Source: a bacterium (lineage in GTDB: Bacteria; Bacteroidota; Ignavibacteria; UBA10030). From it: a DNA stretch of 64,000 nt. The stretch lies in NCBI GenBank assembly GCA_043803945.1, contig JAZDJN010000054.1:96001-160000 (forward strand). The letters are read 5' to 3'. Each line of letters begins with the position of its first letter. Position 1 is the first letter of the stretch. The translations under genes and the position numbers were made by a program. Shown piece after piece: positions 1 through 64,000 of the stretch. The notes under the pieces were generated by a model that made no database searches, was not told the DNA's origin, and worked only from the letters and a program-made list of their open reading frames with translations.

Positions 1-666
1 AGATCTATCGAAGCTGCTGCGGCGTTTGATCAGGCTGCCGCGCTGCCGCAGGCACCACAAAAAGTTGTCGCCAACTCTCTCTTTGAGGCAGCGGCGATTT
101 ATCAGCGGCTGAAGAATTTCGATCAGGCTTTGAATCTCCTCGGACGGGCAGAGAAGGGATTAAAAGGGACGGAGTATCTTTCAGAGATTGCCTACCTCAA
201 AGGTGCGATCTTCTACGAAAATAATGCCGCAGATGAAGCGAAGAGGCAATTCGAGTTTGTGGTATTAAAACATCCCAAAACGATTTCGGCTGATAAGTCT
301 CGTGTGGGACTTGCCAGGATTGCGATTGCCAATAAGGATTATGCGGGTGCCTTGACGCTCGCACAGGCCGTTGCGACTTCGCGTACAGATGAATTCGGCG
401 CGGAGGCACAATTTCTAAGCGGAACAGCCTATGCCGGTATGAACGATTGGCAGAATGCTGCCACAGCTTTTCTGAGGATGCGGTATGTATTTCCCAAATA
501 CGAAGAGTGGCTCGTTAAAGCCTATCTTGAATTGGGTGGTGCCTATGAAGAATTGAAAAACGTTCCACGTGCAAAAGAGGCATATCAAAATGTGCAAAAG
601 CTGCAGAAGGAGGGGGAACTCTTCAATGAAGCGGCACGACGCTTGAAAAATCTGGAACGATTATAG
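1..666 (+). CDS. TPR-repeat protein, C-terminal part (CpoB/BamD-like TPRs); 5' end lies outside the window
   Basis: Frame 1 is open from base 1 to TAG at 664-666; repeated TPR helices (AEAQFLSGTAY, KAYLELGGAYEEL, AKEAYQNV). Confidence 0.8.
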   Translation, partial: RSIEAAAAFDQAAALPQAPQKVVANSLFEAAAIYQRLKNFDQALNLLGRAEKGLKGTEYLSEIAYLKGAIFYENNAADEAKRQFEFVVLKHPKTISADKSRVGLARIAIANKDYAGALTLAQAVATSRTDEFGAEAQFLSGTAYAGMNDWQNAATAFLRMRYVFPKYEEWLVKAYLELGGAYEELKNVPRAKEAYQNVQKLQKEGELFNEAARRLKNLERL

Positions 667-670
667 AATC

Positions 671-2389
671 ATGAGTGCTGTGAAGCATATCGCCTGCGCT
701 TTACTGCTACTTCCGCTGATTCTGATGAGTCAGCAGAAGGACACAACGAAAATTGGTAAACCCATTCCTGATGTCCGGCGTTTCGAGGTTACTCCGCCCA
801 ATCCCGATCTGCAATTCCTGAATGCTCAGCGGGAAAAACAAAGCACCGATCTTCCAAAGATTGACCTGCCGGAGTTTGTCATCACCGGTACGGCGATGAT
901 GGAACTGCCGGAGGTGCAGAAACTCGATGTCGATGAGCTTGGTGCGTTTCAATTGACTGTGGCCCCAGCGAAAATCGGACTCCGGGATAGGACAACACTC
1001 GAATTTGTCCGTGAACAGAAGTTGGGATATTCTCCGCCCATCCACTCTCCATTCTTTGGAAGAGTGCTGGTATCCGGTGCCACACACTTTACTCCAGAGA
1101 TCGATTTTTCGTTTGGTCAGAGTTCTCCGGAAGGATATTTTTTATCTCACGCCAATTATTATTCCACCAAAGGATATGTTCCATCCTCGAATCGATCGAA
1201 GGGGGCCGTTGACTTGAGCGGCGGCACGACACTGGAATCACCATCAAGCTGGCTCAATCAGAACATGCTCCATGCCACGTTTGGTCTCTCCTCAGAGACA
1301 TATCAGTTTTTTGGTTCGACATCACCTTCTTTGGCCCGTTCGGTGACGGCAATCTCACTCGGAACGTCACTGACGTCGTCGCCTGCTGAGGCGTGGTCCT
1401 ATCAGTATGCGATGGACTATTCGAATCTTACCATGAAGGATAGTTCTCAGAAAACCACTGAGAATAGAGTTGACCTCCTCCTGGTATCGAGCGTTCCGGG
1501 ATCCTTTATTCCGCTTACGGGAAAGGTCAGATTCAACGGTGTGACATATTCAGGTGGCAATTCAGGTTCACTACCCTATCTTGATATCGAACTGAGTACA
1601 AAGCGACTTTGGTGGAAAAATTTGTTCATGCAGGCTTCCGGCCACCTCTATCTTGCCAAAGGAATGATGGATCAAAAGGTATCAAGAGTCTACCCTCACC
1701 TTTATCTGGGAGCTCGGATTATCGAGGGATTTACTTTATCGACATCGTATAGGGGAATTATCTCATTCTCTTCATTCCATGACTATTTGCAGGTACAACC
1801 CTATCTGGGATCAAGTTCGCTGCTATTATTTTCCGATATCTCAACCGAAATTTCTGGTGGAATTGAAGGACATTTAGGCTCGTGGCTTGATGTCAAATTT
1901 GATACCCGCTATCAATCCATTCGAAATCAACCGATTCTCAGCAATCCTGGGAACCAGGGAGTATGGAGTTTCTCCTATGGCGGTAAGACGACGTGGATCA
2001 CATACTCCACTGATATCATTGCAAAGCTCTCGCCAAATGTGTATTTTGCTCTTGCAATCGATGCGAATGAAACAAAGAATTCTATTCTCGATCATCCCTT
2101 GCCCTATGTCGCAAATGTTCTAGCATCAACTCGGCTAGTGTATGGTTTTGAAAATGGATTATCGATATCTCCACAATTCGATTATATCGGTAAGAGAAGT
2201 ATCGACACGTTTACAGATCGATCATTGCCTGGTTATCTGCTTACCGGAATAGCAGTTCAGTACGCGTTTCATCGCTCGTGGAATGCGATGATAGATTTTC
2301 AAAATTTGTTCGATAATAAATTTGATGAATGGCAAGGGTATCGGGGCACGCCGTTCATGATGAGAATCGGTGTAGAATTTAAATGGTAG
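671..2389 (+). CDS. Outer-membrane beta-barrel protein, TonB-dependent-receptor-like
   Basis: Signal peptide, LPEFVITG TonB-box-like motif, amphipathic strands, C-terminal FQNLFD...IGVEFKW signature. Confidence 0.7.
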   Translation: MSAVKHIACALLLLPLILMSQQKDTTKIGKPIPDVRRFEVTPPNPDLQFLNAQREKQSTDLPKIDLPEFVITGTAMMELPEVQKLDVDELGAFQLTVAPAKIGLRDRTTLEFVREQKLGYSPPIHSPFFGRVLVSGATHFTPEIDFSFGQSSPEGYFLSHANYYSTKGYVPSSNRSKGAVDLSGGTTLESPSSWLNQNMLHATFGLSSETYQFFGSTSPSLARSVTAISLGTSLTSSPAEAWSYQYAMDYSNLTMKDSSQKTTENRVDLLLVSSVPGSFIPLTGKVRFNGVTYSGGNSGSLPYLDIELSTKRLWWKNLFMQASGHLYLAKGMMDQKVSRVYPHLYLGARIIEGFTLSTSYRGIISFSSFHDYLQVQPYLGSSSLLLFSDISTEISGGIEGHLGSWLDVKFDTRYQSIRNQPILSNPGNQGVWSFSYGGKTTWITYSTDIIAKLSPNVYFALAIDANETKNSILDHPLPYVANVLASTRLVYGFENGLSISPQFDYIGKRSIDTFTDRSLPGYLLTGIAVQYAFHRSWNAMIDFQNLFDNKFDEWQGYRGTPFMMRIGVEFKW

Positions 2390-2418
2390 TATCTATCAAT
2401 ACATAAGGAGGGACTTCA

Positions 2419-3207
2419 ATGCCTGACCTCAATCTTGCAGATGAAGATAGTTCATTAGAAACCACGGATGAAACCGAATCGACAGAGGAGTCGGAAGCTC
2501 TAGAAGGGCCGGAAAGGGGAAAAGGAGGAGGTCTTCTTAAAATTCTCATGATTGTTCTCATTGTAATCATTGGCCTTGGAGCAAGTGCGTATTTATTAAA
2601 CAGCCTTGGCATCGTCAAGTTATGGGGAAAGAAGGCGAAGCTGAGCTATACGCAGGAATTGACTGCTGAAGAAGGACAGATGCAAACTGAACAACAGGCT
2701 ACCTCGACCGATCAACAGGTGACTCCTCCAACAGAGCAGCAACAGATGATCGAAACACCTCCTCTGGAAGAAACAAAGAAGGAAACGACACAAGAGAGTA
2801 AGCCAACTCCGGTTGAGAAAAAAGAGCCGTTGAAAAAACCGGTTGAGAAAAAAGAACCAGCAAAAAAGCCGGTCGAGAAAAAAGAATCCGCGAAACCGAA
2901 AGAGGAAAAACCGGTGAAACCGATGCCGAACGCACCTGCCACGGCGAGCAAGTTGACCGATATGAGTGGAACGTTTACCATTCAGGTCTCGGCATTTCAG
3001 GACAAGGCCAAAGCCGATAAAATGGCGAAGCGCTTAACCGATGCAGGGTATCCCGCCTATGTTGCTGAAAAGCAAACCAGCAAGGGCTTACTCCATGTGG
3101 TGCGAATCGGGAAGTATGCATCACTCAAGGAAGCACAGACGGCTGTGCAGGGATTTGCCCAGGAGATTAAAGCGTCTCATTATATCGACAGAGTGAAAAC
3201 GAAGTAA
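2419..3207 (+). CDS. Membrane-anchored SPOR-domain protein
   Basis: One TM helix, low-complexity Q/E/K/P linker, C-terminal FTIQVSAF...A...L...G...VRIGKY SPOR domain. Confidence 0.85.
   Translation: MPDLNLADEDSSLETTDETESTEESEALEGPERGKGGGLLKILMIVLIVIIGLGASAYLLNSLGIVKLWGKKAKLSYTQELTAEEGQMQTEQQATSTDQQVTPPTEQQQMIETPPLEETKKETTQESKPTPVEKKEPLKKPVEKKEPAKKPVEKKESAKPKEEKPVKPMPNAPATASKLTDMSGTFTIQVSAFQDKAKADKMAKRLTDAGYPAYVAEKQTSKGLLHVVRIGKYASLKEAQTAVQGFAQEIKASHYIDRVKTK
2809..2895 (+). repeat. Three imperfect 30-bp tandem repeats encoding PVEKKE(P/S)xKK in the SPOR linker
   Basis: ccggt(t/c)gagaaaaaaga units start at 2809, 2839 and 2869. Confidence 0.85.
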
Positions 3208-3236
3208 GGTTCTTCTACACAAATCAAAGGAGCAGT

Positions 3237-3932
3237 ATGAATTTGTATGAACTCTATATGCAGGGGGGAATTGTTATGCATCCGATTCTCCTCTGTTCCA
3301 TCCTGATGGTGATGGTGATTATCGAGAGAGCGATTGTTCTCAAGCGCGCAAAGATTGACACCGGTCAATTTATGTTGAAGCTTCGAAGTGTGGTTCAGCG
3401 GGGTGGTGTCGAAGCCGGACTCACCTTTTGTTCGAAAAGCAGTGCGCCGATTGCCAATCTCATGAAAAAAGGGCTGAGCAAATACAACGAAGGTACCGAA
3501 CGCGTGCGCGAAGCTATTGAGAATGCAGGAAAGGAAGAAGTCTATCATCTCGAGACTCGATTAGGCATGCTGGCATCGATCGCTGGTATTGCACCATTAC
3601 TGGGCTTCCTCGGAACAGTCACCGGTATGATCCAGGCCTTCATGATGGTTCAGAAGTTGGGCGGGAATGCAAGTCCGGCAGATCTCGCGGGCGGTATCTG
3701 GGAAGCTCTGCTCACGACTGCATTCGGATTGTTCGTTGGTATTCCGGCTCTGGGATTCTACAATTACTTTATCACGAAAGTGGGGCGCTTTGTCTTTGAA
3801 CTGGAAAGTGCTTCTGAAGAATTCCTTGATCTGGCAAGAGCAGGTGCACTTGAGAATTCCATAACACCGCATGAAAAAACGAAAGCAGTTGCAACCGAAG
3901 AGGCAGACGAGTTCTTCAAGAAAAAAGGATAA
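3237..3932 (+). CDS. exbB: MotA/TolQ/ExbB proton channel protein
   Basis: APLLGFLGTVTGMI and GIWEALLTTAFGLFVGIPA motifs. Confidence 0.9.
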   Translation: MNLYELYMQGGIVMHPILLCSILMVMVIIERAIVLKRAKIDTGQFMLKLRSVVQRGGVEAGLTFCSKSSAPIANLMKKGLSKYNEGTERVREAIENAGKEEVYHLETRLGMLASIAGIAPLLGFLGTVTGMIQAFMMVQKLGGNASPADLAGGIWEALLTTAFGLFVGIPALGFYNYFITKVGRFVFELESASEEFLDLARAGALENSITPHEKTKAVATEEADEFFKKKG

Positions 3933-3934
3933 GT

Positions 3935-4336
3935 ATGAATTTCCGAAGCCAGCATAAGCATATGGCGGCATTTTCCTATGCCTCCTTAACCGATGTCATC
4001 CTTCAGTTGATGATATTCTTCCTGCTCTCGTCGTCGTTTGTCATTCAACCCGGCATCAAAGTCCAGCTCCCGAAAGCCGAAGCAGGAGAAGCAGACAGCA
4101 AGCGGGAAATCATCGTTACACTCACCGAGGGGGGAGTGATCTTCGTCAACAATGAGCAGGTGACGACAGAGACACTCGGGGCGAAGCTTTCTACCGTACT
4201 TCAGGGGAAGAGTGATTTTATCGTGGTTATCAATGCCGACCGTAACGTCAATCTGCAAAGTGCAATTCAGGTGATGGACATTGCTAAGGCAGTTGGCGCC
4301 AGCCGGTTTCTGATCGCAACGAAACCCTCGAATTAG
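3935..4336 (+). CDS. exbD: ExbD/TolR protein
   Basis: SLTDVILQLMIFFLL TM helix with Asp; VQLPKA; INADRNV...VMD. Confidence 0.9.
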   Translation: MNFRSQHKHMAAFSYASLTDVILQLMIFFLLSSSFVIQPGIKVQLPKAEAGEADSKREIIVTLTEGGVIFVNNEQVTTETLGAKLSTVLQGKSDFIVVINADRNVNLQSAIQVMDIAKAVGASRFLIATKPSN

Positions 4337-4339
4337 CTT

Positions 4340-5143
4340 ATGGCTAAGCATCGAACAGAAAATATTGTTGGGTGGATCGGTTCCTTCATTTTCCATCTGC
4401 TCCTCTTGATTTTATTTCTCCTCACCAGACTCCCGGAGTTTGCAGAACGGGTCGATTTTGTAGAGGTCAATTGGGGCGGCGTCTCTTCCATTGCTGCAGC
4501 CCAACTATCCTCGTCGCAGGCTTCGCTGGGCGAAGCTGGTGATCTTGCCGTGCCAGCTACAACAAAAACCGTTGCGCAAAAGAACGAACCTACACAAAGA
4601 GTTGACACACCTGAACGACGACTGCCAGATCCGTCTAATGAAATCATTCGGGTGCCGCGCTCGGATAAAATAACCTCATCCGAGGCAAATCTTAATGCCA
4701 AACAATCCAAAATTACCCGAAGCGGCGAGAGGGAATTTGCCGGTACGAGTACGACCAGCCGAAAAGAGATTGGTATTCCTGGCAGAACCGGTACTGCAGG
4801 AGGTGCGGCAAAGCCGTCAATCGGGATGGGAAGTGCCGATGGAAGCATCGGGAGCGGTACGTCGTACAGTATCCAGTGGTTGAATGGCGGAACTCGGCAG
4901 AAAATCGCCGGAGATCTGCCGAAATATCCTCAGGGAGTGAATGTTGAAGCACAGATAAAAGTCCGGACAACCATAACACCGGATGGCAGTGTAAAGATCG
5001 TCACTCCCGCCCAAAAAGCAAACCAGCGTATGGAGGATGCAGCCATGAAGGAAGTACGTCTCTGGCGCTTTGAACCGCTCCGCTCATCTCAGCGACAGGA
5101 TGATCAGGAATGCATCATTACATTTTTATTCAAATTGAAGTAG
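4340..5143 (+). CDS. TonB/TolA-like energy transducer
   Basis: N-terminal anchor SFIFH (SxxxH), long linker, TonB-C domain (PKYP...DGSV...WRFEP...ITFLF). Confidence 0.8.
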   Translation: MAKHRTENIVGWIGSFIFHLLLLILFLLTRLPEFAERVDFVEVNWGGVSSIAAAQLSSSQASLGEAGDLAVPATTKTVAQKNEPTQRVDTPERRLPDPSNEIIRVPRSDKITSSEANLNAKQSKITRSGEREFAGTSTTSRKEIGIPGRTGTAGGAAKPSIGMGSADGSIGSGTSYSIQWLNGGTRQKIAGDLPKYPQGVNVEAQIKVRTTITPDGSVKIVTPAQKANQRMEDAAMKEVRLWRFEPLRSSQRQDDQECIITFLFKLK

Positions 5144-5227
5144 GGTAATTGTTAGGTCTGGGAGTCGGTAGACGGAAGAAGGGGAATGGGGGAGATAGAA
5201 AGAGGGACGATAGAAGTTGGAAGAGAG

Positions 5228-5521
5228 ATGAATACCAAGCTTCAAGAAATACAAAACATTCTTACATTTCAAAAGGATCGACTTCATCAGCAATTCGGTG
5301 TGAGACGGTTGGGAATATTTGGATCCTATGCAAGAAACGATGAGCGGTCTGACAGCGATGTAGACATTTTGGTTGAATTTGACAGGCCAATAGGACTTGC
5401 ATTTGTTGACCTTGCCGAAGAGCTGGAACGAATACTCGGAATGAAAGTAGACTTAGTTTCACGAAACGCTATCAGCAAAAAAATGCTTCCCTCTATTGAA
5501 AATGAACTCTTCTATGTCTAA
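5228..5521 (+). CDS. Minimal nucleotidyltransferase (MNT) antitoxin
   Basis: GIFGSYAR...SDVDILVEF and KVDLV motifs; ~97 aa; overlaps the downstream HEPN start. Confidence 0.85.
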   Translation: MNTKLQEIQNILTFQKDRLHQQFGVRRLGIFGSYARNDERSDSDVDILVEFDRPIGLAFVDLAEELERILGMKVDLVSRNAISKKMLPSIENELFYV

Positions 5522-5651
5522 CAGAGATTGGAAGATACTGATCTCGGATATTCAAGAAAGCGCTGATAAAATTGTTCGTAGAAGTCTGTCTTCTAAGCTC
5601 AGCTTAATCTGTGTAAGAAGACAGACTTCTTTAAAGTTCATTTCTCTCTAA
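5514..5651 (+). pseudogene. Truncated HEPN (DUF86/HepT-like) toxin
   Basis: ATG overlaps the MNT end; MSNRDWKILISDIQESADKIVR resembles the DUF86 N-terminus, then the frame reads into a palindrome at 5580 and stops at 5649-5651. Confidence 0.7.
5580..5630. repeat. Palindromic element family A, copy 1
   Basis: Perfect 15-bp inverted repeat agaagtctgtcttct-N21-agaagacagacttct. Confidence 0.9.
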
Positions 5652-5681
5652 GTTGAAGTGATAGGCTGAAAAGCAGAACAT

Positions 5682-5730
5682 AAAAGTCCGTCTTCTAATC
5701 ATAGATGGCACTGTAAGAAGACGGACTTTT
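5682..5730. repeat. Palindromic element family A, copy 2
   Basis: Perfect 15-bp inverted repeat aaaagtccgtcttct-N19-agaagacggactttt, with compensatory changes relative to copy 1. Confidence 0.9.
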
Positions 5731-5746
5731 AGCAAACGGCAAATTA

Positions 5747-5923
5747 CCATTTGATCTATTAGTATCAAATTGTTGTGACTAATTGATACTACACGATCAA
5801 ATTGTTAATTTCTGATATGAGCAGCAGATTGACACAGAGTGAAGTTTTAAGTACTATGCTTGTAAAAATATTCACAACATTCGTTAAGATATCTTATTGC
5901 AAATTCTATTTTAAAAGTAATTT
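5747..5923 (+). repeat. Duplicated promoter block, copy 1 (homologous to ~6522-6700)
   Basis: Shares ccatttgat...cacgatcaaattgt...gattgacacagagtgaagtttt..gtactatgcttgtaa...attcacaacattc...gcaaattctattt with copy 2. Confidence 0.85.
5829..5877 (+). promoter_or_regulatory. Sigma70-type promoter with a downstream palindromic operator
   Basis: TTGACA(5829)-17 bp-TACTAT(5852); TTGTAAA-AATA-TTCACAA at 5860-5877. Confidence 0.75.
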
Positions 5924-5953
5924 CTTTGCTTTGTTAGGGGTAAGGTGAATAAA

Positions 5954-6154
5954 ATGAATAAAGCGATCGTGATAAAACCTCAAAATGAAGAAGAGGGGGA
6001 ATTTCTTTCAAGGTTGTTGAAGAAGCTGGGGATTGAATCATCCAGCATCGATTCTGAGTTGATGGAAGAATATGGGATTTCTCTGAAAATGAAGGAAGTA
6101 GATCGGACAAAAAAAGTAAGTCGCGCTGTGATTATGCGAAAGCTTAGATCCTGA
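5954..6154 (+). CDS. Putative type II antitoxin
   Basis: Small ORF whose TGA overlaps the ATG of a RelE-like gene. Confidence 0.65.
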   Translation: MNKAIVIKPQNEEEGEFLSRLLKKLGIESSSIDSELMEEYGISLKMKEVDRTKKVSRAVIMRKLRS

Positions 6155-6420
6155 TGCAGGTAGAATTCCTTGAGGCATTTTCAAAAGATTTAAATCTCAT
6201 CAGTCAGCGATCTATAAAATCGTCCCTGGAGAGACTTATCCTTCAGATAGAAGCAGCGTGATCTCTCTCAGAGATCCAAAATGTGAAAAAACTGAGTGGT
6301 TTCAAATCGGCCTTCAGAATTAAAATTGGTAATTATCGCGTCGGCATTTTCGTCGAAGGAAATCTTGTCCAATTTGCACGAATGCTCCACCGAAAAGAAA
6401 TCTACAGGTCATTCCCTTAA
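6154..6420 (+). pseudogene. RelE/ParE-family toxin with an in-frame TGA at codon 36
   Basis: MQVEFLEAFSKDL...EAA*SLSEIQNVKKLSGFKSAFRIKIGNYRVGIF...HRKEIYRSFP; TGA at 6259-6261, frame otherwise intact. Confidence 0.85.
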
Positions 6421-6421
6421 A

Positions 6422-6470
6422 AGAAGCATGTCTTTTAAGCGCGATTAATCTAAGAAAAAGACAGACTTCT
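6422..6470. repeat. Palindromic element family A, copy 3 (degenerate)
   Basis: agaagcatgtctttt-N19-aaaagacagacttct immediately after the relE stop. Confidence 0.8.
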
Positions 6471-6521
6471 TCTTTTTTAACAAACATCGTCCTGCTTCAT
6501 TTTGAGTTGTCACTTATCTCC

Positions 6522-6700
6522 CCATTTGATAGAGAAGCATCTAATTGTCGTGACTAATCGACACTTCACGATCAAATTGTCTATTTCTGATGCGGGTGCT
6601 GATTGACACAGAGTGAAGTTTTGAGTACTATGCTTGTAATAAGATTCACAACATTCTTTGAGATTTCTTATGGCAAATTCTATTTCAATTGAAGTGAATT
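6522..6700 (+). repeat. Duplicated promoter block, copy 2
   Basis: Homologous to 5747-5923; TTGACA(6603)-17 bp-TACTAT(6626); operator-like TTGTAAT-AAGA-TTCACAA at 6634-6651. Confidence 0.85.
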
Positions 6701-6879
6701 TATCCCCTGAACAAATTATCGAGGCTGTTCGACGGATGAAGAAATCCGAAAGAGCTTCTTTTGTAGAAGACTTGATTTCTGCTGCGAGTCCAGAATATCT
6801 CGAAAGCATTCGCGAGGCACGAGAGGATTATAGAAAAGGTCGTACATCGACTCATGCTGATGTTTTTCCTCGAAAATGA
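6670..6879 (+). CDS. Putative type II antitoxin
   Basis: C-terminal ESIREAREDYRKGRTSTHADVF is typical of RelB-like antitoxins; ATGA overlap with the toxin. Confidence 0.75.
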   Translation: MANSISIEVNLSPEQIIEAVRRMKKSERASFVEDLISAASPEYLESIREAREDYRKGRTSTHADVFPRK

Positions 6880-7133
6880 CTTACGAGTTGGTCTATACCA
6901 AGCGTGCAGTTCGTGATATCATTCGACTTGATGAGCGAACGAAAGCACGTCTTAAATCAGCACTTGAATCTTTCAGCGCTGAACCATTTAAGCATGCCGA
7001 AAAGTTGGTAAACCCCGAACTTGGTACATATCGTTTTCGTGTTGGCAGCTATCGGATAATCTTTGATGTCGATGGATCCTTCATTATAATTTTACGTGTC
7101 GGTCATCGACGCGATATCTATCGAGGCATCTAA
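6876..7133 (+). CDS. RelE/ParE-family toxin (intact)
   Basis: YELVYTKRAVRDI...YRFRVGSYRIIF...ILRVGHRRDIY. Confidence 0.9.
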   Translation: MTYELVYTKRAVRDIIRLDERTKARLKSALESFSAEPFKHAEKLVNPELGTYRFRVGSYRIIFDVDGSFIIILRVGHRRDIYRGI

Positions 7134-7164
7134 GAAGAAGTCACGCGATACAGTTTGAACCTAC

Positions 7165-7533
7165 CTAGCTCCGGGTTTCTCCATCGGCACCCTTTTCGCG
7201 GTTTCCTGCTGTTTTATCCTCTTTCAAAATAAAGTAATAAAAGAAAACCTCTCCGAATGTCAACAGGAGTAAGGACACCGTATCAAAATTTATCTCTCTC
7301 TTGAACACGCGGATAAAAGTAGTGGGAGAGGGGGCATCGTACCATTGCTGGATAAAAAAACTTTGATGGAAGATCAGCTTTGTGAGAAGGGTTGAGATCG
7401 TCCAGCCGATGGCAAAGACAAGAACCACTAATCCCACGGCGAGCAATCCCTCAGAGAGACCTTCTTTCCTTCTACTGAAGAAGGCATAGAGAAGGCCGAT
7501 GATATGAATGGAGAAAATGAAGAAAGCAACCAT
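7165..7533 (-). CDS. Small membrane protein of unknown function (3 TM helices)
   Basis: 122-aa ORF with three hydrophobic segments. Confidence 0.65.
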   Translation of the reverse strand: MVAFFIFSIHIIGLLYAFFSRRKEGLSEGLLAVGLVVLVFAIGWTISTLLTKLIFHQSFFIQQWYDAPSPTTFIRVFKREINFDTVSLLLLTFGEVFFYYFILKEDKTAGNREKGADGETRS

Positions 7534-7542
7534 GTCGAGGAA

Positions 7543-7577
7543 CAGTCAATAGTTAATAGGGAATGGTGAATAGTGAA
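7543..7577. repeat. Degenerate heptamer tandem array (TAGTGAA-like, 5 units)
   Basis: cagtcaa tagttaa tagggaa tggtgaa tagtgaa. Confidence 0.6.
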
Positions 7578-7660
7578 TCGTTGTTATACATATTCTTTAG
7601 TGAAGTACAAAGGGTGACGAGTAAAGAGTAAAATATTCCCCATAGCAATCCTACGAAAAT

Positions 7661-7802
7661 AATCCTGTGTATCCTGTAAATCCATGTTATTACAATTCAC
7701 ATCGATGCACATGATCAACAGGATATGATATCAAATAATCCTATCCATCCTGACTATCCATGTAAAAATTATTTCACATCGATGTACAGGATTAGCAGGA
7801 TA
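7661..7802. repeat. Two ~76-bp-period imperfect repeats built from 9-nt-periodic ATCCTG arms and their inverses
   Basis: aatcctgtgtatcctgtaaatccatgt...cacatcgatgcacatgatcaacaggat and aatcctatccatcctgactatccatgt...cacatcgatgtacaggattagcaggat. Confidence 0.75.
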
Positions 7803-7850
7803 ATTATTTTGGAGTCTCTTTAAAATCTTTTCAATCCTGTAAATGCTGGT

Positions 7851-9266
7851 CTAATAAGCATCCTCCCCAAACAGAACTGTCCGAATGGTTTTAAGGATAA
7901 TCTTTATATCGAACACGAGCGACCAGTTTTCGATGTAGTAGATATCGAATTTAGTCCGCTCCTCGATTGGAGCATTCCCTCTTAGGCCATTCACCTGAGC
8001 CCATCCTGTCATACCGGTTTTCATGCGATGACGGTCGAGGTATTTTGGAATTTGCTTTTTAAACTGTTCGACAAAGAATGTCCGTTCCGGCCGCGGGCCC
8101 ACGATACTCATCTCACCCTGGAGAACATTAAATAGCTGGGGAAGTTCATCGAGACTGAATCGGCGGAGAAATTTTCCGATGCCTGTCGTTCGTGGATCAT
8201 TCTTCGATGCCCACACTGGTCCCGTCGTCTGTTCAGCATCTATCCGCATTGTCCGGAATTTTATTAACTGGAATGGATCGCCATCCAATCCGACACGCTC
8301 CTGACGATAAAATACCGGACCCTTTGAACTCAACTTAATGAGCAATGCAATGAGGAGAATGATCGGGCTCACGAGGATGATGACAATGGCCGAGAAGAGC
8401 AGATCGAACACGCTCTTGATGATACGATTCCAGGTGGTAAGCGGAATGGTCTTGATTTTGATGAAGGGAATTCCCTCTAATTCTTTGATCCGCACCTGGC
8501 TGGTCATGAGTTCAAGTAAGTCCGGTACCATCATGATCTCCGTATTGAGGCCCTCACATTCCTCAACCAATTCATAGAGCACGGGGTACTCTTTGTAATT
8601 CAATGCGATGAGCACAACGTCGATTTGATGATCGCGGATATAGGCTGGGACAGATTTTACCGATCCAAGGAAAACTGCATGCTGTGAACTCAATCGCTCC
8701 TGGTCATCTGTAGCAAAGTACCCGTCGATCCTGTATCCCAGGAATGGATTTGATCTGATTTTTAAAAAGATGCGATCTGCCGTGGCATTGGTACCGACAA
8801 TGATGGCATTCTTTATATCCCTGCCGCGAGCATACCATGACTGCTCGAACTTCAATACAAGAAACCTGCCGAGGGCAAGAAAGGTAATGGCAGAGAATCC
8901 AAGAATGGCAAAGACAATCCGCGAAAAAGAGAATGCCCGGTAAAAGAAAGCGGCCGCCATCACAATGAGCATTCCGATTGTCACAACCCGGATGATAGCG
9001 AAGAACTCATCGGAGAAATAAAGAATCCTTCTTGAATCGTACATCGATCGTGCATTAAAAAGAAAAAGCCACATGGGGATAACAAAGAGAGAACCGATAA
9101 TATATGCTTCAATGGGCGGGAAGCCTAAGGTGACCGGTATATAGCTGATGAGGGGGGAGTAAAATCGTACCCAGTACGAAAATATAAATGCAGCCTCAAT
9201 GGCAATGATATCCGAAAGAACTGTCAGAAGGGGGATGAGAAAATCTTTGCGTGATGATGAGGGCAT
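7851..9266 (-). CDS. Undecaprenyl-phosphate glucose phosphotransferase (WcaJ family)
   Basis: KFRTM, RFSLDELPQLFNVLQGEMSIVGPRPE, GMTGWAQVNG and DIYYIENWS motifs; 4+1 TM helices. Confidence 0.92.
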   Translation of the reverse strand: MPSSSRKDFLIPLLTVLSDIIAIEAAFIFSYWVRFYSPLISYIPVTLGFPPIEAYIIGSLFVIPMWLFLFNARSMYDSRRILYFSDEFFAIIRVVTIGMLIVMAAAFFYRAFSFSRIVFAILGFSAITFLALGRFLVLKFEQSWYARGRDIKNAIIVGTNATADRIFLKIRSNPFLGYRIDGYFATDDQERLSSQHAVFLGSVKSVPAYIRDHQIDVVLIALNYKEYPVLYELVEECEGLNTEIMMVPDLLELMTSQVRIKELEGIPFIKIKTIPLTTWNRIIKSVFDLLFSAIVIILVSPIILLIALLIKLSSKGPVFYRQERVGLDGDPFQLIKFRTMRIDAEQTTGPVWASKNDPRTTGIGKFLRRFSLDELPQLFNVLQGEMSIVGPRPERTFFVEQFKKQIPKYLDRHRMKTGMTGWAQVNGLRGNAPIEERTKFDIYYIENWSLVFDIKIILKTIRTVLFGEDAY

Positions 9267-9397
9267 TGAATTTGTGATTGTCGATTAACGATTTAGGGTT
9301 GACGATTTACGATTTGCGTCTAGAGATTGAAAAGAATTCTCAGGATAGTACACCAAAACCTAAACATTTTTAATTTTTCATTTTGAATTTTTAATTG

Positions 9398-10003
9398 TCA
9401 TCCAAACATCTCCTGTTCCACTTCCTGGAAAATTATATGGCCAACGGTGATATGCCCCTCCTGAATTCGTTGTGTATCCAGAGAGGGGATAATGATGGCA
9501 AGATCAACAAGATTTTTGGAAATCCCACCATCGTTTCCCAGAAGCCCAATTGTCACCATCTTTTTTTCTTTCGCCATTGTGAATGCCCGGTTCACGCTTT
9601 CCGAATTGCCGCTTGTGCTGATCCCGATCAACACATCCCCTTCATTCCCCAAGGCTTCAACTGAACGTGCAAATACAGCGTCATATCCAAGATCATTTGC
9701 ACCCGCCGTAAGATTCGATGTATCGGTTGTTAGCGCTATGGCGGGCAGCCCCGGACGTTTGATCTTAGGATTCAAACGGATGACAAACTCAGTGGCCAAA
9801 TGCTGAGCATCGGCAGCGCTGCCGCCGTTTCCACACAGCAGGATTTTTTTCTTTTTGTTCAGTGCATCGATAATCAAATCGATGGCTTTAACAATGTGGG
9901 GGGTGCATTCCTCGGCAATCTTTTTCTTGACGGCAGAACTTTCATTGAGAGAATCAAGTATGAATTTTTGCCGGTATACGAGTGTCAGCGGTAAATGAGC
10001 CAT
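9398..10003 (-). CDS. gmhA: Phosphoheptose isomerase
   Basis: CGNGGSAADAQH, ISTSGNS and TQRIQEGH motifs. Confidence 0.93.
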   Translation of the reverse strand: MAHLPLTLVYRQKFILDSLNESSAVKKKIAEECTPHIVKAIDLIIDALNKKKKILLCGNGGSAADAQHLATEFVIRLNPKIKRPGLPAIALTTDTSNLTAGANDLGYDAVFARSVEALGNEGDVLIGISTSGNSESVNRAFTMAKEKKMVTIGLLGNDGGISKNLVDLAIIIPSLDTQRIQEGHITVGHIIFQEVEQEMFG

Positions 10004-10132
10004 AGGAAATGAGCAAATGGTGAATTCTGAATCTTATAAAAATGTTGAACGATGATTGAAACTACATCTTACCTTGAGGCGCTGGAACTCGCCTGTTGAA
10101 AATGCATTGCATCCTACTCCTGGCTTCCATGC

Positions 10133-10876
10133 TCAGCGTTGGTGAACAGCTTCGGCAAAATCACGGATCATGGAGTGGTTATTCTTCCCCTCCATCACCG
10201 TTCCGGTCACGACGAATGAAGCTCCTGCTGCGACTTTGGATCTCGCCTCCTCGGGCTTCTTGATGCCGCCTCCGACAATCAGCGGCAGAGTGCAGTGCTT
10301 CGCTATTGCGGCGATCATGGATTCAGGGACGGATTCTTCAGCGCCGCTGCCGGCCTCAAGATACAACAGTTTTAATCCTAGTAATTCACCGGCAAGTGCG
10401 TGAGCCAGTGCAATATCCGGCTTATTCCTTGGAATCGGACGCGTACCGCTCATAAATTCAGCCGAGGTTGTCCTGCCCGATTCAATGAGCATATAACCAG
10501 TTGGGATGGCCTCGAGGTTTGCTCGTTTGATCATAGGAGCTGCCAGGACATGGTTTCCGATCAGATACTCAGCATTTCTTCCGCTGATGAGGGAAAGGAA
10601 TAAAATTGCATCAGCCGCCCGAGAGACCTGCTGAACACCTCCGGGGAAGATAATTACGGGAACGTTTGTGTTTTTCTTAACGAGCGCAATCTGCCGTTCA
10701 AATCCATCGGTGAGTATCAAACTGCCTCCGATGAGAAATGCATCCACTCCGGATTCGGTTGCATTCTGAATAAAATCTGGTAATTGAGCTTCATCGTTCT
10801 TATCCGGGTCAAGAAGAATGAAATACCCCGCACCTCGGCGTTCTTTAATGGAAAGTAATGTTTCAAAGGTCTTCAC
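10133..10876 (-). CDS. Geranylgeranylglyceryl/heptaprenylglyceryl phosphate synthase (PcrB/GGGPS family, group II-like)
   Basis: LLDPDK, FLIGGS, IIFPG, ADAILFLSLISGRN, YLEAGSGA, VGGGI and VTGT motifs. Confidence 0.92.
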   Translation of the reverse strand: MKTFETLLSIKERRGAGYFILLDPDKNDEAQLPDFIQNATESGVDAFLIGGSLILTDGFERQIALVKKNTNVPVIIFPGGVQQVSRAADAILFLSLISGRNAEYLIGNHVLAAPMIKRANLEAIPTGYMLIESGRTTSAEFMSGTRPIPRNKPDIALAHALAGELLGLKLLYLEAGSGAEESVPESMIAAIAKHCTLPLIVGGGIKKPEEARSKVAAGASFVVTGTVMEGKNNHSMIRDFAEAVHQR

Positions 10877-10885
10877 GTGTTACCC

Positions 10886-13705
10886 TCAATGCTGTAAATA
10901 CGATTGAATGATGGTTTCAACAGATTTGAGAGCATCATCGAGCTTGACGATATCTTTTCCGCCTGCTGTTGCCAGATGAGCTCTGCCGCCTCCACCGCCG
11001 CCGATGAGCTTTGCGACACTTCCAACAATTTTCCCGGCTTCGAGTTTGTTCTTTTTAATAATATCATCGGTCACGACACAAACGAGGGATACCTTACCAT
11101 CGATGATGGAGGCAAGAAGTCCGACACCGGAACCCAGTTTTGTCCTCAAGTTATCGCCAAGCGATTTCATTTCATCTGCCGAACCGGCTTCAACGAGTGC
11201 GCTGATGACCTTGATCCCTGCGACGAAGCCTGCCGACTGGATGAGCGCATCGATGTTTCCGGAGAGCGATTTTAAACGATGGTGAGCGAGTTCTTTATCG
11301 AGAGACCTTTTCTTCTCGCTCAGGTCAATAATGAGGCTTTCAATCTGTACCGCCCGACTCTCAATCGATTGGAAGAGTAAACCAAGTGTCTGGTCGATGC
11401 CGCCAATTGAAGTGGTTTGCTTGAGCTGATGGAGATTCTTTCCTATGAGATCTACTGAATCGGCAATTCGTTTTGCTGCATTGGAATCGCTCTGTGCCAG
11501 CTCATTGGAGAGATGAAGGATCTCCTCCAATTGAGTGAAGGCGTATTCAATGCGCTCGGATGCATTCTGAGATTGCAGCTTCAGGAGCTCCGTGGCATAA
11601 TCTCCTGTCACCGCTTCAACACGACGAACGCCGCTGGCAATGCTTCCTTCCGATTTGAATTTGAAGTACCCGATGTCACCCGTTGAACGGACATGCGTAC
11701 CGCCGCAGAACTCAAGCGTGTAATTTCCAAATTGGACAACATTGACAAAATCGCCGTATTTATCGCCGAAGAACATCAGCGCACCCATTTTCTTTGCTTC
11801 CTCAAACGACACATTGCGATGATGGCTCAGCTTGAGGTCTTCGCGAATCTTCTCGTTCACCATTTCTTCAATGGCTTTCAGTTCCTCCTCGGTGACTTTG
11901 GCGAAGTGAGTATAATCGAAGCGTAGATAATCGGGGGCAACCAAGGATCCTGATTGATGGACGTGAGTGCCGAGTAATTTTCGTAATGCCGCATGAAGAA
12001 GGTGAGTGGCCGAGTGATTTCGCATAATGGCAGAACGGCGCTGCTGATTGACGGCTGCAGTAACCTTATCACCAGCGTGAACGGGGGCCGCTTCCGCAAG
12101 GATGTGGACGTGGAGAGGCCCAATCTTTTGAGTGTCATGAACATTGAACTCCTGCTGGCCGAAGAGTATCATTCCCTGATCGCCCACCTGGCCGCCCGAT
12201 TCACCGTAGAAGGGAGTCGAATCGAGAACCAGAAGATGGCGCTCTCCTTTCAGTACCGTCGCCTGCGTCGTCAGCGATTCATATCCGATAAAGTGAGTCT
12301 GGTCGTCAGGAATGGTTCTGATAAATTCCTGAAGAGTCTCCCTTCCCGGTACATAGATCGTCAGCGATGATTCATCGGCAGAATCGGCTTTTCCCTCTGC
12401 TGAACGAGAACGCTCCCGCTGCTGCTTCATAAGCCTCTCAAAGCCGGATTCATCAACCTCTAGTCCTCGTTCCCGGGCGAGTAATGCGGTGAGATCGGCT
12501 GGAAATCCAAACGTATCATACAACCTGAACAGATCTTCACCCGGTACTTTGTTCAATCCGTTTGTTGTTACGTTCTTGACGACATCCTCAAAAATATCCA
12601 ATCCTCTATCCAGGGTTGCATTAAAACTTTCCTCTTCACCCTTTACAACTTTTTGAATATGATTCTGTTTCTCAACGATTTCCGGGAAAACGCTTCCCAT
12701 GGTTTGGACGAGTGTTGGTACAAGTTTGTAGATGAAGGGTTCACGGAGTTCAAGTGTCCGGCCAAAGCGTGCAGCACGCCTCAAGAGCCTTCGTAATACA
12801 TAACCGCGGCCATCGTTTGAAGGAATCGCTCCATCTCCAATAGCGAATGTCAGTGTACGTATGTGGTCGGCGATGACCCGCATAGCGATATCAACGTCGA
12901 GGTCGAGTTTGCCGGTGTATTCCTTTCCGCTTAACCTCGAAATTTCATTGATGAGCGGCGAGAAGACATCGGTATCATAATTTGAACTGTGCTCTTGCAG
13001 TACGGAACAGATACGCTCGAATCCCATCCCGGTGTCGACATGCTTCGCAGGGAGAGGAGTTAGTGTTCCATTTGCATCCCGATTGTACTGGATAAAGACA
13101 AGATTCCAGATTTCCATGACCTCAGCGACGCCGGCATTCACCATAGACGCCGTTGCAGTACCACTTGGTGTTCTGTCGATGTGTATTTCCGAACATGGGC
13201 CGCACGGACCGGTCTCGCCCATTTCCCAGAAATTATCCTTCTCAGCAAAGCGCAGAATATGGCTGTGGTTGATATCGGTGACAGTTTTCCAATATTCTTC
13301 AGCTTCCTCATCGTTGTTATAGACAGTTGCCCAGAGCCGGTTTTTGGGCAGCTTCCACACATTCGTCAAGAGGTCCCATGCCCACTCAATAGCTTCTTTC
13401 TTGTAGTAATCGCCAAAGGACCAGTTACCGAGCATCTCAAAAAATGTATGATGATAGGTATCCCGTCCAACCTCTTCAAGATCGTTGTGTTTACCGCTGA
13501 CGCGAATACACTTTTGTGTGTTTGCTGCACGCGTGTAATTGCGTTTGCCGGCTCCGAGGAAAACGTCCTTGAATTGATTCATCCCTGCGTTCGTGAAAAG
13601 GAGCGTCGGATCGTCATAAGGAACCACGGGAGAGCTTGGAACAATCGCATGGCTATGGTTTTCAAAAAATTTTAGAAAGCTATTCCGAATTTCTGCTGAA
13701 GTCAT
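10886..13705 (-). CDS. alaS: Alanine--tRNA ligase
   Basis: DPTLLFTNAGMNQFK, HHTFFEMLGNWSFGDY, HSATH editing motif, CGGTH, GGGGGG C-Ala domain. Confidence 0.98.
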   Translation of the reverse strand: MTSAEIRNSFLKFFENHSHAIVPSSPVVPYDDPTLLFTNAGMNQFKDVFLGAGKRNYTRAANTQKCIRVSGKHNDLEEVGRDTYHHTFFEMLGNWSFGDYYKKEAIEWAWDLLTNVWKLPKNRLWATVYNNDEEAEEYWKTVTDINHSHILRFAEKDNFWEMGETGPCGPCSEIHIDRTPSGTATASMVNAGVAEVMEIWNLVFIQYNRDANGTLTPLPAKHVDTGMGFERICSVLQEHSSNYDTDVFSPLINEISRLSGKEYTGKLDLDVDIAMRVIADHIRTLTFAIGDGAIPSNDGRGYVLRRLLRRAARFGRTLELREPFIYKLVPTLVQTMGSVFPEIVEKQNHIQKVVKGEEESFNATLDRGLDIFEDVVKNVTTNGLNKVPGEDLFRLYDTFGFPADLTALLARERGLEVDESGFERLMKQQRERSRSAEGKADSADESSLTIYVPGRETLQEFIRTIPDDQTHFIGYESLTTQATVLKGERHLLVLDSTPFYGESGGQVGDQGMILFGQQEFNVHDTQKIGPLHVHILAEAAPVHAGDKVTAAVNQQRRSAIMRNHSATHLLHAALRKLLGTHVHQSGSLVAPDYLRFDYTHFAKVTEEELKAIEEMVNEKIREDLKLSHHRNVSFEEAKKMGALMFFGDKYGDFVNVVQFGNYTLEFCGGTHVRSTGDIGYFKFKSEGSIASGVRRVEAVTGDYATELLKLQSQNASERIEYAFTQLEEILHLSNELAQSDSNAAKRIADSVDLIGKNLHQLKQTTSIGGIDQTLGLLFQSIESRAVQIESLIIDLSEKKRSLDKELAHHRLKSLSGNIDALIQSAGFVAGIKVISALVEAGSADEMKSLGDNLRTKLGSGVGLLASIIDGKVSLVCVVTDDIIKKNKLEAGKIVGSVAKLIGGGGGGRAHLATAGGKDIVKLDDALKSVETIIQSYLQH

Positions 13706-13788
13706 AGAAACAGTGTGGTTTCAGAGTGGTTTGTATTAGTATCTCAAGTTACGCAAAACAAAAAATGAGACTCTTTGAAAGAAAACCT

Positions 13789-13934
13789 GGCCGCCAAGTG
13801 CGCCAAGAGCTTTATTGTTTCAATGTTTTTATAAGGATCTGAATCTATCACATTTTAATCTTGGCGTTTTGCCTGCCTGCTGCAGGCAGGGCGTTCTTGC
13901 CCGCCTGTGCGCCGCTTGCGGCGGGCAGGGCGGC
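13789..13934. mobile_element. 9-nt-periodic hairpin element carrying two micro-insertions (13872-13890 and 13900-13929)
   Basis: Left arm gccgccaagtgcgccaag; right arm cttggcgttttg[cctgcctgctgcaggcagg]gcgttcttg[cccgcctgtgcgccgcttgcggcgggcagg]gcggc. Confidence 0.7.
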
Positions 13935-13982
13935 AAATCTTTCTCGTTTCCTGGTCTTACTCAGTTCCATGCGTAACATAAG

Positions 13983-14261
13983 TTAGTATTCAATTTGTGT
14001 ATGAAGAGCAATCTCTTCAAGAACCGATGAAACTTTCAGGCATTCATCCATTGGCCCGTCAAAGATGACTGCTTTTCCATTCCTGTGTACTTCCCATGTT
14101 AAGGCTTCTGCGGTCGGTGAATCGCAGCGGATGGCTTTCATGATCTGATGAATCACCTCTTCAAAGGTGTGTATTTCGTCATTATAGAGCAGGACCTTAG
14201 CCGGTTCCTGAGTGAGAACATTACTCTCTTTTTCCTGCTCAAATTGTGTTTGTTGATCCAT
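13983..14261 (-). CDS. clpS: ATP-dependent Clp protease adaptor ClpS
   Basis: KVLLYNDEIHTFEEVI...EVHRNGKAVI motifs. Confidence 0.9.
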   Translation of the reverse strand: MDQQTQFEQEKESNVLTQEPAKVLLYNDEIHTFEEVIHQIMKAIRCDSPTAEALTWEVHRNGKAVIFDGPMDECLKVSSVLEEIALHTQIEY

Positions 14262-14292
14262 AAGTCGAGGTAATCCGAATTATAGTTACTAA

Positions 14293-14451
14293 GCCACGAA
14301 GGCACAAAGACACGAAGAGAAAACAAAATGGAGTTTACAAATATCTCGATGTGTCGATCGGGAAATAATGGAAAAACAATCTCCAAAATAATTCGTGCCT
14401 TTCCTGCCCGCATAAAGTGGTCCCAGATGGCAGGCGGGGAGACTCGGTGGC
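14293..14451. mobile_element. 9-nt-periodic hairpin element with a micro-insertion at 14403-14438
   Basis: gccacgaaggcacaaagacacgaag ... ttcgtgccttt[cctgcccgc...ggcaggcggg]gagactcggtggc. Confidence 0.65.
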
Positions 14452-14602
14452 AAAATCATTTTGCTAAAACTTTTTCCTTTTCCATATTAAAAATACTAAA
14501 AAAACGACTGCCTTTCAACAAACGAGTTAAGAGAACTGGCCCAGAAGGGGAGAGAGTGCATCGTAAAGGAAGGGCCGCAATGAATACAGGAGTTTCGAAT
14601 AT

Positions 14603-14636
14603 AAAAGAAAAGGCATCTCTTCGTCGAGATGCCTTT
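14603..14636 (-). terminator. Intrinsic terminator downstream of icd
   Basis: aaaggcatctc-N6-gagatgccttt stem with a U-rich tail on the minus strand. Confidence 0.75.
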
Positions 14637-14657
14637 AAAATTGTGAATAGAATACGA

Positions 14658-15905
14658 TCACATTTGCGCGATGATAGCGTCGCCGAACTCAGAACACTTT
14701 ACCTCTTTTGCACCCTCCATTAATCGTGCGAGGTCGTAGGTGACAGTCTTTGCCTGGATTGCTTTTTCCAATCCCTTGAGGATAAGGTCAGCCGATTCTG
14801 TCCAACCCATATAGCGCAGCATCATCTCTCCCGAGAGAATAACGGAACCGGGATTCACTTTATCCAGGTTCGCATATTTAGGAGCAGTTCCGTGAGTGGC
14901 TTCAAAGACAGCATAGCCGTTTTCGTAGTTGATATTGCCGCCGGGGGCAATGCCAATTCCCCCAACCTGTGCGGCAAGGGCATCGGAGATATAGTCGCCG
15001 TTCAAATTGAGTGTGGCGATCACATCATATTCGGCAGGGCGGGTCAGGATCTGCTGCAGGAACGCATCTGCAATTACATCTTTTATGACCATTCCATTCG
15101 GTAATCTTACCCAGGGGCCGTCATCGATGAGCGTTCCGCCGAATTCTTTCTGAGCAAGTTCATATCCCCAATCCCGAAATCCTCCTTCTGTGAACTTCAT
15201 GATATTTCCCTTGTGCACGAGCGTCACAGACTTCCGATTGTTGTCGAGTGCGTACTGGATTGCAGCGCGGACAAGTCGTTTTGTTCCTTCGATCGAAACC
15301 GGTTTAATCCCGATGCTGGATGATTCCGGAAATCGTATCTTCTTTACATTCATCTCGCTTTGAAGCCATGCAATCACTTTTTGTGCTTCCGGTGTTCCTG
15401 CTTTCCATTCTATGCCGGCATAAATGTCTTCTGTGTTTTCACGGAAGATAACCATATTAACCAGCTCTGGTTTCTTCACGGGAGAGGGGACCCCGGGGAA
15501 ATATTGAACGGGTCGCAAACAGACGTAAAGATCAAGCATTTGCCGGAGTGTGACGTTAATGGAGCGGATTCCCCCGCCAACTGGCGTCGTCAACGGTCCT
15601 TTAATCGCGACGACATGATCTTTGATTGCATGTAGAGTATCATCATGCAGCCAGGTATTGGGTCCATAAACCACATTTGCTTTTTCTCCTGCATACACTT
15701 CGAACCAGACGATCTTTCTTTTTCCATCATAGGTCTTGGCCACAGCAGCATCCATAACACGCTGAGATGCCCGCCAAATGTCGGGACCAGTCCCATCACC
15801 TTCAATAAATGGTATGATCGGGTTGTCCGGTACCAGAAGCTTTCCGTTTTGAGAGGTGATTCTCGTTCCTTCAGATGGAGGAGTTATTTTGATATATGTG
15901 CTCAT
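14658..15905 (-). CDS. icd: Isocitrate dehydrogenase (dimeric, E. coli-type, probably NADP-dependent)
   Basis: [33 protein letters not shown] and [11 protein letters not shown] motifs. Confidence 0.97.
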
Positions 15906-16354
15906 GGAGTTTCTTCCTCAATAAATGTTATGGAACCTCGCTTAAGTTGCTCACGAATCAGATTGCCGTAATAGGTAAGTTCTTCATCTGAATATTGCTT
16001 CAGCGTTGTCGTCAGAGTGATATTATCTCCCGGGTAACGAGGAGTAATATGGATATGAAAATGAAATACAGATTGTCCTGCGATATGTCCATTATTTGAA
16101 AAGAAATTGAATCCTTCCAGCTTCAGGCCTATCATCAGAGCTTTGCTGATCTGTTGCGTTGCCTGCAGCACACTGTTCACCGTCTCGATTGGGAGATCCA
16201 GAAATGTTGAATAATGCACTTTAGGAATGACGAGAGTATGCCCGAGGTGGATTGGATTGATATCGAGGATGGCAATCACCAGCGCATCTTCATAAATCAG
16301 TTCGGCTGAGTTTTTACCTGCGATGATTTGACAAAAAACGCAATCACTCCACAT
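15902..16354 (-). CDS. HIT-family nucleotide hydrolase
   Basis: [23 protein letters not shown] (HxHxH triad). Confidence 0.92.
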
Positions 16355-16491
16355 ATTTTCAATAGTTCTCTCTTCTGAGAAATCCCTTCATTAACTGGCT
16401 GAATCTTACCGAAAAATGGTTCGAAAGTCAAAAGTACGAGGATGGTTTTTCAAAGGAATTTTATCTAATTGGTTCTCGCTGAAAAAAGATA

Positions 16492-16630
16492 GCCACCAAG
16501 GCACGAAGTCACTAGGAAAATCATATAATTCAAAAAAAACTTATCTTTCTTTGTGCCTTAGAGACTTTTCAACCAGAGGCTGATGCGCCCGCCTGAACGA
16601 CGTAGTCGGGCAGGCCTATGGTGCAGTGGC
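16492..16630. mobile_element. Hairpin element with a doubly nested insertion (~16569-16625, containing 16588-16614)
   Basis: gccaccaaggcacgaagtcactag ... ctttgtgccttagagacttt[tcaaccagaggctgatgcg[cccgcctgaacgacgtagtcgggcagg]cctatggtgca]gtggc. Confidence 0.65.
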
Positions 16631-16761
16631 AATTATTTCATCGAGAACTAATTAAGGAAAAAGGAAGAATGAGGCTCTTGAATCTCTCGGAGTGATTTGG
16701 TATATTTTTCCGCATTCTGGAGGTAGTCAGACATATACAATTACGTTAAAAAGGATTTGAT

Positions 16762-18333
16762 ATGAAGAACTATTCATTCGGTTTTATCATCATAAGTATC
16801 CTTGCCGTTGTACTATTCCAAGGATTTCAATGTGGTTCACCGGAATTCACCGGTGCAAAAGTCTATATGCAGCAAAAGAATTTTATTGAAGCAAAACGGT
16901 TACTCGAGATTGAGGTGAAGAAGAACCCTCAGAATACCGAGGCTTGGTACTTTCTCGGTGGTATTTACGCTGAAGAGGGCAACTATGATGGAATGAATGA
17001 AGCATTCAATGAAGTCCTCAAAGCAGGTTCAGTTCATGCGGCAGATATCCGGACTATCCGATATGCAAAATGGGGCCAGCATCTTAATGCGGGTGTGGCA
17101 TTTCTGGAGCGTGCCACGGCTGATTCGGCAGCCTATTTTGAGAAGTCCATCAAAGAGTTTATTAATGCCAGCCGCGCATGGCCGGATACCGGTTTAACCT
17201 ACAAGTACATTGCGTATGGTTATAATAACAAGGGCGATTTTGATAATGCCATTGTCAATTTCCGAAAAGCCTGGGAAATGGGGAAGGACGTAGAATCGAT
17301 TAAAAGGATCGGACGCATTTACGCAACCCGCGGCCAGCAGCACAGGGAGAAATTCGATATTGAAAATGAACCAAAACTGAAATCTATCCGGGATTACGCG
17401 GAAGCGAAGAGATCCACCAGCAAGAGTGAAATTGTAAAATGGCTGGGCAATCCCCGAATCGAAAAGGAAAAACCGGTAAAGGGGAAGAAGCCGCCTACGA
17501 AAGAAGAATGGTTTTTTGATACCTACAAATATAAAATCGTCGTTGATGGAGATAAAATACTCGAGAAGCAGGAGCTCGGTACATTTGCCCCAACGATTGA
17601 TTCAATAGAAATAAAACTTGCCGTAGTGGAATTTGAGAAAGCAGTGTCCGCTCTTGACTTGGCTCTGAAGGCAGATCCTAAAGACAATGAAAGTATAACG
17701 CTTTTAATGTCGTCCTATGTTGGAACAGGGAGAATCAAAGATGCGGTTAAAACATTTGAACTCGCCGTTGCCAATGACCAAAAGAATAAGATGAACCATT
17801 ACCTTCTTGGAGTTCTCTATCGGGAGGATGGACAGATTGAAAAGGCGATTGAACAGTTAAAGGAGATGTTAAAGATTGATGAGAATGATGTTGAGGGATT
17901 GTACGAACTTGGTGCCACCTACTACAACTGGGGATATGACATCTATAAAACCGAACAGGCAAAGGGCGGTGAACTAAGCGGTGTTCATAAGGAAAAATTC
18001 AAGCTGGCATTGCCGTACCTGAAAAAAGTGAGTGAACATGAAAGCCGAAAAAATGATCCGACAATTTTCGAAACCCTCGGCCAAATTTATGCGCAACTGA
18101 GTGAACAGGAAAAGGCAATGAAGATGTTTGAGTACGCTGATTGGCTCAAGAAAAATCCATTGAAAATAGGTCTCTCAGAGGCTGATATTAAGAACCTCTG
18201 GGGAGAGCCAGATCAAAAGAATGAGACGGTTTACGAGAATTTAAAATCTGTTCAGTGGACATATGGGAAGCAAGGGGCACTTCTTTATTTTACCGATGGT
18301 AAATTAAAAAGTTGGACTCGAGTCACAAAGTAA
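16762..18333 (+). CDS. Exported TPR protein, possible lipoprotein, with SmpA/BamE-like motifs
   Basis: Signal peptide ending GFQC; many TPR repeats; SKSEIVKWLGNP and GLSEADIKNLWGEPD...WTY motifs. Confidence 0.75.
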   Translation: MKNYSFGFIIISILAVVLFQGFQCGSPEFTGAKVYMQQKNFIEAKRLLEIEVKKNPQNTEAWYFLGGIYAEEGNYDGMNEAFNEVLKAGSVHAADIRTIRYAKWGQHLNAGVAFLERATADSAAYFEKSIKEFINASRAWPDTGLTYKYIAYGYNNKGDFDNAIVNFRKAWEMGKDVESIKRIGRIYATRGQQHREKFDIENEPKLKSIRDYAEAKRSTSKSEIVKWLGNPRIEKEKPVKGKKPPTKEEWFFDTYKYKIVVDGDKILEKQELGTFAPTIDSIEIKLAVVEFEKAVSALDLALKADPKDNESITLLMSSYVGTGRIKDAVKTFELAVANDQKNKMNHYLLGVLYREDGQIEKAIEQLKEMLKIDENDVEGLYELGATYYNWGYDIYKTEQAKGGELSGVHKEKFKLALPYLKKVSEHESRKNDPTIFETLGQIYAQLSEQEKAMKMFEYADWLKKNPLKIGLSEADIKNLWGEPDQKNETVYENLKSVQWTYGKQGALLYFTDGKLKSWTRVTK

Positions 18334-18366
18334 GTTTATAATTATTATTCCAAGTGCTAGTCGAAT

Positions 18367-18399
18367 AAACGCCCATCAAATAACTATCGATGGGCGTTT
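18367..18399 (+). terminator. Hairpin, probable terminator
   Basis: aaacgcccatc-N11-gatgggcgttt. Confidence 0.5.
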
Positions 18400-18424
18400 G
18401 CATCAGAACAGAGGAGATCAGAAG

Positions 18425-18751
18425 ATGAGTGAACCAGTGCAGCAACAACAGATCAATATTGAGTTGGGAGAAAAAGAGGCGGAAGGAATTTATTCCAATC
18501 TTGCCATCATTACCCATTCTCCTGCAGAGTTTGTCATAGATTTTACACGTGTCTTACCAGGAGTGCCAAAGGCTAAAGTCCATGCCCGCATTGTCATGAC
18601 TCCGCAGCATACAAAGATGTTCCTCAATGCGATAGCTGATAATATCGAGAAGTATGAATCGAAGTTTGGTGAAATAAAGATTCTCGGCGAAGCACCGGGT
18701 GGAGGTATTTTTGGATTCCAGCCTCCGGGGAAAGAGGAAAAATTTCATTAA
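18425..18751 (+). CDS. DUF3467-family protein
   Basis: [22 protein letters not shown]...[11 protein letters not shown]...YESKFGEI. Confidence 0.85.
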
Positions 18752-20133
18752 AGAATATACCTGCTTAAATCCCGATCACGGACAATCGAACTCAATCTCT
18801 CCTGAACAAGATCCTTTGTTATACAGATTTGGCTCGACTTGATGGAATCGGGAGCATCAAACAGCAACTCCTCGAGTAGTGTTGTAATGATCGTGTGTAA
18901 TCTTCTCGCACCAATATTTTCTACTTGTTCATTCACCTGATACGCAGTCCTGGCAATTTCGCGAACGGCTTCCGGCTCAAACTCCAGACTGATCCCTTCA
19001 GTCTCAAGCAGCGCAGCATATTGCTTCAGCAGGGCATTGTGAGGGAGTGTAAGTATTTTTACAAAATCTTCTTCGGTGAGGCTTTGAAGCTCAACACGAA
19101 TGGGAAATCGCCCTTGCAGCTCAGGTATGAGATCGGAAGGCTTCGCGACATGAAATGCTCCTGAAGCGATGAACAGAATGTGGTCGGTCTTGACCATCCC
19201 ATATTTTGTGGTAACACTTGATCCTTCTACGATGGGAAGGAGGTCGCGCTGAACTCCCTCGCGAGAGACATCGGGCCCTATGGATTGTCCCCGTGAACCT
19301 GTAATTTTGTCAATTTCGTCAATGAAGACGATACCGGAGTTCTCCACACGTGAGAGAGCCTCCTTCACCGCCTTTTCCATATCGATAAGCTTTTGGGCCT
19401 CCTCTTGTGCAAAGATCAGCCGGGCTTCAGCGACAGAAATTTTTCGATGCTTATTCTTTTTAGGTAGGATATTCCCAAACATCTCCTGGATGTTGATTCC
19501 CATATCGTCCAGTGTCATCGGTCCCATTACCTGCATCAACGGAAGCTGCGAGGTAGCAATCTCAACCTCAATAACGCGTCCATCGAGTGATCCTGAACGG
19601 AGCTTTTCTTTGAACCGTTGACGGGTTCGATCTTGCTCTTCCTCTGGTGTCAATCCTTCTCCTGCCGGTTCGGCCGTACGGTTTTTTCGTTGAGAGGGAA
19701 CCAGAATATCAAGAATGCGTTCTTCAGCGAGCACTTCAGCCTTCTGCTGCACCTCTGCTGTTTTTTCAGCTTTCACCATACTGACCGCGATTTCGGTAAG
19801 GTCTCTGATCATCGATTCCACATCACGGCCAACGTATCCTACTTCCGTAAATTTCGAAGCTTCTACTTTTAGAAACGGTGCGTGGGCAAGCCGTGCCAGC
19901 CGGCGAGCGATCTCTGTTTTGCCAACACCGGTCGGTCCGATCAGAATGATGTTGTTCGGCATGATCTCTTCACGAAGCTGCTCGGAGACCTGCAGCCGCC
20001 GCCATCGATTCCGGAGAGCGATTGCCACGGATTTCTTGGCATTGTTCTGGCCTATGATATATTTGTCCAGTTCCGAGACGATCTCGCGGGGAGTTAATTC
20101 ATTGTGCTGAGGTTGTTTGGATTTTGTTGTCAA
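18748..20133 (-). CDS. hslU: ATP-dependent protease ATPase subunit HslU
   Basis: [36 protein letters not shown] and GARRL motifs; probable TTG start at 20133 just after the hslV stop. Confidence 0.96.
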
Positions 20134-20137
20134 GGAT

Positions 20138-20693
20138 TCACAGTTCTTCAATGGTGATTGACGTGTTTGTATAGATACAGATTTTTGCTGCAGTTTCCAA
20201 TCCTTCCTGTACAATCTCGCGGGCATCCAATGGGGTATGCTTGACCAACATGCGTGCAGCCGCCAGAGCGTAGCTTCCTCCTGAACCTACCGCGACGATA
20301 CCATCGTCAGGTTCAATGACGTCGCCGGTCCCCCGAGATGATCAATGCATGGTCTTTGTCAAGGACGGCCAGGAGAGCTTCAAGCTGGCGAAGATACTTG
20401 TCGGTGCGCCAGAGCTTGGCCAGTTCTACAGCCGCTCGAACAATCTGTCCCTGATGTTGTTCTAATTTCTCTTCAAACCTGTCGAGCAAACTGAACGCAT
20501 CCGCAGTTGCTCCTGCAAAGCCGACGAGTACGGAGTTATTATAAATTTTCCGAATCTTGTTGGCTTTCTGCTTCATGATAGTGTTGCCCAATGTTACCTG
20601 ACCATCGCCGCCGAGGGCTACGTTACCGTTATGCCGAACACCGAGAATGGTTGTTGCATGGATGGTGTGTGTTAAACAGGGTTCGTTGTTCAT
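20138..20693 (-). pseudogene. hslV: HslV peptidase with a one-base frameshift (possibly a sequencing error)
   Basis: HATTILGV...GDGQVT...WRTDKYLR; an extra G in the G5 run (C5 at 20330-20334); removing one G restores [23 protein letters not shown]...[14 protein letters not shown]. Confidence 0.9.
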
Positions 20694-20694
20694 A

Positions 20695-22146
20695 TCAAAT
20701 TTTTTTCCTCATTCGGGCGATTGGAATTCCAAGTTGTTCGCGGTATTTTGCTGCCGTCCGGCGAGCGATTTTAACACCCTCGGTACCGATCATGGCAGCA
20801 ATTTTATCGTCGTTCAATGGTTTTTTAGGATCCTCTGTCGAGATAATTTCTTTAATTCGCTGTTTAATGGTGAAGTTGGATACATCCTCGCCGGAATCGG
20901 ATTCGAGCCCCGAGCTGAAGAAATATTTTAGCGAGTGGACACCGAATTCAGTCTGAACATATTTACTATTCACCACCCGGCTGATGGTGGAAATGTCGAC
21001 TCCAACGGTCTCCGCAATATCTTTATAAATCATCGGCTTCAAAGTTTCACCCTCTTCGAACCAAAGCCGCTGCCGCTGAACAATTGAGCGCATAACTTTG
21101 AGCAATGTTTCTCTCCGCTGATGGATGGAGGCGATGAACCATTTGGCCGATTCGAATTTTTGTTTTACAAATTCTTTCGCCTCTTTTGAAGTTTTCTTGC
21201 TCTTCGGGGCTACTAAATCGCGGTACGCTTTATTAATCCGCAACGTCGGCATGAAGCGATCGTTGAGGGTAATGATGAATGAGCCCTCATCATTTTCTAC
21301 AAGGAAATCCGGAGTGACATAATTCTCCTGAGCGGAGAATTCGCCTTCACCCGGTTTTGGATTGAGGTGTTGAATGATTTCGATGACTTTCTTCAGGGTT
21401 TCGCGACCAATCCGCAGATTATGTGCAAGAGCGTCATAGCGCTTCAGTTTCAAATCATGGAAGTACACTCCCAGAATTTTCAATGACAATTCCTTGATGG
21501 AAGCCTCGAGGGTCATCGATTTGATTTGTGCGATGAGACACTCCTGGAGCGAGCGGGCGGCAATACCTGAGGGTTCGAGTAACTGAATTTTATGAAGGAC
21601 ATGTTCGGCCTTTTCTTCCTGAATCTCAAGACCAAAGCTGAGGTTAAGGTCCTGGACAATCAAACCCAAGTCGCGACGAAGATAGCCATCCTCATCGACA
21701 TTTCCGAGAATTTCCTCTGCGAGGAGAATATCAACGTCGTCGATATTCTGCAGCCGAAATTGTGCGAGCAGACGTTCCGAGAGCGGTGTCGATGATTGCA
21801 ATGGGCGTTCGTACTCTTCATCCTCGTTCTGATTGAGATACGATTCGGGACTCTTATATCCTGCAAGGTCATCGTTCAGATAGTCTTCAATAGTGTACGG
21901 CTCTTCCTTCTCTGCCTTTTCTGCGGCGGCCCGTTCATCTTCTGCGGTCTGAGATTCCTTCTCTGGTTCCTCCTGGTCCAAGGTCAATTCCATTTCTTCG
22001 GCGACTTCGAGTAACGGATTTATTTCGAGTTCGGTTTTAATCCGTTGCTCAAGGGAGAGATTCGGCAACTGGAGTAATTTAAGATATTGGACCTGCTGCG
22101 GTGTGAGCCTAAGGCCCAATTTCATTTGTTGCGATAGGTTAATCAT
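20695..22146 (-). CDS. rpoN: RNA polymerase sigma-54 factor
   Basis: Region [34 protein letters not shown], RpoN box [10 protein letters not shown]. Confidence 0.97.
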
Positions 22147-22157
22147 AGACGGCAGCG

Positions 22158-22760
22158 CTATTCACGATCTGTCTGTGTTAGTGATTTTTCTGTTTCACAA
22201 AATTTGAGGATTTGATTGTAGCGTTCTTCTCCGAATGCCCTGATCAGCGATAGTTTCAGAAACTGGATGAGTTCTATCTGCCCCTCATGACCCCGCTTGA
22301 GTGCAGGCTCACATTCTGCAATTGCCTCATACCGAAGGTGTTGCTCATAGCCGCCATCAATCCGAATGGGGAAGAGGTGGCACGAAAGCGGTTTGATCCA
22401 ATCTGATTCCTTCTTCAGATAAGCTTTTTCGAATGAGCATTTCGCAATCCCATCTTCATAGTAGACAAAGACACAGGCCGTATTTCGAAAGACCTGGGTT
22501 GTAAAATCGCCCGGAACACCTTGAAAGATCCCATGACTCTGAATATAGTCGCGATGGTCAGGGGCAATATATCGTTGTGCGATCGGGGCATATCGTTGAA
22601 TGAGGGGGATCTCTTTCTCTGACAGCGGCGCACCCCTCGGCCCTGGCATTGTGCAGCATCCCCCTTTGCACACCTTTAGATCACAGGCAAATTTGATAAA
22701 AGGAATATCCCCGCCGATGTGAGATTCAAAATCGTTCACGAGCAACAATTCCCGTACCAA
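22158..22760 (-). CDS. DUF3109-family Cys-rich protein
   Basis: FACDLKVCKGGCC...GAPL...CVF...KPLSCHLFPIR...CEPA; start codon uncertain. Confidence 0.8.
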   Translation of the reverse strand: MVRELLLVNDFESHIGGDIPFIKFACDLKVCKGGCCTMPGPRGAPLSEKEIPLIQRYAPIAQRYIAPDHRDYIQSHGIFQGVPGDFTTQVFRNTACVFVYYEDGIAKCSFEKAYLKKESDWIKPLSCHLFPIRIDGGYEQHLRYEAIAECEPALKRGHEGQIELIQFLKLSLIRAFGEERYNQILKFCETEKSLTQTDRE

Positions 22761-22885
22761 AACACTATAAGTTCAGAGAATTCAATAGTAGTATAGTTAA
22801 AAATCTCCAAAAAACAATAGGTTTCAAGTGGCACATATCCTTTGTGGCTTGGATGTTGACGCGTTTTTTTCACAAGTTGCTGCCA

Positions 22886-22912
22886 CAACCATTTTCCTGA
22901 TAGAAGGTCTAA
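22886..22912 (+). promoter_or_regulatory. Putative ECF-sigma promoter of ECF operon 1
   Basis: CAACC-N16-GTCTAA; the same motif occurs upstream of ECF operon 2. Confidence 0.55.
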
Positions 22913-22952
22913 TGATATGTTGACAAGAGAACATGAACACGGGAGTGAGAGT

Positions 22953-23567
22953 ATGCAGGACATCGCTCTGATTCAAAAGGCGAAGGCTGGAGACCTCATT
23001 GCGTTTGAGCAATTGATCTATCGCTATGACAAGCAGGTACTCTCCCTGACCGCCCGTTATGTTCAGAGCGCAGAGGATGCTAAGGATATTTATCAGGAGG
23101 TTTTTCTGAGGGTCTTTCGCTCACTGCCAAAATTTCAATTCCGGAGTGAATTCTCAACGTGGCTCTTTCGCATAACAACCAATGTTTGTCTGACCCATCG
23201 TTCGCGAAAGAAACGGCATCCCCACACGTCGCTGAGTGACGAGTCCGATGAAGAGCATGGTGCTCTCAGTCTCAATACTCTTAGGAGCGATGAGCACACC
23301 GATGAGTCGCTGGAGAGGACAGAAATCTCCTTGCGAGTGAGAGAAGCGGTTGATCGATTATCAGCGAAACAGCGACTGGTCTTTATGATGAAGTACTTCG
23401 AAGGATATAAAATTCGTGAAATAGCGGTAATGATGAACTGTCAGGAAGGTACAGTTAAGAAGTACTTGTTTACGGCAATTCGAAAATTACGAAATGAGCT
23501 TCATGATCTCTATGAGCACAAGAGCGGTTCCGAATTGAAGGAAGTGAAGATGGAAGGATTGGTATAA
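22953..23567 (+). CDS. ECF RNA polymerase sigma factor 1
   Basis: DAKDIYQEVFL, FSTWLFRITTN, EIAVMMNCQEGTVK; alternative ATG at 22917. Confidence 0.92.
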   Translation: MQDIALIQKAKAGDLIAFEQLIYRYDKQVLSLTARYVQSAEDAKDIYQEVFLRVFRSLPKFQFRSEFSTWLFRITTNVCLTHRSRKKRHPHTSLSDESDEEHGALSLNTLRSDEHTDESLERTEISLRVREAVDRLSAKQRLVFMMKYFEGYKIREIAVMMNCQEGTVKKYLFTAIRKLRNELHDLYEHKSGSELKEVKMEGLV

Positions 23568-24532
23568 TGAAACATGATGACTACAAAAACCTTCTTTATC
23601 TGCATTGCTGGGATGAGGCAGATGATGATCAAAAAGGCATTCTGAAAAAGCATCTCCTCACCTGCAAGGAATGCCGCATTGAGTTGTCTGAAATCGATGG
23701 GATGAAGCATATCCTGCAGGATCAAAGCTCGATCGAAGTGACCGATGATATGCTCGCAGAGGCACGCCGTGAGCTTCGCGTTGCACTTCGACTGGAGAAG
23801 AATAAACGTCGATCATTCCAGGAACTACTGGAATACCTCTCCATATTTTTCGAGCGCCCGATTCCCATTGCCATCGGCGGAGTAAGCTTGGTGCTGACCG
23901 GCCTGCTCGTTGGGTACTTTGCATTTCAACCTTCTGAACCAGGAAGTGATTTCCGATTGACAGGAATAACACAAGCGAATACTCCTGAGAGTGAGGAGCC
24001 GCAAATCACAAATTTCCGCCTCACAACTCAGGATCAGTTCTCCGGCCAGGTTGAAATAGAGTTTGATCTTATAACACCCGTCAAAATGCGCGGCACAGCG
24101 GATGATCCCGCAATTCAGAAAGTGCTGGCTCAGACACTTCTTGATGAACAAAATCCGGGCGCTCGGTTACGCACAGTCACAGCATTAGCCTCTCAGATGG
24201 AAAAAACCAAGCGGCTCGATACAGAGACAAAGTCAGCTTTGATTTTCAGCCTGAAGGCCGATCCCAATGATGGGGTTCGTAAGGAAGCGCTGCGAACACT
24301 GCTGCAATTTCCGATGGACAAAGAGATTAAACAGGCACTTACCTATGTTTTGCAGAAAGATATCAATCCCGCTATGCGCATTGAGGCTATTAACAGTCTC
24401 GGGAAGTTGATGACGGAGTCGAATTCACAGGATACCGATATCCTGAATGTCTTAAAAGAAAAAATGGAACGTGATAATAATAATTACATTCGCATTCGTG
24501 CGAGCAACCTCTTAAAGGAGATACAACAATGA
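23567..24532 (+). CDS. Zinc-finger (ZAS) anti-sigma factor with a TM helix and C-terminal HEAT repeats
   Basis: HLLTCKEC (HxxxCxxC), one TM helix, DPNDGVRKEALRTL / DINPAMRIEAINSL repeats. Confidence 0.85.
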   Translation: MKHDDYKNLLYLHCWDEADDDQKGILKKHLLTCKECRIELSEIDGMKHILQDQSSIEVTDDMLAEARRELRVALRLEKNKRRSFQELLEYLSIFFERPIPIAIGGVSLVLTGLLVGYFAFQPSEPGSDFRLTGITQANTPESEEPQITNFRLTTQDQFSGQVEIEFDLITPVKMRGTADDPAIQKVLAQTLLDEQNPGARLRTVTALASQMEKTKRLDTETKSALIFSLKADPNDGVRKEALRTLLQFPMDKEIKQALTYVLQKDINPAMRIEAINSLGKLMTESNSQDTDILNVLKEKMERDNNNYIRIRASNLLKEIQQ

Positions 24533-25734
24533 AACGGTACCTATTGGTTACATTCGTGATCCTTGGCTTGATGGCCGCGTCTCTCTCTGCAGCAACGCGT
24601 GATGGAGAGAGTGAACGATCAAAATCTTTCGCCGTCACCAAAGGCGGAAAGCTCATTGTAAAAGTCTATGGTGGTGAGTTGAAAATTACGAGCTGGGAAA
24701 AGAATGAAGTGTTCGCAAAGGTGACCAAGCTCGATGAGAAGGATAGCGAACAGCTTGTTATGGAACAGGATGGCAATACGGTACGAATCGAATTGAAGAA
24801 TAAATCTTCACGTTCGAGGCGGCAATCACCGGAATTTGCAATCAGTATTCCGTCTCAATTCGATGCCCAGTTGTCTACGGGTGGCGGCGGCATTAGTGTG
24901 CAAGGGAAAATTAAAGGTTCGGTAACCGGCACCACAGGTGGAGGAAGTATCACCCTAGAAGATGCCGTGGAAGGAGAATTGAATCTTACGACTGGGGGTG
25001 GTGAGATTAGGGCAAAAAATGTTGCTGGCAATACAACACTGACAACCGGAGGCGGAGAAATTTCTATCGGAAGTATTGAGGGGAAGGTTACAGTAACAAC
25101 TGGCGGCGGCTCGGTAACCCTCGATAAGGTATTGGGTGAATTGACAGTAACAACCGGTGGCGGAAATATCGTCGTTGAGAGTGTTACAAAATCCCTGAAA
25201 GCGACCACCGGTGGCGGCGAGATTTACATTAAGAATGCCGGGGGAGACATCAAAGCCTCATCGGGTGGCGGCGAAATGAAAATCGGCAAAGTCACAGGAA
25301 ATGCAACGATGAGCACTGGGGGTGGGGCTATAAGCCTGGATGGTGCCACCGGTAAGGTTTCCTTAACAACGGGTGGGGGCGAATTGGATATCCGCAATGT
25401 AACCGGTTCAGTCAAAGCGACCACCGGTGGAGGCGATATCGTAGCAGAATTGAGGCCCACGGGGCAGGGGGGTAGTAAACTAACCTCTGGTGGCGGAGAT
25501 ATTACACTCTATGTTCCGGAAGACGCCAGGGTTACGATCATTGCCGTCATTAAGGTTGAGGACAAGGATGATTTCAAAAAGTATAAAATAATGTCAGAAT
25601 TTAAGCATGATAAGTATGAATCTAACGATCGCGATGAGGAAATACGGGCTGTTTATACGCTGAATGGCGGGGGAGAAGAAATTACACTTACCACTTCAGA
25701 ATCCGACATCACGATAAAAAAGCTTAAGAAATAG
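24529..25734 (+). CDS. Exported DUF4097-like beta-solenoid protein
   Basis: Signal peptide; about 12 (T/S)GGGxI repeats with ~19-aa period. Confidence 0.8.
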   Translation: MKRYLLVTFVILGLMAASLSAATRDGESERSKSFAVTKGGKLIVKVYGGELKITSWEKNEVFAKVTKLDEKDSEQLVMEQDGNTVRIELKNKSSRSRRQSPEFAISIPSQFDAQLSTGGGGISVQGKIKGSVTGTTGGGSITLEDAVEGELNLTTGGGEIRAKNVAGNTTLTTGGGEISIGSIEGKVTVTTGGGSVTLDKVLGELTVTTGGGNIVVESVTKSLKATTGGGEIYIKNAGGDIKASSGGGEMKIGKVTGNATMSTGGGAISLDGATGKVSLTTGGGELDIRNVTGSVKATTGGGDIVAELRPTGQGGSKLTSGGGDITLYVPEDARVTIIAVIKVEDKDDFKKYKIMSEFKHDKYESNDRDEEIRAVYTLNGGGEEITLTTSESDITIKKLKK

Positions 25735-25755
25735 CTCATATTAAAGTTTGCTCAC

Positions 25756-25789
25756 AAGCCCCTTGACCTAGATTGGTGAGGGGCTTTTT
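25756..25789 (+). terminator. Intrinsic terminator
   Basis: aagcccct...aggggcttttt. Confidence 0.7.
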
Positions 25790-25886
25790 CTATATCCTCC
25801 CAAGAAACCTATCTTTGGAAAACCAACCCAGGTTTATTGAATTTCCTCCGTTATGTTCATAACCTTAGAATAATTCCTTGCCTTGT

Positions 25887-25914
25887 CAACCGATGGTCTG
25901 ACGATGGCGTCTAA
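25887..25914 (+). promoter_or_regulatory. Putative ECF-sigma promoter of ECF operon 2
   Basis: CAACC-N17-GTCTAA. Confidence 0.55.
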
Positions 25915-25945
25915 ACAATGTAAGCTCAAGCAGAAGGAACTCTTG

Positions 25946-26497
25946 ATGGCTGAATCCCTGGAGCGCCAACTTGTCTGCCAGGTTAAAGAGGGAAGTCAGG
26001 AAGCATTTCGTGAACTTGTTCAAATGAAGATGAAGCAAGCATACGATTTGGCGTACAGCTTTGTGAACGATCATGACGATGCGGAAGATATCACACAGGA
26101 ATCATTTGTCAAAGCATATCAATCCATGGCGAATTTTCGCGAGGACGCTGAATTCGGAACCTGGCTCTATCGGATTGTTACAAATACCGCTCTCGATCGA
26201 TTGAAACAGAAAAAACGCAAGAAGAATCGAACTCTTTCACTGGACGATTCGGAGGTGAAGACGATGGCAATATCACATGTCAACCAGGATGAGATGGACC
26301 TCAGTATTCATATTGAACGGGCACTCCATGAACTTCCCACACTACAGCGTGCTGTGGTGATTCTGCGCCACTATGATGGCCTTTCAACACGGGATGTGAG
26401 CAAAATTCTTCAATGCTCGGAAGGGACTGTGAAAACCCATCTTCATCGTGGTTTGAAGAAGATGAGAAGCACTTTGAATTTTCTGGTGGAGGCTTAG
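25946..26497 (+). CDS. ECF RNA polymerase sigma factor 2
   Basis: DAEDITQESFV, FGTWLYRIVTN, CSEGTVKTHLHRG; RBS aagga precedes ATG 25946. Confidence 0.92.
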   Translation: MAESLERQLVCQVKEGSQEAFRELVQMKMKQAYDLAYSFVNDHDDAEDITQESFVKAYQSMANFREDAEFGTWLYRIVTNTALDRLKQKKRKKNRTLSLDDSEVKTMAISHVNQDEMDLSIHIERALHELPTLQRAVVILRHYDGLSTRDVSKILQCSEGTVKTHLHRGLKKMRSTLNFLVEA

Positions 26498-26499
26498 CA

Positions 26500-27297
26500 A
26501 TGAGACATCGAACGGTACAAAATTTACTCTACGACTATCTTAACGACGAATTATCTGCACCCGAAGCAGCTCAGGTTCGCGATCATTTAGCACGATGCAA
26601 TAAATGCTTTGGTGAACAACAAATCATCAAGGAAAGCATACGCCTGTTGCAGCCGAAGCAGGTGAAGCCGAGTGAGAGTTTGTCTGAAACATACTGGCAC
26701 AACTTTGCTGTCGAAATTCTGCATCAGGTTCAGTCTGGCGCAAAAAAAGAGAACGCGCTAAAGTTATGGTGGGAATCGAACCGATACTGGTTTCTCTCTC
26801 GCAAATCATATTCGCTTTCAATCGCCGGTGGACTTGCGTTGGTAATCCTGGCAGTGTTTCTCTGGCCGCTCACCCGATCTGTTGATCCCGAAGTTGGAAA
26901 TTCAATCAGACTAGTGTCAGAATCTCCAGATGAGCAGGTGAATCAGGAATTATCGGACTACTTCCATAAATCGAAAATACTCCTGGTAGGCATCTCGAAC
27001 ATCCGATCGGAGGATGTAGGGAACATTGATCTTTCCGTTGAACGCGATGCTGCAAGAAACCTGGTGAGGCAGGCTCGTACCTTCGATCATAAAGAGGTCG
27101 ATGCCCGCTCTCGAATGCTCATTAAGGCTATGGAGAAGATCCTCATTGAATTGGCAAATATGGAAGAGCGGGACGGGCTTTCTGACGTCGAGCTCATTCG
27201 TACAGGAATTCGGGAAGAGAACATGCTCTTCAAGATCAGAATGGCAGAAACAGCGGCCGGCGCACGGCAAGAGAATTCAGATAAGAATAATAATTAA
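26500..27297 (+). CDS. Zinc-finger (ZAS) anti-sigma factor with a TM helix
   Basis: LLYDYLNDEL...HLARCNKC; one TM helix; helical C-terminal domain. Confidence 0.85.
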   Translation: MRHRTVQNLLYDYLNDELSAPEAAQVRDHLARCNKCFGEQQIIKESIRLLQPKQVKPSESLSETYWHNFAVEILHQVQSGAKKENALKLWWESNRYWFLSRKSYSLSIAGGLALVILAVFLWPLTRSVDPEVGNSIRLVSESPDEQVNQELSDYFHKSKILLVGISNIRSEDVGNIDLSVERDAARNLVRQARTFDHKEVDARSRMLIKAMEKILIELANMEERDGLSDVELIRTGIREENMLFKIRMAETAAGARQENSDKNNN

Positions 27298-27310
27298 TTG
27301 GAGAAACGTC

Positions 27311-29326
27311 ATGAATCAATTACGAACTTCTATCCTCACCTCTGTGGTAATGATGTGCTGCTCAATTGCAGTATCACAGGAGCAACATGCATCTGCAACT
27401 GTGCAGGAGCACAACATTTCTGCGGCGACTGCACAGACAGCGTCAGGGCTTTTGTACCAGAGCGAGGCAGCCAGTGAGATCAACCTGCGTGAGCGTGAGG
27501 AACAGGATGACCCATCGTATACACAGTATAAGGCTGGCTACAAGTGTATTCTCGATGAACAATTCGAGAAAGCACGACAACTATTTTCCGAGATGATAAA
27601 AAAATATCCGAAGAGCAAGCATCTCGATAAAGCAGAGTATTGGTCAGCGTATTCCTGGAAAAACAGTGACAGAAAGAAAGCATCGAGTGCCTTCAAAGCG
27701 TTTATCAAAAAATATCCCTCGAGCAGCTATTTTGATGATGCCATTGCAGAACTCACCAATCTCCAGGGCGGTGAAAAAAATCTTGGTGGATCAATGGGGA
27801 TAGCCTATCCCACTGGAAGTTATTCCCTGAGTGCGGAGCGATACTATCTTGAGGCACAGGAAGCAAAAGCTCGATCGCTCTTCCAATCCCAATATCAAGT
27901 GGTTCAAAAGTATAACATGGATCAGAATGCCAAGGAGTTAGTTCAACGCTACAAGTCGCAGGTGAGTGCAGCAGCCGGATTATCGTATAGCACCAGTGCA
28001 GAAGTAAAAAAGGAAGATCCGAAACTCAGAATGAAACGGGAAGCTCTCCAGGCTCTTGTTCGTTCCAATAAAGATGAGAAGACATTCGAAGTCGTCAAAG
28101 CGATGGTGTTCGATAGCACTCAGCCTGAAAGCATACGCGAAACAGCACTCCAGGCTCTCACGCAATTCAATAAGAAGGAGCTGACAGAAATCTATTTGCA
28201 ATTCATGAAGAGCGATGCCCCAAACAAATTGAAACAACGCGCACTATATGCAATGGCTTCGTCGGGAAAGGATAATGAAAAAGTATTCCAGATGATCAAG
28301 CAGGTGGCCCTTGATACCAAGGAGGATGAAGAGATGCGGCAGGCAGCGCTCCATGCTCTTCAATTTGTGAGTGATTCTGCAGCGGTGGGTCTCTATACCC
28401 AGATAGCCAATCAAGATGCTGATAAGAAAATTCGCTCATCAGCGGTCTATAAACTCGGCTCCATGCATCGCTCAGATGATCCACGGATCTTTGAAGCGAT
28501 CAAAGAGTTTGCATTGAATCAACAAGCCGAACCAGAGGTGCGTGAAGCGGCACTCTACTCCCTCAGACAATTTGAAAAGAAGAAGGTCCTCGATACCTTC
28601 CTCAAGATAGCGAAAACTGATCCGGATATAAAAATCAGAGTCATTGCAATCAGGAATTTGATGGGGAGTTCAGAGGATCCTCAAGCGGCAAGCTTCCTCA
28701 AAGAAGTTATCCTCAATAAAGAGAGCGATTACCAGGAAAAAGAAGCTGCACTCTATTCCATTGAAACAACGAAAGAGGGCGGACATGAACAGCTCTATGC
28801 CGAAATCTTAAAGAGTTCATCGGACGAACGATTCCGAGAAATGGCCTTACATTTACTGGTCAGAGCGAATAAAGATAATCCCTCTAAAAATCTCCAGATT
28901 CTGCGCGAAATAATTTTGGATCTATCGAAACCTAATCGTCTCCGCGAGGGTGCACTTGCAAGTCTCGCCTCATTGCGCAATGATGCCGCTCTCAGCTTAT
29001 TGCTCGAAGTCGCAAAATCGGAAAAGGATGAGCGAATTAAGACGGCTGCAATTTACCAGATCGCCAATAGCAGCAAGAACAAAGCTAAATCGTTGGAGAC
29101 ATTAATTTCTCTCTTCGATTCTCTCGACAAGAAATCGTCTCAAGTTGCCCCCAGCCTCCTCTATGCGATCGCATCAATTGGAACGGAGCAAGCCGTTGAC
29201 TTCCTCGCAAAGGTTGCAAAAACCCATGAGAACATGGATCTGCGTCAACAGGCTGTTGCGTTCCTAGGAAACATTGGTGGTGAGAAAGCCAGAAATGTTC
29301 TCCTCGATATTCTGAAGGAGAAGTGA
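27311..29326 (+). CDS. Exported TPR plus HEAT-repeat protein
   Basis: Signal peptide; BamD-like KYPKS/KYPSS TPRs; about 12 HEAT repeats (IRETALQAL, VREAALYSL, LRQQAVAFLG). Confidence 0.8.
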   Translation: MNQLRTSILTSVVMMCCSIAVSQEQHASATVQEHNISAATAQTASGLLYQSEAASEINLREREEQDDPSYTQYKAGYKCILDEQFEKARQLFSEMIKKYPKSKHLDKAEYWSAYSWKNSDRKKASSAFKAFIKKYPSSSYFDDAIAELTNLQGGEKNLGGSMGIAYPTGSYSLSAERYYLEAQEAKARSLFQSQYQVVQKYNMDQNAKELVQRYKSQVSAAAGLSYSTSAEVKKEDPKLRMKREALQALVRSNKDEKTFEVVKAMVFDSTQPESIRETALQALTQFNKKELTEIYLQFMKSDAPNKLKQRALYAMASSGKDNEKVFQMIKQVALDTKEDEEMRQAALHALQFVSDSAAVGLYTQIANQDADKKIRSSAVYKLGSMHRSDDPRIFEAIKEFALNQQAEPEVREAALYSLRQFEKKKVLDTFLKIAKTDPDIKIRVIAIRNLMGSSEDPQAASFLKEVILNKESDYQEKEAALYSIETTKEGGHEQLYAEILKSSSDERFREMALHLLVRANKDNPSKNLQILREIILDLSKPNRLREGALASLASLRNDAALSLLLEVAKSEKDERIKTAAIYQIANSSKNKAKSLETLISLFDSLDKKSSQVAPSLLYAIASIGTEQAVDFLAKVAKTHENMDLRQQAVAFLGNIGGEKARNVLLDILKEK

Positions 29327-29358
29327 TTCTCACACAAGAGTTGTGATCACTGATCCAC

Positions 29359-29388
29359 AAAGCCCCGGGAAGTTCTTCCGGGGCTTTT
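29359..29388 (+). terminator. Intrinsic terminator, probably bidirectional
   Basis: aaagccccggga...tccggggctttt. Confidence 0.75.
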
Positions 29389-29424
29389 ATTCTTTATTGG
29401 GTCTAATACCCCGACGCTTGCGTC

Positions 29425-29568
29425 GTCATTCCGGCCCGCCTGCCGGCGAGGCAGGCGAAAGCTGGAATCTAGAAACTGGATGCCAGCCTGCCTGCCAACC
29501 TGTCCGCCGGAGCTTTGCGTAGGCGGAAGTGCCTGGCACGCAGGCAGGTAAAGACATTCGGGTGTGAC
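29425..29568. mobile_element. REP-like hairpin doublet carrying nested micro-insertions
   Basis: gtcattccgg[cccgcctgccggcgaggcagg]cgaaagctggaatctag-aaa-ctggatgccag[cctgcctgccaa[cctgtccgccggagctttgcgtaggcgga]agtgcctggcacgcaggcagg]taaagacattcgggtgtgac. Confidence 0.7.
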
Positions 29569-29603
29569 AGTTATTTTCTTTTTGGATAACCGCATGTTTA
29601 GTT

Positions 29604-30716
29604 TTAAAGATGCGGGCTTCTGACAAAATATTTGCCGGGCAGTTGTGTAACGACTCCTTTAAATTCCAGGGAGAGCAGTTGCACCAATGCATCGGATGTC
29701 GAGGTTTCGGCTTGTTCTGCGAGAGTATCGATATGTATTGGCTCGGCCGAGAGGCACTCAAAGATCGCCCGTTCGAAAAGAGTGAGTGTGATTGTCGGAA
29801 GAGCCTCATGCACGCGTTCCTTTTTAAGCAAAGGGCGGAATTGCAGCTCAAGCTCGCTCAGAACATCCTCGGCAGAGAGAACAAGTTTTGCCCGTCCTTC
29901 CCGGATTAGTGTATTTGGTCCCGCACTACGTTTCTCATTGATGTTCCCCGGTACGGCAAAGACCTCCCGATTTTGATCCAACGCTGTTGATGCAGTAATC
30001 ATGGCACCTCCGTCAATTGCCGATTCAATCACGATGGTGCCGAACGTCATTCCACTTATAATTCTGTTCCGTCGCGGAAAATTTGTTGCATCGGGCTTGG
30101 CTCCCATGGGAAATTCAGAAATGATCGCGCCATGTTCAGCAATCCGCTCCATCAGTTTTTGATTCTCCGGGGGATAAGGGATGTCAATCCCCGAGCCAAT
30201 GACGGCAATCGTCCTGCAATGGGTGCTCACACAGTTCGAATGAGCAATGGTATCGATCCCTCTTGCAAGACCGCTTACAATGGTAACGCCGAGAGTGGAG
30301 AGTTCTTTCGTAAACATTTCGGCGATCATCCGGCCGTAGTGCGAAGGTGCGCGTGTTCCGACGATCGCGATGGCAAACCGATCCTCCACCTTCAATTTTC
30401 CCAATACAAAGATGAAGGCAGGAGGGTCATAGATCTTTTTTAAGAGATCGGGGTACTCCTTTTCCCATATCGTAATTATTCTGCCACCGGTGTTGTTCAA
30501 TCGTTTCAACTGTTGGGTCGCGAATTGGTTGCCGGTCTTGTGATGGGCAATGCTGGAGGCAAGTTTTTTTTCGATTCCCTGAACCTGAATCAATTCCCGC
30601 GGCGATGCTTGCAGCACTTCTGCAGGCCCGCCGAAGTGTGCTACAAGCGCGCGAATTTTATGAGGTCCTATACGCGGAACGGAGGAGAGAGCAAGCAGCT
30701 CTTTGACATTGATCAT
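29604..30716 (-). CDS. dprA: DNA-processing protein DprA
   Basis: AIVGTR, VSGLARGID, FPRRNRIISG and REVFAVPG motifs; C-terminal winged helix. Confidence 0.96.
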   Translation of the reverse strand: MINVKELLALSSVPRIGPHKIRALVAHFGGPAEVLQASPRELIQVQGIEKKLASSIAHHKTGNQFATQQLKRLNNTGGRIITIWEKEYPDLLKKIYDPPAFIFVLGKLKVEDRFAIAIVGTRAPSHYGRMIAEMFTKELSTLGVTIVSGLARGIDTIAHSNCVSTHCRTIAVIGSGIDIPYPPENQKLMERIAEHGAIISEFPMGAKPDATNFPRRNRIISGMTFGTIVIESAIDGGAMITASTALDQNREVFAVPGNINEKRSAGPNTLIREGRAKLVLSAEDVLSELELQFRPLLKKERVHEALPTITLTLFERAIFECLSAEPIHIDTLAEQAETSTSDALVQLLSLEFKGVVTQLPGKYFVRSPHL

Positions 30717-30830
30717 AACAATAACCCTGTGAACGGTGCGATAAAGGAAGACGAACGAAACAGCAATAAAAACTATCTGAACAGTTTTACCCCTCCACGT
30801 CTATTGATGTATTACCAATGTAAAAAGCCA

Positions 30831-32195
30831 TTACAGTGAAAATACTTTTTCCTTCAATTGCTTTACAAGCTGATCCGCCTGATCCTTCTGCGGAGCCTCG
30901 GCAATTAGGCGAATAATCGGTTCGGTGTTCGATTTACGCAGATGAATCCAATAGTCAGGAAAATCTATTTTCAAGCCATCCTCTGTATTGATCGCTGCGG
31001 AGCTGGAATACTGGTCCTGGATTATTTTTAACACTTCATCAGGATTCAATGAGGCTATGTTCACTTTCCCCTTTGAGATAAAATACTGGGGAAGGCTTTT
31101 CTTCAACTCGGACATCGTTCCTCCGAACTCGACAAGGTGTTGCAGGGCGAGTCCAATACCCACAGGAGCATCTCTTCCAATGTGCGAGGCCGGCAGAATG
31201 ACACCGCCGCTTCCTTCTCCACCAACAAGTGCCCCAATCTCCTTCATCTTTTTTGCCACATTGATTTCGCCAACCGGAGTTCGATGCACACGCGCTCCAT
31301 AGAGTGCTGCAATATCATCGACGGCTCTTGTGGTGGAAAGGTTGACGACCACCTCTGCATTCCGAATTTTCTGAGCTTCTTTTCCAAGAACGAATTTGAT
31401 GATACTGGCAATGGTGTACTCTTCACCGATAGGCTCACCATGCTCGTCTATCAGCACGAGGCGATCAACATCAGGATCCACTGCGATGCCAAGGTCTGCC
31501 CCCGCAATTTTCACTTGCTCACATAAGGATGTCAAATTCTCTGGAATGGGTTCCGGAGTATGTGAGAATATTCCGGAGAGATTTGTATTCATCTCAACGA
31601 GTTCGCATCCAAACTCCCGGAGCAGTTGTGGAATAATCCGACCTCCGGCGGCGTTGACGCAATCCACAACAACTTTTAGTTTCCTTTTCTGAATTGCCTC
31701 CTGGTCGATATAGGGGAGAGCGAGAACATTGAGGATATGCTGGTCGATAAAACAATCATCGTGAATATACGAGCCTTGAGCGTTCCAAGGTGTGTACTTC
31801 CATCGTCTGGAATTTGCTATATCCCAAAAATCTTTATTCTCACCCGGATCGAGAAAGAGTCCTGTATAAGACATGAATTTGAGTCCATTCCATTCGATGG
31901 GATTATGGCTGGCAGTAATGGAGATTCCTCCTGCGGCGCGTTTTTTCTCGACACCAAGCTGAACAGTTGGAGTTGGACAGACACCAATATCGAGGACATC
32001 GCAGCCCATAGAAAGAAGAGTTGAGATAACAAGGTTGGAAATGGATGCCCCTGTAATTCTTCCATCCCTCCCGACCACAACCAATCCCCGATTACAATAT
32101 TCACTATACGCTGCTGCATATTTGATGATGACTTCGGGAGTCAGGCTTTCGCCGACGATCCCGCGAATTCCGGAAATACTCACCATTAATGACAT
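30831..32195 (-). CDS. glmM: Phosphoglucosamine mutase / phosphomannomutase family protein
   Basis: ISGIRG, TASHNP, DPDVDR, GGEGSGG and RKSNTEP motifs; start at MSLMVS. Confidence 0.85.
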   Translation of the reverse strand: MSLMVSISGIRGIVGESLTPEVIIKYAAAYSEYCNRGLVVVGRDGRITGASISNLVISTLLSMGCDVLDIGVCPTPTVQLGVEKKRAAGGISITASHNPIEWNGLKFMSYTGLFLDPGENKDFWDIANSRRWKYTPWNAQGSYIHDDCFIDQHILNVLALPYIDQEAIQKRKLKVVVDCVNAAGGRIIPQLLREFGCELVEMNTNLSGIFSHTPEPIPENLTSLCEQVKIAGADLGIAVDPDVDRLVLIDEHGEPIGEEYTIASIIKFVLGKEAQKIRNAEVVVNLSTTRAVDDIAALYGARVHRTPVGEINVAKKMKEIGALVGGEGSGGVILPASHIGRDAPVGIGLALQHLVEFGGTMSELKKSLPQYFISKGKVNIASLNPDEVLKIIQDQYSSSAAINTEDGLKIDFPDYWIHLRKSNTEPIIRLIAEAPQKDQADQLVKQLKEKVFSL

Positions 32196-32352
32196 ATTCG
32201 GCTCCGACGATGAATGCTTATTAAATTTACACATTGGGAGCTGGAGATGCAATAAATGCACGATTCACCGGGTCAAGACACAATTCAGTGTACAGGAATC
32301 TTGACACTGATGAGCGACATCATTAATTTGGTATAAGCGATCTGGAGGTACT

Positions 32353-32919
32353 ATGAATCTTACCAATGCTGAAAAAAAAGAGTTATTGACAATCGCACGT
32401 TCCTCGATAGCGTCTGGCGTAAAAGGCGCGCGAAACCAAAATCCTAGCCCATCGTCGGACACACTTCAAATTCCCTGTGGCGCGTTTGTGACACTGAAGC
32501 TCCACGGCGAACTTCGAGGATGCATCGGCTACATCGAACCCAGGGTTCCCCTCTATAAGACAATTGGCGATGTTGCTCGTAAAGCAGCATTTGAGGATCC
32601 AAGATTTCTTCCACTCCTTGAGTCAGAATTCAACGAGATCGAAATAGAAATCTCCGTGATGTCACCATTGCAGGAGATCAGCGATCCGGAGGAAATTATC
32701 GTCGGAACGCATGGACTGGTTGTCGATGCAGGGTACACCCGCGGGTTACTGCTTCCGCAAGTAGCAACTGAGTACGGATGGAATCGCGACACATTTTTAA
32801 TGCACACATGTAAGAAAGCTGGTTTGCCGGGAGATGCCTGGCAAAAGAAAAATGTAACGCTCTTTATTTTTACCTCGGCTGTATTTTCTGAATCTGAACT
32901 CGAACATCATCACCCCTAA
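32353..32919 (+). CDS. AMMECR1-domain protein (AmmeMemoRadiSam protein A)
   Basis: GAFVTL...LRGCIG, AAFEDPRF, GLLLPQVA, CKKAGL motifs. Confidence 0.93.
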   Translation: MNLTNAEKKELLTIARSSIASGVKGARNQNPSPSSDTLQIPCGAFVTLKLHGELRGCIGYIEPRVPLYKTIGDVARKAAFEDPRFLPLLESEFNEIEIEISVMSPLQEISDPEEIIVGTHGLVVDAGYTRGLLLPQVATEYGWNRDTFLMHTCKKAGLPGDAWQKKNVTLFIFTSAVFSESELEHHHP

Positions 32920-32930
32920 ACTGTAGTGAT

Positions 32931-33752
32931 ATGAAACCAATTCGACCTGCTGCCGTTGCCGGTACGTTTTATACTAATAATCCTGCCCTCTTGCGAAAAG
33001 AGGTGGAGGCGTTTTTAATACCTCGTGAACCGGTTTCACTTCCCGGCATGGTGCGCGGTTTGGTCTCTCCTCATGCAGGATATCTCTATTCTGGTGCAAC
33101 GGCGGGCGCGGGGTACAGTTTGATAAAAGGACACAGCTACGATACAGTCTTCATCGTCAGTCCAAGCCATCGGGAATTTTTCAACGCTGTCTCAATCTTC
33201 CCCGGGGAAGCATATCAAACGCCGCTGGGGAATGTTCCCATCGATACCGAAGCACGGGAACATCTGATCTCTAACTGCTCCTGCGTTATTGAGTCGGAAG
33301 CTGGACATCGGACGGAGCATGCCGTTGAAGTACAATTGCCTTTTCTCCAGGTTGCATTGGGTTCCTTCCGATTTGTACCGCTTGTTATTGGAAATCAAAG
33401 ACGCGATCTCTGCTACCAGCTTGGCGAGGCTCTTGCATCGTACGCCAGGGGCAGGAATTGTCTGTTCATCGCCAGCAGCGATCTTTCTCACTTTCATCCC
33501 TATGATGTAGCGCAAAGCCTTGACCGCAGAGTAATCCGTGCCATTGAAGCTTTCGATGAAGATGAGTTCATGAATCAATTAGAACTGGAAAAGATGGAAG
33601 CTTGCGGAGGCGGTCCGATTGTGACAGTAATGGTTGCCGCGAAGCTGCTCGGCTGTTCTCAGGCTAAAAAGATTCACTACTGTAATTCCGGCGATGTTAC
33701 AAGTGATAAGACAGGTGTGGTCGGTTATCTCTCTGCCGTATTTTCCAATTGA
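32931..33752 (+). CDS. MEMO1-family protein (AmmeMemoRadiSam protein B)
   Basis: RPAAVAGTFY, PHAGYLYSG, EHAVEVQLPFLQ, SSDLSHF and ACG motifs. Confidence 0.93.
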   Translation: MKPIRPAAVAGTFYTNNPALLRKEVEAFLIPREPVSLPGMVRGLVSPHAGYLYSGATAGAGYSLIKGHSYDTVFIVSPSHREFFNAVSIFPGEAYQTPLGNVPIDTEAREHLISNCSCVIESEAGHRTEHAVEVQLPFLQVALGSFRFVPLVIGNQRRDLCYQLGEALASYARGRNCLFIASSDLSHFHPYDVAQSLDRRVIRAIEAFDEDEFMNQLELEKMEACGGGPIVTVMVAAKLLGCSQAKKIHYCNSGDVTSDKTGVVGYLSAVFSN

Positions 33753-34007
33753 GCGAACTCTTCATCATTTCTTGAACCGATTCTGCATGGCCTACAGCAG
33801 AGAACACCCGCGACGGTGTTTTGCAGCTCATATTCCATAAGAGGAAATATTTTCTTACTATCATATTGTTCATGTTAGATTTAGTACTTTTTAGAGAACA
33901 CGGCATTAAGCTTTTAGATCCGGCGGGTCTATATGCCTGCTCGGAAACATCAACAGGAGGGTTCCCTGAAGAAATAAGATCGGAGAACGAACCAGAACAT
34001 CAAATTC

Positions 34008-34811
34008 ATGCAAATCGATTACCATACCCATACATCTCTTTGTAAGCATGCAACGGGAGATGTCGAAGATTATATTAAGAAGGCAATTGAACTCGGTTTT
34101 AAAGAAATCGGCTGTTCCGACCATACACCCTTGCCATTCAATTTTGATTTAAGGCATCGGATGACGCTGGAACAATATGAAACAGAGTATGCCCCTTCAG
34201 TCTCGGTAATGCAAGAGAAGTATGGGAAGAAGATTGCTATCAGGCGGGGACTTGAAGCAGATTTCTTCCCGGGAACAGAAGACTGGATGAGGCAATTCAT
34301 CGCTGAGCATGAGTTCGATTACGTTATTGGATCTGTTCATTCGCTTGGCACACTGGAAACTGAAAAACCTCTGTTCGGTGGAGCTTCCTATGACCCAGAA
34401 GAACTAGAGGTTCTTCAGCTTGAATTCTATGATGCTGTAAGGCGCTCAGTGGAATCAGGGATGTTTGATATCATTGGACATTGTGACATAGTAAAAAAGT
34501 TCGGTGCGGTTAATAGCAGCAATATAAAAGATTCTCAGAGAACAGCTCTAGAAACCATTAAGAAGCATGAACTCTGTATCGAATTGAATACTTCCGGATG
34601 GAGGAAGCCGGAGCAGGAATCGTATCCTGGCGGGCAAATTCTTTCAATTGTCAAAGAACTGAATATACCCATCACCATCGGGTCCGATTCCCACCGGCCA
34701 GAAGATGTTGGCAGCCACTACCATCTTCTCGGCGATCTGATAGAACGCTATGCTGGCGGGAAGATTTCCATCTTTAAAAAGCGTGAACGTGAGGAAGTGA
34801 AGTTCGGTTGA
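34008..34811 (+). CDS. PHP-family histidinol-phosphatase (HisJ-like)
   Basis: DYHTHT..C.HA, SDH, GLEAD, IGSVH, GHCD, ELNTSG and GSDSH motifs. Confidence 0.85.
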   Translation: MQIDYHTHTSLCKHATGDVEDYIKKAIELGFKEIGCSDHTPLPFNFDLRHRMTLEQYETEYAPSVSVMQEKYGKKIAIRRGLEADFFPGTEDWMRQFIAEHEFDYVIGSVHSLGTLETEKPLFGGASYDPEELEVLQLEFYDAVRRSVESGMFDIIGHCDIVKKFGAVNSSNIKDSQRTALETIKKHELCIELNTSGWRKPEQESYPGGQILSIVKELNIPITIGSDSHRPEDVGSHYHLLGDLIERYAGGKISIFKKREREEVKFG

Positions 34812-34877
34812 TGAGCATTCGGAATTTCCCGCTGATGTTACGCAAGGGACGGTTTTTACTCGATAGAATATTAGTTG

Positions 34878-34903
34878 AACGCCAAGGACACGAAGGACGC
34901 CAA
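34878..34903. repeat. Solo arm of the 9-nt-periodic hairpin family
   Basis: aacgccaag gacacgaag gacgccaag. Confidence 0.55.
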
Positions 34904-35014
34904 GGTAATAATTGAAATGAACAAAAGAGTGCAAAAAACAGGCGCTGGATTTTTTTCATACTGCATAAGCGAGATTGATATCAAGGATCATAATACTGAA
35001 AAGGAGATCGAGCA

Positions 35015-36079
35015 TTGAAGGCCCTAATTGCGAGCGGAGGCCGCGGAACCCGTCTGCGCCCCATTACCCATACACGAAACAAACACCTCATACCGGTGGC
35101 AAACAAGCCAATTCTCTACTACGCCATCGAAGCGGCGGTTGAAGCAGGTATCAAGGATATTGGCATTGTCTATAGTGCCGAGAGCACCGAAGTCCCTGAG
35201 TACATCGGCACTGGATCGAAATGGGGGATTCAAATCACCTACATCCCGCAAGTGACTCCGGGAGGACTAGCCCAGGTAGTTCAACTGGCAGAATCGTACA
35301 TTGGTGGAGATGATTTTATTTTCTACCTAGGCGATAACATGGTTGTCGGTGGTTTGAAACGCTTTATTGATGAATTTGAAAAACAACAATGCAATTGTCT
35401 GTTGACGTTGGCAAAAGTGAAAGACCCCCAGCGATTTGGTGTCCCTGAACTTCGTGATGGGAAAATCGTCGGCGTAGAGGAGAAACCAAATAACCCGAAG
35501 AGTAATTTTGCCGTTGCCGGCATCTATATCTATGATAGCCATATCTTTGAAGCGGTGAAATCACTCAAACCCAGCGGGAGAGGTGAACTGGAAATTTCGG
35601 ATGCTCATCAGTATCTCATCGATCATGGTTTCCATGTCGGTTACTCCGAAATTACCGGCTGGTGGAAAGACACTGGCAAACCGAGTGACCTTCTCGAAGC
35701 AAATCGTTTGGTGCTTGATAATATTACCACTTCCCTTGAGGGCGAAGTGGATACACAGTCAGATATCACAGGGAGAGTTGTGCTTGAGCGGGGAGCGAAG
35801 ATAATCAACAGTAAAGTTCGTGGTCCGGCAATCATCGGCAAGGATGTGATTATTGAAAATAGTTTTATCGGGCCATTTACTTCTATCGGCGACCGGTCTG
35901 AAATTCGAAACAGCGAAGTAGAGTACAGTATTATCCTTCGTGACTGTAAAATTCTTAGTGTTGGCATTCGTATTGAGGGAAGTATTCTCGGCAATGATGT
36001 TGAAGTAGTGAAAGCGAGTGGAAAGCCAAACGTTCACAGGTTCATGATCGGTGATCAAAGCCGGGTAGAAGTAGCATAA
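35015..36079 (+). CDS. Glucose-1-phosphate thymidylyltransferase, long form
   Basis: GGRGTRLRPIT, YLGDN, EEKP, RGELEISDA, WWKDTG motifs; C-terminal beta-helix. Confidence 0.92.
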   Translation: MKALIASGGRGTRLRPITHTRNKHLIPVANKPILYYAIEAAVEAGIKDIGIVYSAESTEVPEYIGTGSKWGIQITYIPQVTPGGLAQVVQLAESYIGGDDFIFYLGDNMVVGGLKRFIDEFEKQQCNCLLTLAKVKDPQRFGVPELRDGKIVGVEEKPNNPKSNFAVAGIYIYDSHIFEAVKSLKPSGRGELEISDAHQYLIDHGFHVGYSEITGWWKDTGKPSDLLEANRLVLDNITTSLEGEVDTQSDITGRVVLERGAKIINSKVRGPAIIGKDVIIENSFIGPFTSIGDRSEIRNSEVEYSIILRDCKILSVGIRIEGSILGNDVEVVKASGKPNVHRFMIGDQSRVEVA

Positions 36080-36883
36080 ATGACGGAAGAGAGAAAAGCG
36101 ATGGGATACGACACAATACTTTTAGAGAAAAGAGATCGATTGGCAATTGTGACAATCAATCGGCCTGATAAACTCAACGCGCTCAATTTTCAGGCAAAGG
36201 TAGAATTGAAACATCTCTTCGACCAACTGAAGATTGACCCGGATGTCGATGTGGTCATTCTCACCGGTGCCGGTGAAAAGGCATTTGTGGCGGGCACGGA
36301 TATTAAGGAATTGACTGAACTCAACGCAAAGACCGGAACATCGTTTTCACATACGGGTCAGGCTGTCTTTCAACTCATTGAGGAACTCGGGAAGCCGGTG
36401 ATTGCCGCTGTCAATGGATTCGCACTAGGTGGAGGTGCCGAACTTGCACTTGCCTGTCATATCAGGATTGCTTCTGAGAATGCAAAGTTTGGCCAGCCGG
36501 AGGTGAACCTCGGCATTATTCCGGGGTACGGTGGAACCCAACGCCTCCCTCGATTAGTTGGAAGAGGAAAAGCGTTGGAGATGATTCTCACCGGCGATCC
36601 CATCGATGCGCAGGAAGCGTTGCGCATCGGACTGGTGAATAAGGTAGTTCCATTAACTGAATTGATGGACACTGCCATAACCATGGGGAAGAAGATTAGC
36701 GCAAAAGGTCAGATGGCCATCCGGCTTGCATTGCAGTGTATTAAGGCTGCGGAGGAAATGAGCCTCTCGGAAGGATTGGCATTGGAATCAAAGTTGTTTG
36801 GCGAATGTTGTGGGAGTGAGGATTTCAAGGAAGGCACTACTGCCTTTTTGGAGAAACGCAAACCACAATTTAAGAATCGATAA
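36080..36883 (+). CDS. Enoyl-CoA hydratase (crotonase family)
   Basis: NRPDKLNAL, AFVAGTDI, GGGAELALAC, GQPEVNLGIIPGYGGTQRL motifs. Confidence 0.92.
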   Translation: MTEERKAMGYDTILLEKRDRLAIVTINRPDKLNALNFQAKVELKHLFDQLKIDPDVDVVILTGAGEKAFVAGTDIKELTELNAKTGTSFSHTGQAVFQLIEELGKPVIAAVNGFALGGGAELALACHIRIASENAKFGQPEVNLGIIPGYGGTQRLPRLVGRGKALEMILTGDPIDAQEALRIGLVNKVVPLTELMDTAITMGKKISAKGQMAIRLALQCIKAAEEMSLSEGLALESKLFGECCGSEDFKEGTTAFLEKRKPQFKNR

Positions 36884-36912
36884 CACCACTATTGTGAAAC
36901 GAGAAGGATCGA

Positions 36913-38400
36913 ATGAGTCAAAATAAAAAATCTGCCGGAGATCAGGCAAAGGTCATGGAAAAAATCGTCTCGCTGGCAAAGAGACGGGGATATGTTTTTC
37001 AATCGAGTGAAATTTATGGCGGCCTGAACGGCTGTTGGGATTATGGTCCGCTCGGCGTTGAAATGTTGAATAACCTCAAGGCGCAGTGGTGGAAGCATAT
37101 GACCTATCGTGAAAATATCGAGGGGATCGATGCTTCTATCCTCATGCATCCTCGTGTCTGGGAAGCCTCAGGCCATGTTGAAAATTTTACTGATCCCATG
37201 GTCGATTGCAAACAATGTAAATCCCGCTACCGAATCGATGTCTTATTCGATGAACTTTCCCTCAAACGGAAAAAGGAGACATTGCGGGAGCTTGAACCGG
37301 GGAAATATGAAGGCCAGGTGAAAGACGAGTTGGTTCTCGCCGAGTTTGAAAAGCTGGTAGCACAGGAAAAAGACGCAGTGAAAGTCATTGCCATTCTCGC
37401 CTGTCCGAACTGCGGCAACAAAGGTACGTTCACCGAGGCTCGAAAATTTAATCTGATGTTCAAAACGTTTGTTGGGCCTATGGAAGACTCTTCCGCCGTA
37501 GTCTACCTTCGGCCGGAGACTGCACAGGGAATTTTTGTGAACTTTCTCAATGTCCAGTCAGCCTCAAGGCAGAAGCTGCCTTTTGGCATTGCTCAGATCG
37601 GGAAAGCATTCCGGAATGAAATAAACACCAAGAACTTTCTCTTCCGCACCCGTGAATTTGAACAAATGGAGATGCAGTTTTTTGTGAAACCGGGAACAGA
37701 CGATGAATGGTTTGAATACTGGCGCTCCGAACGCATGAAGTGGTTCACCGAACTTGGAATGACGAAAGAGAAGCTCCAGTGGCATCAGCATCCAAAAGAT
37801 AAGCTGGCACACTATGCAAAGGATGCATACGATATTGAATATCTCTTTCCGTTTGGGTGGGGAGAGGTTGAAGGAGTCCATAACCGTACTGATTATGATC
37901 TCTCCCGCCACGAGCAATTTTCAGGCAAGACGATGAAGTATTTCGATGAAGAATCGAAAGAGAAATTCACCCCCTTTGTTATTGAGACCTCTGTCGGAGC
38001 CAGCCGTTCCTTTATGGCATTTCTGGTAGATTCTTATAATGAAGAGGAAGCCCCCACGGCTGAAGGAGCGATGGAAACCCGAGTTGTCTTGAAACTTCAT
38101 CCGAAGCTATCTCCGATCAAAGCAGCAATCTTTCCGCTTGTGAATCGGGATGGAATGCCCGAAATTGCCCGCAAAATTGAAGCCGAGTTGCGCTCCCATC
38201 TTCGCGTTTTCTATGATGACAGCGGGGCCGTCGGGCGTCGGTACAGGCGGCAGGATGAAGCGGGTACACCGTACTGTATTACTGTCGACTCTCAATCACT
38301 GCAGGATCAGACGGTGACAATCAGAGATCGCGACTCGATGAAACAGGATCGAATTTCACTCTCAAATATCCGACTCTATCTCACTGAGAGATTGTTCTAG
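36913..38400 (+). CDS. glyQS: Glycine--tRNA ligase (alpha2 type)
   Basis: EIYGG, YLRPETAQG, FRNEI, RTREFEQME, GRRYRRQDE motifs. Confidence 0.97.
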   Translation: MSQNKKSAGDQAKVMEKIVSLAKRRGYVFQSSEIYGGLNGCWDYGPLGVEMLNNLKAQWWKHMTYRENIEGIDASILMHPRVWEASGHVENFTDPMVDCKQCKSRYRIDVLFDELSLKRKKETLRELEPGKYEGQVKDELVLAEFEKLVAQEKDAVKVIAILACPNCGNKGTFTEARKFNLMFKTFVGPMEDSSAVVYLRPETAQGIFVNFLNVQSASRQKLPFGIAQIGKAFRNEINTKNFLFRTREFEQMEMQFFVKPGTDDEWFEYWRSERMKWFTELGMTKEKLQWHQHPKDKLAHYAKDAYDIEYLFPFGWGEVEGVHNRTDYDLSRHEQFSGKTMKYFDEESKEKFTPFVIETSVGASRSFMAFLVDSYNEEEAPTAEGAMETRVVLKLHPKLSPIKAAIFPLVNRDGMPEIARKIEAELRSHLRVFYDDSGAVGRRYRRQDEAGTPYCITVDSQSLQDQTVTIRDRDSMKQDRISLSNIRLYLTERLF

Positions 38401-38406
38401 AACTCC

Positions 38407-39594
38407 ATGTTCCCATTTGGAATGGCTGCGAACACACTCCGATCACTGCTGCTAACGGCGTTTCTCTGTTGTTGGCTGCTGCCATCGGCAGCACTTCGGG
38501 GTCAATGGCTTGAGGATCCCCGTCTTGATGAGAAAATCGTAAAGGGCATCGACGCTATTTACTCGATGGAATTTGAAAAGGCGGACAAAGAATTTTTCGA
38601 TGTCGTTCGCGCCGCCCCCGACCATCCCGCGGGATATTTTTTCCAATGCATGACCCAGTGGTGGCGTCTTCTCGTGAATTTCCAGGATGAATCAAAAGAT
38701 GAACTCTACTACGCAATGATCGAGAAGGTGTTGGAGGTGTGCGAAGAACGACTCGATAGGAATCCCAACGATGTCACAGCATTATTTTTTAAAGGCGGCG
38801 CCATTGGATTCCGCGGGCGTCTTCGAGTCAATCGCAATAAATGGATTGCAGCAGCCAACGATGGGATTATCGCTCTGTGTGCTGTACGGCGTGCCTACGA
38901 ACTGGAGCCGGAGAATTCCGATGTACTTCTGGGGATAGGCATGTATAATTACTATGCTGAGATCATTCCGGCACAATACCCCATTGTGAAACCGTTTATG
39001 CTGTTTCTCCCAAGCGGTGACAAGAAGAAGGGATTAGAGCAACTCATTATCGCATCGCAGCAAGCCCGTTATGCAAGAATTGAGGCGGTGTACTTTCTTG
39101 TCCAATCCTATTTCTCCTACGAGAAACAGTATTGGAAAGCTCTGGAGCTAGCACGTGAGTTGCATGTATCATATCCGCGAAATCCCGTTTTCCATCGGAT
39201 GTATGGTCGTTGTTTTGTTGGCCTGGGGAATTGGTCTGAGGCTTTCAAGATCTTCAGCGATGTAGAAAAGCACTATCGTGAGAAACAATTCGGTTACGAT
39301 GTCTACGACGCCCGGGAGGCCTATTACTACCTGGGGAAATTTCTCTTTTTGGCTGGCCGCCTGGATGAATCGTTAAAGAGTTTTCTCCAATGTGATGAAC
39401 TCTGTCGCCGCCTGGACAAAGAGGGTGCGTCAGGATTTATGTCCATGGCAAACCTGACAATGGGATTCATTTTCGATCTACAGAAGAAGCGAGGATCAGC
39501 GCTTGCACAGTATCAAAAAGTACTTAACATGAGAGAGTTCGAGAATACCCATAGGGATGCTCAGAAGTACATGCGATCTCCATATTCGAGGTAA
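38407..39594 (+). CDS. Exported TPR protein
   Basis: Signal peptide and TPR-like helical repeats. Confidence 0.7.
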   Translation: MFPFGMAANTLRSLLLTAFLCCWLLPSAALRGQWLEDPRLDEKIVKGIDAIYSMEFEKADKEFFDVVRAAPDHPAGYFFQCMTQWWRLLVNFQDESKDELYYAMIEKVLEVCEERLDRNPNDVTALFFKGGAIGFRGRLRVNRNKWIAAANDGIIALCAVRRAYELEPENSDVLLGIGMYNYYAEIIPAQYPIVKPFMLFLPSGDKKKGLEQLIIASQQARYARIEAVYFLVQSYFSYEKQYWKALELARELHVSYPRNPVFHRMYGRCFVGLGNWSEAFKIFSDVEKHYREKQFGYDVYDAREAYYYLGKFLFLAGRLDESLKSFLQCDELCRRLDKEGASGFMSMANLTMGFIFDLQKKRGSALAQYQKVLNMREFENTHRDAQKYMRSPYSR

Positions 39595-39596
39595 GT

Positions 39597-40343
39597 ATGA
39601 AATTTCAGATATTGCTGTTTGGTACCATCGCCGCACTTGCGGTTATCCTTGGCGGAGCGTTGGTGTATTTTAAACGTTCGTGGCCAAAACGTATCCAGGA
39701 GATGATGCTCGCTCTCGGAGCAGGCTTCATCCTGGCACTGGTATTTCTCAAGCTTGTTCCCTCAAGCTTTAAGATCATTGGAGAGAGTGCGGCCATCTAT
39801 ATGCTGCTCGGATACAGTGTCATTCATTTCTTTGAGCATACGGTTGCCACCCACCTCCATTTCGGCGAGGAAACACACACCGAAGTGATGGTTTCGCATG
39901 TTGCCAGTATTTCTGCGTTTACCGGATTGTTCATCCATGCCTTCTTCGATGGAGTTTCTATCTCTGTCGGGATGCAGTTCAATGCCCTTGTTGGCATTCT
40001 TGTTTTTGTTGCCATTCTGCTTCATAAACTTCCTGAGGGATTGACAATCGGATCTATTGTCCTGGCTGCAGGATTTCCGCGAAGGACAATAATAACAGCA
40101 GCGCTCGCATTGGGATTTGCCACGCTGCTCGGGGTTTGTACAATATTCGTTTTCGAGCGAGTGAGTGAACAACTGACAGGAGCAGCGTTCGCATTCTCCG
40201 CTGGTGTGGCTGTCTATGTTGGCGCTTCAGATTTGGTCCCGGAAGTGAACAAATCTGAAGAACGGACTCCCCCCTTATTGGTTTTTGTTGGAATCCTTCT
40301 CTTCTTCCTCAGTGAGTCGTTATTGGAAAAGCTGGTAGGGTAG
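39597..40343 (+). CDS. ZIP-family metal transporter
   Basis: IHAFFDG and LLHKLPEG motifs; 8 TM helices. Confidence 0.9.
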   Translation: MKFQILLFGTIAALAVILGGALVYFKRSWPKRIQEMMLALGAGFILALVFLKLVPSSFKIIGESAAIYMLLGYSVIHFFEHTVATHLHFGEETHTEVMVSHVASISAFTGLFIHAFFDGVSISVGMQFNALVGILVFVAILLHKLPEGLTIGSIVLAAGFPRRTIITAALALGFATLLGVCTIFVFERVSEQLTGAAFAFSAGVAVYVGASDLVPEVNKSEERTPPLLVFVGILLFFLSESLLEKLVG

Positions 40344-40349
40344 GGAAGT

Positions 40350-41294
40350 CTAAAGTGCGATACCAAGCGAGAATCGGTGGAGTGCTCCGATCTTCCCATA
40401 CGAATTAAAGGCATAATCTATTACGTAGTCTTTCCAAACAATTCCGCCGCCAAGCGACATTCCTGCAAATCCCGCTCCGGATCCAAGTTTGAGATCTTTT
40501 CGTAACTGGTTGTTATAGCCAAACCGGAAGCGAACCGATTCGCTCATCAGGAATTCTGCTCCGATGGAAAATGCACTGAACCGATTGAGCAGCTTTTCAT
40601 TTGTCTCGTTCAAACGATGGAAATTGAGATTCAATAGCACCGGGAGATGCTGCGGCCTTTTCGTAACTCCAATTTTTACATCCAGCGGCAGCCGTTCCTT
40701 CGTCATTCCAAAAGAACTCAATTGCGTTCCCAGGTTCAGAATACTGGCACCAAGTGTAATATTCTCTGCGGGGATTTGATAGAGCACGCCGACATCCATC
40801 GCCAGAGCAGAGGAGGTATAGGATGCAAGGGAAGAATAAATAAACTTGAGGCCAACACCGATACTTGTTGCTTCATCAATCGTTGTTCCATAACCGGCGG
40901 AAATTGCAAGATCACGTGCCGCAAATGTTCCGAGCGTATTCATAGACTCGTCTGTCTCAGTAAATGACCCATAATCGATGAAATGAATTCCGGCGCCAAA
41001 GTACCCCAATCCCTCATACTCGCGGGCATATGCCAGATGTCCGCCATTCACGTCGAGCAGGTGTCGTTCAAAGCCAAGGGAGATTCTCTGCTGAGTCAAC
41101 GTGGTCAGTGCGGCTGGATTATAGAAGATGACGAGCGGGTCATTCGTCATCGAGACAAAACTGCCATTTAAGCCTGCGACACGGGCTCCAACATCAGTGC
41201 GAAGAAATAAGTATGATGGCCGCTCTTCGGCATACAGGGCCTGGGAACAGACGAAGATGACAAGTATGGCTGTGATTTTAATTTTTTTCATCAT
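40350..41294 (-). CDS. PorV/PorQ-family outer-membrane protein (type IX secretion associated)
   Basis: FL...GAR..GL, FYNPAAL, beta-barrel, C-terminal DYAF...HRFSL. Confidence 0.8.
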   Translation of the reverse strand: MMKKIKITAILVIFVCSQALYAEERPSYLFLRTDVGARVAGLNGSFVSMTNDPLVIFYNPAALTTLTQQRISLGFERHLLDVNGGHLAYAREYEGLGYFGAGIHFIDYGSFTETDESMNTLGTFAARDLAISAGYGTTIDEATSIGVGLKFIYSSLASYTSSALAMDVGVLYQIPAENITLGASILNLGTQLSSFGMTKERLPLDVKIGVTKRPQHLPVLLNLNFHRLNETNEKLLNRFSAFSIGAEFLMSESVRFRFGYNNQLRKDLKLGSGAGFAGMSLGGGIVWKDYVIDYAFNSYGKIGALHRFSLGIAL

Positions 41295-41538
41295 GATAAT
41301 TTACCCAATAATGGGTTGAATTTCAAGATTTCTTTCCAAGTACCATACGAGGATCGCGAATCGATTGTGTACATTGGAATTCTTTTTGGGAGAAAATCGT
41401 TTATTAAAGACAGCGGATCAATGAGACCTCTTCCCTCGCATTCGGCCGAGGGTGAGGAAAAAACGATTGCATCTTACCCTTGATCTAATTACTTTTGCTA
41501 AGTATCGTAACGGTACAATCAAGAAGGATTTCTACACC

Positions 41539-42216
41539 ATGATCAATCTCGCAATTGTTATTCTCCTAAGTTATATCGTAGGTTCCGTTCCAACGAGCAT
41601 TATGTTATCGAAATGGATCCATGGATTCGATATAAGAACAAAAGGAAGTGGCAATGCCGGTGGGACGAATGTGTTTCGAGTGCTTGGATGGAAAGCGGGA
41701 TTATTCGTAATCATCGTCGATGCCGGGAAGGCAGCAATTGCTACTACGATTATTGCAAGGCTCTTTTGGGATCCAGCACTTCCGTTCTATAACAGAACAC
41801 CATTCGATGACTTTACGATCATCCAGATCATCTGCGGTGCGGCGGCAATTATTGGCCACATCTGGACTATGTTTGCGGGATTCAAGGGTGGCAAGGGGAT
41901 TGCTTCAGGCGCAGGAATGCTTATCGGCATTGCACCTACGGAATTCGCAATTTCCATTGGAGTTTTCTTATTGGTCTTATGGCTTTATAAAACAGTCTCC
42001 CTTGGTTCCATTGCGGCAGCGATTTCTTTCCCATTTTCCATCTTTCTCCGTCATAACGTTCTGGGAGATGAAATCCACAGCTACAAGACATTGATCGTAT
42101 TCAGTTTCGCTGTTGCAGTACTCCTGGTGTATTCCCATCGGGAAAATGTTAAACGCCTTATCGCCGGAACGGAAAAGAAAATTAATTCCTCCAGCGAAAA
42201 AGCAAACGAGTCATGA
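41539..42216 (+). CDS. plsY: Acyl-phosphate:glycerol-3-phosphate acyltransferase
   Basis: GSGNAGGTNVFR, FKGGKGIA and HRENVKRL canonical motifs. Confidence 0.95.
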   Translation: MINLAIVILLSYIVGSVPTSIMLSKWIHGFDIRTKGSGNAGGTNVFRVLGWKAGLFVIIVDAGKAAIATTIIARLFWDPALPFYNRTPFDDFTIIQIICGAAAIIGHIWTMFAGFKGGKGIASGAGMLIGIAPTEFAISIGVFLLVLWLYKTVSLGSIAAAISFPFSIFLRHNVLGDEIHSYKTLIVFSFAVAVLLVYSHRENVKRLIAGTEKKINSSSEKANES

Positions 42217-42313
42217 CGGATTCATCCCTTCACGCAGCAGCGAAGAAGAGAAAAACCATCAGTGAACCACTCATCGTTTTAGTGCATATCGATCAGAGCA
42301 TCTGCCATTACAC

Positions 42314-43309
42314 ATGAAAGTCACTGTACTTGGTGCTGGAAGTTGGGGGACAACGCTCGCTCTTGTCCTAATGGATAATGGTCACGATGTAAATCTCTGG
42401 ACGTTCGATCCGAAACAGGCTGAGGAGATGCGAGAACTGCGTGCCAATCCCAATTTCCTTCCAGGAATTCCGCTTCCACCCTCTCTCGGAGTATCTTCGG
42501 ATATTGAAGCAGCCTCCTCCAATCGGGATATGATCGTGATGGCGGTACCGGCACAGTTCCTCCGTTCGGTCATCCAAAGCATCGCCCATCTTAATCTTGA
42601 ACGGACAATCATCTGCAATGTCGCTAAGGGGATTGAGAATGGCACCTTCATGACCATGTCGGAAGTTCTTATCGATGTTTTGCAGCATGAACGAAAAGAA
42701 AATCTCGCTACTCTCTCCGGTCCGAGCCATGCAGAAGAGGTTTCGAAAAAAATACCCACGGCTATCGTTGCCGCCTCCTACAAGAATCGCACGGCAAAGG
42801 TGGTGCAGGACGCATTCATGACCCCCTATTTCAGAGTCTACGTCAATGATGATATTCGTGGAGTCGAGGTGGGGGGATCATTGAAAAATGTTATAGCTGT
42901 TGCTGCAGGAATAAGCGATGGTGCTGGTTTTGGTGATAATACAAAAGCAGCACTTATGACCAGAGGAATTTATGAGATCACACGCCTCGGAGTCAAACTT
43001 GGTGCTCATCCGAAAACATTTGCCGGATTATCTGGAATGGGTGATCTCATCGTCACCTGTATGAGCCGGCATAGCCGGAATCGTTATGTTGGAGAGCAGG
43101 TGGGGAAAGGCAGGAAATTAGAGGATGTGCTCAAAGAAATGGTGATGGTGGCTGAGGGTGTGGCGACAGCCCGTTCGGCACGTGACATTGAGAAGAAGTT
43201 CGGCATCGATCTGCATATCATTACCGGCGTCTATCGGGTTCTCTTTGAAGGCAAGAATCCTCGAGAAGCTATCATCGATCTTATGATCGGGGATTCCAGA
43301 GGCGAATAG
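42314..43309 (+). CDS. gpsA: NAD(P)H-dependent glycerol-3-phosphate dehydrogenase
   Basis: GAGSWG, KGIE, LSGPSHA, KNVIA, GDLIVTC.SRHSRN motifs. Confidence 0.97.
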   Translation: MKVTVLGAGSWGTTLALVLMDNGHDVNLWTFDPKQAEEMRELRANPNFLPGIPLPPSLGVSSDIEAASSNRDMIVMAVPAQFLRSVIQSIAHLNLERTIICNVAKGIENGTFMTMSEVLIDVLQHERKENLATLSGPSHAEEVSKKIPTAIVAASYKNRTAKVVQDAFMTPYFRVYVNDDIRGVEVGGSLKNVIAVAAGISDGAGFGDNTKAALMTRGIYEITRLGVKLGAHPKTFAGLSGMGDLIVTCMSRHSRNRYVGEQVGKGRKLEDVLKEMVMVAEGVATARSARDIEKKFGIDLHIITGVYRVLFEGKNPREAIIDLMIGDSRGE

Positions 43310-43494
43310 ATTTCAAAATTGAATCTGTGCAATTACTATCCTGACCTCGTCTTCCGATTTTTCCATTCAAAACATCCATTCTTGTCAGATTTGAAGGCAC
43401 ATTGTTGCGCGCAGATTCGAGTTGTTGATTCTCGCCTCCCTTTTCCTTAATTTTAATAATAAACTAAAGATTAGGTAGCTTGTTTGGAATTTCA

Positions 43495-44142
43495 ATGATT
43501 GATTTCCTTTTCATTTTTTTGGGTGGATACCTGTTGGGATCAATCCCTACGGCATATCTTATCGTGAAATGGAAATCCAATATCGATATCCGTAATGCTG
43601 GCAGTGGTAATGTCGGTGGTTTTAATGCGTATGGAGTCACGGGCTCTGTCAATACCGGGATTCTGGTTGGTGTGCTGGATGGCCTGAAAGGATTAGCTGC
43701 TGTCCTCCTTTCACTTCTATTACCGGAACAATCATACTGGCTCTCAGCAGTTGTTTTGTTCGGTGCTATGATGGGTCATATATACCCAATTTGGCTTCAG
43801 TTTAAAGGGGGAAGAGGTCTTGCGACAACTGCTGGGGGGATGTTTATTCTCGGTTTTAGTTTCACACTCGTCTGGTGTATTATGTGGGTGATTGGTAGAG
43901 TCTTCAAGATGGAGATCGTCAACTCGAATCTGCTGGCGATCATCCTCACACCGATAATCCTCAATGTGTTACCGTGGAATTTTGTGTATCGTGGAATAGT
44001 ATTAATCGTGCGTCCCGAGGAGTTTATACTTTTCTCCTGCATTATCAGTGTTATTTTGGTCCTTGGTCACCGCGACGTCATAGTGAAGATATTTCAGAAA
44101 TCAAATAAAATAGAAGAGAATACCATTAATAATTCCCTATGA
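43495..44142 (+). CDS. PlsY paralog with divergent catalytic motifs
   Basis: GYLLGSIP, GSGNVGGFNAYG, DGLKG, GHIYP, FKGGRGLA, HRDV. Confidence 0.85.
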   Translation: MIDFLFIFLGGYLLGSIPTAYLIVKWKSNIDIRNAGSGNVGGFNAYGVTGSVNTGILVGVLDGLKGLAAVLLSLLLPEQSYWLSAVVLFGAMMGHIYPIWLQFKGGRGLATTAGGMFILGFSFTLVWCIMWVIGRVFKMEIVNSNLLAIILTPIILNVLPWNFVYRGIVLIVRPEEFILFSCIISVILVLGHRDVIVKIFQKSNKIEENTINNSL

Positions 44143-45362
44143 ACAATTACTATCTGAAAATATATCTTTCCATTGCCTTTTTACTTCTGCTCGGCATTGG
44201 AATCGGCTATATGATTAAGCCTTCATCTGCTGCAGTAGGTACTGCAATGGAGGCTGCACGGGAATTCGAAGAAGCATTCCCCAATGTGAAAAAGGCAGGT
44301 CTTGAAATTCAAGCTTCTCAGGATCAAGTTTCTCAATCCCGGCAGAACGCAATTACCCGGGCAGCGGCAAGGGTGAGTCCCGCCACTGTGGGAATCAATG
44401 TCACCGAAATACGGGAACAGCGTGGAGTATTTTCTGATAAAGATATCAGAAGATTCTTTGGCGATGATCCAACCTGGAAGCAATTTTTTGGGTCCCGCCA
44501 ATATGAAGTAAAGAATCTTGGATCAGGAGTTATCATCTCGCCCGATGGGTATATCGTCACCAATAACCATGTTGCCGGAAACGCCACAAAGATTACAGTA
44601 ACTCTGGCCGGTGGAAAGCGCTATGAAGCAGATCTTATCGGTGCCGATCCTCTCTCCGATATTGCTTTGCTTAAGGTGAAAGCGACAGATTTGCCTTATG
44701 CAACGCTTGGAAATTCCGATGACCTGATCGTCGGTGAATGGACCATCGCGTTAGGGAATCCCTTTGGTTTATTTGAAATTAATAAGGAGCCTACCGTAAC
44801 AGTTGGGGTCGTTTCGTCACTTTCCATGAATCTTGGAAAACAGGGGGATGCCTATTACCGGGATATGATCGAGACAGATGCGGCCATCAACGGAGGGAAC
44901 AGCGGCGGACCACTCGTTAATACCTTGGGTGAAGTCATTGGCATTAATACCCTGATCTTTACCGGTGGAGTCAGTCAGGCGTTCGTCGGCTATGGATTTG
45001 CCATTCCCGTCTCCAAGGTGAAAAAAATTGTGGCACAATTGAAACGAACTGGCAAAGTAGAAAAGGAGATCTGGTTCGGCTTTGAAGCGCAACAGGTTGA
45101 TGCTCGAGTAGCACGCTACTTCGGTCTCTCTCGTGTCGAAGGGATCATCGCCAGTGAAGTTTATCAAAATAGTCCTGCGGATAAAGCTCGCATCAAAGTG
45201 GGAGATATTATTCTGGAGATTAACGGTCAGAAGGTGAATAATGAAGATGACTTGATCGGACTTCTTCTCGATGCTGAACCCGGCGACCTCTGGAAATTGA
45301 AGATATTTCGGGAAAAGAAAATGATTGATATCGATCTGAAACTGGAACGTCAGAAAAAATAG
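44139..45362 (+). CDS. HtrA/DegS-like serine protease with one PDZ domain
   Basis: TNNHV, DIALL and TDAAINGGNSGGPL triad motifs; N-terminal TM helix. Confidence 0.93.
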   Translation: MNNYYLKIYLSIAFLLLLGIGIGYMIKPSSAAVGTAMEAAREFEEAFPNVKKAGLEIQASQDQVSQSRQNAITRAAARVSPATVGINVTEIREQRGVFSDKDIRRFFGDDPTWKQFFGSRQYEVKNLGSGVIISPDGYIVTNNHVAGNATKITVTLAGGKRYEADLIGADPLSDIALLKVKATDLPYATLGNSDDLIVGEWTIALGNPFGLFEINKEPTVTVGVVSSLSMNLGKQGDAYYRDMIETDAAINGGNSGGPLVNTLGEVIGINTLIFTGGVSQAFVGYGFAIPVSKVKKIVAQLKRTGKVEKEIWFGFEAQQVDARVARYFGLSRVEGIIASEVYQNSPADKARIKVGDIILEINGQKVNNEDDLIGLLLDAEPGDLWKLKIFREKKMIDIDLKLERQKK

Positions 45363-45371
45363 GAAACCAAC

Positions 45372-46667
45372 GTGATCGAACGCTATACCCGCCCCGAGAT
45401 GGGGAAAATTTGGGAAGATGAGAATAAGTATCGAATCTGGCTTGAGATCGAAATTCTTGCATGTGAAGCACAGGCGGAATTGGGCGTTATTCCTAAAGAA
45501 GCCGTGGAAGTCATTCGCCGGAAAGCTCAGTTTAATGTCAATCGAATCCTTGAGATCGAAAACGAAGTGAAGCATGATGTCATCGCTTTTCTGACAAATG
45601 TGGGCGAGGCTATCGGGCCTGAATCAAGATTTATTCATGTGGGAATGACATCATCGGACATTCTCGATACCTGCCTTGCGGTTCAAATGAAGCAGTCGGG
45701 TGAACTACTCCTGAAAGGTTTAGAGAAACTGAGGGATGTGCTTGCGCTTCGTGCCAAGGAATTTAAATATACCTTGACAATCGGGAGAACGCACGGCATT
45801 CATGCAGAGCCGACAACCTTTGGATTGAAACTTGCACTATGGTTTGCGGAAACCGTTCGAAATATCACCCGAATGAAGAGCGCATTACAGACCATCTCTG
45901 TCGGCCAGATTTCCGGGGCGGTCGGAACCTATGCACATCTCGATCCTTTTATCGAACGCTATGTTTGTGAAAAGCTTAGACTTACTCCGGCTCCCGTTTC
46001 GACTCAGGTTTTACAGAGAGACAGACATGCGGAATTTTTAACAACAATCGCTCTCTGTGGTTGCTCACTTGAGAAATTTGCCACTGAGATCCGCCATCTG
46101 CAAAAAACAGAGGTACTTGAAGCTGAGGAATTTTTTTCGAAAGGGCAGAAAGGTTCCTCAGCGATGCCGCATAAGAGGAACCCTATAGCTTGTGAACGAA
46201 TTGCAGGGCTCTCCAGAGTCCTTCGGGGTAACGCACTTGCCGCTATGGAGAATGTCGCGTTATGGCACGAGCGTGATATAACACACTCTTCAGTGGAGAG
46301 AGTCATCCTTCCCGATAGCTGCATTGTACTGGATTATGTGATGGCACAATTTATAAAAATTGTTGGACAGCTCCTGGTCTATCCTGACACTATGCTTGCC
46401 AATATCCAGAAGACCAATGGACTGATCTTTTCTCAGGACATTCTCTTGGCTCTGACTGAAAAGGGAATGAAAAGGGAGGAAGCGTATCGAATTGTTCAGG
46501 AACAGGCAATGCTGGTCTGGAGTGAAAAAAAGAATTTTAAGGAACTTCTCCTCTCAACAAAAGAGGTAACGGACTGCCTGACGAAAAAAGAAATTGAGGA
46601 TCATTTTGATCTTCAGCGAAGTATCAAGCATGTTGATTATATCTTCAAACAGGTTGGACTTGAGTAA
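45372..46667 (+). CDS. purB: Adenylosuccinate lyase
   Basis: [23 protein letters not shown] and [11 protein letters not shown] motifs. Confidence 0.97.
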
Positions 46668-46811
46668 ACAGGAACAGTGAGAGAGACCGTGATTGGAAGG
46701 CCATATATACTATCACTGTATGAACACCAGGAGTTCTTTTGAAATGATTGGTTGTTGCTCCCTCACAGAAAAAAAAGCAACCATCAACACAAAAGAAAAT
46801 GAAGGTGAGTC

Positions 46812-48233
46812 ATGTCCAATACAATAATTGTAGAGAAAGAACACATCGCAAGCCGCACGCCCGACCATGAGGTTTTGCGCCACGCAAAGCCAACCACAAA
46901 AAATCCAGTTAAGATTTTACCAACTGAAGTTCACTCAGTTCTTGCCAGGCATATGCTCGCGGATGGGTTCGACCTCGTGGTTGATTTGAAGCGAAGCAAG
47001 GGATCGTACCTTTTCGATTCTCGTTATAACAAAAAGTATCTCGATTTTTTTACCTTCTTCGCATCGGGAGCCATCGGAATGAACCATCCCAAGCTGACCA
47101 CTCCTGAATTTCTCGAAAAGCTCGGAATGATCGCTGTTAATAAACCTTCGAACTCTGATGCGTATACCGTTGAGATGGCAGAGTTCGTAGAAACCTTTAC
47201 CCAGATTGCGACACCGGAATATTTTTCTTATGTCTTTTACATTGACGGTGGAGCGTTGGCGGTTGAGAATGCATTAAAGACTGCCTTCGACTGGAAAGTG
47301 CGAAAAAACTTTCAAAAGGGGTACACGGAAGAGCGCGGTCATCAAATCATTCATTTTCGCCGCGCATTTCATGGCCGGAGTGGCTATACGCTCTCGTTGA
47401 CCAATACGGATCCAACCAAAACCAACTATTTCCCGAAATTTAAATGGCCCCGCGTCCATAACCCTGTTATGAAATTTCCGCTCAATTATAAGAATATTGA
47501 GCAGGTGATGAAAGAGGAGGAGATCTCCCTCCAGCAAATCAAACAGGCGATTATCAATTATCCTGATGATATCGCTGCAATCATTATCGAACCGATTCAG
47601 TGTGAGGGGGGGGATAATCATTTTCGGAAGGAATTTCTTGTCCAACTTCGCACGATCTGTAACGAGAACGAAATTCTTCTCATCTTCGACGAAGTTCAAA
47701 CCGGTGTCGGAATGACAGGTAAAATGTGGGCACATCAGCATTTTGTGCAGCCCGATTTGATGACCTTTGGGAAGAAAACTCAGATCTGTGGATTTATGAG
47801 CTCGAAACGGATTGATGACGTGCTGGAGAATGTATTCCACAAAGCGAGCCGGATCAACTCCACCTTCGGCGGAAATCTTGTCGACATGGTTAGATTTAAG
47901 AGGGTTCTTGAGGTGATTGAGGAAGAACGGTTGGTGGAGAATGCTGCCAAGGTAGGAGCTCATCTCCTGAAACATCTTGAAAGACTCGAGGTGGAATACC
48001 CGCAACTATTATCCAATGCTCGGGGCCGCGGTTTACTCTGTGCCTTCGATCTCGATTCAGCACAAAACCGCGATCAGCTTCGCACAAAGGCCTATGAGGA
48101 AGGATTAATTCTCATAGGTTGCGGCGATCGGTCCATCCGATTCAGACCGCCATTGAATATTTCCGAATCGGAGATTAATGAAGGAATTGCAATCATACAA
48201 AAAGCGTTAAAGGAGATAGAAGAAGGGGAGTAA
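46812..48233 (+). CDS. lat: L-lysine 6-transaminase (class III aminotransferase)
   Basis: HMLADG, NKPSNSD, GGALAVENALKTAFDWK, FHGRSGYTLSLTNT, DEVQTG, FGKK motifs. Confidence 0.9.
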   Translation: MSNTIIVEKEHIASRTPDHEVLRHAKPTTKNPVKILPTEVHSVLARHMLADGFDLVVDLKRSKGSYLFDSRYNKKYLDFFTFFASGAIGMNHPKLTTPEFLEKLGMIAVNKPSNSDAYTVEMAEFVETFTQIATPEYFSYVFYIDGGALAVENALKTAFDWKVRKNFQKGYTEERGHQIIHFRRAFHGRSGYTLSLTNTDPTKTNYFPKFKWPRVHNPVMKFPLNYKNIEQVMKEEEISLQQIKQAIINYPDDIAAIIIEPIQCEGGDNHFRKEFLVQLRTICNENEILLIFDEVQTGVGMTGKMWAHQHFVQPDLMTFGKKTQICGFMSSKRIDDVLENVFHKASRINSTFGGNLVDMVRFKRVLEVIEEERLVENAAKVGAHLLKHLERLEVEYPQLLSNARGRGLLCAFDLDSAQNRDQLRTKAYEEGLILIGCGDRSIRFRPPLNISESEINEGIAIIQKALKEIEEGE

Positions 48234-48269
48234 CAATATTCTCATTTTTATATTGAAGAAGGAGAACTG

Positions 48270-49115
48270 GTGGAAACTGCGGGTCGGGAATCTGCTCAAG
48301 AATTGGCACTCAATATGGAGTTTGTACATTACCTTCTGGTGAAATTCATCGCAGATGAGATTACCAATACTGGATTCAACAAAGGTGTTATCGGTGTCTC
48401 TGGTGGAGTGGATTCTGCTGTGAGTGCTTCTCTTACGGCTGAGGCGTTGGGTAAGGAGAATACAATCGGTATATTGATGCCGTACAAAACAAGCAGCCCA
48501 AAGAGTGTCGAAGATGCACTCGCGCTGATAGAGAAACTGGGTATTACTCATCAGGTTCTCGATATCTCACCAATGGTGGATGCCTATTGTGATCAGCACG
48601 ATGTGAAGGACCCAATGCGCATAGGCAATATTATGGCTCGCATGCGAATGATTCTACTGTACGATATTTCTGCCCGCGAGAAGGCTCTGGTCATCGGGAC
48701 AAGCAATAAGACAGAGTTAATGGTTGGGTATGGAACACTCTTCGGAGATACTGCATCAGCGATCAATCCTCTGGGAGATTTATACAAGACGCAAGTATGG
48801 CAGCTTGCTGAAGCATTGGGAGTTCCGGAAGGGATTATCAAAAAGCATCCAACGGCTGATCTCTGGGAAGGGCAAACGGATGAAGGCGAAATAGGAATCA
48901 GCTATTCGATACTTGATAAAATCCTCTATCAGATTGTTGATGAACGAAGGATCGATGAGGAAATAAAAGAAGCAGGCTGCGATATGACGGTTGTTTCGAA
49001 AATTCGAAGAATGATACAGACAAGCCAATTCAAACGACGGATGCCGCTTATCGCAAAAGTTTCGTATCGCACCATAAATGTCGATTTCCGTTATGTAAGA
49101 GACTGGGGGATTTAG
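48270..49115 (+). CDS. nadE: NH3-dependent NAD+ synthetase
   Basis: GVSGGVDS, GNIMARMRM, GYGTLFGD, PTADLWEGQTDE motifs. Confidence 0.95.
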   Translation: METAGRESAQELALNMEFVHYLLVKFIADEITNTGFNKGVIGVSGGVDSAVSASLTAEALGKENTIGILMPYKTSSPKSVEDALALIEKLGITHQVLDISPMVDAYCDQHDVKDPMRIGNIMARMRMILLYDISAREKALVIGTSNKTELMVGYGTLFGDTASAINPLGDLYKTQVWQLAEALGVPEGIIKKHPTADLWEGQTDEGEIGISYSILDKILYQIVDERRIDEEIKEAGCDMTVVSKIRRMIQTSQFKRRMPLIAKVSYRTINVDFRYVRDWGI

Positions 49116-49125
49116 GAAGAATGAG

Positions 49126-49173
49126 AACCTTCCGAAGGTCTCTCTGAATTACCTTTGAAACCTTTGGAAGGTT
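49126..49173. repeat. REP-like palindrome doublet
   Basis: aaccttccgaaggt ... aacctttggaaggtt; each arm is self-palindromic and the two are mutually inverted. Confidence 0.6.
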
Positions 49174-49186
49174 ACACGAGAAACCC

Positions 49187-49876
49187 ATGCCTGAAGAAAT
49201 ACAAAAAGGGACACTTTATCTCGTCGCCACTCCAATAGGTAATATGGAGGACATCACCTATCGTGCCGTTAAGATTCTTTCTTCTGTAGACCTGATCGCG
49301 GCTGAAGACACACGAACGACAAAAGTGTTACTCGATCATTACAATATCAGCAAGCCGATGTTGAGCTACTTCAGCTATAATGAGAAGCAGCGCACACCTC
49401 AACTCATTGAACGGCTGAAAGAAGGGGCTTCCATTGCTTTAGTTTCCGATGCGGGGACACCCGGAATTTCAGATCCAGCCTTTCACATTGTCAGAGTTGC
49501 ACTCGAGCACTTAATTCCAATCATACCAATTCCCGGTCCAACTGCATTTGTCGCCGCTCTGATTGTCAGCGGACTTGCAACAGAAAGTTTTGTGTTTGAA
49601 GGCTTCCCCCCTGTGAAGAAGGGAAGAAAGACATTGTTTGAGCGCCTGCAGCACGAATCTCGGACCATTGTGATCTATGAATCTTCACATCGCATTCAAA
49701 AGACCCTCAGAGAGATTAATCAATACTGGGGCAATAGGCGCGTAGTAGTAGCTCGCGAACTTACAAAAAAGTTCGAAGAAGTCATTCGTGGTTCGCTCTC
49801 TGAAGTACTCCCCCTAATTGAATTAAAGACACCGAAAGGGGAGTATGTTGTGGTTGTGGAAGGGAAAAAGAGATAA
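49187..49876 (+). CDS. rsmI: 16S rRNA (cytidine1402-2'-O)-methyltransferase
   Basis: LYLVATPIGN, AEDTR, SDAGTPGISDP, ARELTKKFEE motifs. Confidence 0.96.
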   Translation: MPEEIQKGTLYLVATPIGNMEDITYRAVKILSSVDLIAAEDTRTTKVLLDHYNISKPMLSYFSYNEKQRTPQLIERLKEGASIALVSDAGTPGISDPAFHIVRVALEHLIPIIPIPGPTAFVAALIVSGLATESFVFEGFPPVKKGRKTLFERLQHESRTIVIYESSHRIQKTLREINQYWGNRRVVVARELTKKFEEVIRGSLSEVLPLIELKTPKGEYVVVVEGKKR

Positions 49877-49924
49877 AAGTCTATCTTCTAAGAGTGATTA
49901 ATTTTTGTAAGAAGACAGACTTCT
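49875..49924. repeat. Palindromic element family A, copy 4
   Basis: aaaagtctatcttct-N20-agaagacagacttct overlapping the rsmI stop. Confidence 0.85.
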
Positions 49925-50083
49925 TCAACCATCGTCATGTGTCATCCATTGCAGGACGATTCGCTGTATCGTCCAATAGGCGAGACAGCATATAGCCCTA
50001 CAAGTTTTAATGTTCGGCGATTTGGAAAATCATCTCTAAATGGCGATATGACATATTGCCCTGCACTTCTCAAAAGAATCCTC

Positions 50084-50112
50084 TTGACAAATCCTGTATC
50101 TTATCGTATATT
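50084..50112 (+). promoter_or_regulatory. Sigma70 promoter of groESL
   Basis: TTGACA-17 bp-TATATT. Confidence 0.85.
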
Positions 50113-50137
50113 AGCACTCACATCAAGAGAGTGCTAA
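50111..50137 (+). promoter_or_regulatory. CIRCE element (HrcA operator)
   Basis: Perfect TTAGCACTC-N9-GAGTGCTAA. Confidence 0.97.
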
Positions 50138-50193
50138 TCACTCATCAATCTTGCAATTTATTACAAATCAACAACTTATAGGAGATAACGTCT

Positions 50194-50487
50194 ATGGCAA
50201 CACTCAAGCCTCTGGCAGATCGAGTCGTAGTAAAGCCATCAAAGGCCGAGGAAATGACAAAGGGCGGAATTATCGTTCCTGATACAGCAAAAGAGAAACC
50301 CGTTTGGGGTGAAGTGATCGCTGTTGGCCCAGGAAGAACCTCAGATGATGGTAAGCTCATTACTCCCGAAATAAAAGTCGGCGACAGAGTTCTCTACGGA
50401 AAATACTCCGGAACCGAAGTTACTGTCGATGCAGAAGAGCTTCTCATTATGCGTGAGAGTGATATTTTCGCAATAATGCCCAAGTAA
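50194..50487 (+). CDS. groES: Co-chaperonin GroES
   Basis: [30 protein letters not shown] motifs. Confidence 0.98.
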
Positions 50488-52152
<1,665 letters not shown>

Positions 52153-52177
52153 CCTCAGGCTGTTGTTCCTTTTTAAT

Positions 52178-52213
52178 GCCCTTCAGAATGAATATTCTGA
52201 GGGGCTTTTTTTT
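52178..52213 (+). terminator. Intrinsic terminator of groESL
   Basis: gcccttcagaat-gaat-attctgaggggc followed by T8. Confidence 0.88.
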
Positions 52214-52339
52214 GCTTGACAACAAGAATGGAATTGTATAGTTTTCGATAGCGTTTCAGTGGTCATCGACAATGACACTGACTACCGCACCAAGCACCAT
52301 TAACCACCACATCCAATATCATTCACGGGAGGATTTATC

Positions 52340-52558
52340 ATGGATGCACTATTCAGTAAGTCGGTAAAGTCCGGCAAGATCACCTATTTCTTCGATGTCA
52401 GGGAAGCAAAGAATCAGAAGAAATATTTGACCATCACAGCGAGTCAACCTGCCGGCACGGCTGATGCAAAATTCACGAAGCGCAGCATTAATGTATTCAG
52501 CGATGCAGTGGATAAATTCGCTGAAGCGTTGACCGATGCTGTGGGGAATATGAAGTAA
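52340..52558 (+). CDS. DUF3276 / PUR-domain nucleic-acid-binding protein
   Basis: LFSKSVKSGKITYFFDV...KYLTIT...F single PUR repeat; RBS ggagg. Confidence 0.8.
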   Translation: MDALFSKSVKSGKITYFFDVREAKNQKKYLTITASQPAGTADAKFTKRSINVFSDAVDKFAEALTDAVGNMK

Positions 52559-52575
52559 TCAATCGTCACCGTTCC

Positions 52576-52615
52576 AGAGCCCCCCGGGAACTGCACAGTA
52601 ATCCGGGGGCTCTTT
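52576..52615 (+). terminator. Intrinsic terminator
   Basis: agagccccc...gggggctcttt. Confidence 0.7.
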
Positions 52616-52689
52616 CTGTCTGCCTCACGGCGCTCCTCTTCAAACCAATCTTGCTTGTACTTCCTTATTTCTCTACATTATTTTTAAGA

Positions 52690-54579
52690 ATGAAGATCCC
52701 CCAGGAAAAAATAGAAGAAATTCGATCGGCGATCGATATCGTCGATGTTGTTGGCCTCCACGTTCATCTTAAGAAACGGGGTAAAAGCTTCACCGGCCTT
52801 TGCCCATTCCATCAGGAAAAGACACCCTCCTTTACGGTGAGCCAGGAGAAACAGGTCTACCATTGCTTTGGCTGTGGGAAGGGGGGCAATCTCTTTACCT
52901 TTGTGATGGAGATCGAGAAAATCTCTTTTACTGAGGCCGTCCGTTCGCTCGCTGAAAAAGCTGGTATCCATGTTGTCTATTCCGACGTCGACGAACAGCA
53001 AAGCGAGATTGAGGCACTTTCCAATGTCCTTCGATATGCAGGATTAGAGTTCCACCATAACCTCATGAAGACTGAGGAGGGGAAGGAAGCGCTCACGTAT
53101 TTTCATCAACGCCAGTTTACCGATGATACAATAAGGACATTCGGACTTGGGTATTCGCTCCAAAGCTGGGACTCGTTATTGAGCCGTGCAACAAGCGAAG
53201 GATTCAGCAGAGAGCAACTTTTAAAAGCAGGATTGGTCCGGAAGCGTGAGGATGGTTCGGAGTACGATTATTTCCGCGGTCGGGCGATGTTCCCGATCCT
53301 TTCAACGAGCGGACGCATCGTCGGTTTTGGTGCACGAAAACTACGGGAAGACGATCCCCTCGGGAAATATATCAACTCTCCTGAGACACCGGTCTATAAT
53401 AAAAGTAAAATTCTCTACGGACTGTTTCATTCAAAAGATGCCATTCGTTCGGAAGAGCATGCATTACTCGTTGAGGGTTACGCAGATCTTATTTCATTGT
53501 ACCAGGCAGGCATCCACAATGTTGTCGCATCGAGCGGAACAGCGTTGACGGAAGAACAAATTCAAGTGATTGCCCGGTATACAAAGAAATTGTTTTTAGT
53601 CTACGACGCAGATTCAGCCGGATCAAATGCGACGCTTCGCGGAATGGATCTGGCGCTAGCAAAAGATTTGGATGTGAGTGTGGTGCAACTGCCAGAAGGA
53701 GAAGATCCGGATTCATTTATCAAGAAGTATAGTGGAAAGGAATTCCGTCAACTGCAGGAGAGAGCAAGCTCAATGATCGACTTCAAGGCCGGTCAATTTG
53801 CTCGCTCGGGTGCTTTTCAATCTCCAGAAGGCAAAGCCGAGGCAGTACGCAGTATCGTAAAGACGATTGCGCTCATTCCTGATGAATTGAAACGCAACTT
53901 TTTTATTAAAGATGTCTCAGCGAAGTATGACATTTACGAATCTGTTCTTCATCGTGAACTCGAGCGCTGGATAGCAAAAGGAAAAGGTGTCTCCTCAAAA
54001 GGATTTCTTCGGGAGAGAGCCTCGATAACCCCGGATCGAAGTGTTCGAACAACTTCCGGTTCATCTCAACCTCTGGATGCGAACGCACCGATTCCTGCCG
54101 CTGAAAGGGATCTGCTGAAATTGCTGCTTGAAGACCAGGCCGAGATCATTCAGTTCCTATTCTCTCATCTCACCTTATCCGACATTTCAAATGCTCAAAT
54201 TCATTCTGCTGTCGGGATGATCCTTGATCGCCTGGATGAAGGAAACCCTTCTCAGTTTGCTGATTGGGTTCAGAGCGTTACCGATGAAAGTCTTAAAACC
54301 ATTCTAACCGATATCGCTCTGAGCCGCTATGAACTCAGCAAAAAATGGCATACGGAAAACCTGGACTTTGGTGAGGCGGATCCATGGGAGATTGCTCGCG
54401 GTGTCATTGTGACATTGAAAAAGCAAGCTGTGCAGAAGGAAGTCGAATCCAATCAAAGGAGAATGAGAGAGGCAACGAAAAAGGGTGAAGATGTAATGGA
54501 ATATGTGCAGGCCCATCAGGAATTGCTGAATATTCTCCGATCCATTGAGGATGGTAAATTATTCGAGACAACAAAATGA
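52690..54579 (+). CDS. dnaG: DNA primase
   Basis: CPFHQEKTPSF..HCFGC zinc ribbon, KYINSPET, VEGYAD, YDADSAG, DPD motifs. Confidence 0.97.
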   Translation: MKIPQEKIEEIRSAIDIVDVVGLHVHLKKRGKSFTGLCPFHQEKTPSFTVSQEKQVYHCFGCGKGGNLFTFVMEIEKISFTEAVRSLAEKAGIHVVYSDVDEQQSEIEALSNVLRYAGLEFHHNLMKTEEGKEALTYFHQRQFTDDTIRTFGLGYSLQSWDSLLSRATSEGFSREQLLKAGLVRKREDGSEYDYFRGRAMFPILSTSGRIVGFGARKLREDDPLGKYINSPETPVYNKSKILYGLFHSKDAIRSEEHALLVEGYADLISLYQAGIHNVVASSGTALTEEQIQVIARYTKKLFLVYDADSAGSNATLRGMDLALAKDLDVSVVQLPEGEDPDSFIKKYSGKEFRQLQERASSMIDFKAGQFARSGAFQSPEGKAEAVRSIVKTIALIPDELKRNFFIKDVSAKYDIYESVLHRELERWIAKGKGVSSKGFLRERASITPDRSVRTTSGSSQPLDANAPIPAAERDLLKLLLEDQAEIIQFLFSHLTLSDISNAQIHSAVGMILDRLDEGNPSQFADWVQSVTDESLKTILTDIALSRYELSKKWHTENLDFGEADPWEIARGVIVTLKKQAVQKEVESNQRRMREATKKGEDVMEYVQAHQELLNILRSIEDGKLFETTK

Positions 54580-54701
54580 CTTTGCAGTTGAAACCGAAAA
54601 CTGCTCTGAAGTGTTTTAAAAAGTGATCCAATGACCCAATGTTTCTATCGTTCAAATAACATCACAATTTGGAGTGAGAAGTGCAGCGAACTACTCCTTT
54701 A

Positions 54702-54935
54702 ATGATTCATATCGTTCCCGGTAAATGCGATTATTGCGGTTGTTGTGTTGGTGTGTGCCCAGAGGATGCCATCGAGTTAATGGAGTCTTCTATCCGGATC
54801 ATTGATGAACGGTGCACGAACTGCAGCAAATGCGTTTGGGCTTGTCCCTGGGAAGTCATCGAATTTCACCGGGAAGGAATTACGCATCTTCCGAAAGAGG
54901 TCATTCTTGAACAACAAGCACCTCCTTCATTCTAA
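54702..54935 (+). CDS. 2x[4Fe-4S] ferredoxin
   Basis: CDYCGCCVGVCP and CTNCSKCVWACP motifs. Confidence 0.92.
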   Translation: MIHIVPGKCDYCGCCVGVCPEDAIELMESSIRIIDERCTNCSKCVWACPWEVIEFHREGITHLPKEVILEQQAPPSF

Positions 54936-54946
54936 GAGGAGCATGG

Positions 54947-56113
54947 ATGAAAACTAGTTATGATGTGATTATCGTTGGCGGGGGGCCTGCGGGCTCAACC
55001 GCTGCACGATATGCCGCAGCAGGAGGCGCTTCTGTCTTACTCCTTGAAAAGGATCGTGATATTGGCTATCCGGTTCGCTGCGCAGAAGCAGTTAGCCATG
55101 AAGGCGTAATCCAGTTCATTGAGCCCGATCCACGATGGATCGCAGCTTCAGTGACAAAGTTCCGAATAGTGGCACCCAACGGGAGTTCAATTTCTCCACG
55201 ACTCGATGGACTCGCCTATGTTCTGGAACGCCGCATCTTCGATTATGAGCTCGCAAAGCTCGCTGTGCGAGAGGGCACCGAAATTATTACCAAAGCATAT
55301 GTTTATGATCTCCTCAAAGAGGACGAGAACATTGTCGGTGTTAATGCCTTAATCAAAGATCAGAAATACGAATATCGAGCGAAAGTAATTATCGGTGCAG
55401 ATGGCGTGGAGAGTAGAGTTGGAAAGTGGGCTGGAATCGATACGACCTGTTCTATCCATGATATGGAGAGCTGTGCACAGGTCACGTTGAGCGGCATTCA
55501 TCTCGATGAAGGATTCCTCGATTTCTATTTTGGAGCTGCTGTAGCACCCAGCGGCTATCTCTGGGTATTTCCAAAGGGTCGAGACTCCGCAAATGTTGGT
55601 ATTGGAATCAATGTTGAACACGCAAGAAAGAAGTCGGCGATAAAGTATCTTGAGGAATTCGTCAATCAGCACTATCCGCACGCGGCACAACTCACTCGAA
55701 TCGCCGGAGGCGTGCCATGTGCAAAAACGTGTGATGAAATCGTGAAGGCAAATGTAATGCTTGTTGGCGATGCTGCTCACCAGGTGAATCCAGTCTCCGG
55801 TGGTGGCATTATCAGCGGCATGATTGGTGGTATGATTGCAGGGCAGGTAGCAGTTGAAGCAATCCAGAACAAGGACATCGCGCATTTGGTCGAGTATCAA
55901 AAACGCTGGCACAAGCGGCTCGGATGGCGGCATGAAGTTTTCTATCGAATCAAAGAGTCGATCTCCGACTTTTCCGATGAGACCTTGAATAAGCTCTGTG
56001 CCGACGCCAATAAATTGCCGGAGGAGAAACAAACTGTGGGTGCAATATTTCGTACAGCGCTATGGAATAATCCTTCCATGATGCTTGATATGGCAAAAGT
56101 ATTCATTTCTTAG
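54947..56113 (+). CDS. Geranylgeranyl reductase family FAD enzyme, digeranylgeranylglycerophospholipid-reductase-like
   Basis: GGGPAG, EKDRDIGYPVRCAEAV, RRIFD, GADG, PSGYLWVFP (PxxYxWxFP), GDAA...P.SGGGI motifs. Confidence 0.88.
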   Translation: MKTSYDVIIVGGGPAGSTAARYAAAGGASVLLLEKDRDIGYPVRCAEAVSHEGVIQFIEPDPRWIAASVTKFRIVAPNGSSISPRLDGLAYVLERRIFDYELAKLAVREGTEIITKAYVYDLLKEDENIVGVNALIKDQKYEYRAKVIIGADGVESRVGKWAGIDTTCSIHDMESCAQVTLSGIHLDEGFLDFYFGAAVAPSGYLWVFPKGRDSANVGIGINVEHARKKSAIKYLEEFVNQHYPHAAQLTRIAGGVPCAKTCDEIVKANVMLVGDAAHQVNPVSGGGIISGMIGGMIAGQVAVEAIQNKDIAHLVEYQKRWHKRLGWRHEVFYRIKESISDFSDETLNKLCADANKLPEEKQTVGAIFRTALWNNPSMMLDMAKVFIS

Positions 56114-56347
56114 TCCAAGCGAACACTCATTCCTTATTTTTGTTTTACATCTGACTCTTCGGATTGTCTTAGGCGGTGATTGCTGTTTGCATGCAGGTGT
56201 ACCCTCTACTCAAATGGTACCGATGGGCATCGATAATCAGGATTCCGATCAGGGAAATGAACCACCTATCACTTCATTAATTTCCTCCAGTAGAGGCTTT
56301 CTTGCACCTCATAACACCTTCCCGTATATTGATCTTGTAAAAGAAAG

Positions 56348-57397
56348 GTGGAAGTGAATCGGGAACAATTTCAACATATACTTGTCGTTCGAACCGACCG
56401 TATTGGCGACGTAATCCTCTCCCTTCCAATGATTACAAGCTTGAGGGCTCAATTCCCCTCCGCAAGGATTACAATGCTTTTGCGCGCCTATACTGCCGAA
56501 ATCGCTGAAAATTTTAAAGGATTGGATGCAATATTGCTGTATGATCAGGAAGGAAGGCAGAAACCATATTCAACAATGTTAAGGGAATTGAGGGCACAAC
56601 GATTCGATGGTGTCATTCTTGCACATCCCACTTTTCGCTTGGCTTCATTGATGTTCCAGGCCGGAATCCCAAGGCGAGTCGGAACTGGTTATCGATTGTA
56701 TTCGTTTTTATTCAATAGAAAAGTACTCGAGCATCGGAAGACGGCTGAGAAGCATGAAGCGGAATATAATCTCTCACTTCTTCATGCCCTTGGTTGTCAA
56801 TCTCTTCAACTCGTACCACCCCGAATTGAGATTCCGGCAGTTCTGGTTCAAAAGATGGAGCATGCACGAGAACTGAACCGGATTTCCGATCCCTATATCG
56901 TGCTTCACCCTGGAAGCGGCGGATCAGCCAGAGAATGGAAAGCAGAAAACTTTGGGGCACTCGCACAGAAGCTCATTCAGGATTCTTTCACCATTGTTGT
57001 GACTGGTATCAGTGTTGAAGAATTATTAGTACAGAAGGTTGTTCAGATGACCGAGGGCAAGGCAATCTCCATCGTTGGTTCGCTTTCAATAAAGGAGCTT
57101 GGTGCTTTAATACAGCACGCTGCCCTGTTCGTTTCGAATTCTACCGGTCCCTTACATCTTGCCGCCGCCGTGGCGGTTCCTGTCATTGCATTGTATCCGC
57201 CTATTCGGGAATGCAGTCCAACGCGCTGGGGCCCACTGACGGAGCGGAAGGTAATATTTGAAGCCGACAATCGGTTATGCAAACGTTGTGGTGGAGGTGA
57301 GTGTCAGGGAAACGACTGTATGGATCAGATATCAGTTGATCAGGTATATGCCGCTGCAAAATCCATGATATCAAAAAAGACTGTCTCTGAGGATTAG
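56348..57397 (+). CDS. GT9 glycosyltransferase (ADP-heptose:LPS heptosyltransferase-like)
   Basis: RTDRIGDVIL..P, LHPGSG, SNSTGPLHLAAA, RWGP motifs. Confidence 0.9.
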   Translation: MEVNREQFQHILVVRTDRIGDVILSLPMITSLRAQFPSARITMLLRAYTAEIAENFKGLDAILLYDQEGRQKPYSTMLRELRAQRFDGVILAHPTFRLASLMFQAGIPRRVGTGYRLYSFLFNRKVLEHRKTAEKHEAEYNLSLLHALGCQSLQLVPPRIEIPAVLVQKMEHARELNRISDPYIVLHPGSGGSAREWKAENFGALAQKLIQDSFTIVVTGISVEELLVQKVVQMTEGKAISIVGSLSIKELGALIQHAALFVSNSTGPLHLAAAVAVPVIALYPPIRECSPTRWGPLTERKVIFEADNRLCKRCGGGECQGNDCMDQISVDQVYAAAKSMISKKTVSED

Positions 57398-57398
57398 G

Positions 57399-58229
57399 GT
57401 GATCAAACAATACCTGCTTGTAGCATTTCTGGTGATGGGATATTTTTTTGAGAAGGCCCATGAACCACAGCAGATACCGATAAGTGCCCTCGCTGCTCAA
57501 ATTGCCGATTCGACAAAGCTCAGGTCGATAAAACAACACGCCTTTACTACAGGGGAAAAACTGACGTTTGACGTTGGTTATGGTTTCATCATTGCCGGTG
57601 AGGCAATAATGCAGGTTCCCCGGATCGATACCATCGATGGTCGGAAGAGTTTTCAGGTATTGTTTACCGTGAATTCCACCTCAACATTTTCATGGATTTT
57701 CAAAGTTGAGGACCGGTATGAAACAATGCTCGATGTCGACGGGCTCTTTCCGTGGCGCTTCAATCAGAAAATTCGGGAGGGTAAATATCGGAGGGATTTC
57801 AGCGCAAAATTTGACCAACGCAAACACGTTGCTTATGCGAATGATAAAATTTATCCCATCCCGCCTTACGTCCAAGATGTTGTTTCGGCATTCTATTTCA
57901 TCAGAACGCTCGATTATTCAAAGTCAAAACCGGGTGAAAAGGTGTTTCTGTATAATTTCTACAAAGATACCACTCATACTCTCGCAGTTAAATTTCTTGG
58001 CCGGCAGCGTATTGAGGTGGATGCAGGTACGTTTGATTGCGTCATTGTCGAACCGCTCATCAAGGAGGGCGGCCTGTTTAAAAGTGAGGGAAGGGTGTTA
58101 ATCTGGCTCACGAATGATGAACGAAAAATTCCGGTGAAAGTCAGCACAAAGGTTGTCATTGGCTCGATTGACGCCGAACTGCGCGAATACTCAGGCATCG
58201 CAGGACCAATCACAGCGAAAGTAAAGTAA
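57399..58229 (+). CDS. DUF3108-family exported protein
   Basis: GEKLTFDV.YG, FKVEDRY, DVVSAFYFIR, IWLTNDERKIPV motifs. Confidence 0.8.
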   Translation: MIKQYLLVAFLVMGYFFEKAHEPQQIPISALAAQIADSTKLRSIKQHAFTTGEKLTFDVGYGFIIAGEAIMQVPRIDTIDGRKSFQVLFTVNSTSTFSWIFKVEDRYETMLDVDGLFPWRFNQKIREGKYRRDFSAKFDQRKHVAYANDKIYPIPPYVQDVVSAFYFIRTLDYSKSKPGEKVFLYNFYKDTTHTLAVKFLGRQRIEVDAGTFDCVIVEPLIKEGGLFKSEGRVLIWLTNDERKIPVKVSTKVVIGSIDAELREYSGIAGPITAKVK

Positions 58230-58230
58230 T

Positions 58231-59196
58231 ATGGGTAAGGCACGCTATCATCAACTTCGATTTGATAAGGTTTCACTGATCTCGATCAAAGACCGTAAAA
58301 GCAAAGTCACACAAAAAGACTTTGCCCGGGTCATAGACCCAAAGGAAGCAACGCTGGAAGAATTCTTTGATTCCTTTCCGAAAATCCTGGCCGCGGAAGA
58401 TCTTCGGGCGTTTGCGGATACGATCGTGCATTCCTGGAAGAAGAAGAAACCTGTGATTGTAATGATCGGTGCTCATGTGATAAAGGTGGGGCTCTCGCCT
58501 CTTCTGATCGATCTGATCAACCGAGGAATCATCACCCATCTTGCCATGAATAGTGCAGCCGCTATACACGATGTCGAGACCGCGATGTGGGGAAAAACTT
58601 CCGAAGATGTCGCGGTGAATATTCTGGATGGAAAATTCGGGATGTCAAAGGAGACAGGCGATTTTATCAATGGGACACTCTCAGAATCGTTCTCCTGCTC
58701 AGAGGAGGGATATGGAGAGTCTCTCGGTAATAAACTACTCGAAGTGCGAGCTCCCAACCGTTCAGTAAGTCTCCTCGCCCGTTGTGTTGAATCTGGAACT
58801 CCAGTTACGGTCCATGCCGCCATTGGTACAGATATCATTCATCAGCAGAACACGATGAACGGTGCAGCGACGGGTGAACTCAGTTACCGCGATTTTAGAG
58901 TGCTGGCAAATTCGGTGAAAGATCTCCGCGGTGGCGGTATCGTGATGAATATCGGATCGGCAGTTATTCTTCCCGAGGTCTTTCTGAAAGCCCTTACGGT
59001 TGCTCGCAACCTCAGATTCAAAGCAAAAGGATTCACGACAGCCAACTTCGATATGATACGGCAGTACCGTCCAATGATGAATGTCGTTGAGCGGCCGACC
59101 CAGAACCATGGCAAAGGATATAATTTTGTGGGGCACCATGAGATCATGATTCCTCTGCTTGCCGCGCTGATTAAGACGAAGGCGGGGAAGGTCTAG
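58231..59196 (+). CDS. Conserved hypothetical protein, GSU2086-like (distant deoxyhypusine-synthase-like fold)
   Basis: RKSKV, GAHVIKVGL, IHDVE, SEDV, FGM..ETG, VHAAIGTDIIH, GSAVILPEVFLKA, GHHEIMIPLL motifs. Confidence 0.7.
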   Translation: MGKARYHQLRFDKVSLISIKDRKSKVTQKDFARVIDPKEATLEEFFDSFPKILAAEDLRAFADTIVHSWKKKKPVIVMIGAHVIKVGLSPLLIDLINRGIITHLAMNSAAAIHDVETAMWGKTSEDVAVNILDGKFGMSKETGDFINGTLSESFSCSEEGYGESLGNKLLEVRAPNRSVSLLARCVESGTPVTVHAAIGTDIIHQQNTMNGAATGELSYRDFRVLANSVKDLRGGGIVMNIGSAVILPEVFLKALTVARNLRFKAKGFTTANFDMIRQYRPMMNVVERPTQNHGKGYNFVGHHEIMIPLLAALIKTKAGKV

Positions 59197-59203
59197 ATCG
59201 AAA

Positions 59204-60133
59204 GTGGAAAACGACGTTCAACAAAATCCTCCGCAACAAACCTCACCCATCGCCGCGATGGTGGAACGGATTCGTTCGCACCCGATTGCCTTCGCCTTCG
59301 TTTGTCTTGGTATAATATTTTTTCTTTATCAGGCCATCGGTGGAACCATCACGCTGGTGGTCGTTGGCTCTAAGGTAACGCCGGAAAATGTAGGGCTCCA
59401 TCGCATCTTCACGGGGGCCGGTCAAATTCTCTTTATCCTCATTCCAACCCTCCTCTTTGCAAAGCTGATGCGGGAGAACCTCAGTGTCGTGTTCCCTTCA
59501 AGAATGCCACAAGGGATGGAGACGTTATTTGCTATTCTGGGTTTGCTCTTTCTCCAATCATTTCTGCAATCCTACATGGCGTTGCAGGACCTGCTGCCGT
59601 TTGCTCAGGAATTGAAGAAATATATTGAACCGTTGCGGAAAATGATGGAAGAGATCTATAAGGTTCTTATTTCTGCCGAGAGTATTCCGGAACTTTTATT
59701 TGTTCTCTTGATCGTGGCTATCGTTCCAGGGATTATTGAGGAATTACTCTTTCGAGGAGTGATTCAATCGAGTTTTGAGCGCCGGATGTCTCCTCTTGCT
59801 GCTGCCGCCTTCGCTGGTGCAATCTTCGGCGCATTTCACTTTAATCCCATCGATATTGTACCCCTGATGCTCCTCGGCTGCTACTTTGGCATTCTCCGAT
59901 GGCGGTCGCGCAGTATCATTCTGGCAATGACGGCTCATTTTTTGAACAACGCTCTCGCTGTTCTGGCAAACTACTATCATCTCGACCAGGAGAGTGTCGT
60001 TGGAACTGCAGGTACTGCAGAATTGAGCTTAACGCTTATCGTAACACAATTTTTCTTTTCTATGATGATGTTTGGTATTTCATTTCATCTCTACCTTCGG
60101 TTCTCTGGGGATGAACGAATTCATTCAGCTTAA
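59204..60133 (+). CDS. CPBP (Abi/CAAX type II) intramembrane metalloprotease
   Basis: EELLFRG, FGAFH and HFLNN motifs. Confidence 0.92.
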   Translation: MENDVQQNPPQQTSPIAAMVERIRSHPIAFAFVCLGIIFFLYQAIGGTITLVVVGSKVTPENVGLHRIFTGAGQILFILIPTLLFAKLMRENLSVVFPSRMPQGMETLFAILGLLFLQSFLQSYMALQDLLPFAQELKKYIEPLRKMMEEIYKVLISAESIPELLFVLLIVAIVPGIIEELLFRGVIQSSFERRMSPLAAAAFAGAIFGAFHFNPIDIVPLMLLGCYFGILRWRSRSIILAMTAHFLNNALAVLANYYHLDQESVVGTAGTAELSLTLIVTQFFFSMMMFGISFHLYLRFSGDERIHSA

Positions 60134-60138
60134 CAAGT

Positions 60139-61110
60139 ATGAAAAGGAATAAACTCTTGGCGGCAACCTCGTTTAAGAATCTTGGAACACGTATTCTCGT
60201 AGCGGTTGTTGCGATACCGTTGATTGTTCTGCTTGCCATGCAGGGTGGATATTTGTTCTTTTTTCTTGTGGCGGCAATCTCTGCTCTGATGCTCCTTGAA
60301 TTTTATGCACTGGCCGAGGCAAAAGGCGCATTTCCCGTCAAATCGCTTGGATTGATTTTTGGATTTCTTGTGAACGCGGCGTTCATCTATGAACGATCCC
60401 AGGTGGCCATCTATCAATTCTTTCTTGACCGGGGTATTCATCTTTCGATGTTTTCCCAGCTTCAATTTCTGCTTGTCATCCTTCTCGTCTTCTTTCTTCT
60501 TGTTCTGCTTATTGAACTGTTCCGTGTGAAAGGATCTCCACTGCACAATGTGGCCGCAACAATTATGGGAGTCGTTTACATCTCTCTTTTTCTTGGGACA
60601 TTAATTTCCTCAAGAGAACTTTTCCCGTATGGCTTTCCGGTCCATAAATTCTTCACGGTAACCCTTGCCCGTGAACTTGAACTGGAACGGATTGAGCAAT
60701 GGGGAGGATATACAGTTGTTGCACTCTTTGCCAGTATCTGGATTTGCGATACTGCAGCATATTTCAGCGGACTCACGTTAGGAAGGCATAAACTTTTCGA
60801 ACGGGTCAGTCCGAAAAAAACCTGGGAGGGCGCCGTCTTTGGATTTGTCTTCGCGGTTTTAACCATGGTTGCTGCCCGGTCACTCGTGCTCGATTATCTC
60901 TCAATCCAGGATGCTCTGATCATTGGTATGATGGTTGGAATATTTGGACAACTCGGTGATTTGATTGAATCAAGATTCAAGCGCGATGCAGGTGTAAAAG
61001 ATTCCTCCGGACTGATCCCCGGCCATGGTGGGTTGTTTGACCGGTTTGATAGTCTGGTCTATGTAGCGCCGATGGTCTATTTGTACATCGATTTTGTTGT
61101 TTTATCCTGA
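60139..61110 (+). CDS. cdsA: Phosphatidate cytidylyltransferase
   Basis: DTAAYF, SPKKTWEG, KRDAGVKDS..IPGHGGLFDRFDS motifs. Confidence 0.95.
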   Translation: MKRNKLLAATSFKNLGTRILVAVVAIPLIVLLAMQGGYLFFFLVAAISALMLLEFYALAEAKGAFPVKSLGLIFGFLVNAAFIYERSQVAIYQFFLDRGIHLSMFSQLQFLLVILLVFFLLVLLIELFRVKGSPLHNVAATIMGVVYISLFLGTLISSRELFPYGFPVHKFFTVTLARELELERIEQWGGYTVVALFASIWICDTAAYFSGLTLGRHKLFERVSPKKTWEGAVFGFVFAVLTMVAARSLVLDYLSIQDALIIGMMVGIFGQLGDLIESRFKRDAGVKDSSGLIPGHGGLFDRFDSLVYVAPMVYLYIDFVVLS

Positions 61111-61128
61111 CAGGGCTCTATTGGTCAT

Positions 61129-62472
61129 ATGAAGAGAGAGAATAAAGCGAAAATTGCAGTTCTTACATTAGGCTGTTCCAAGAACGTTGTCGATAGCGAA
61201 GTCTTACTCGGGCACCTGTCAAAGGGAAAAGTAACAATTGCTGCTGAGGCTGATCAGGCCGATGTGCTCGTGATCAATACATGTGGATTTATTGATGCGG
61301 CCAAACAGGAATCCATCGATGCTATTCTTGAAGCGGTGGAACAGAAAAAGAATGGGTCGCTGAAAAAAGTTGTCGTGATGGGATGTCTTTCAGAACGATT
61401 CAAGGAGGACTTGAAAAAAGAGATTCCTGATGTCGATGCATACTTTGGAACAAATCAGCTTGCGCAGGTCATTACCGAGCTCGGGGTCGACTACAAAAAA
61501 GAACTCCTTGGCGAACGCAGCCTCTCAACACCGCGGCATTACGCGTACTTGAAGATCTCGGAAGGGTGCGATCATCCCTGCTCATTCTGTGCGATCCCAT
61601 TAATGCGCGGAAAGCATCTCACAAAACCAATAGAAGAGGTAATCCGCGAAGCAGAATCTCTGGCAAGCAAGGGCGTGAGGGAATTAATCGTTATAGGCCA
61701 GGATACAACGAGTTATGGTATCGATTTGTATGGGAAAAGCAGGATTTCTGAACTCATAAAGAGCCTCTCAAAGGTTCGGGGGATCGATTGGATTCGCTTA
61801 ATGTATGCATACCCGGCGCACTTTCCTGAAGAACTTATTTCAATGATGAGAAACTCCAGGACAATTTGCCGCTATCTCGATTTGCCGATTCAGCATATTG
61901 CAGATCCAGTTCTGCGTTCGATGAGAAGAGGGATAACGAAACGGGCAACTGAAGAGTTGCTGACCAGACTCAGAAATGAAATTCCGGATCTTGCCTTGAG
62001 GACAACATTGATTCTCGGCTATCCGGAGGAGGGCGAAAAGGAATTTGAGGAACTCCGCGAATTTGTGACCGAATTCAAATTCGATCGCCTGGGAGTGTTC
62101 ACCTATTCTCATGAGGAAGGAACCTCCGCCTATGCGTTGGAAGATCGCATTCCCGGGGAGATCAAAGAAGAGCGAAAAAATACTATCATGAAAATTCAAC
62201 AGGAGATTTCCGAAACACGGAATCAGCGATTGATCGGAAAGGATCTCCGGGTGTTGGTGGACCGAAGAGAGGGCGAATACGCAATAGCCAGATCTGAATG
62301 GGATGCGCCGGATATCGATCAAGAAATTTATATTTCTGATCCTGACTCCTCACTGCCACCCGGCACGATGACCCAGGTGCACATTACCGATGCAACGGAA
62401 TATGATCTCATGGCGGAACATGTTGGTCTCACGGTTCACCGGACATCACCGACGCCGTCTGTCAGATCTTGA
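61129..62472 (+). CDS. rimO: Ribosomal protein S12 methylthiotransferase
   Basis: LGCSKNVVDSE, NTCGFI..AKQES, CDHPCSFC radical SAM motif, TRAM domain with DAPDID. Confidence 0.95.
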   Translation: MKRENKAKIAVLTLGCSKNVVDSEVLLGHLSKGKVTIAAEADQADVLVINTCGFIDAAKQESIDAILEAVEQKKNGSLKKVVVMGCLSERFKEDLKKEIPDVDAYFGTNQLAQVITELGVDYKKELLGERSLSTPRHYAYLKISEGCDHPCSFCAIPLMRGKHLTKPIEEVIREAESLASKGVRELIVIGQDTTSYGIDLYGKSRISELIKSLSKVRGIDWIRLMYAYPAHFPEELISMMRNSRTICRYLDLPIQHIADPVLRSMRRGITKRATEELLTRLRNEIPDLALRTTLILGYPEEGEKEFEELREFVTEFKFDRLGVFTYSHEEGTSAYALEDRIPGEIKEERKNTIMKIQQEISETRNQRLIGKDLRVLVDRREGEYAIARSEWDAPDIDQEIYISDPDSSLPPGTMTQVHITDATEYDLMAEHVGLTVHRTSPTPSVRS

Positions 62473-62487
62473 AAGGAGTGTTTTGAA

Positions 62488-63786
62488 ATGAAGAATCGAG
62501 CTTTGAACATCGCAGTCTTCCTCTTCGCTCTTTGGTGCATGGCTCTGCAGTATGCACAAGCGCAGGTGGAAATGCAAAAGCGGGATGCTGAGCAAACCAT
62601 AACACTCTCCATCGATGCGATGACCTACCTTTCTGAAACAGAAGATAAGTCTCGGGTCGATGTCTACGTTCAGATCCCAAATTCTGAAATGCGCTTCATA
62701 AAAGATGGAGATAGTTTCGTTGCACGGTACGATGTGACTGTGAATTTTCAGATTCAGGATCAGACCATGCTATCTGTGAACTGGTTGCGAGAACGGCGGG
62801 TGGAAGATTTTGCACTGACAGCATCATCCCGGCATTCCGATCTGAGCGTCAAATCGATTGACATCCCTCCAGGAAAATATGATATCCTGATTCAGGTCAC
62901 TGATCTGGAGTCTAAAAAAAGTGCGGTTGCGAAGAGAACGTTGCTTGTCCTGGATCTCCGCAAGGATGCCATGAGTGTGAGTGATATTATGCTGCTTAAT
63001 CGGATGAGTGTGGATGGTCAACAACGCAATATCGTTCCGAATGTCGGTGGAACCTTCACGAAGATCACTGAGGGTTTTTCGGTCTTCTTTGAAATCTATG
63101 CCAAGAATCCGATTTCTACAGCGACGTTCAACTATAAGATAGTTAACATGAAAAAAGCAGAGGTTCAGGCCCGAACCCAGACGGAACAGGTCAATGGAAC
63201 CAAAGCACAAGTATTTTTCAAGCTCGACAGCCTCAATCTGCAATTAGGGACCTATTTCATCGTCATTGATGCCATTGCTCTGGACGAGAATGGCGATACT
63301 CTCAAAGCAAATTCCTCCAGGAATTTCTCGGTCCGCTCCACTGACCTTCCCTTTACGGTAAAGAATATCGATAAAGCTGTCGATCAAATGATGTACATTG
63401 CACTCGATTCCGATTTACGGTATATCCGAAATGCAGAAGATCCAGAGGAAAAGAGAAGGCGGTTTTTAGATTTCTGGGCTAAGCGCGATCCGGATCCCTC
63501 CACATCGCGTAATGAATTGTTGGAAGAATATTATCAGCGAGTAGAATATGCCAATGCCACCTTTACCCATCATCTGGAAGGATGGAAGAGTGATATGGGT
63601 ATGGTCTACATCACCTTTGGTCCTCCTGAATCTGTGGAGCGTCGGCCATTTGAAGCCGGAATGAAACCATTCGAAATCTGGTACTATTATCAGCAGGGGC
63701 GCAGGTTCGACTTTATCGATGAAACAGGATTCGGCGATTATCGTCTCGTCTATCCGACACGAGATTTGTGGGGAAGAGTTCGTTGA
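62488..63786 (+). CDS. GWxTD-domain exported protein
   Basis: Signal peptide; FWAKRDP...EYYQRVEYAN...GWKSDMGMVYI..GPP. Confidence 0.88.
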   Translation: MKNRALNIAVFLFALWCMALQYAQAQVEMQKRDAEQTITLSIDAMTYLSETEDKSRVDVYVQIPNSEMRFIKDGDSFVARYDVTVNFQIQDQTMLSVNWLRERRVEDFALTASSRHSDLSVKSIDIPPGKYDILIQVTDLESKKSAVAKRTLLVLDLRKDAMSVSDIMLLNRMSVDGQQRNIVPNVGGTFTKITEGFSVFFEIYAKNPISTATFNYKIVNMKKAEVQARTQTEQVNGTKAQVFFKLDSLNLQLGTYFIVIDAIALDENGDTLKANSSRNFSVRSTDLPFTVKNIDKAVDQMMYIALDSDLRYIRNAEDPEEKRRRFLDFWAKRDPDPSTSRNELLEEYYQRVEYANATFTHHLEGWKSDMGMVYITFGPPESVERRPFEAGMKPFEIWYYYQQGRRFDFIDETGFGDYRLVYPTRDLWGRVR

Positions 63787-63794
63787 GAGGATTG

Positions 63795-64000
63795 ATGGAA
63801 TATTTTAAAAAAAAAGCCAGGACGAACGTTAAAACGACTGGCTTTTTCTATCACACGATTATGATTCTCTCCCTGGTTCTTCTGATACCAGAAGAAAATA
63901 ATGCCCAATCAAAAGGAGTTGTCCGGTCGATTATCTTTCATGGTGTCGCAGCGATCAATGAGGATGAGTTGCTGCAGATGATGCAAACCAAACAAGGGTC
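63795..64000 (+). CDS. Probable POTRA-domain (BamA/TamA-like) protein, 5' fragment
   Basis: Frame open to the window end; signal-like segment followed by VVRSIIFHG...EDELLQMMQTKQG POTRA pattern; start codon uncertain. Confidence 0.5.
   Translation, partial: MEYFKKKARTNVKTTGFFYHTIMILSLVLLIPEENNAQSKGVVRSIIFHGVAAINEDELLQMMQTKQG

Follow-up and report, generated by a model that had tools for sequence, protein, structure and literature searches.

A family of very small, seemingly mobile hairpin elements in the intergenic DNA of an Ignavibacteria genome

This study focused on an intergenic region rich in palindromes in the genome of a bacterium of the class Ignavibacteria (Bacteroidota, UBA10030; GenBank assembly GCA_043803945.1). 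The whole stretch analysed, here called the window, comprises 64,000 nucleotides of contig JAZDJN010000054.1 (positions 96,001 to 160,000 of the forward strand), and its features are listed in Table 1. The region lies between clpS and alaS, both on the minus strand and separated in the window by 277 bp. The two genes were adjacent at all 11 of the relatives' loci examined, with a gap of 3-61 bp at 9 of the 11. A repeat with the properties of a MITE (100-300 bp of non-coding DNA, terminal inverted repeats and several copies) is found in the gap, and abuts clpS without any spacer. Across the genome, paired ends of this host repeat were found 15 times in inward and 3 times in outward orientation. 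No copy was present in the 30 relatives searched and it is therefore an insertion into the clpS-alaS spacer. In two relatives, the same spacer held a gene pair for a ParE toxin and a RelB-like antitoxin, as identified by Pfam (1000-1478 of locus L024 in genome G013, and 1987-2444 of L028 in G029), and small mobile cassettes seem to settle in it repeatedly. The best matches of the AlaRS protein, among the 80 listed, were to metagenome-assembled genomes (MAGs) of many labels at 57-76% identity, and the closest of those listed were labelled Bacteroidia, Bacteroidota, Ignavibacteria, Melioribacteraceae or Chlorobiota/Chlorobiaceae.

Table 1. Coordinates and states of the features discussed in the text (window positions unless a contig is named; the genome under study is G000)
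Feature	Position or copies	Strand	Remarks
alaS (alanyl-tRNA synthetase), downstream gene	10886..13705	-	Pfam tRNA-synt_2c (E 4e-212), tRNA_SAD and DHHA1
MITE-like host repeat, about 240-250 bp	13748..13985	.	at least 10 paralogous copies by blastn, aligned
Inverted ends of host repeat	13748-13755; 13970-13977		GTTACGCA; TGCGTAAC; part of a longer imperfect inverted repeat
Left arm of host hairpin	13790..13807	+	both insertion sites empty in the window copy
AT-rich central loop of host repeat	13808..13859	+	aligned in most copies, missing in C16
Right arm of host hairpin	13860..13934	+	holds both inserts
Symmetric micro-element, 19 bp	13872..13890	.	termini CCTGCCTG...CAGGCAGG
Asymmetric micro-element, 30 bp	13900..13929	+	termini CCCGCCTG...CGGGCAGG
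Conserved tail of host repeat	13978-13985		overlaps clpS stop codon (13983-13985)
clpS, upstream gene of the interrupted pair	13983..14261	-	Pfam ClpS (E 1.6e-16)
Asymmetric member, 36 bp	14403..14438	-	in the spacer upstream of clpS
Asymmetric member, 27 bp	16588..16614	+	identical 27-mer in G040 (another genus)
Member of 21 bp	29435..29455	+	exactly empty paralogous site on contig C99
Composite of 62 bp	29487..29548	+	symmetric element with further hairpins nested inside
Symmetric form, genome-wide			CCTGCCTG...CAGGCAGG; 54-55 matches
Asymmetric form, genome-wide, both orientations			CCCGCCTG...CGGGCAGG; 58-60 matches
Right arm, both sites empty	C1, C42
Right arm, only 30-mer present	C21, C46, C87, C16
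Right arm, both inserts present	C54 (the window), C5
Right arm, variant of the 19-mer, second site taken by a 20-bp hairpin of another kind	C58
Right arm, first site filled by a composite, second empty	C95
RAYT-like Y1 genes of G000, at least 10	C66:7339-7950, C56:3273-3749, C62:8207-8857, C18:83031-83702, C16:24951-25352, C65:26953-27516, C62:20005-20595, C85:25011-25574, C73:39804-40445, C72:16424-17035

The right arm of the host hairpin carries two small inserts, and the letters at 13860-13934 read exactly as transcribed in a first-pass annotation of the sequence. The description given there of the arm and its inserts was borne out in other respects as well: the 19-mer and the 30-mer have a CC(T/C)GCC start and a GGCAGG end in common, their self-complementary cores differ, and no target duplication lies beside either of them. 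The 19-mer is a perfect palindrome about a single central T. The inner bases of the 30-mer are different and only partly self-complementary, and the element can be read as a hairpin, CCCGCC..GGCGGG, with a CAGG tag on its 3' side. The same annotation held that the right arm, once freed of its inserts, is the periodic inverse of the left. The periodic kinship stands, but the insert-free right arm has three GGCG units to the two of the left arm, and thus resembles the inverse of the left arm in its periodicity without reproducing it exactly. The insert-bearing stretch folds at -70.2 kcal/mol on the plus strand (z -3.4 against shuffles) and at -62.5 kcal/mol on the minus strand (z -2.6). An Rfam scan of window positions 13000-15000, at E values of up to 1, returned three chance-level matches and none at the gathering score, and a T-run of the kind typical of terminators was absent 3' of both hairpins on the transcribed strand.

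Occupancy of the insertion sites was read from an alignment of the paralogous host-repeat copies of the same genome. Alleles with empty sites, as expected if the inserts are mobile, were found among these copies, and both sites were empty in two of them. The 19-mer was missing at exactly its window site in C21, C46, C87, C1 and C42, while the 30-mer was missing at its own site in C1 and C42, and in C58 that place was taken by a 20-bp relative of the 21-mer type. The left arm had a 36-mer in C5, C21 and C87 and a 25-mer in C5, C21, C46 and C1, at sites that mirror the insertion sites of the right arm. Identical 30-mers occurred in four copies, with one near copy, all within the host-repeat family of the window. 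Distances and a tree were calculated from the 162 host columns that seven full copies have in common. C5, with both inserts, and C1, with neither, are sisters (UFBoot 90) that differ in 5 of these columns, whereas C5 and C54, both insert-bearing, differ in 15. The filled and empty states thus do not track the genealogy of the host copies. As judged from sequence comparison, the pattern points to one of three histories, namely exact loss in recent times, gain more than once at the same sites, or conversion over a short tract, and the C5/C1 contrast could be explained by a short tract of gene conversion. Since both C5 and C54 have the two inserts, the pair in the window was probably inherited with its host copy and not inserted in place.

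Both inserts are part of a larger set of elements of 18-40 bp, with termini 5'-CCYGCCYG...CRGGCRGG-3' and variable cores, that are mostly intergenic and lack target duplications. A genome-wide motif search, as had been proposed, gave 332 inward pairs of CC[CT]GCC and GGC[AG]GG spanning 12-39 bp, far beyond chance, as three arrangements of the words that do not form hairpins gave 68, 43 and 71. Exact termini of eight bases were matched 130 times at 122 non-overlapping loci, in a symmetric and an asymmetric form. One mismatch allowed, a further 52 and 69 matches appeared, against 2 and 0 in controls with reversed termini. One reading of the asymmetric form is that six base pairs, CCCGCC/GGCGGG, make up the stem, to which four bases, CWGG (CAGG, or CTGG in the 25-mer), are added as a tag. 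Termini that bear a mismatch outnumber the perfectly complementary pair by 60 to 8, and because of this the preference points to copying from a common source, not to selection for pairing alone. Long open frames make up 87% of the genome, yet 96 of the 122 loci lie outside them. The other 26 elements lie wholly within open frames of at least 150 codons, which are candidate coding regions; in-frame hairpin inserts are familiar from Rickettsia and from some REPs.

Elements of 36 and 37 bases have ten-base termini in common and a weak central GGWTYC, and a mean core identity of 0.40. The idea that cores were captured from other genomic DNA was not supported, as a search of the genome with 18 cores gave only 3 stray matches. 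In one five-copy host family, conservation of the termini was nothing special relative to that of the host. The 19-mer type, with any central base, occurred 22 times in the genome. Within the window, the first-pass count of six occurrences of the pattern agrees with the eight regular-expression matches at six places (13872, 13900, 14403, 16588, 29435 and 29487). Positions 29380-29560 form a dense cluster of nested GC-rich hairpins, which includes the 21-mer and the 62-bp composite.

The two 40-base flanks of each of 347 motif instances were searched separately in the genome; paralogous flanks existed for 151 of these, and a paralogous empty site, with the flanks abutting within 2 bases, for 30. 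When the boundaries were shifted by +7, -7, +12 or -12 bases, the numbers of empty sites were 1, 0, 0 and 0, and because of this difference the boundaries of the elements are real. Most of the 30 empty sites corresponded exactly to the joined flanks, the IS200/IS605-like combination of an exact empty site and no target duplication, and many of the junctions carried a one-base ambiguity (G or C). The cases were spread over at least 12 unrelated host repeats, and among them were 19-21-mers with exactly empty paralogous sites. One host site occurred in three states (empty, with a 25-mer, and with 36/37-mers), another was occupied by a 21-, 33- or 35-mer, and in two of the listed empty-site cases elements were nested within one another. 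Identical elements were also seen in unrelated flanks, a 20-mer in 7 contexts and one 19-mer in 3. Read as exact presence and absence between copies, these patterns suggest that the elements are mobile.

The choice of target was less strict. The site CTTG^GCGG, in hosts with CTTGGCG-periodic arms, takes 21-, 30-, 33- and 36-mers in one orientation only, which supports the earlier view that the two inserts of the window occupy equivalent TTG^GCG sites. A fixed target word was absent from the flank tables of 50 non-redundant asymmetric elements, and CTTG^GCGG was confined to one host group. Three measures of context exceeded their controls, all of them rough since copies amplified along with their hosts are not independent: flanks paired across the element in at least 8 of 10 bases at 11 of 122 loci, compared with 2% of random non-coding sites and 3.7% of positions 40 bp away; an inverted copy of the site, no more than 220 bp off, was seen for 8 of 122 loci and for 0.3% of controls; and the joined flanks had a folding z below -2 in 38% of cases, but only 17% of random non-coding sites did so (p 7e-5). 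The preference for a hairpin context is real but moderate. Insertion at the apex of a host hairpin was rejected as a rule, with only 11 of 122 sites fitting it. The first-pass annotation had proposed extremely small mobile units that insert cleanly into pre-existing hairpins; the clean insertion is upheld by the empty sites (30 of 347, against 0-1 in controls), while the hairpins are an enriched target and not the rule, and the pair in the window, being present also in C5, probably does not exemplify insertion in place.

Related elements were found well beyond this genome. Among the 61 genomes of the family, 19 have the 19-mer type (17 of 33 genera), with no match in a backwards control. Asymmetric termini occurred in 52 of the 61 family genomes (29 of 33 genera), and the wider set of 201 class genomes had them in 52 (40 of 101 genera); when read backwards, they gave 2 and 3 matches in all, respectively. 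Counts of asymmetric termini ranged from 0 to 247 per genome. The richest genome met (G163, of the same class but another family) had its 247 matches in 3.9 Mb, and nearly all were 36-mers in which termini of ten bases enclose 16-base cores that differ greatly. Some elements were identical across genera, such as the 27-mer at 16588 and its counterpart in G040. Another genome, G043, had 24 copies of the 19-mer, mostly within one of its own host repeats.

A cognate enzyme was sought mainly among genes of the Y1_Tnp type, of which the genome has 12 matches. In an NCBIfam scan of four Y1 genes, three resembled REP-associated tyrosine transposases (RAYT) at 67-70 bits, below the 80-bit cut-off, and one scored above the cut-off for IS200. 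The RAYT-like genes of the genome are each flanked on both sides by their own, distinct family of palindromic repeats, and the genome therefore holds many separate REP-RAYT-like pairs. A classical inverted pair of the elements described here was not seen around the Y1 gene at any of the 12 loci. A related 25-mer lies near the RAYT-like gene of C72, directly oriented and lodged within the repeats that belong to that gene, and another is found 77 bp upstream of a Y1 gene in G017, so that the 25-mer adjoins RAYT-like genes in two genera. No such hairpin was present within about 1.3 kb of the IS200-type orthologues, inspected at six loci of this genome and five relatives, and the two Y1 genes of G043 were not flanked by 19-mers. 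The single 19-mer of G016 follows directly on the stop codon of a gene, and the RAYT gene beside it was rejected as a partner; the adjacency is probably coincidental, with the 19-mer lying at the end of the upstream gene and the RAYT gene having palindromes of its own. One IS200-type gene (G000:C31:47394-48920) stands singly between direct copies of a repeat of about 150 bp, which are not hairpin ends. The only IS110-family transposase gene of the genome, a frame of 453 codons (G000:C83:1860-3570), has a 20-bp symmetric element about 380 bp past its 3' end. No TnpB-type match was found in the genome.

Element numbers nonetheless varied with Y1 content. Genomes with a strong Y1 match had a median of 10 asymmetric elements (n=46) compared with 1 in those without (n=15), at a Mann-Whitney p of 0.002 that is overstated by the kinship of the genomes. 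Four genomes without a strong Y1 match carry 8-27 elements, at completeness values of 72-98%. The C72-type RAYT occurred in 23 of 61 genomes, some of them from genera devoid of the elements, and of the two specific Y1 types compared across these related genomes, neither tracks the elements. As for a co-occurring recombinase, Y1 genes and one IS110-family gene are present, but a cognate flanked by the elements was not found among the 12 Y1 loci, the G043 genes and the IS200-type orthologues inspected.

Taken as a whole, these observations are rather probably explained by a family of mobile hairpin micro-elements that is moved in trans by a Y1 enzyme of the IS200/RAYT type, and the label that suits the elements best is that of micro-transposons akin to REPs or SDRs. 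Movement as single-stranded hairpins by means of a Y1-type transposase is the mode proposed for REP sequences, and the HUH Y1 enzymes of IS200/IS605 elements cut and join hairpin DNA seamlessly. By analogy, the elements would be moved in trans as single-stranded hairpins, cut and rejoined without scars by an HUH Y1 transposase of this kind, which is probably the machinery and is at present the candidate for it. Comparison of the copies shows them entering and leaving DNA at exact boundaries, with the target neither duplicated nor damaged, and the site would be chosen by local structure and context more than by a fixed word. They often lodge in other hairpin-capable repeats, building mosaics by nesting, and in the window a MITE-like repeat of about 245 bp, with both elements probably already aboard, landed between clpS and alaS.

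It is unlikely, in our estimate, that the elements are mobile by machinery other than a Y1/RAYT enzyme. The agent could then be a recombinase or nuclease-ligase that has escaped recognition, or a route by way of RNA or oligonucleotides, and it would be conserved throughout the class. Such a system would resemble the cyanobacterial small dispersed repeats, for which we know of no enzyme. It would account for the lack of classical RAYT-REP adjacency at the loci inspected, for the lack of a fixed target word, and for an orientation relative to local GC skew of 24 to 15 (p 0.2, with 21 unclear in this draft assembly), and it is in keeping with elements in genomes that have no strong Y1 match and Y1 genes in genera that have no elements. 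Yet no alternative candidate was found, there is one IS110-family gene and no TnpB-type match, element number rises with the presence of Y1 genes, and seamless cut-and-join of hairpin DNA is an established activity of HUH Y1 enzymes. A bolder proposal, which we hold tentatively as a possibility, is that hairpins of 18-40 bases without a transposase of their own insert and excise seamlessly at structured DNA throughout the class by a mechanism other than that of REP-RAYT, the fixed termini of 8-10 bases and free cores reflecting recognition by a conserved host-encoded or novel enzyme. If true, they would rank among the smallest mobile DNA described, and the range of 0 to 247 copies per genome would make the enzyme findable by phylogenetic profiling.

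Transposition is dispensed with altogether in two other explanations. The hairpins could be functional motifs (a protein-binding site or an RNA stem-loop) under selection, and gained or lost mainly through recombination and gene conversion between repeats. Termini conserved across the class while cores vary (mean identity 0.40, with the weak central GGWTYC), the position of G016's single 19-mer right after a stop codon, and the C5/C1 contrast, which fits a short conversion tract, would all agree with this. Conversion, however, only reshuffles existing combinations, and can neither place the same element in unrelated flanks nor put different elements into one site; an Rfam match (window 13000-15000) and a terminator-type T-run after the two hairpins on the transcribed strand are also lacking, and function and mobility are not mutually exclusive, so that we consider this explanation distinctly improbable. 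Very improbable is the suggestion that slippage or template switching at quasi-palindromes makes and deletes the hairpins in place and that nothing moves. Hairpins do promote slippage across their base, and the one-base ambiguity of the junctions (G or C) could serve as microhomology, but local copying cannot explain why more than 120 loci of this genome, and 52 of 201 genomes of the class, have identical termini of 8-10 bases, nor why identical 19-36-mers stand in unrelated flanks. It also leaves the preference for mismatch-bearing termini (60 against 8) without explanation, and the cores are not derived from neighbouring or other DNA of the genome (3 stray matches from 18 cores). As the origin of the elements, slippage is close to refuted, while it could be the source of some losses.

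Movement by a Y1 enzyme thus remains the favoured reading, and the elements are, by their boundaries, empty sites and wide distribution, a real family of very small, seemingly mobile elements. This suggests how intergenic palindrome mosaics are built, with tiny hairpins nesting into larger repeats, which then spread. Nesting and spread would have stretched the spacer of the clpS-alaS operon from a few tens of bases to its present length, and the elements may change the stability or coupling of transcripts such as clpS-alaS. Elements of this type also confound the assembly and annotation of intergenic regions. They would represent a second case of very small mobile DNA, phylogenetically far from the small dispersed repeats of cyanobacteria, the mechanism of which has been open since 2008. 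Natural contrasts for an enzyme hunt are available in sister repeat copies with and without elements, and in related genomes with 0 to 247 copies.

Literature searches with the terminal words gave only unrelated primer-type matches among those listed, and searches for REP, RAYT or MITE in Ignavibacteria gave nothing on this lineage among the matches listed. Elements of the IS200/IS605 type integrate and excise seamlessly without target duplication, their hairpin ends being recognised by an HUH Y1 enzyme, and they insert 3' of a fixed word of 4-5 bases and have separate left and right end hairpins. The elements described here are likewise seamless and free of target duplication, with a role for Y1 that is proposed by analogy. 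They differ in that one hairpin makes up the whole element and in that the target word varies, and their orientation against GC skew (24 to 15, p 0.2, 21 unclear in the draft assembly) is to be set beside that group.

The definition of REPs calls for a GT(A/G)G head and for a RAYT gene with REPs in inverted orientation on its two sides (Nunvar 2010, PMC2817692), and REP and REPIN sequences have also been treated together with RAYT transposases (Bertels and Rainey 2011, PMC3116915). They resemble the present elements in being GC-rich imperfect palindromes of 20-40 bases with a short tag at one end, in their extragenic position, in their tens to hundreds of copies (here 122 loci, of 18-40 bp) and their mosaics, in the many Y1 genes of the genome, and in the persistence of the system across related lineages. 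The tag is a different one, CCYG/CWGG here with the GT(A/G)G head absent, and at none of the Y1 loci inspected does an inverted pair of elements enclose the gene, as it does in REP-RAYT systems. REPINs, so described, are doublets, whereas these are single hairpins, cleanly present or absent, and the variability of their cores far exceeds that of REPIN populations. Certain REP families lie regularly within larger or small palindromes, in the sections of Di Nocera et al. (2013, PMC3733652) concerned with GTAG-15 of A. variabilis, GTAG-23 of T. roseum and CGTC-1 of H. neapolitanus, and the same sections tell of genomes with many tyrosine transposases, each with repeats of its own. Those REPs, as presented there, carry GTAG or CGTC tags, which the elements here do not, and they differ from the present case, where empty and filled copies of the target coexist in one genome for many hosts and several different elements use one site.

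The other comparison is with the cyanobacterial repeats. The small dispersed repeats SDR4-6 of Nostocaceae, of about 21-27 nt, are said to have been described by Elhai and colleagues in 2008 and are reportedly mobile. SDR5 has 21 nt and is tied to HIP1, according to the passages on that repeat (PMC5861425, PMC13756078), and the first of these states that a look at HIP1-rich cyanobacteria turned up no SDR-like repeats outside Nostocaceae. Like the elements described here, the SDRs, as characterised in those passages, are very small dispersed repeats held to be mobile, linked to palindromic sites and without a known enzyme. The phylum is a different one, the AlaRS matches here being to MAGs labelled Bacteroidota, Ignavibacteria or Melioribacteraceae, and HIP1, to which the passages tie SDR5, is not enriched in this genome (107 copies in 5.5 Mb). 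Termini and length range also set the present elements apart from SDR4-6, going by the descriptions in those passages. In our filing, the elements belong in neither the REP nor the SDR family, but work like REPs or SDRs, and the small dispersed repeats of Nostocaceae are the nearest to them in kind.
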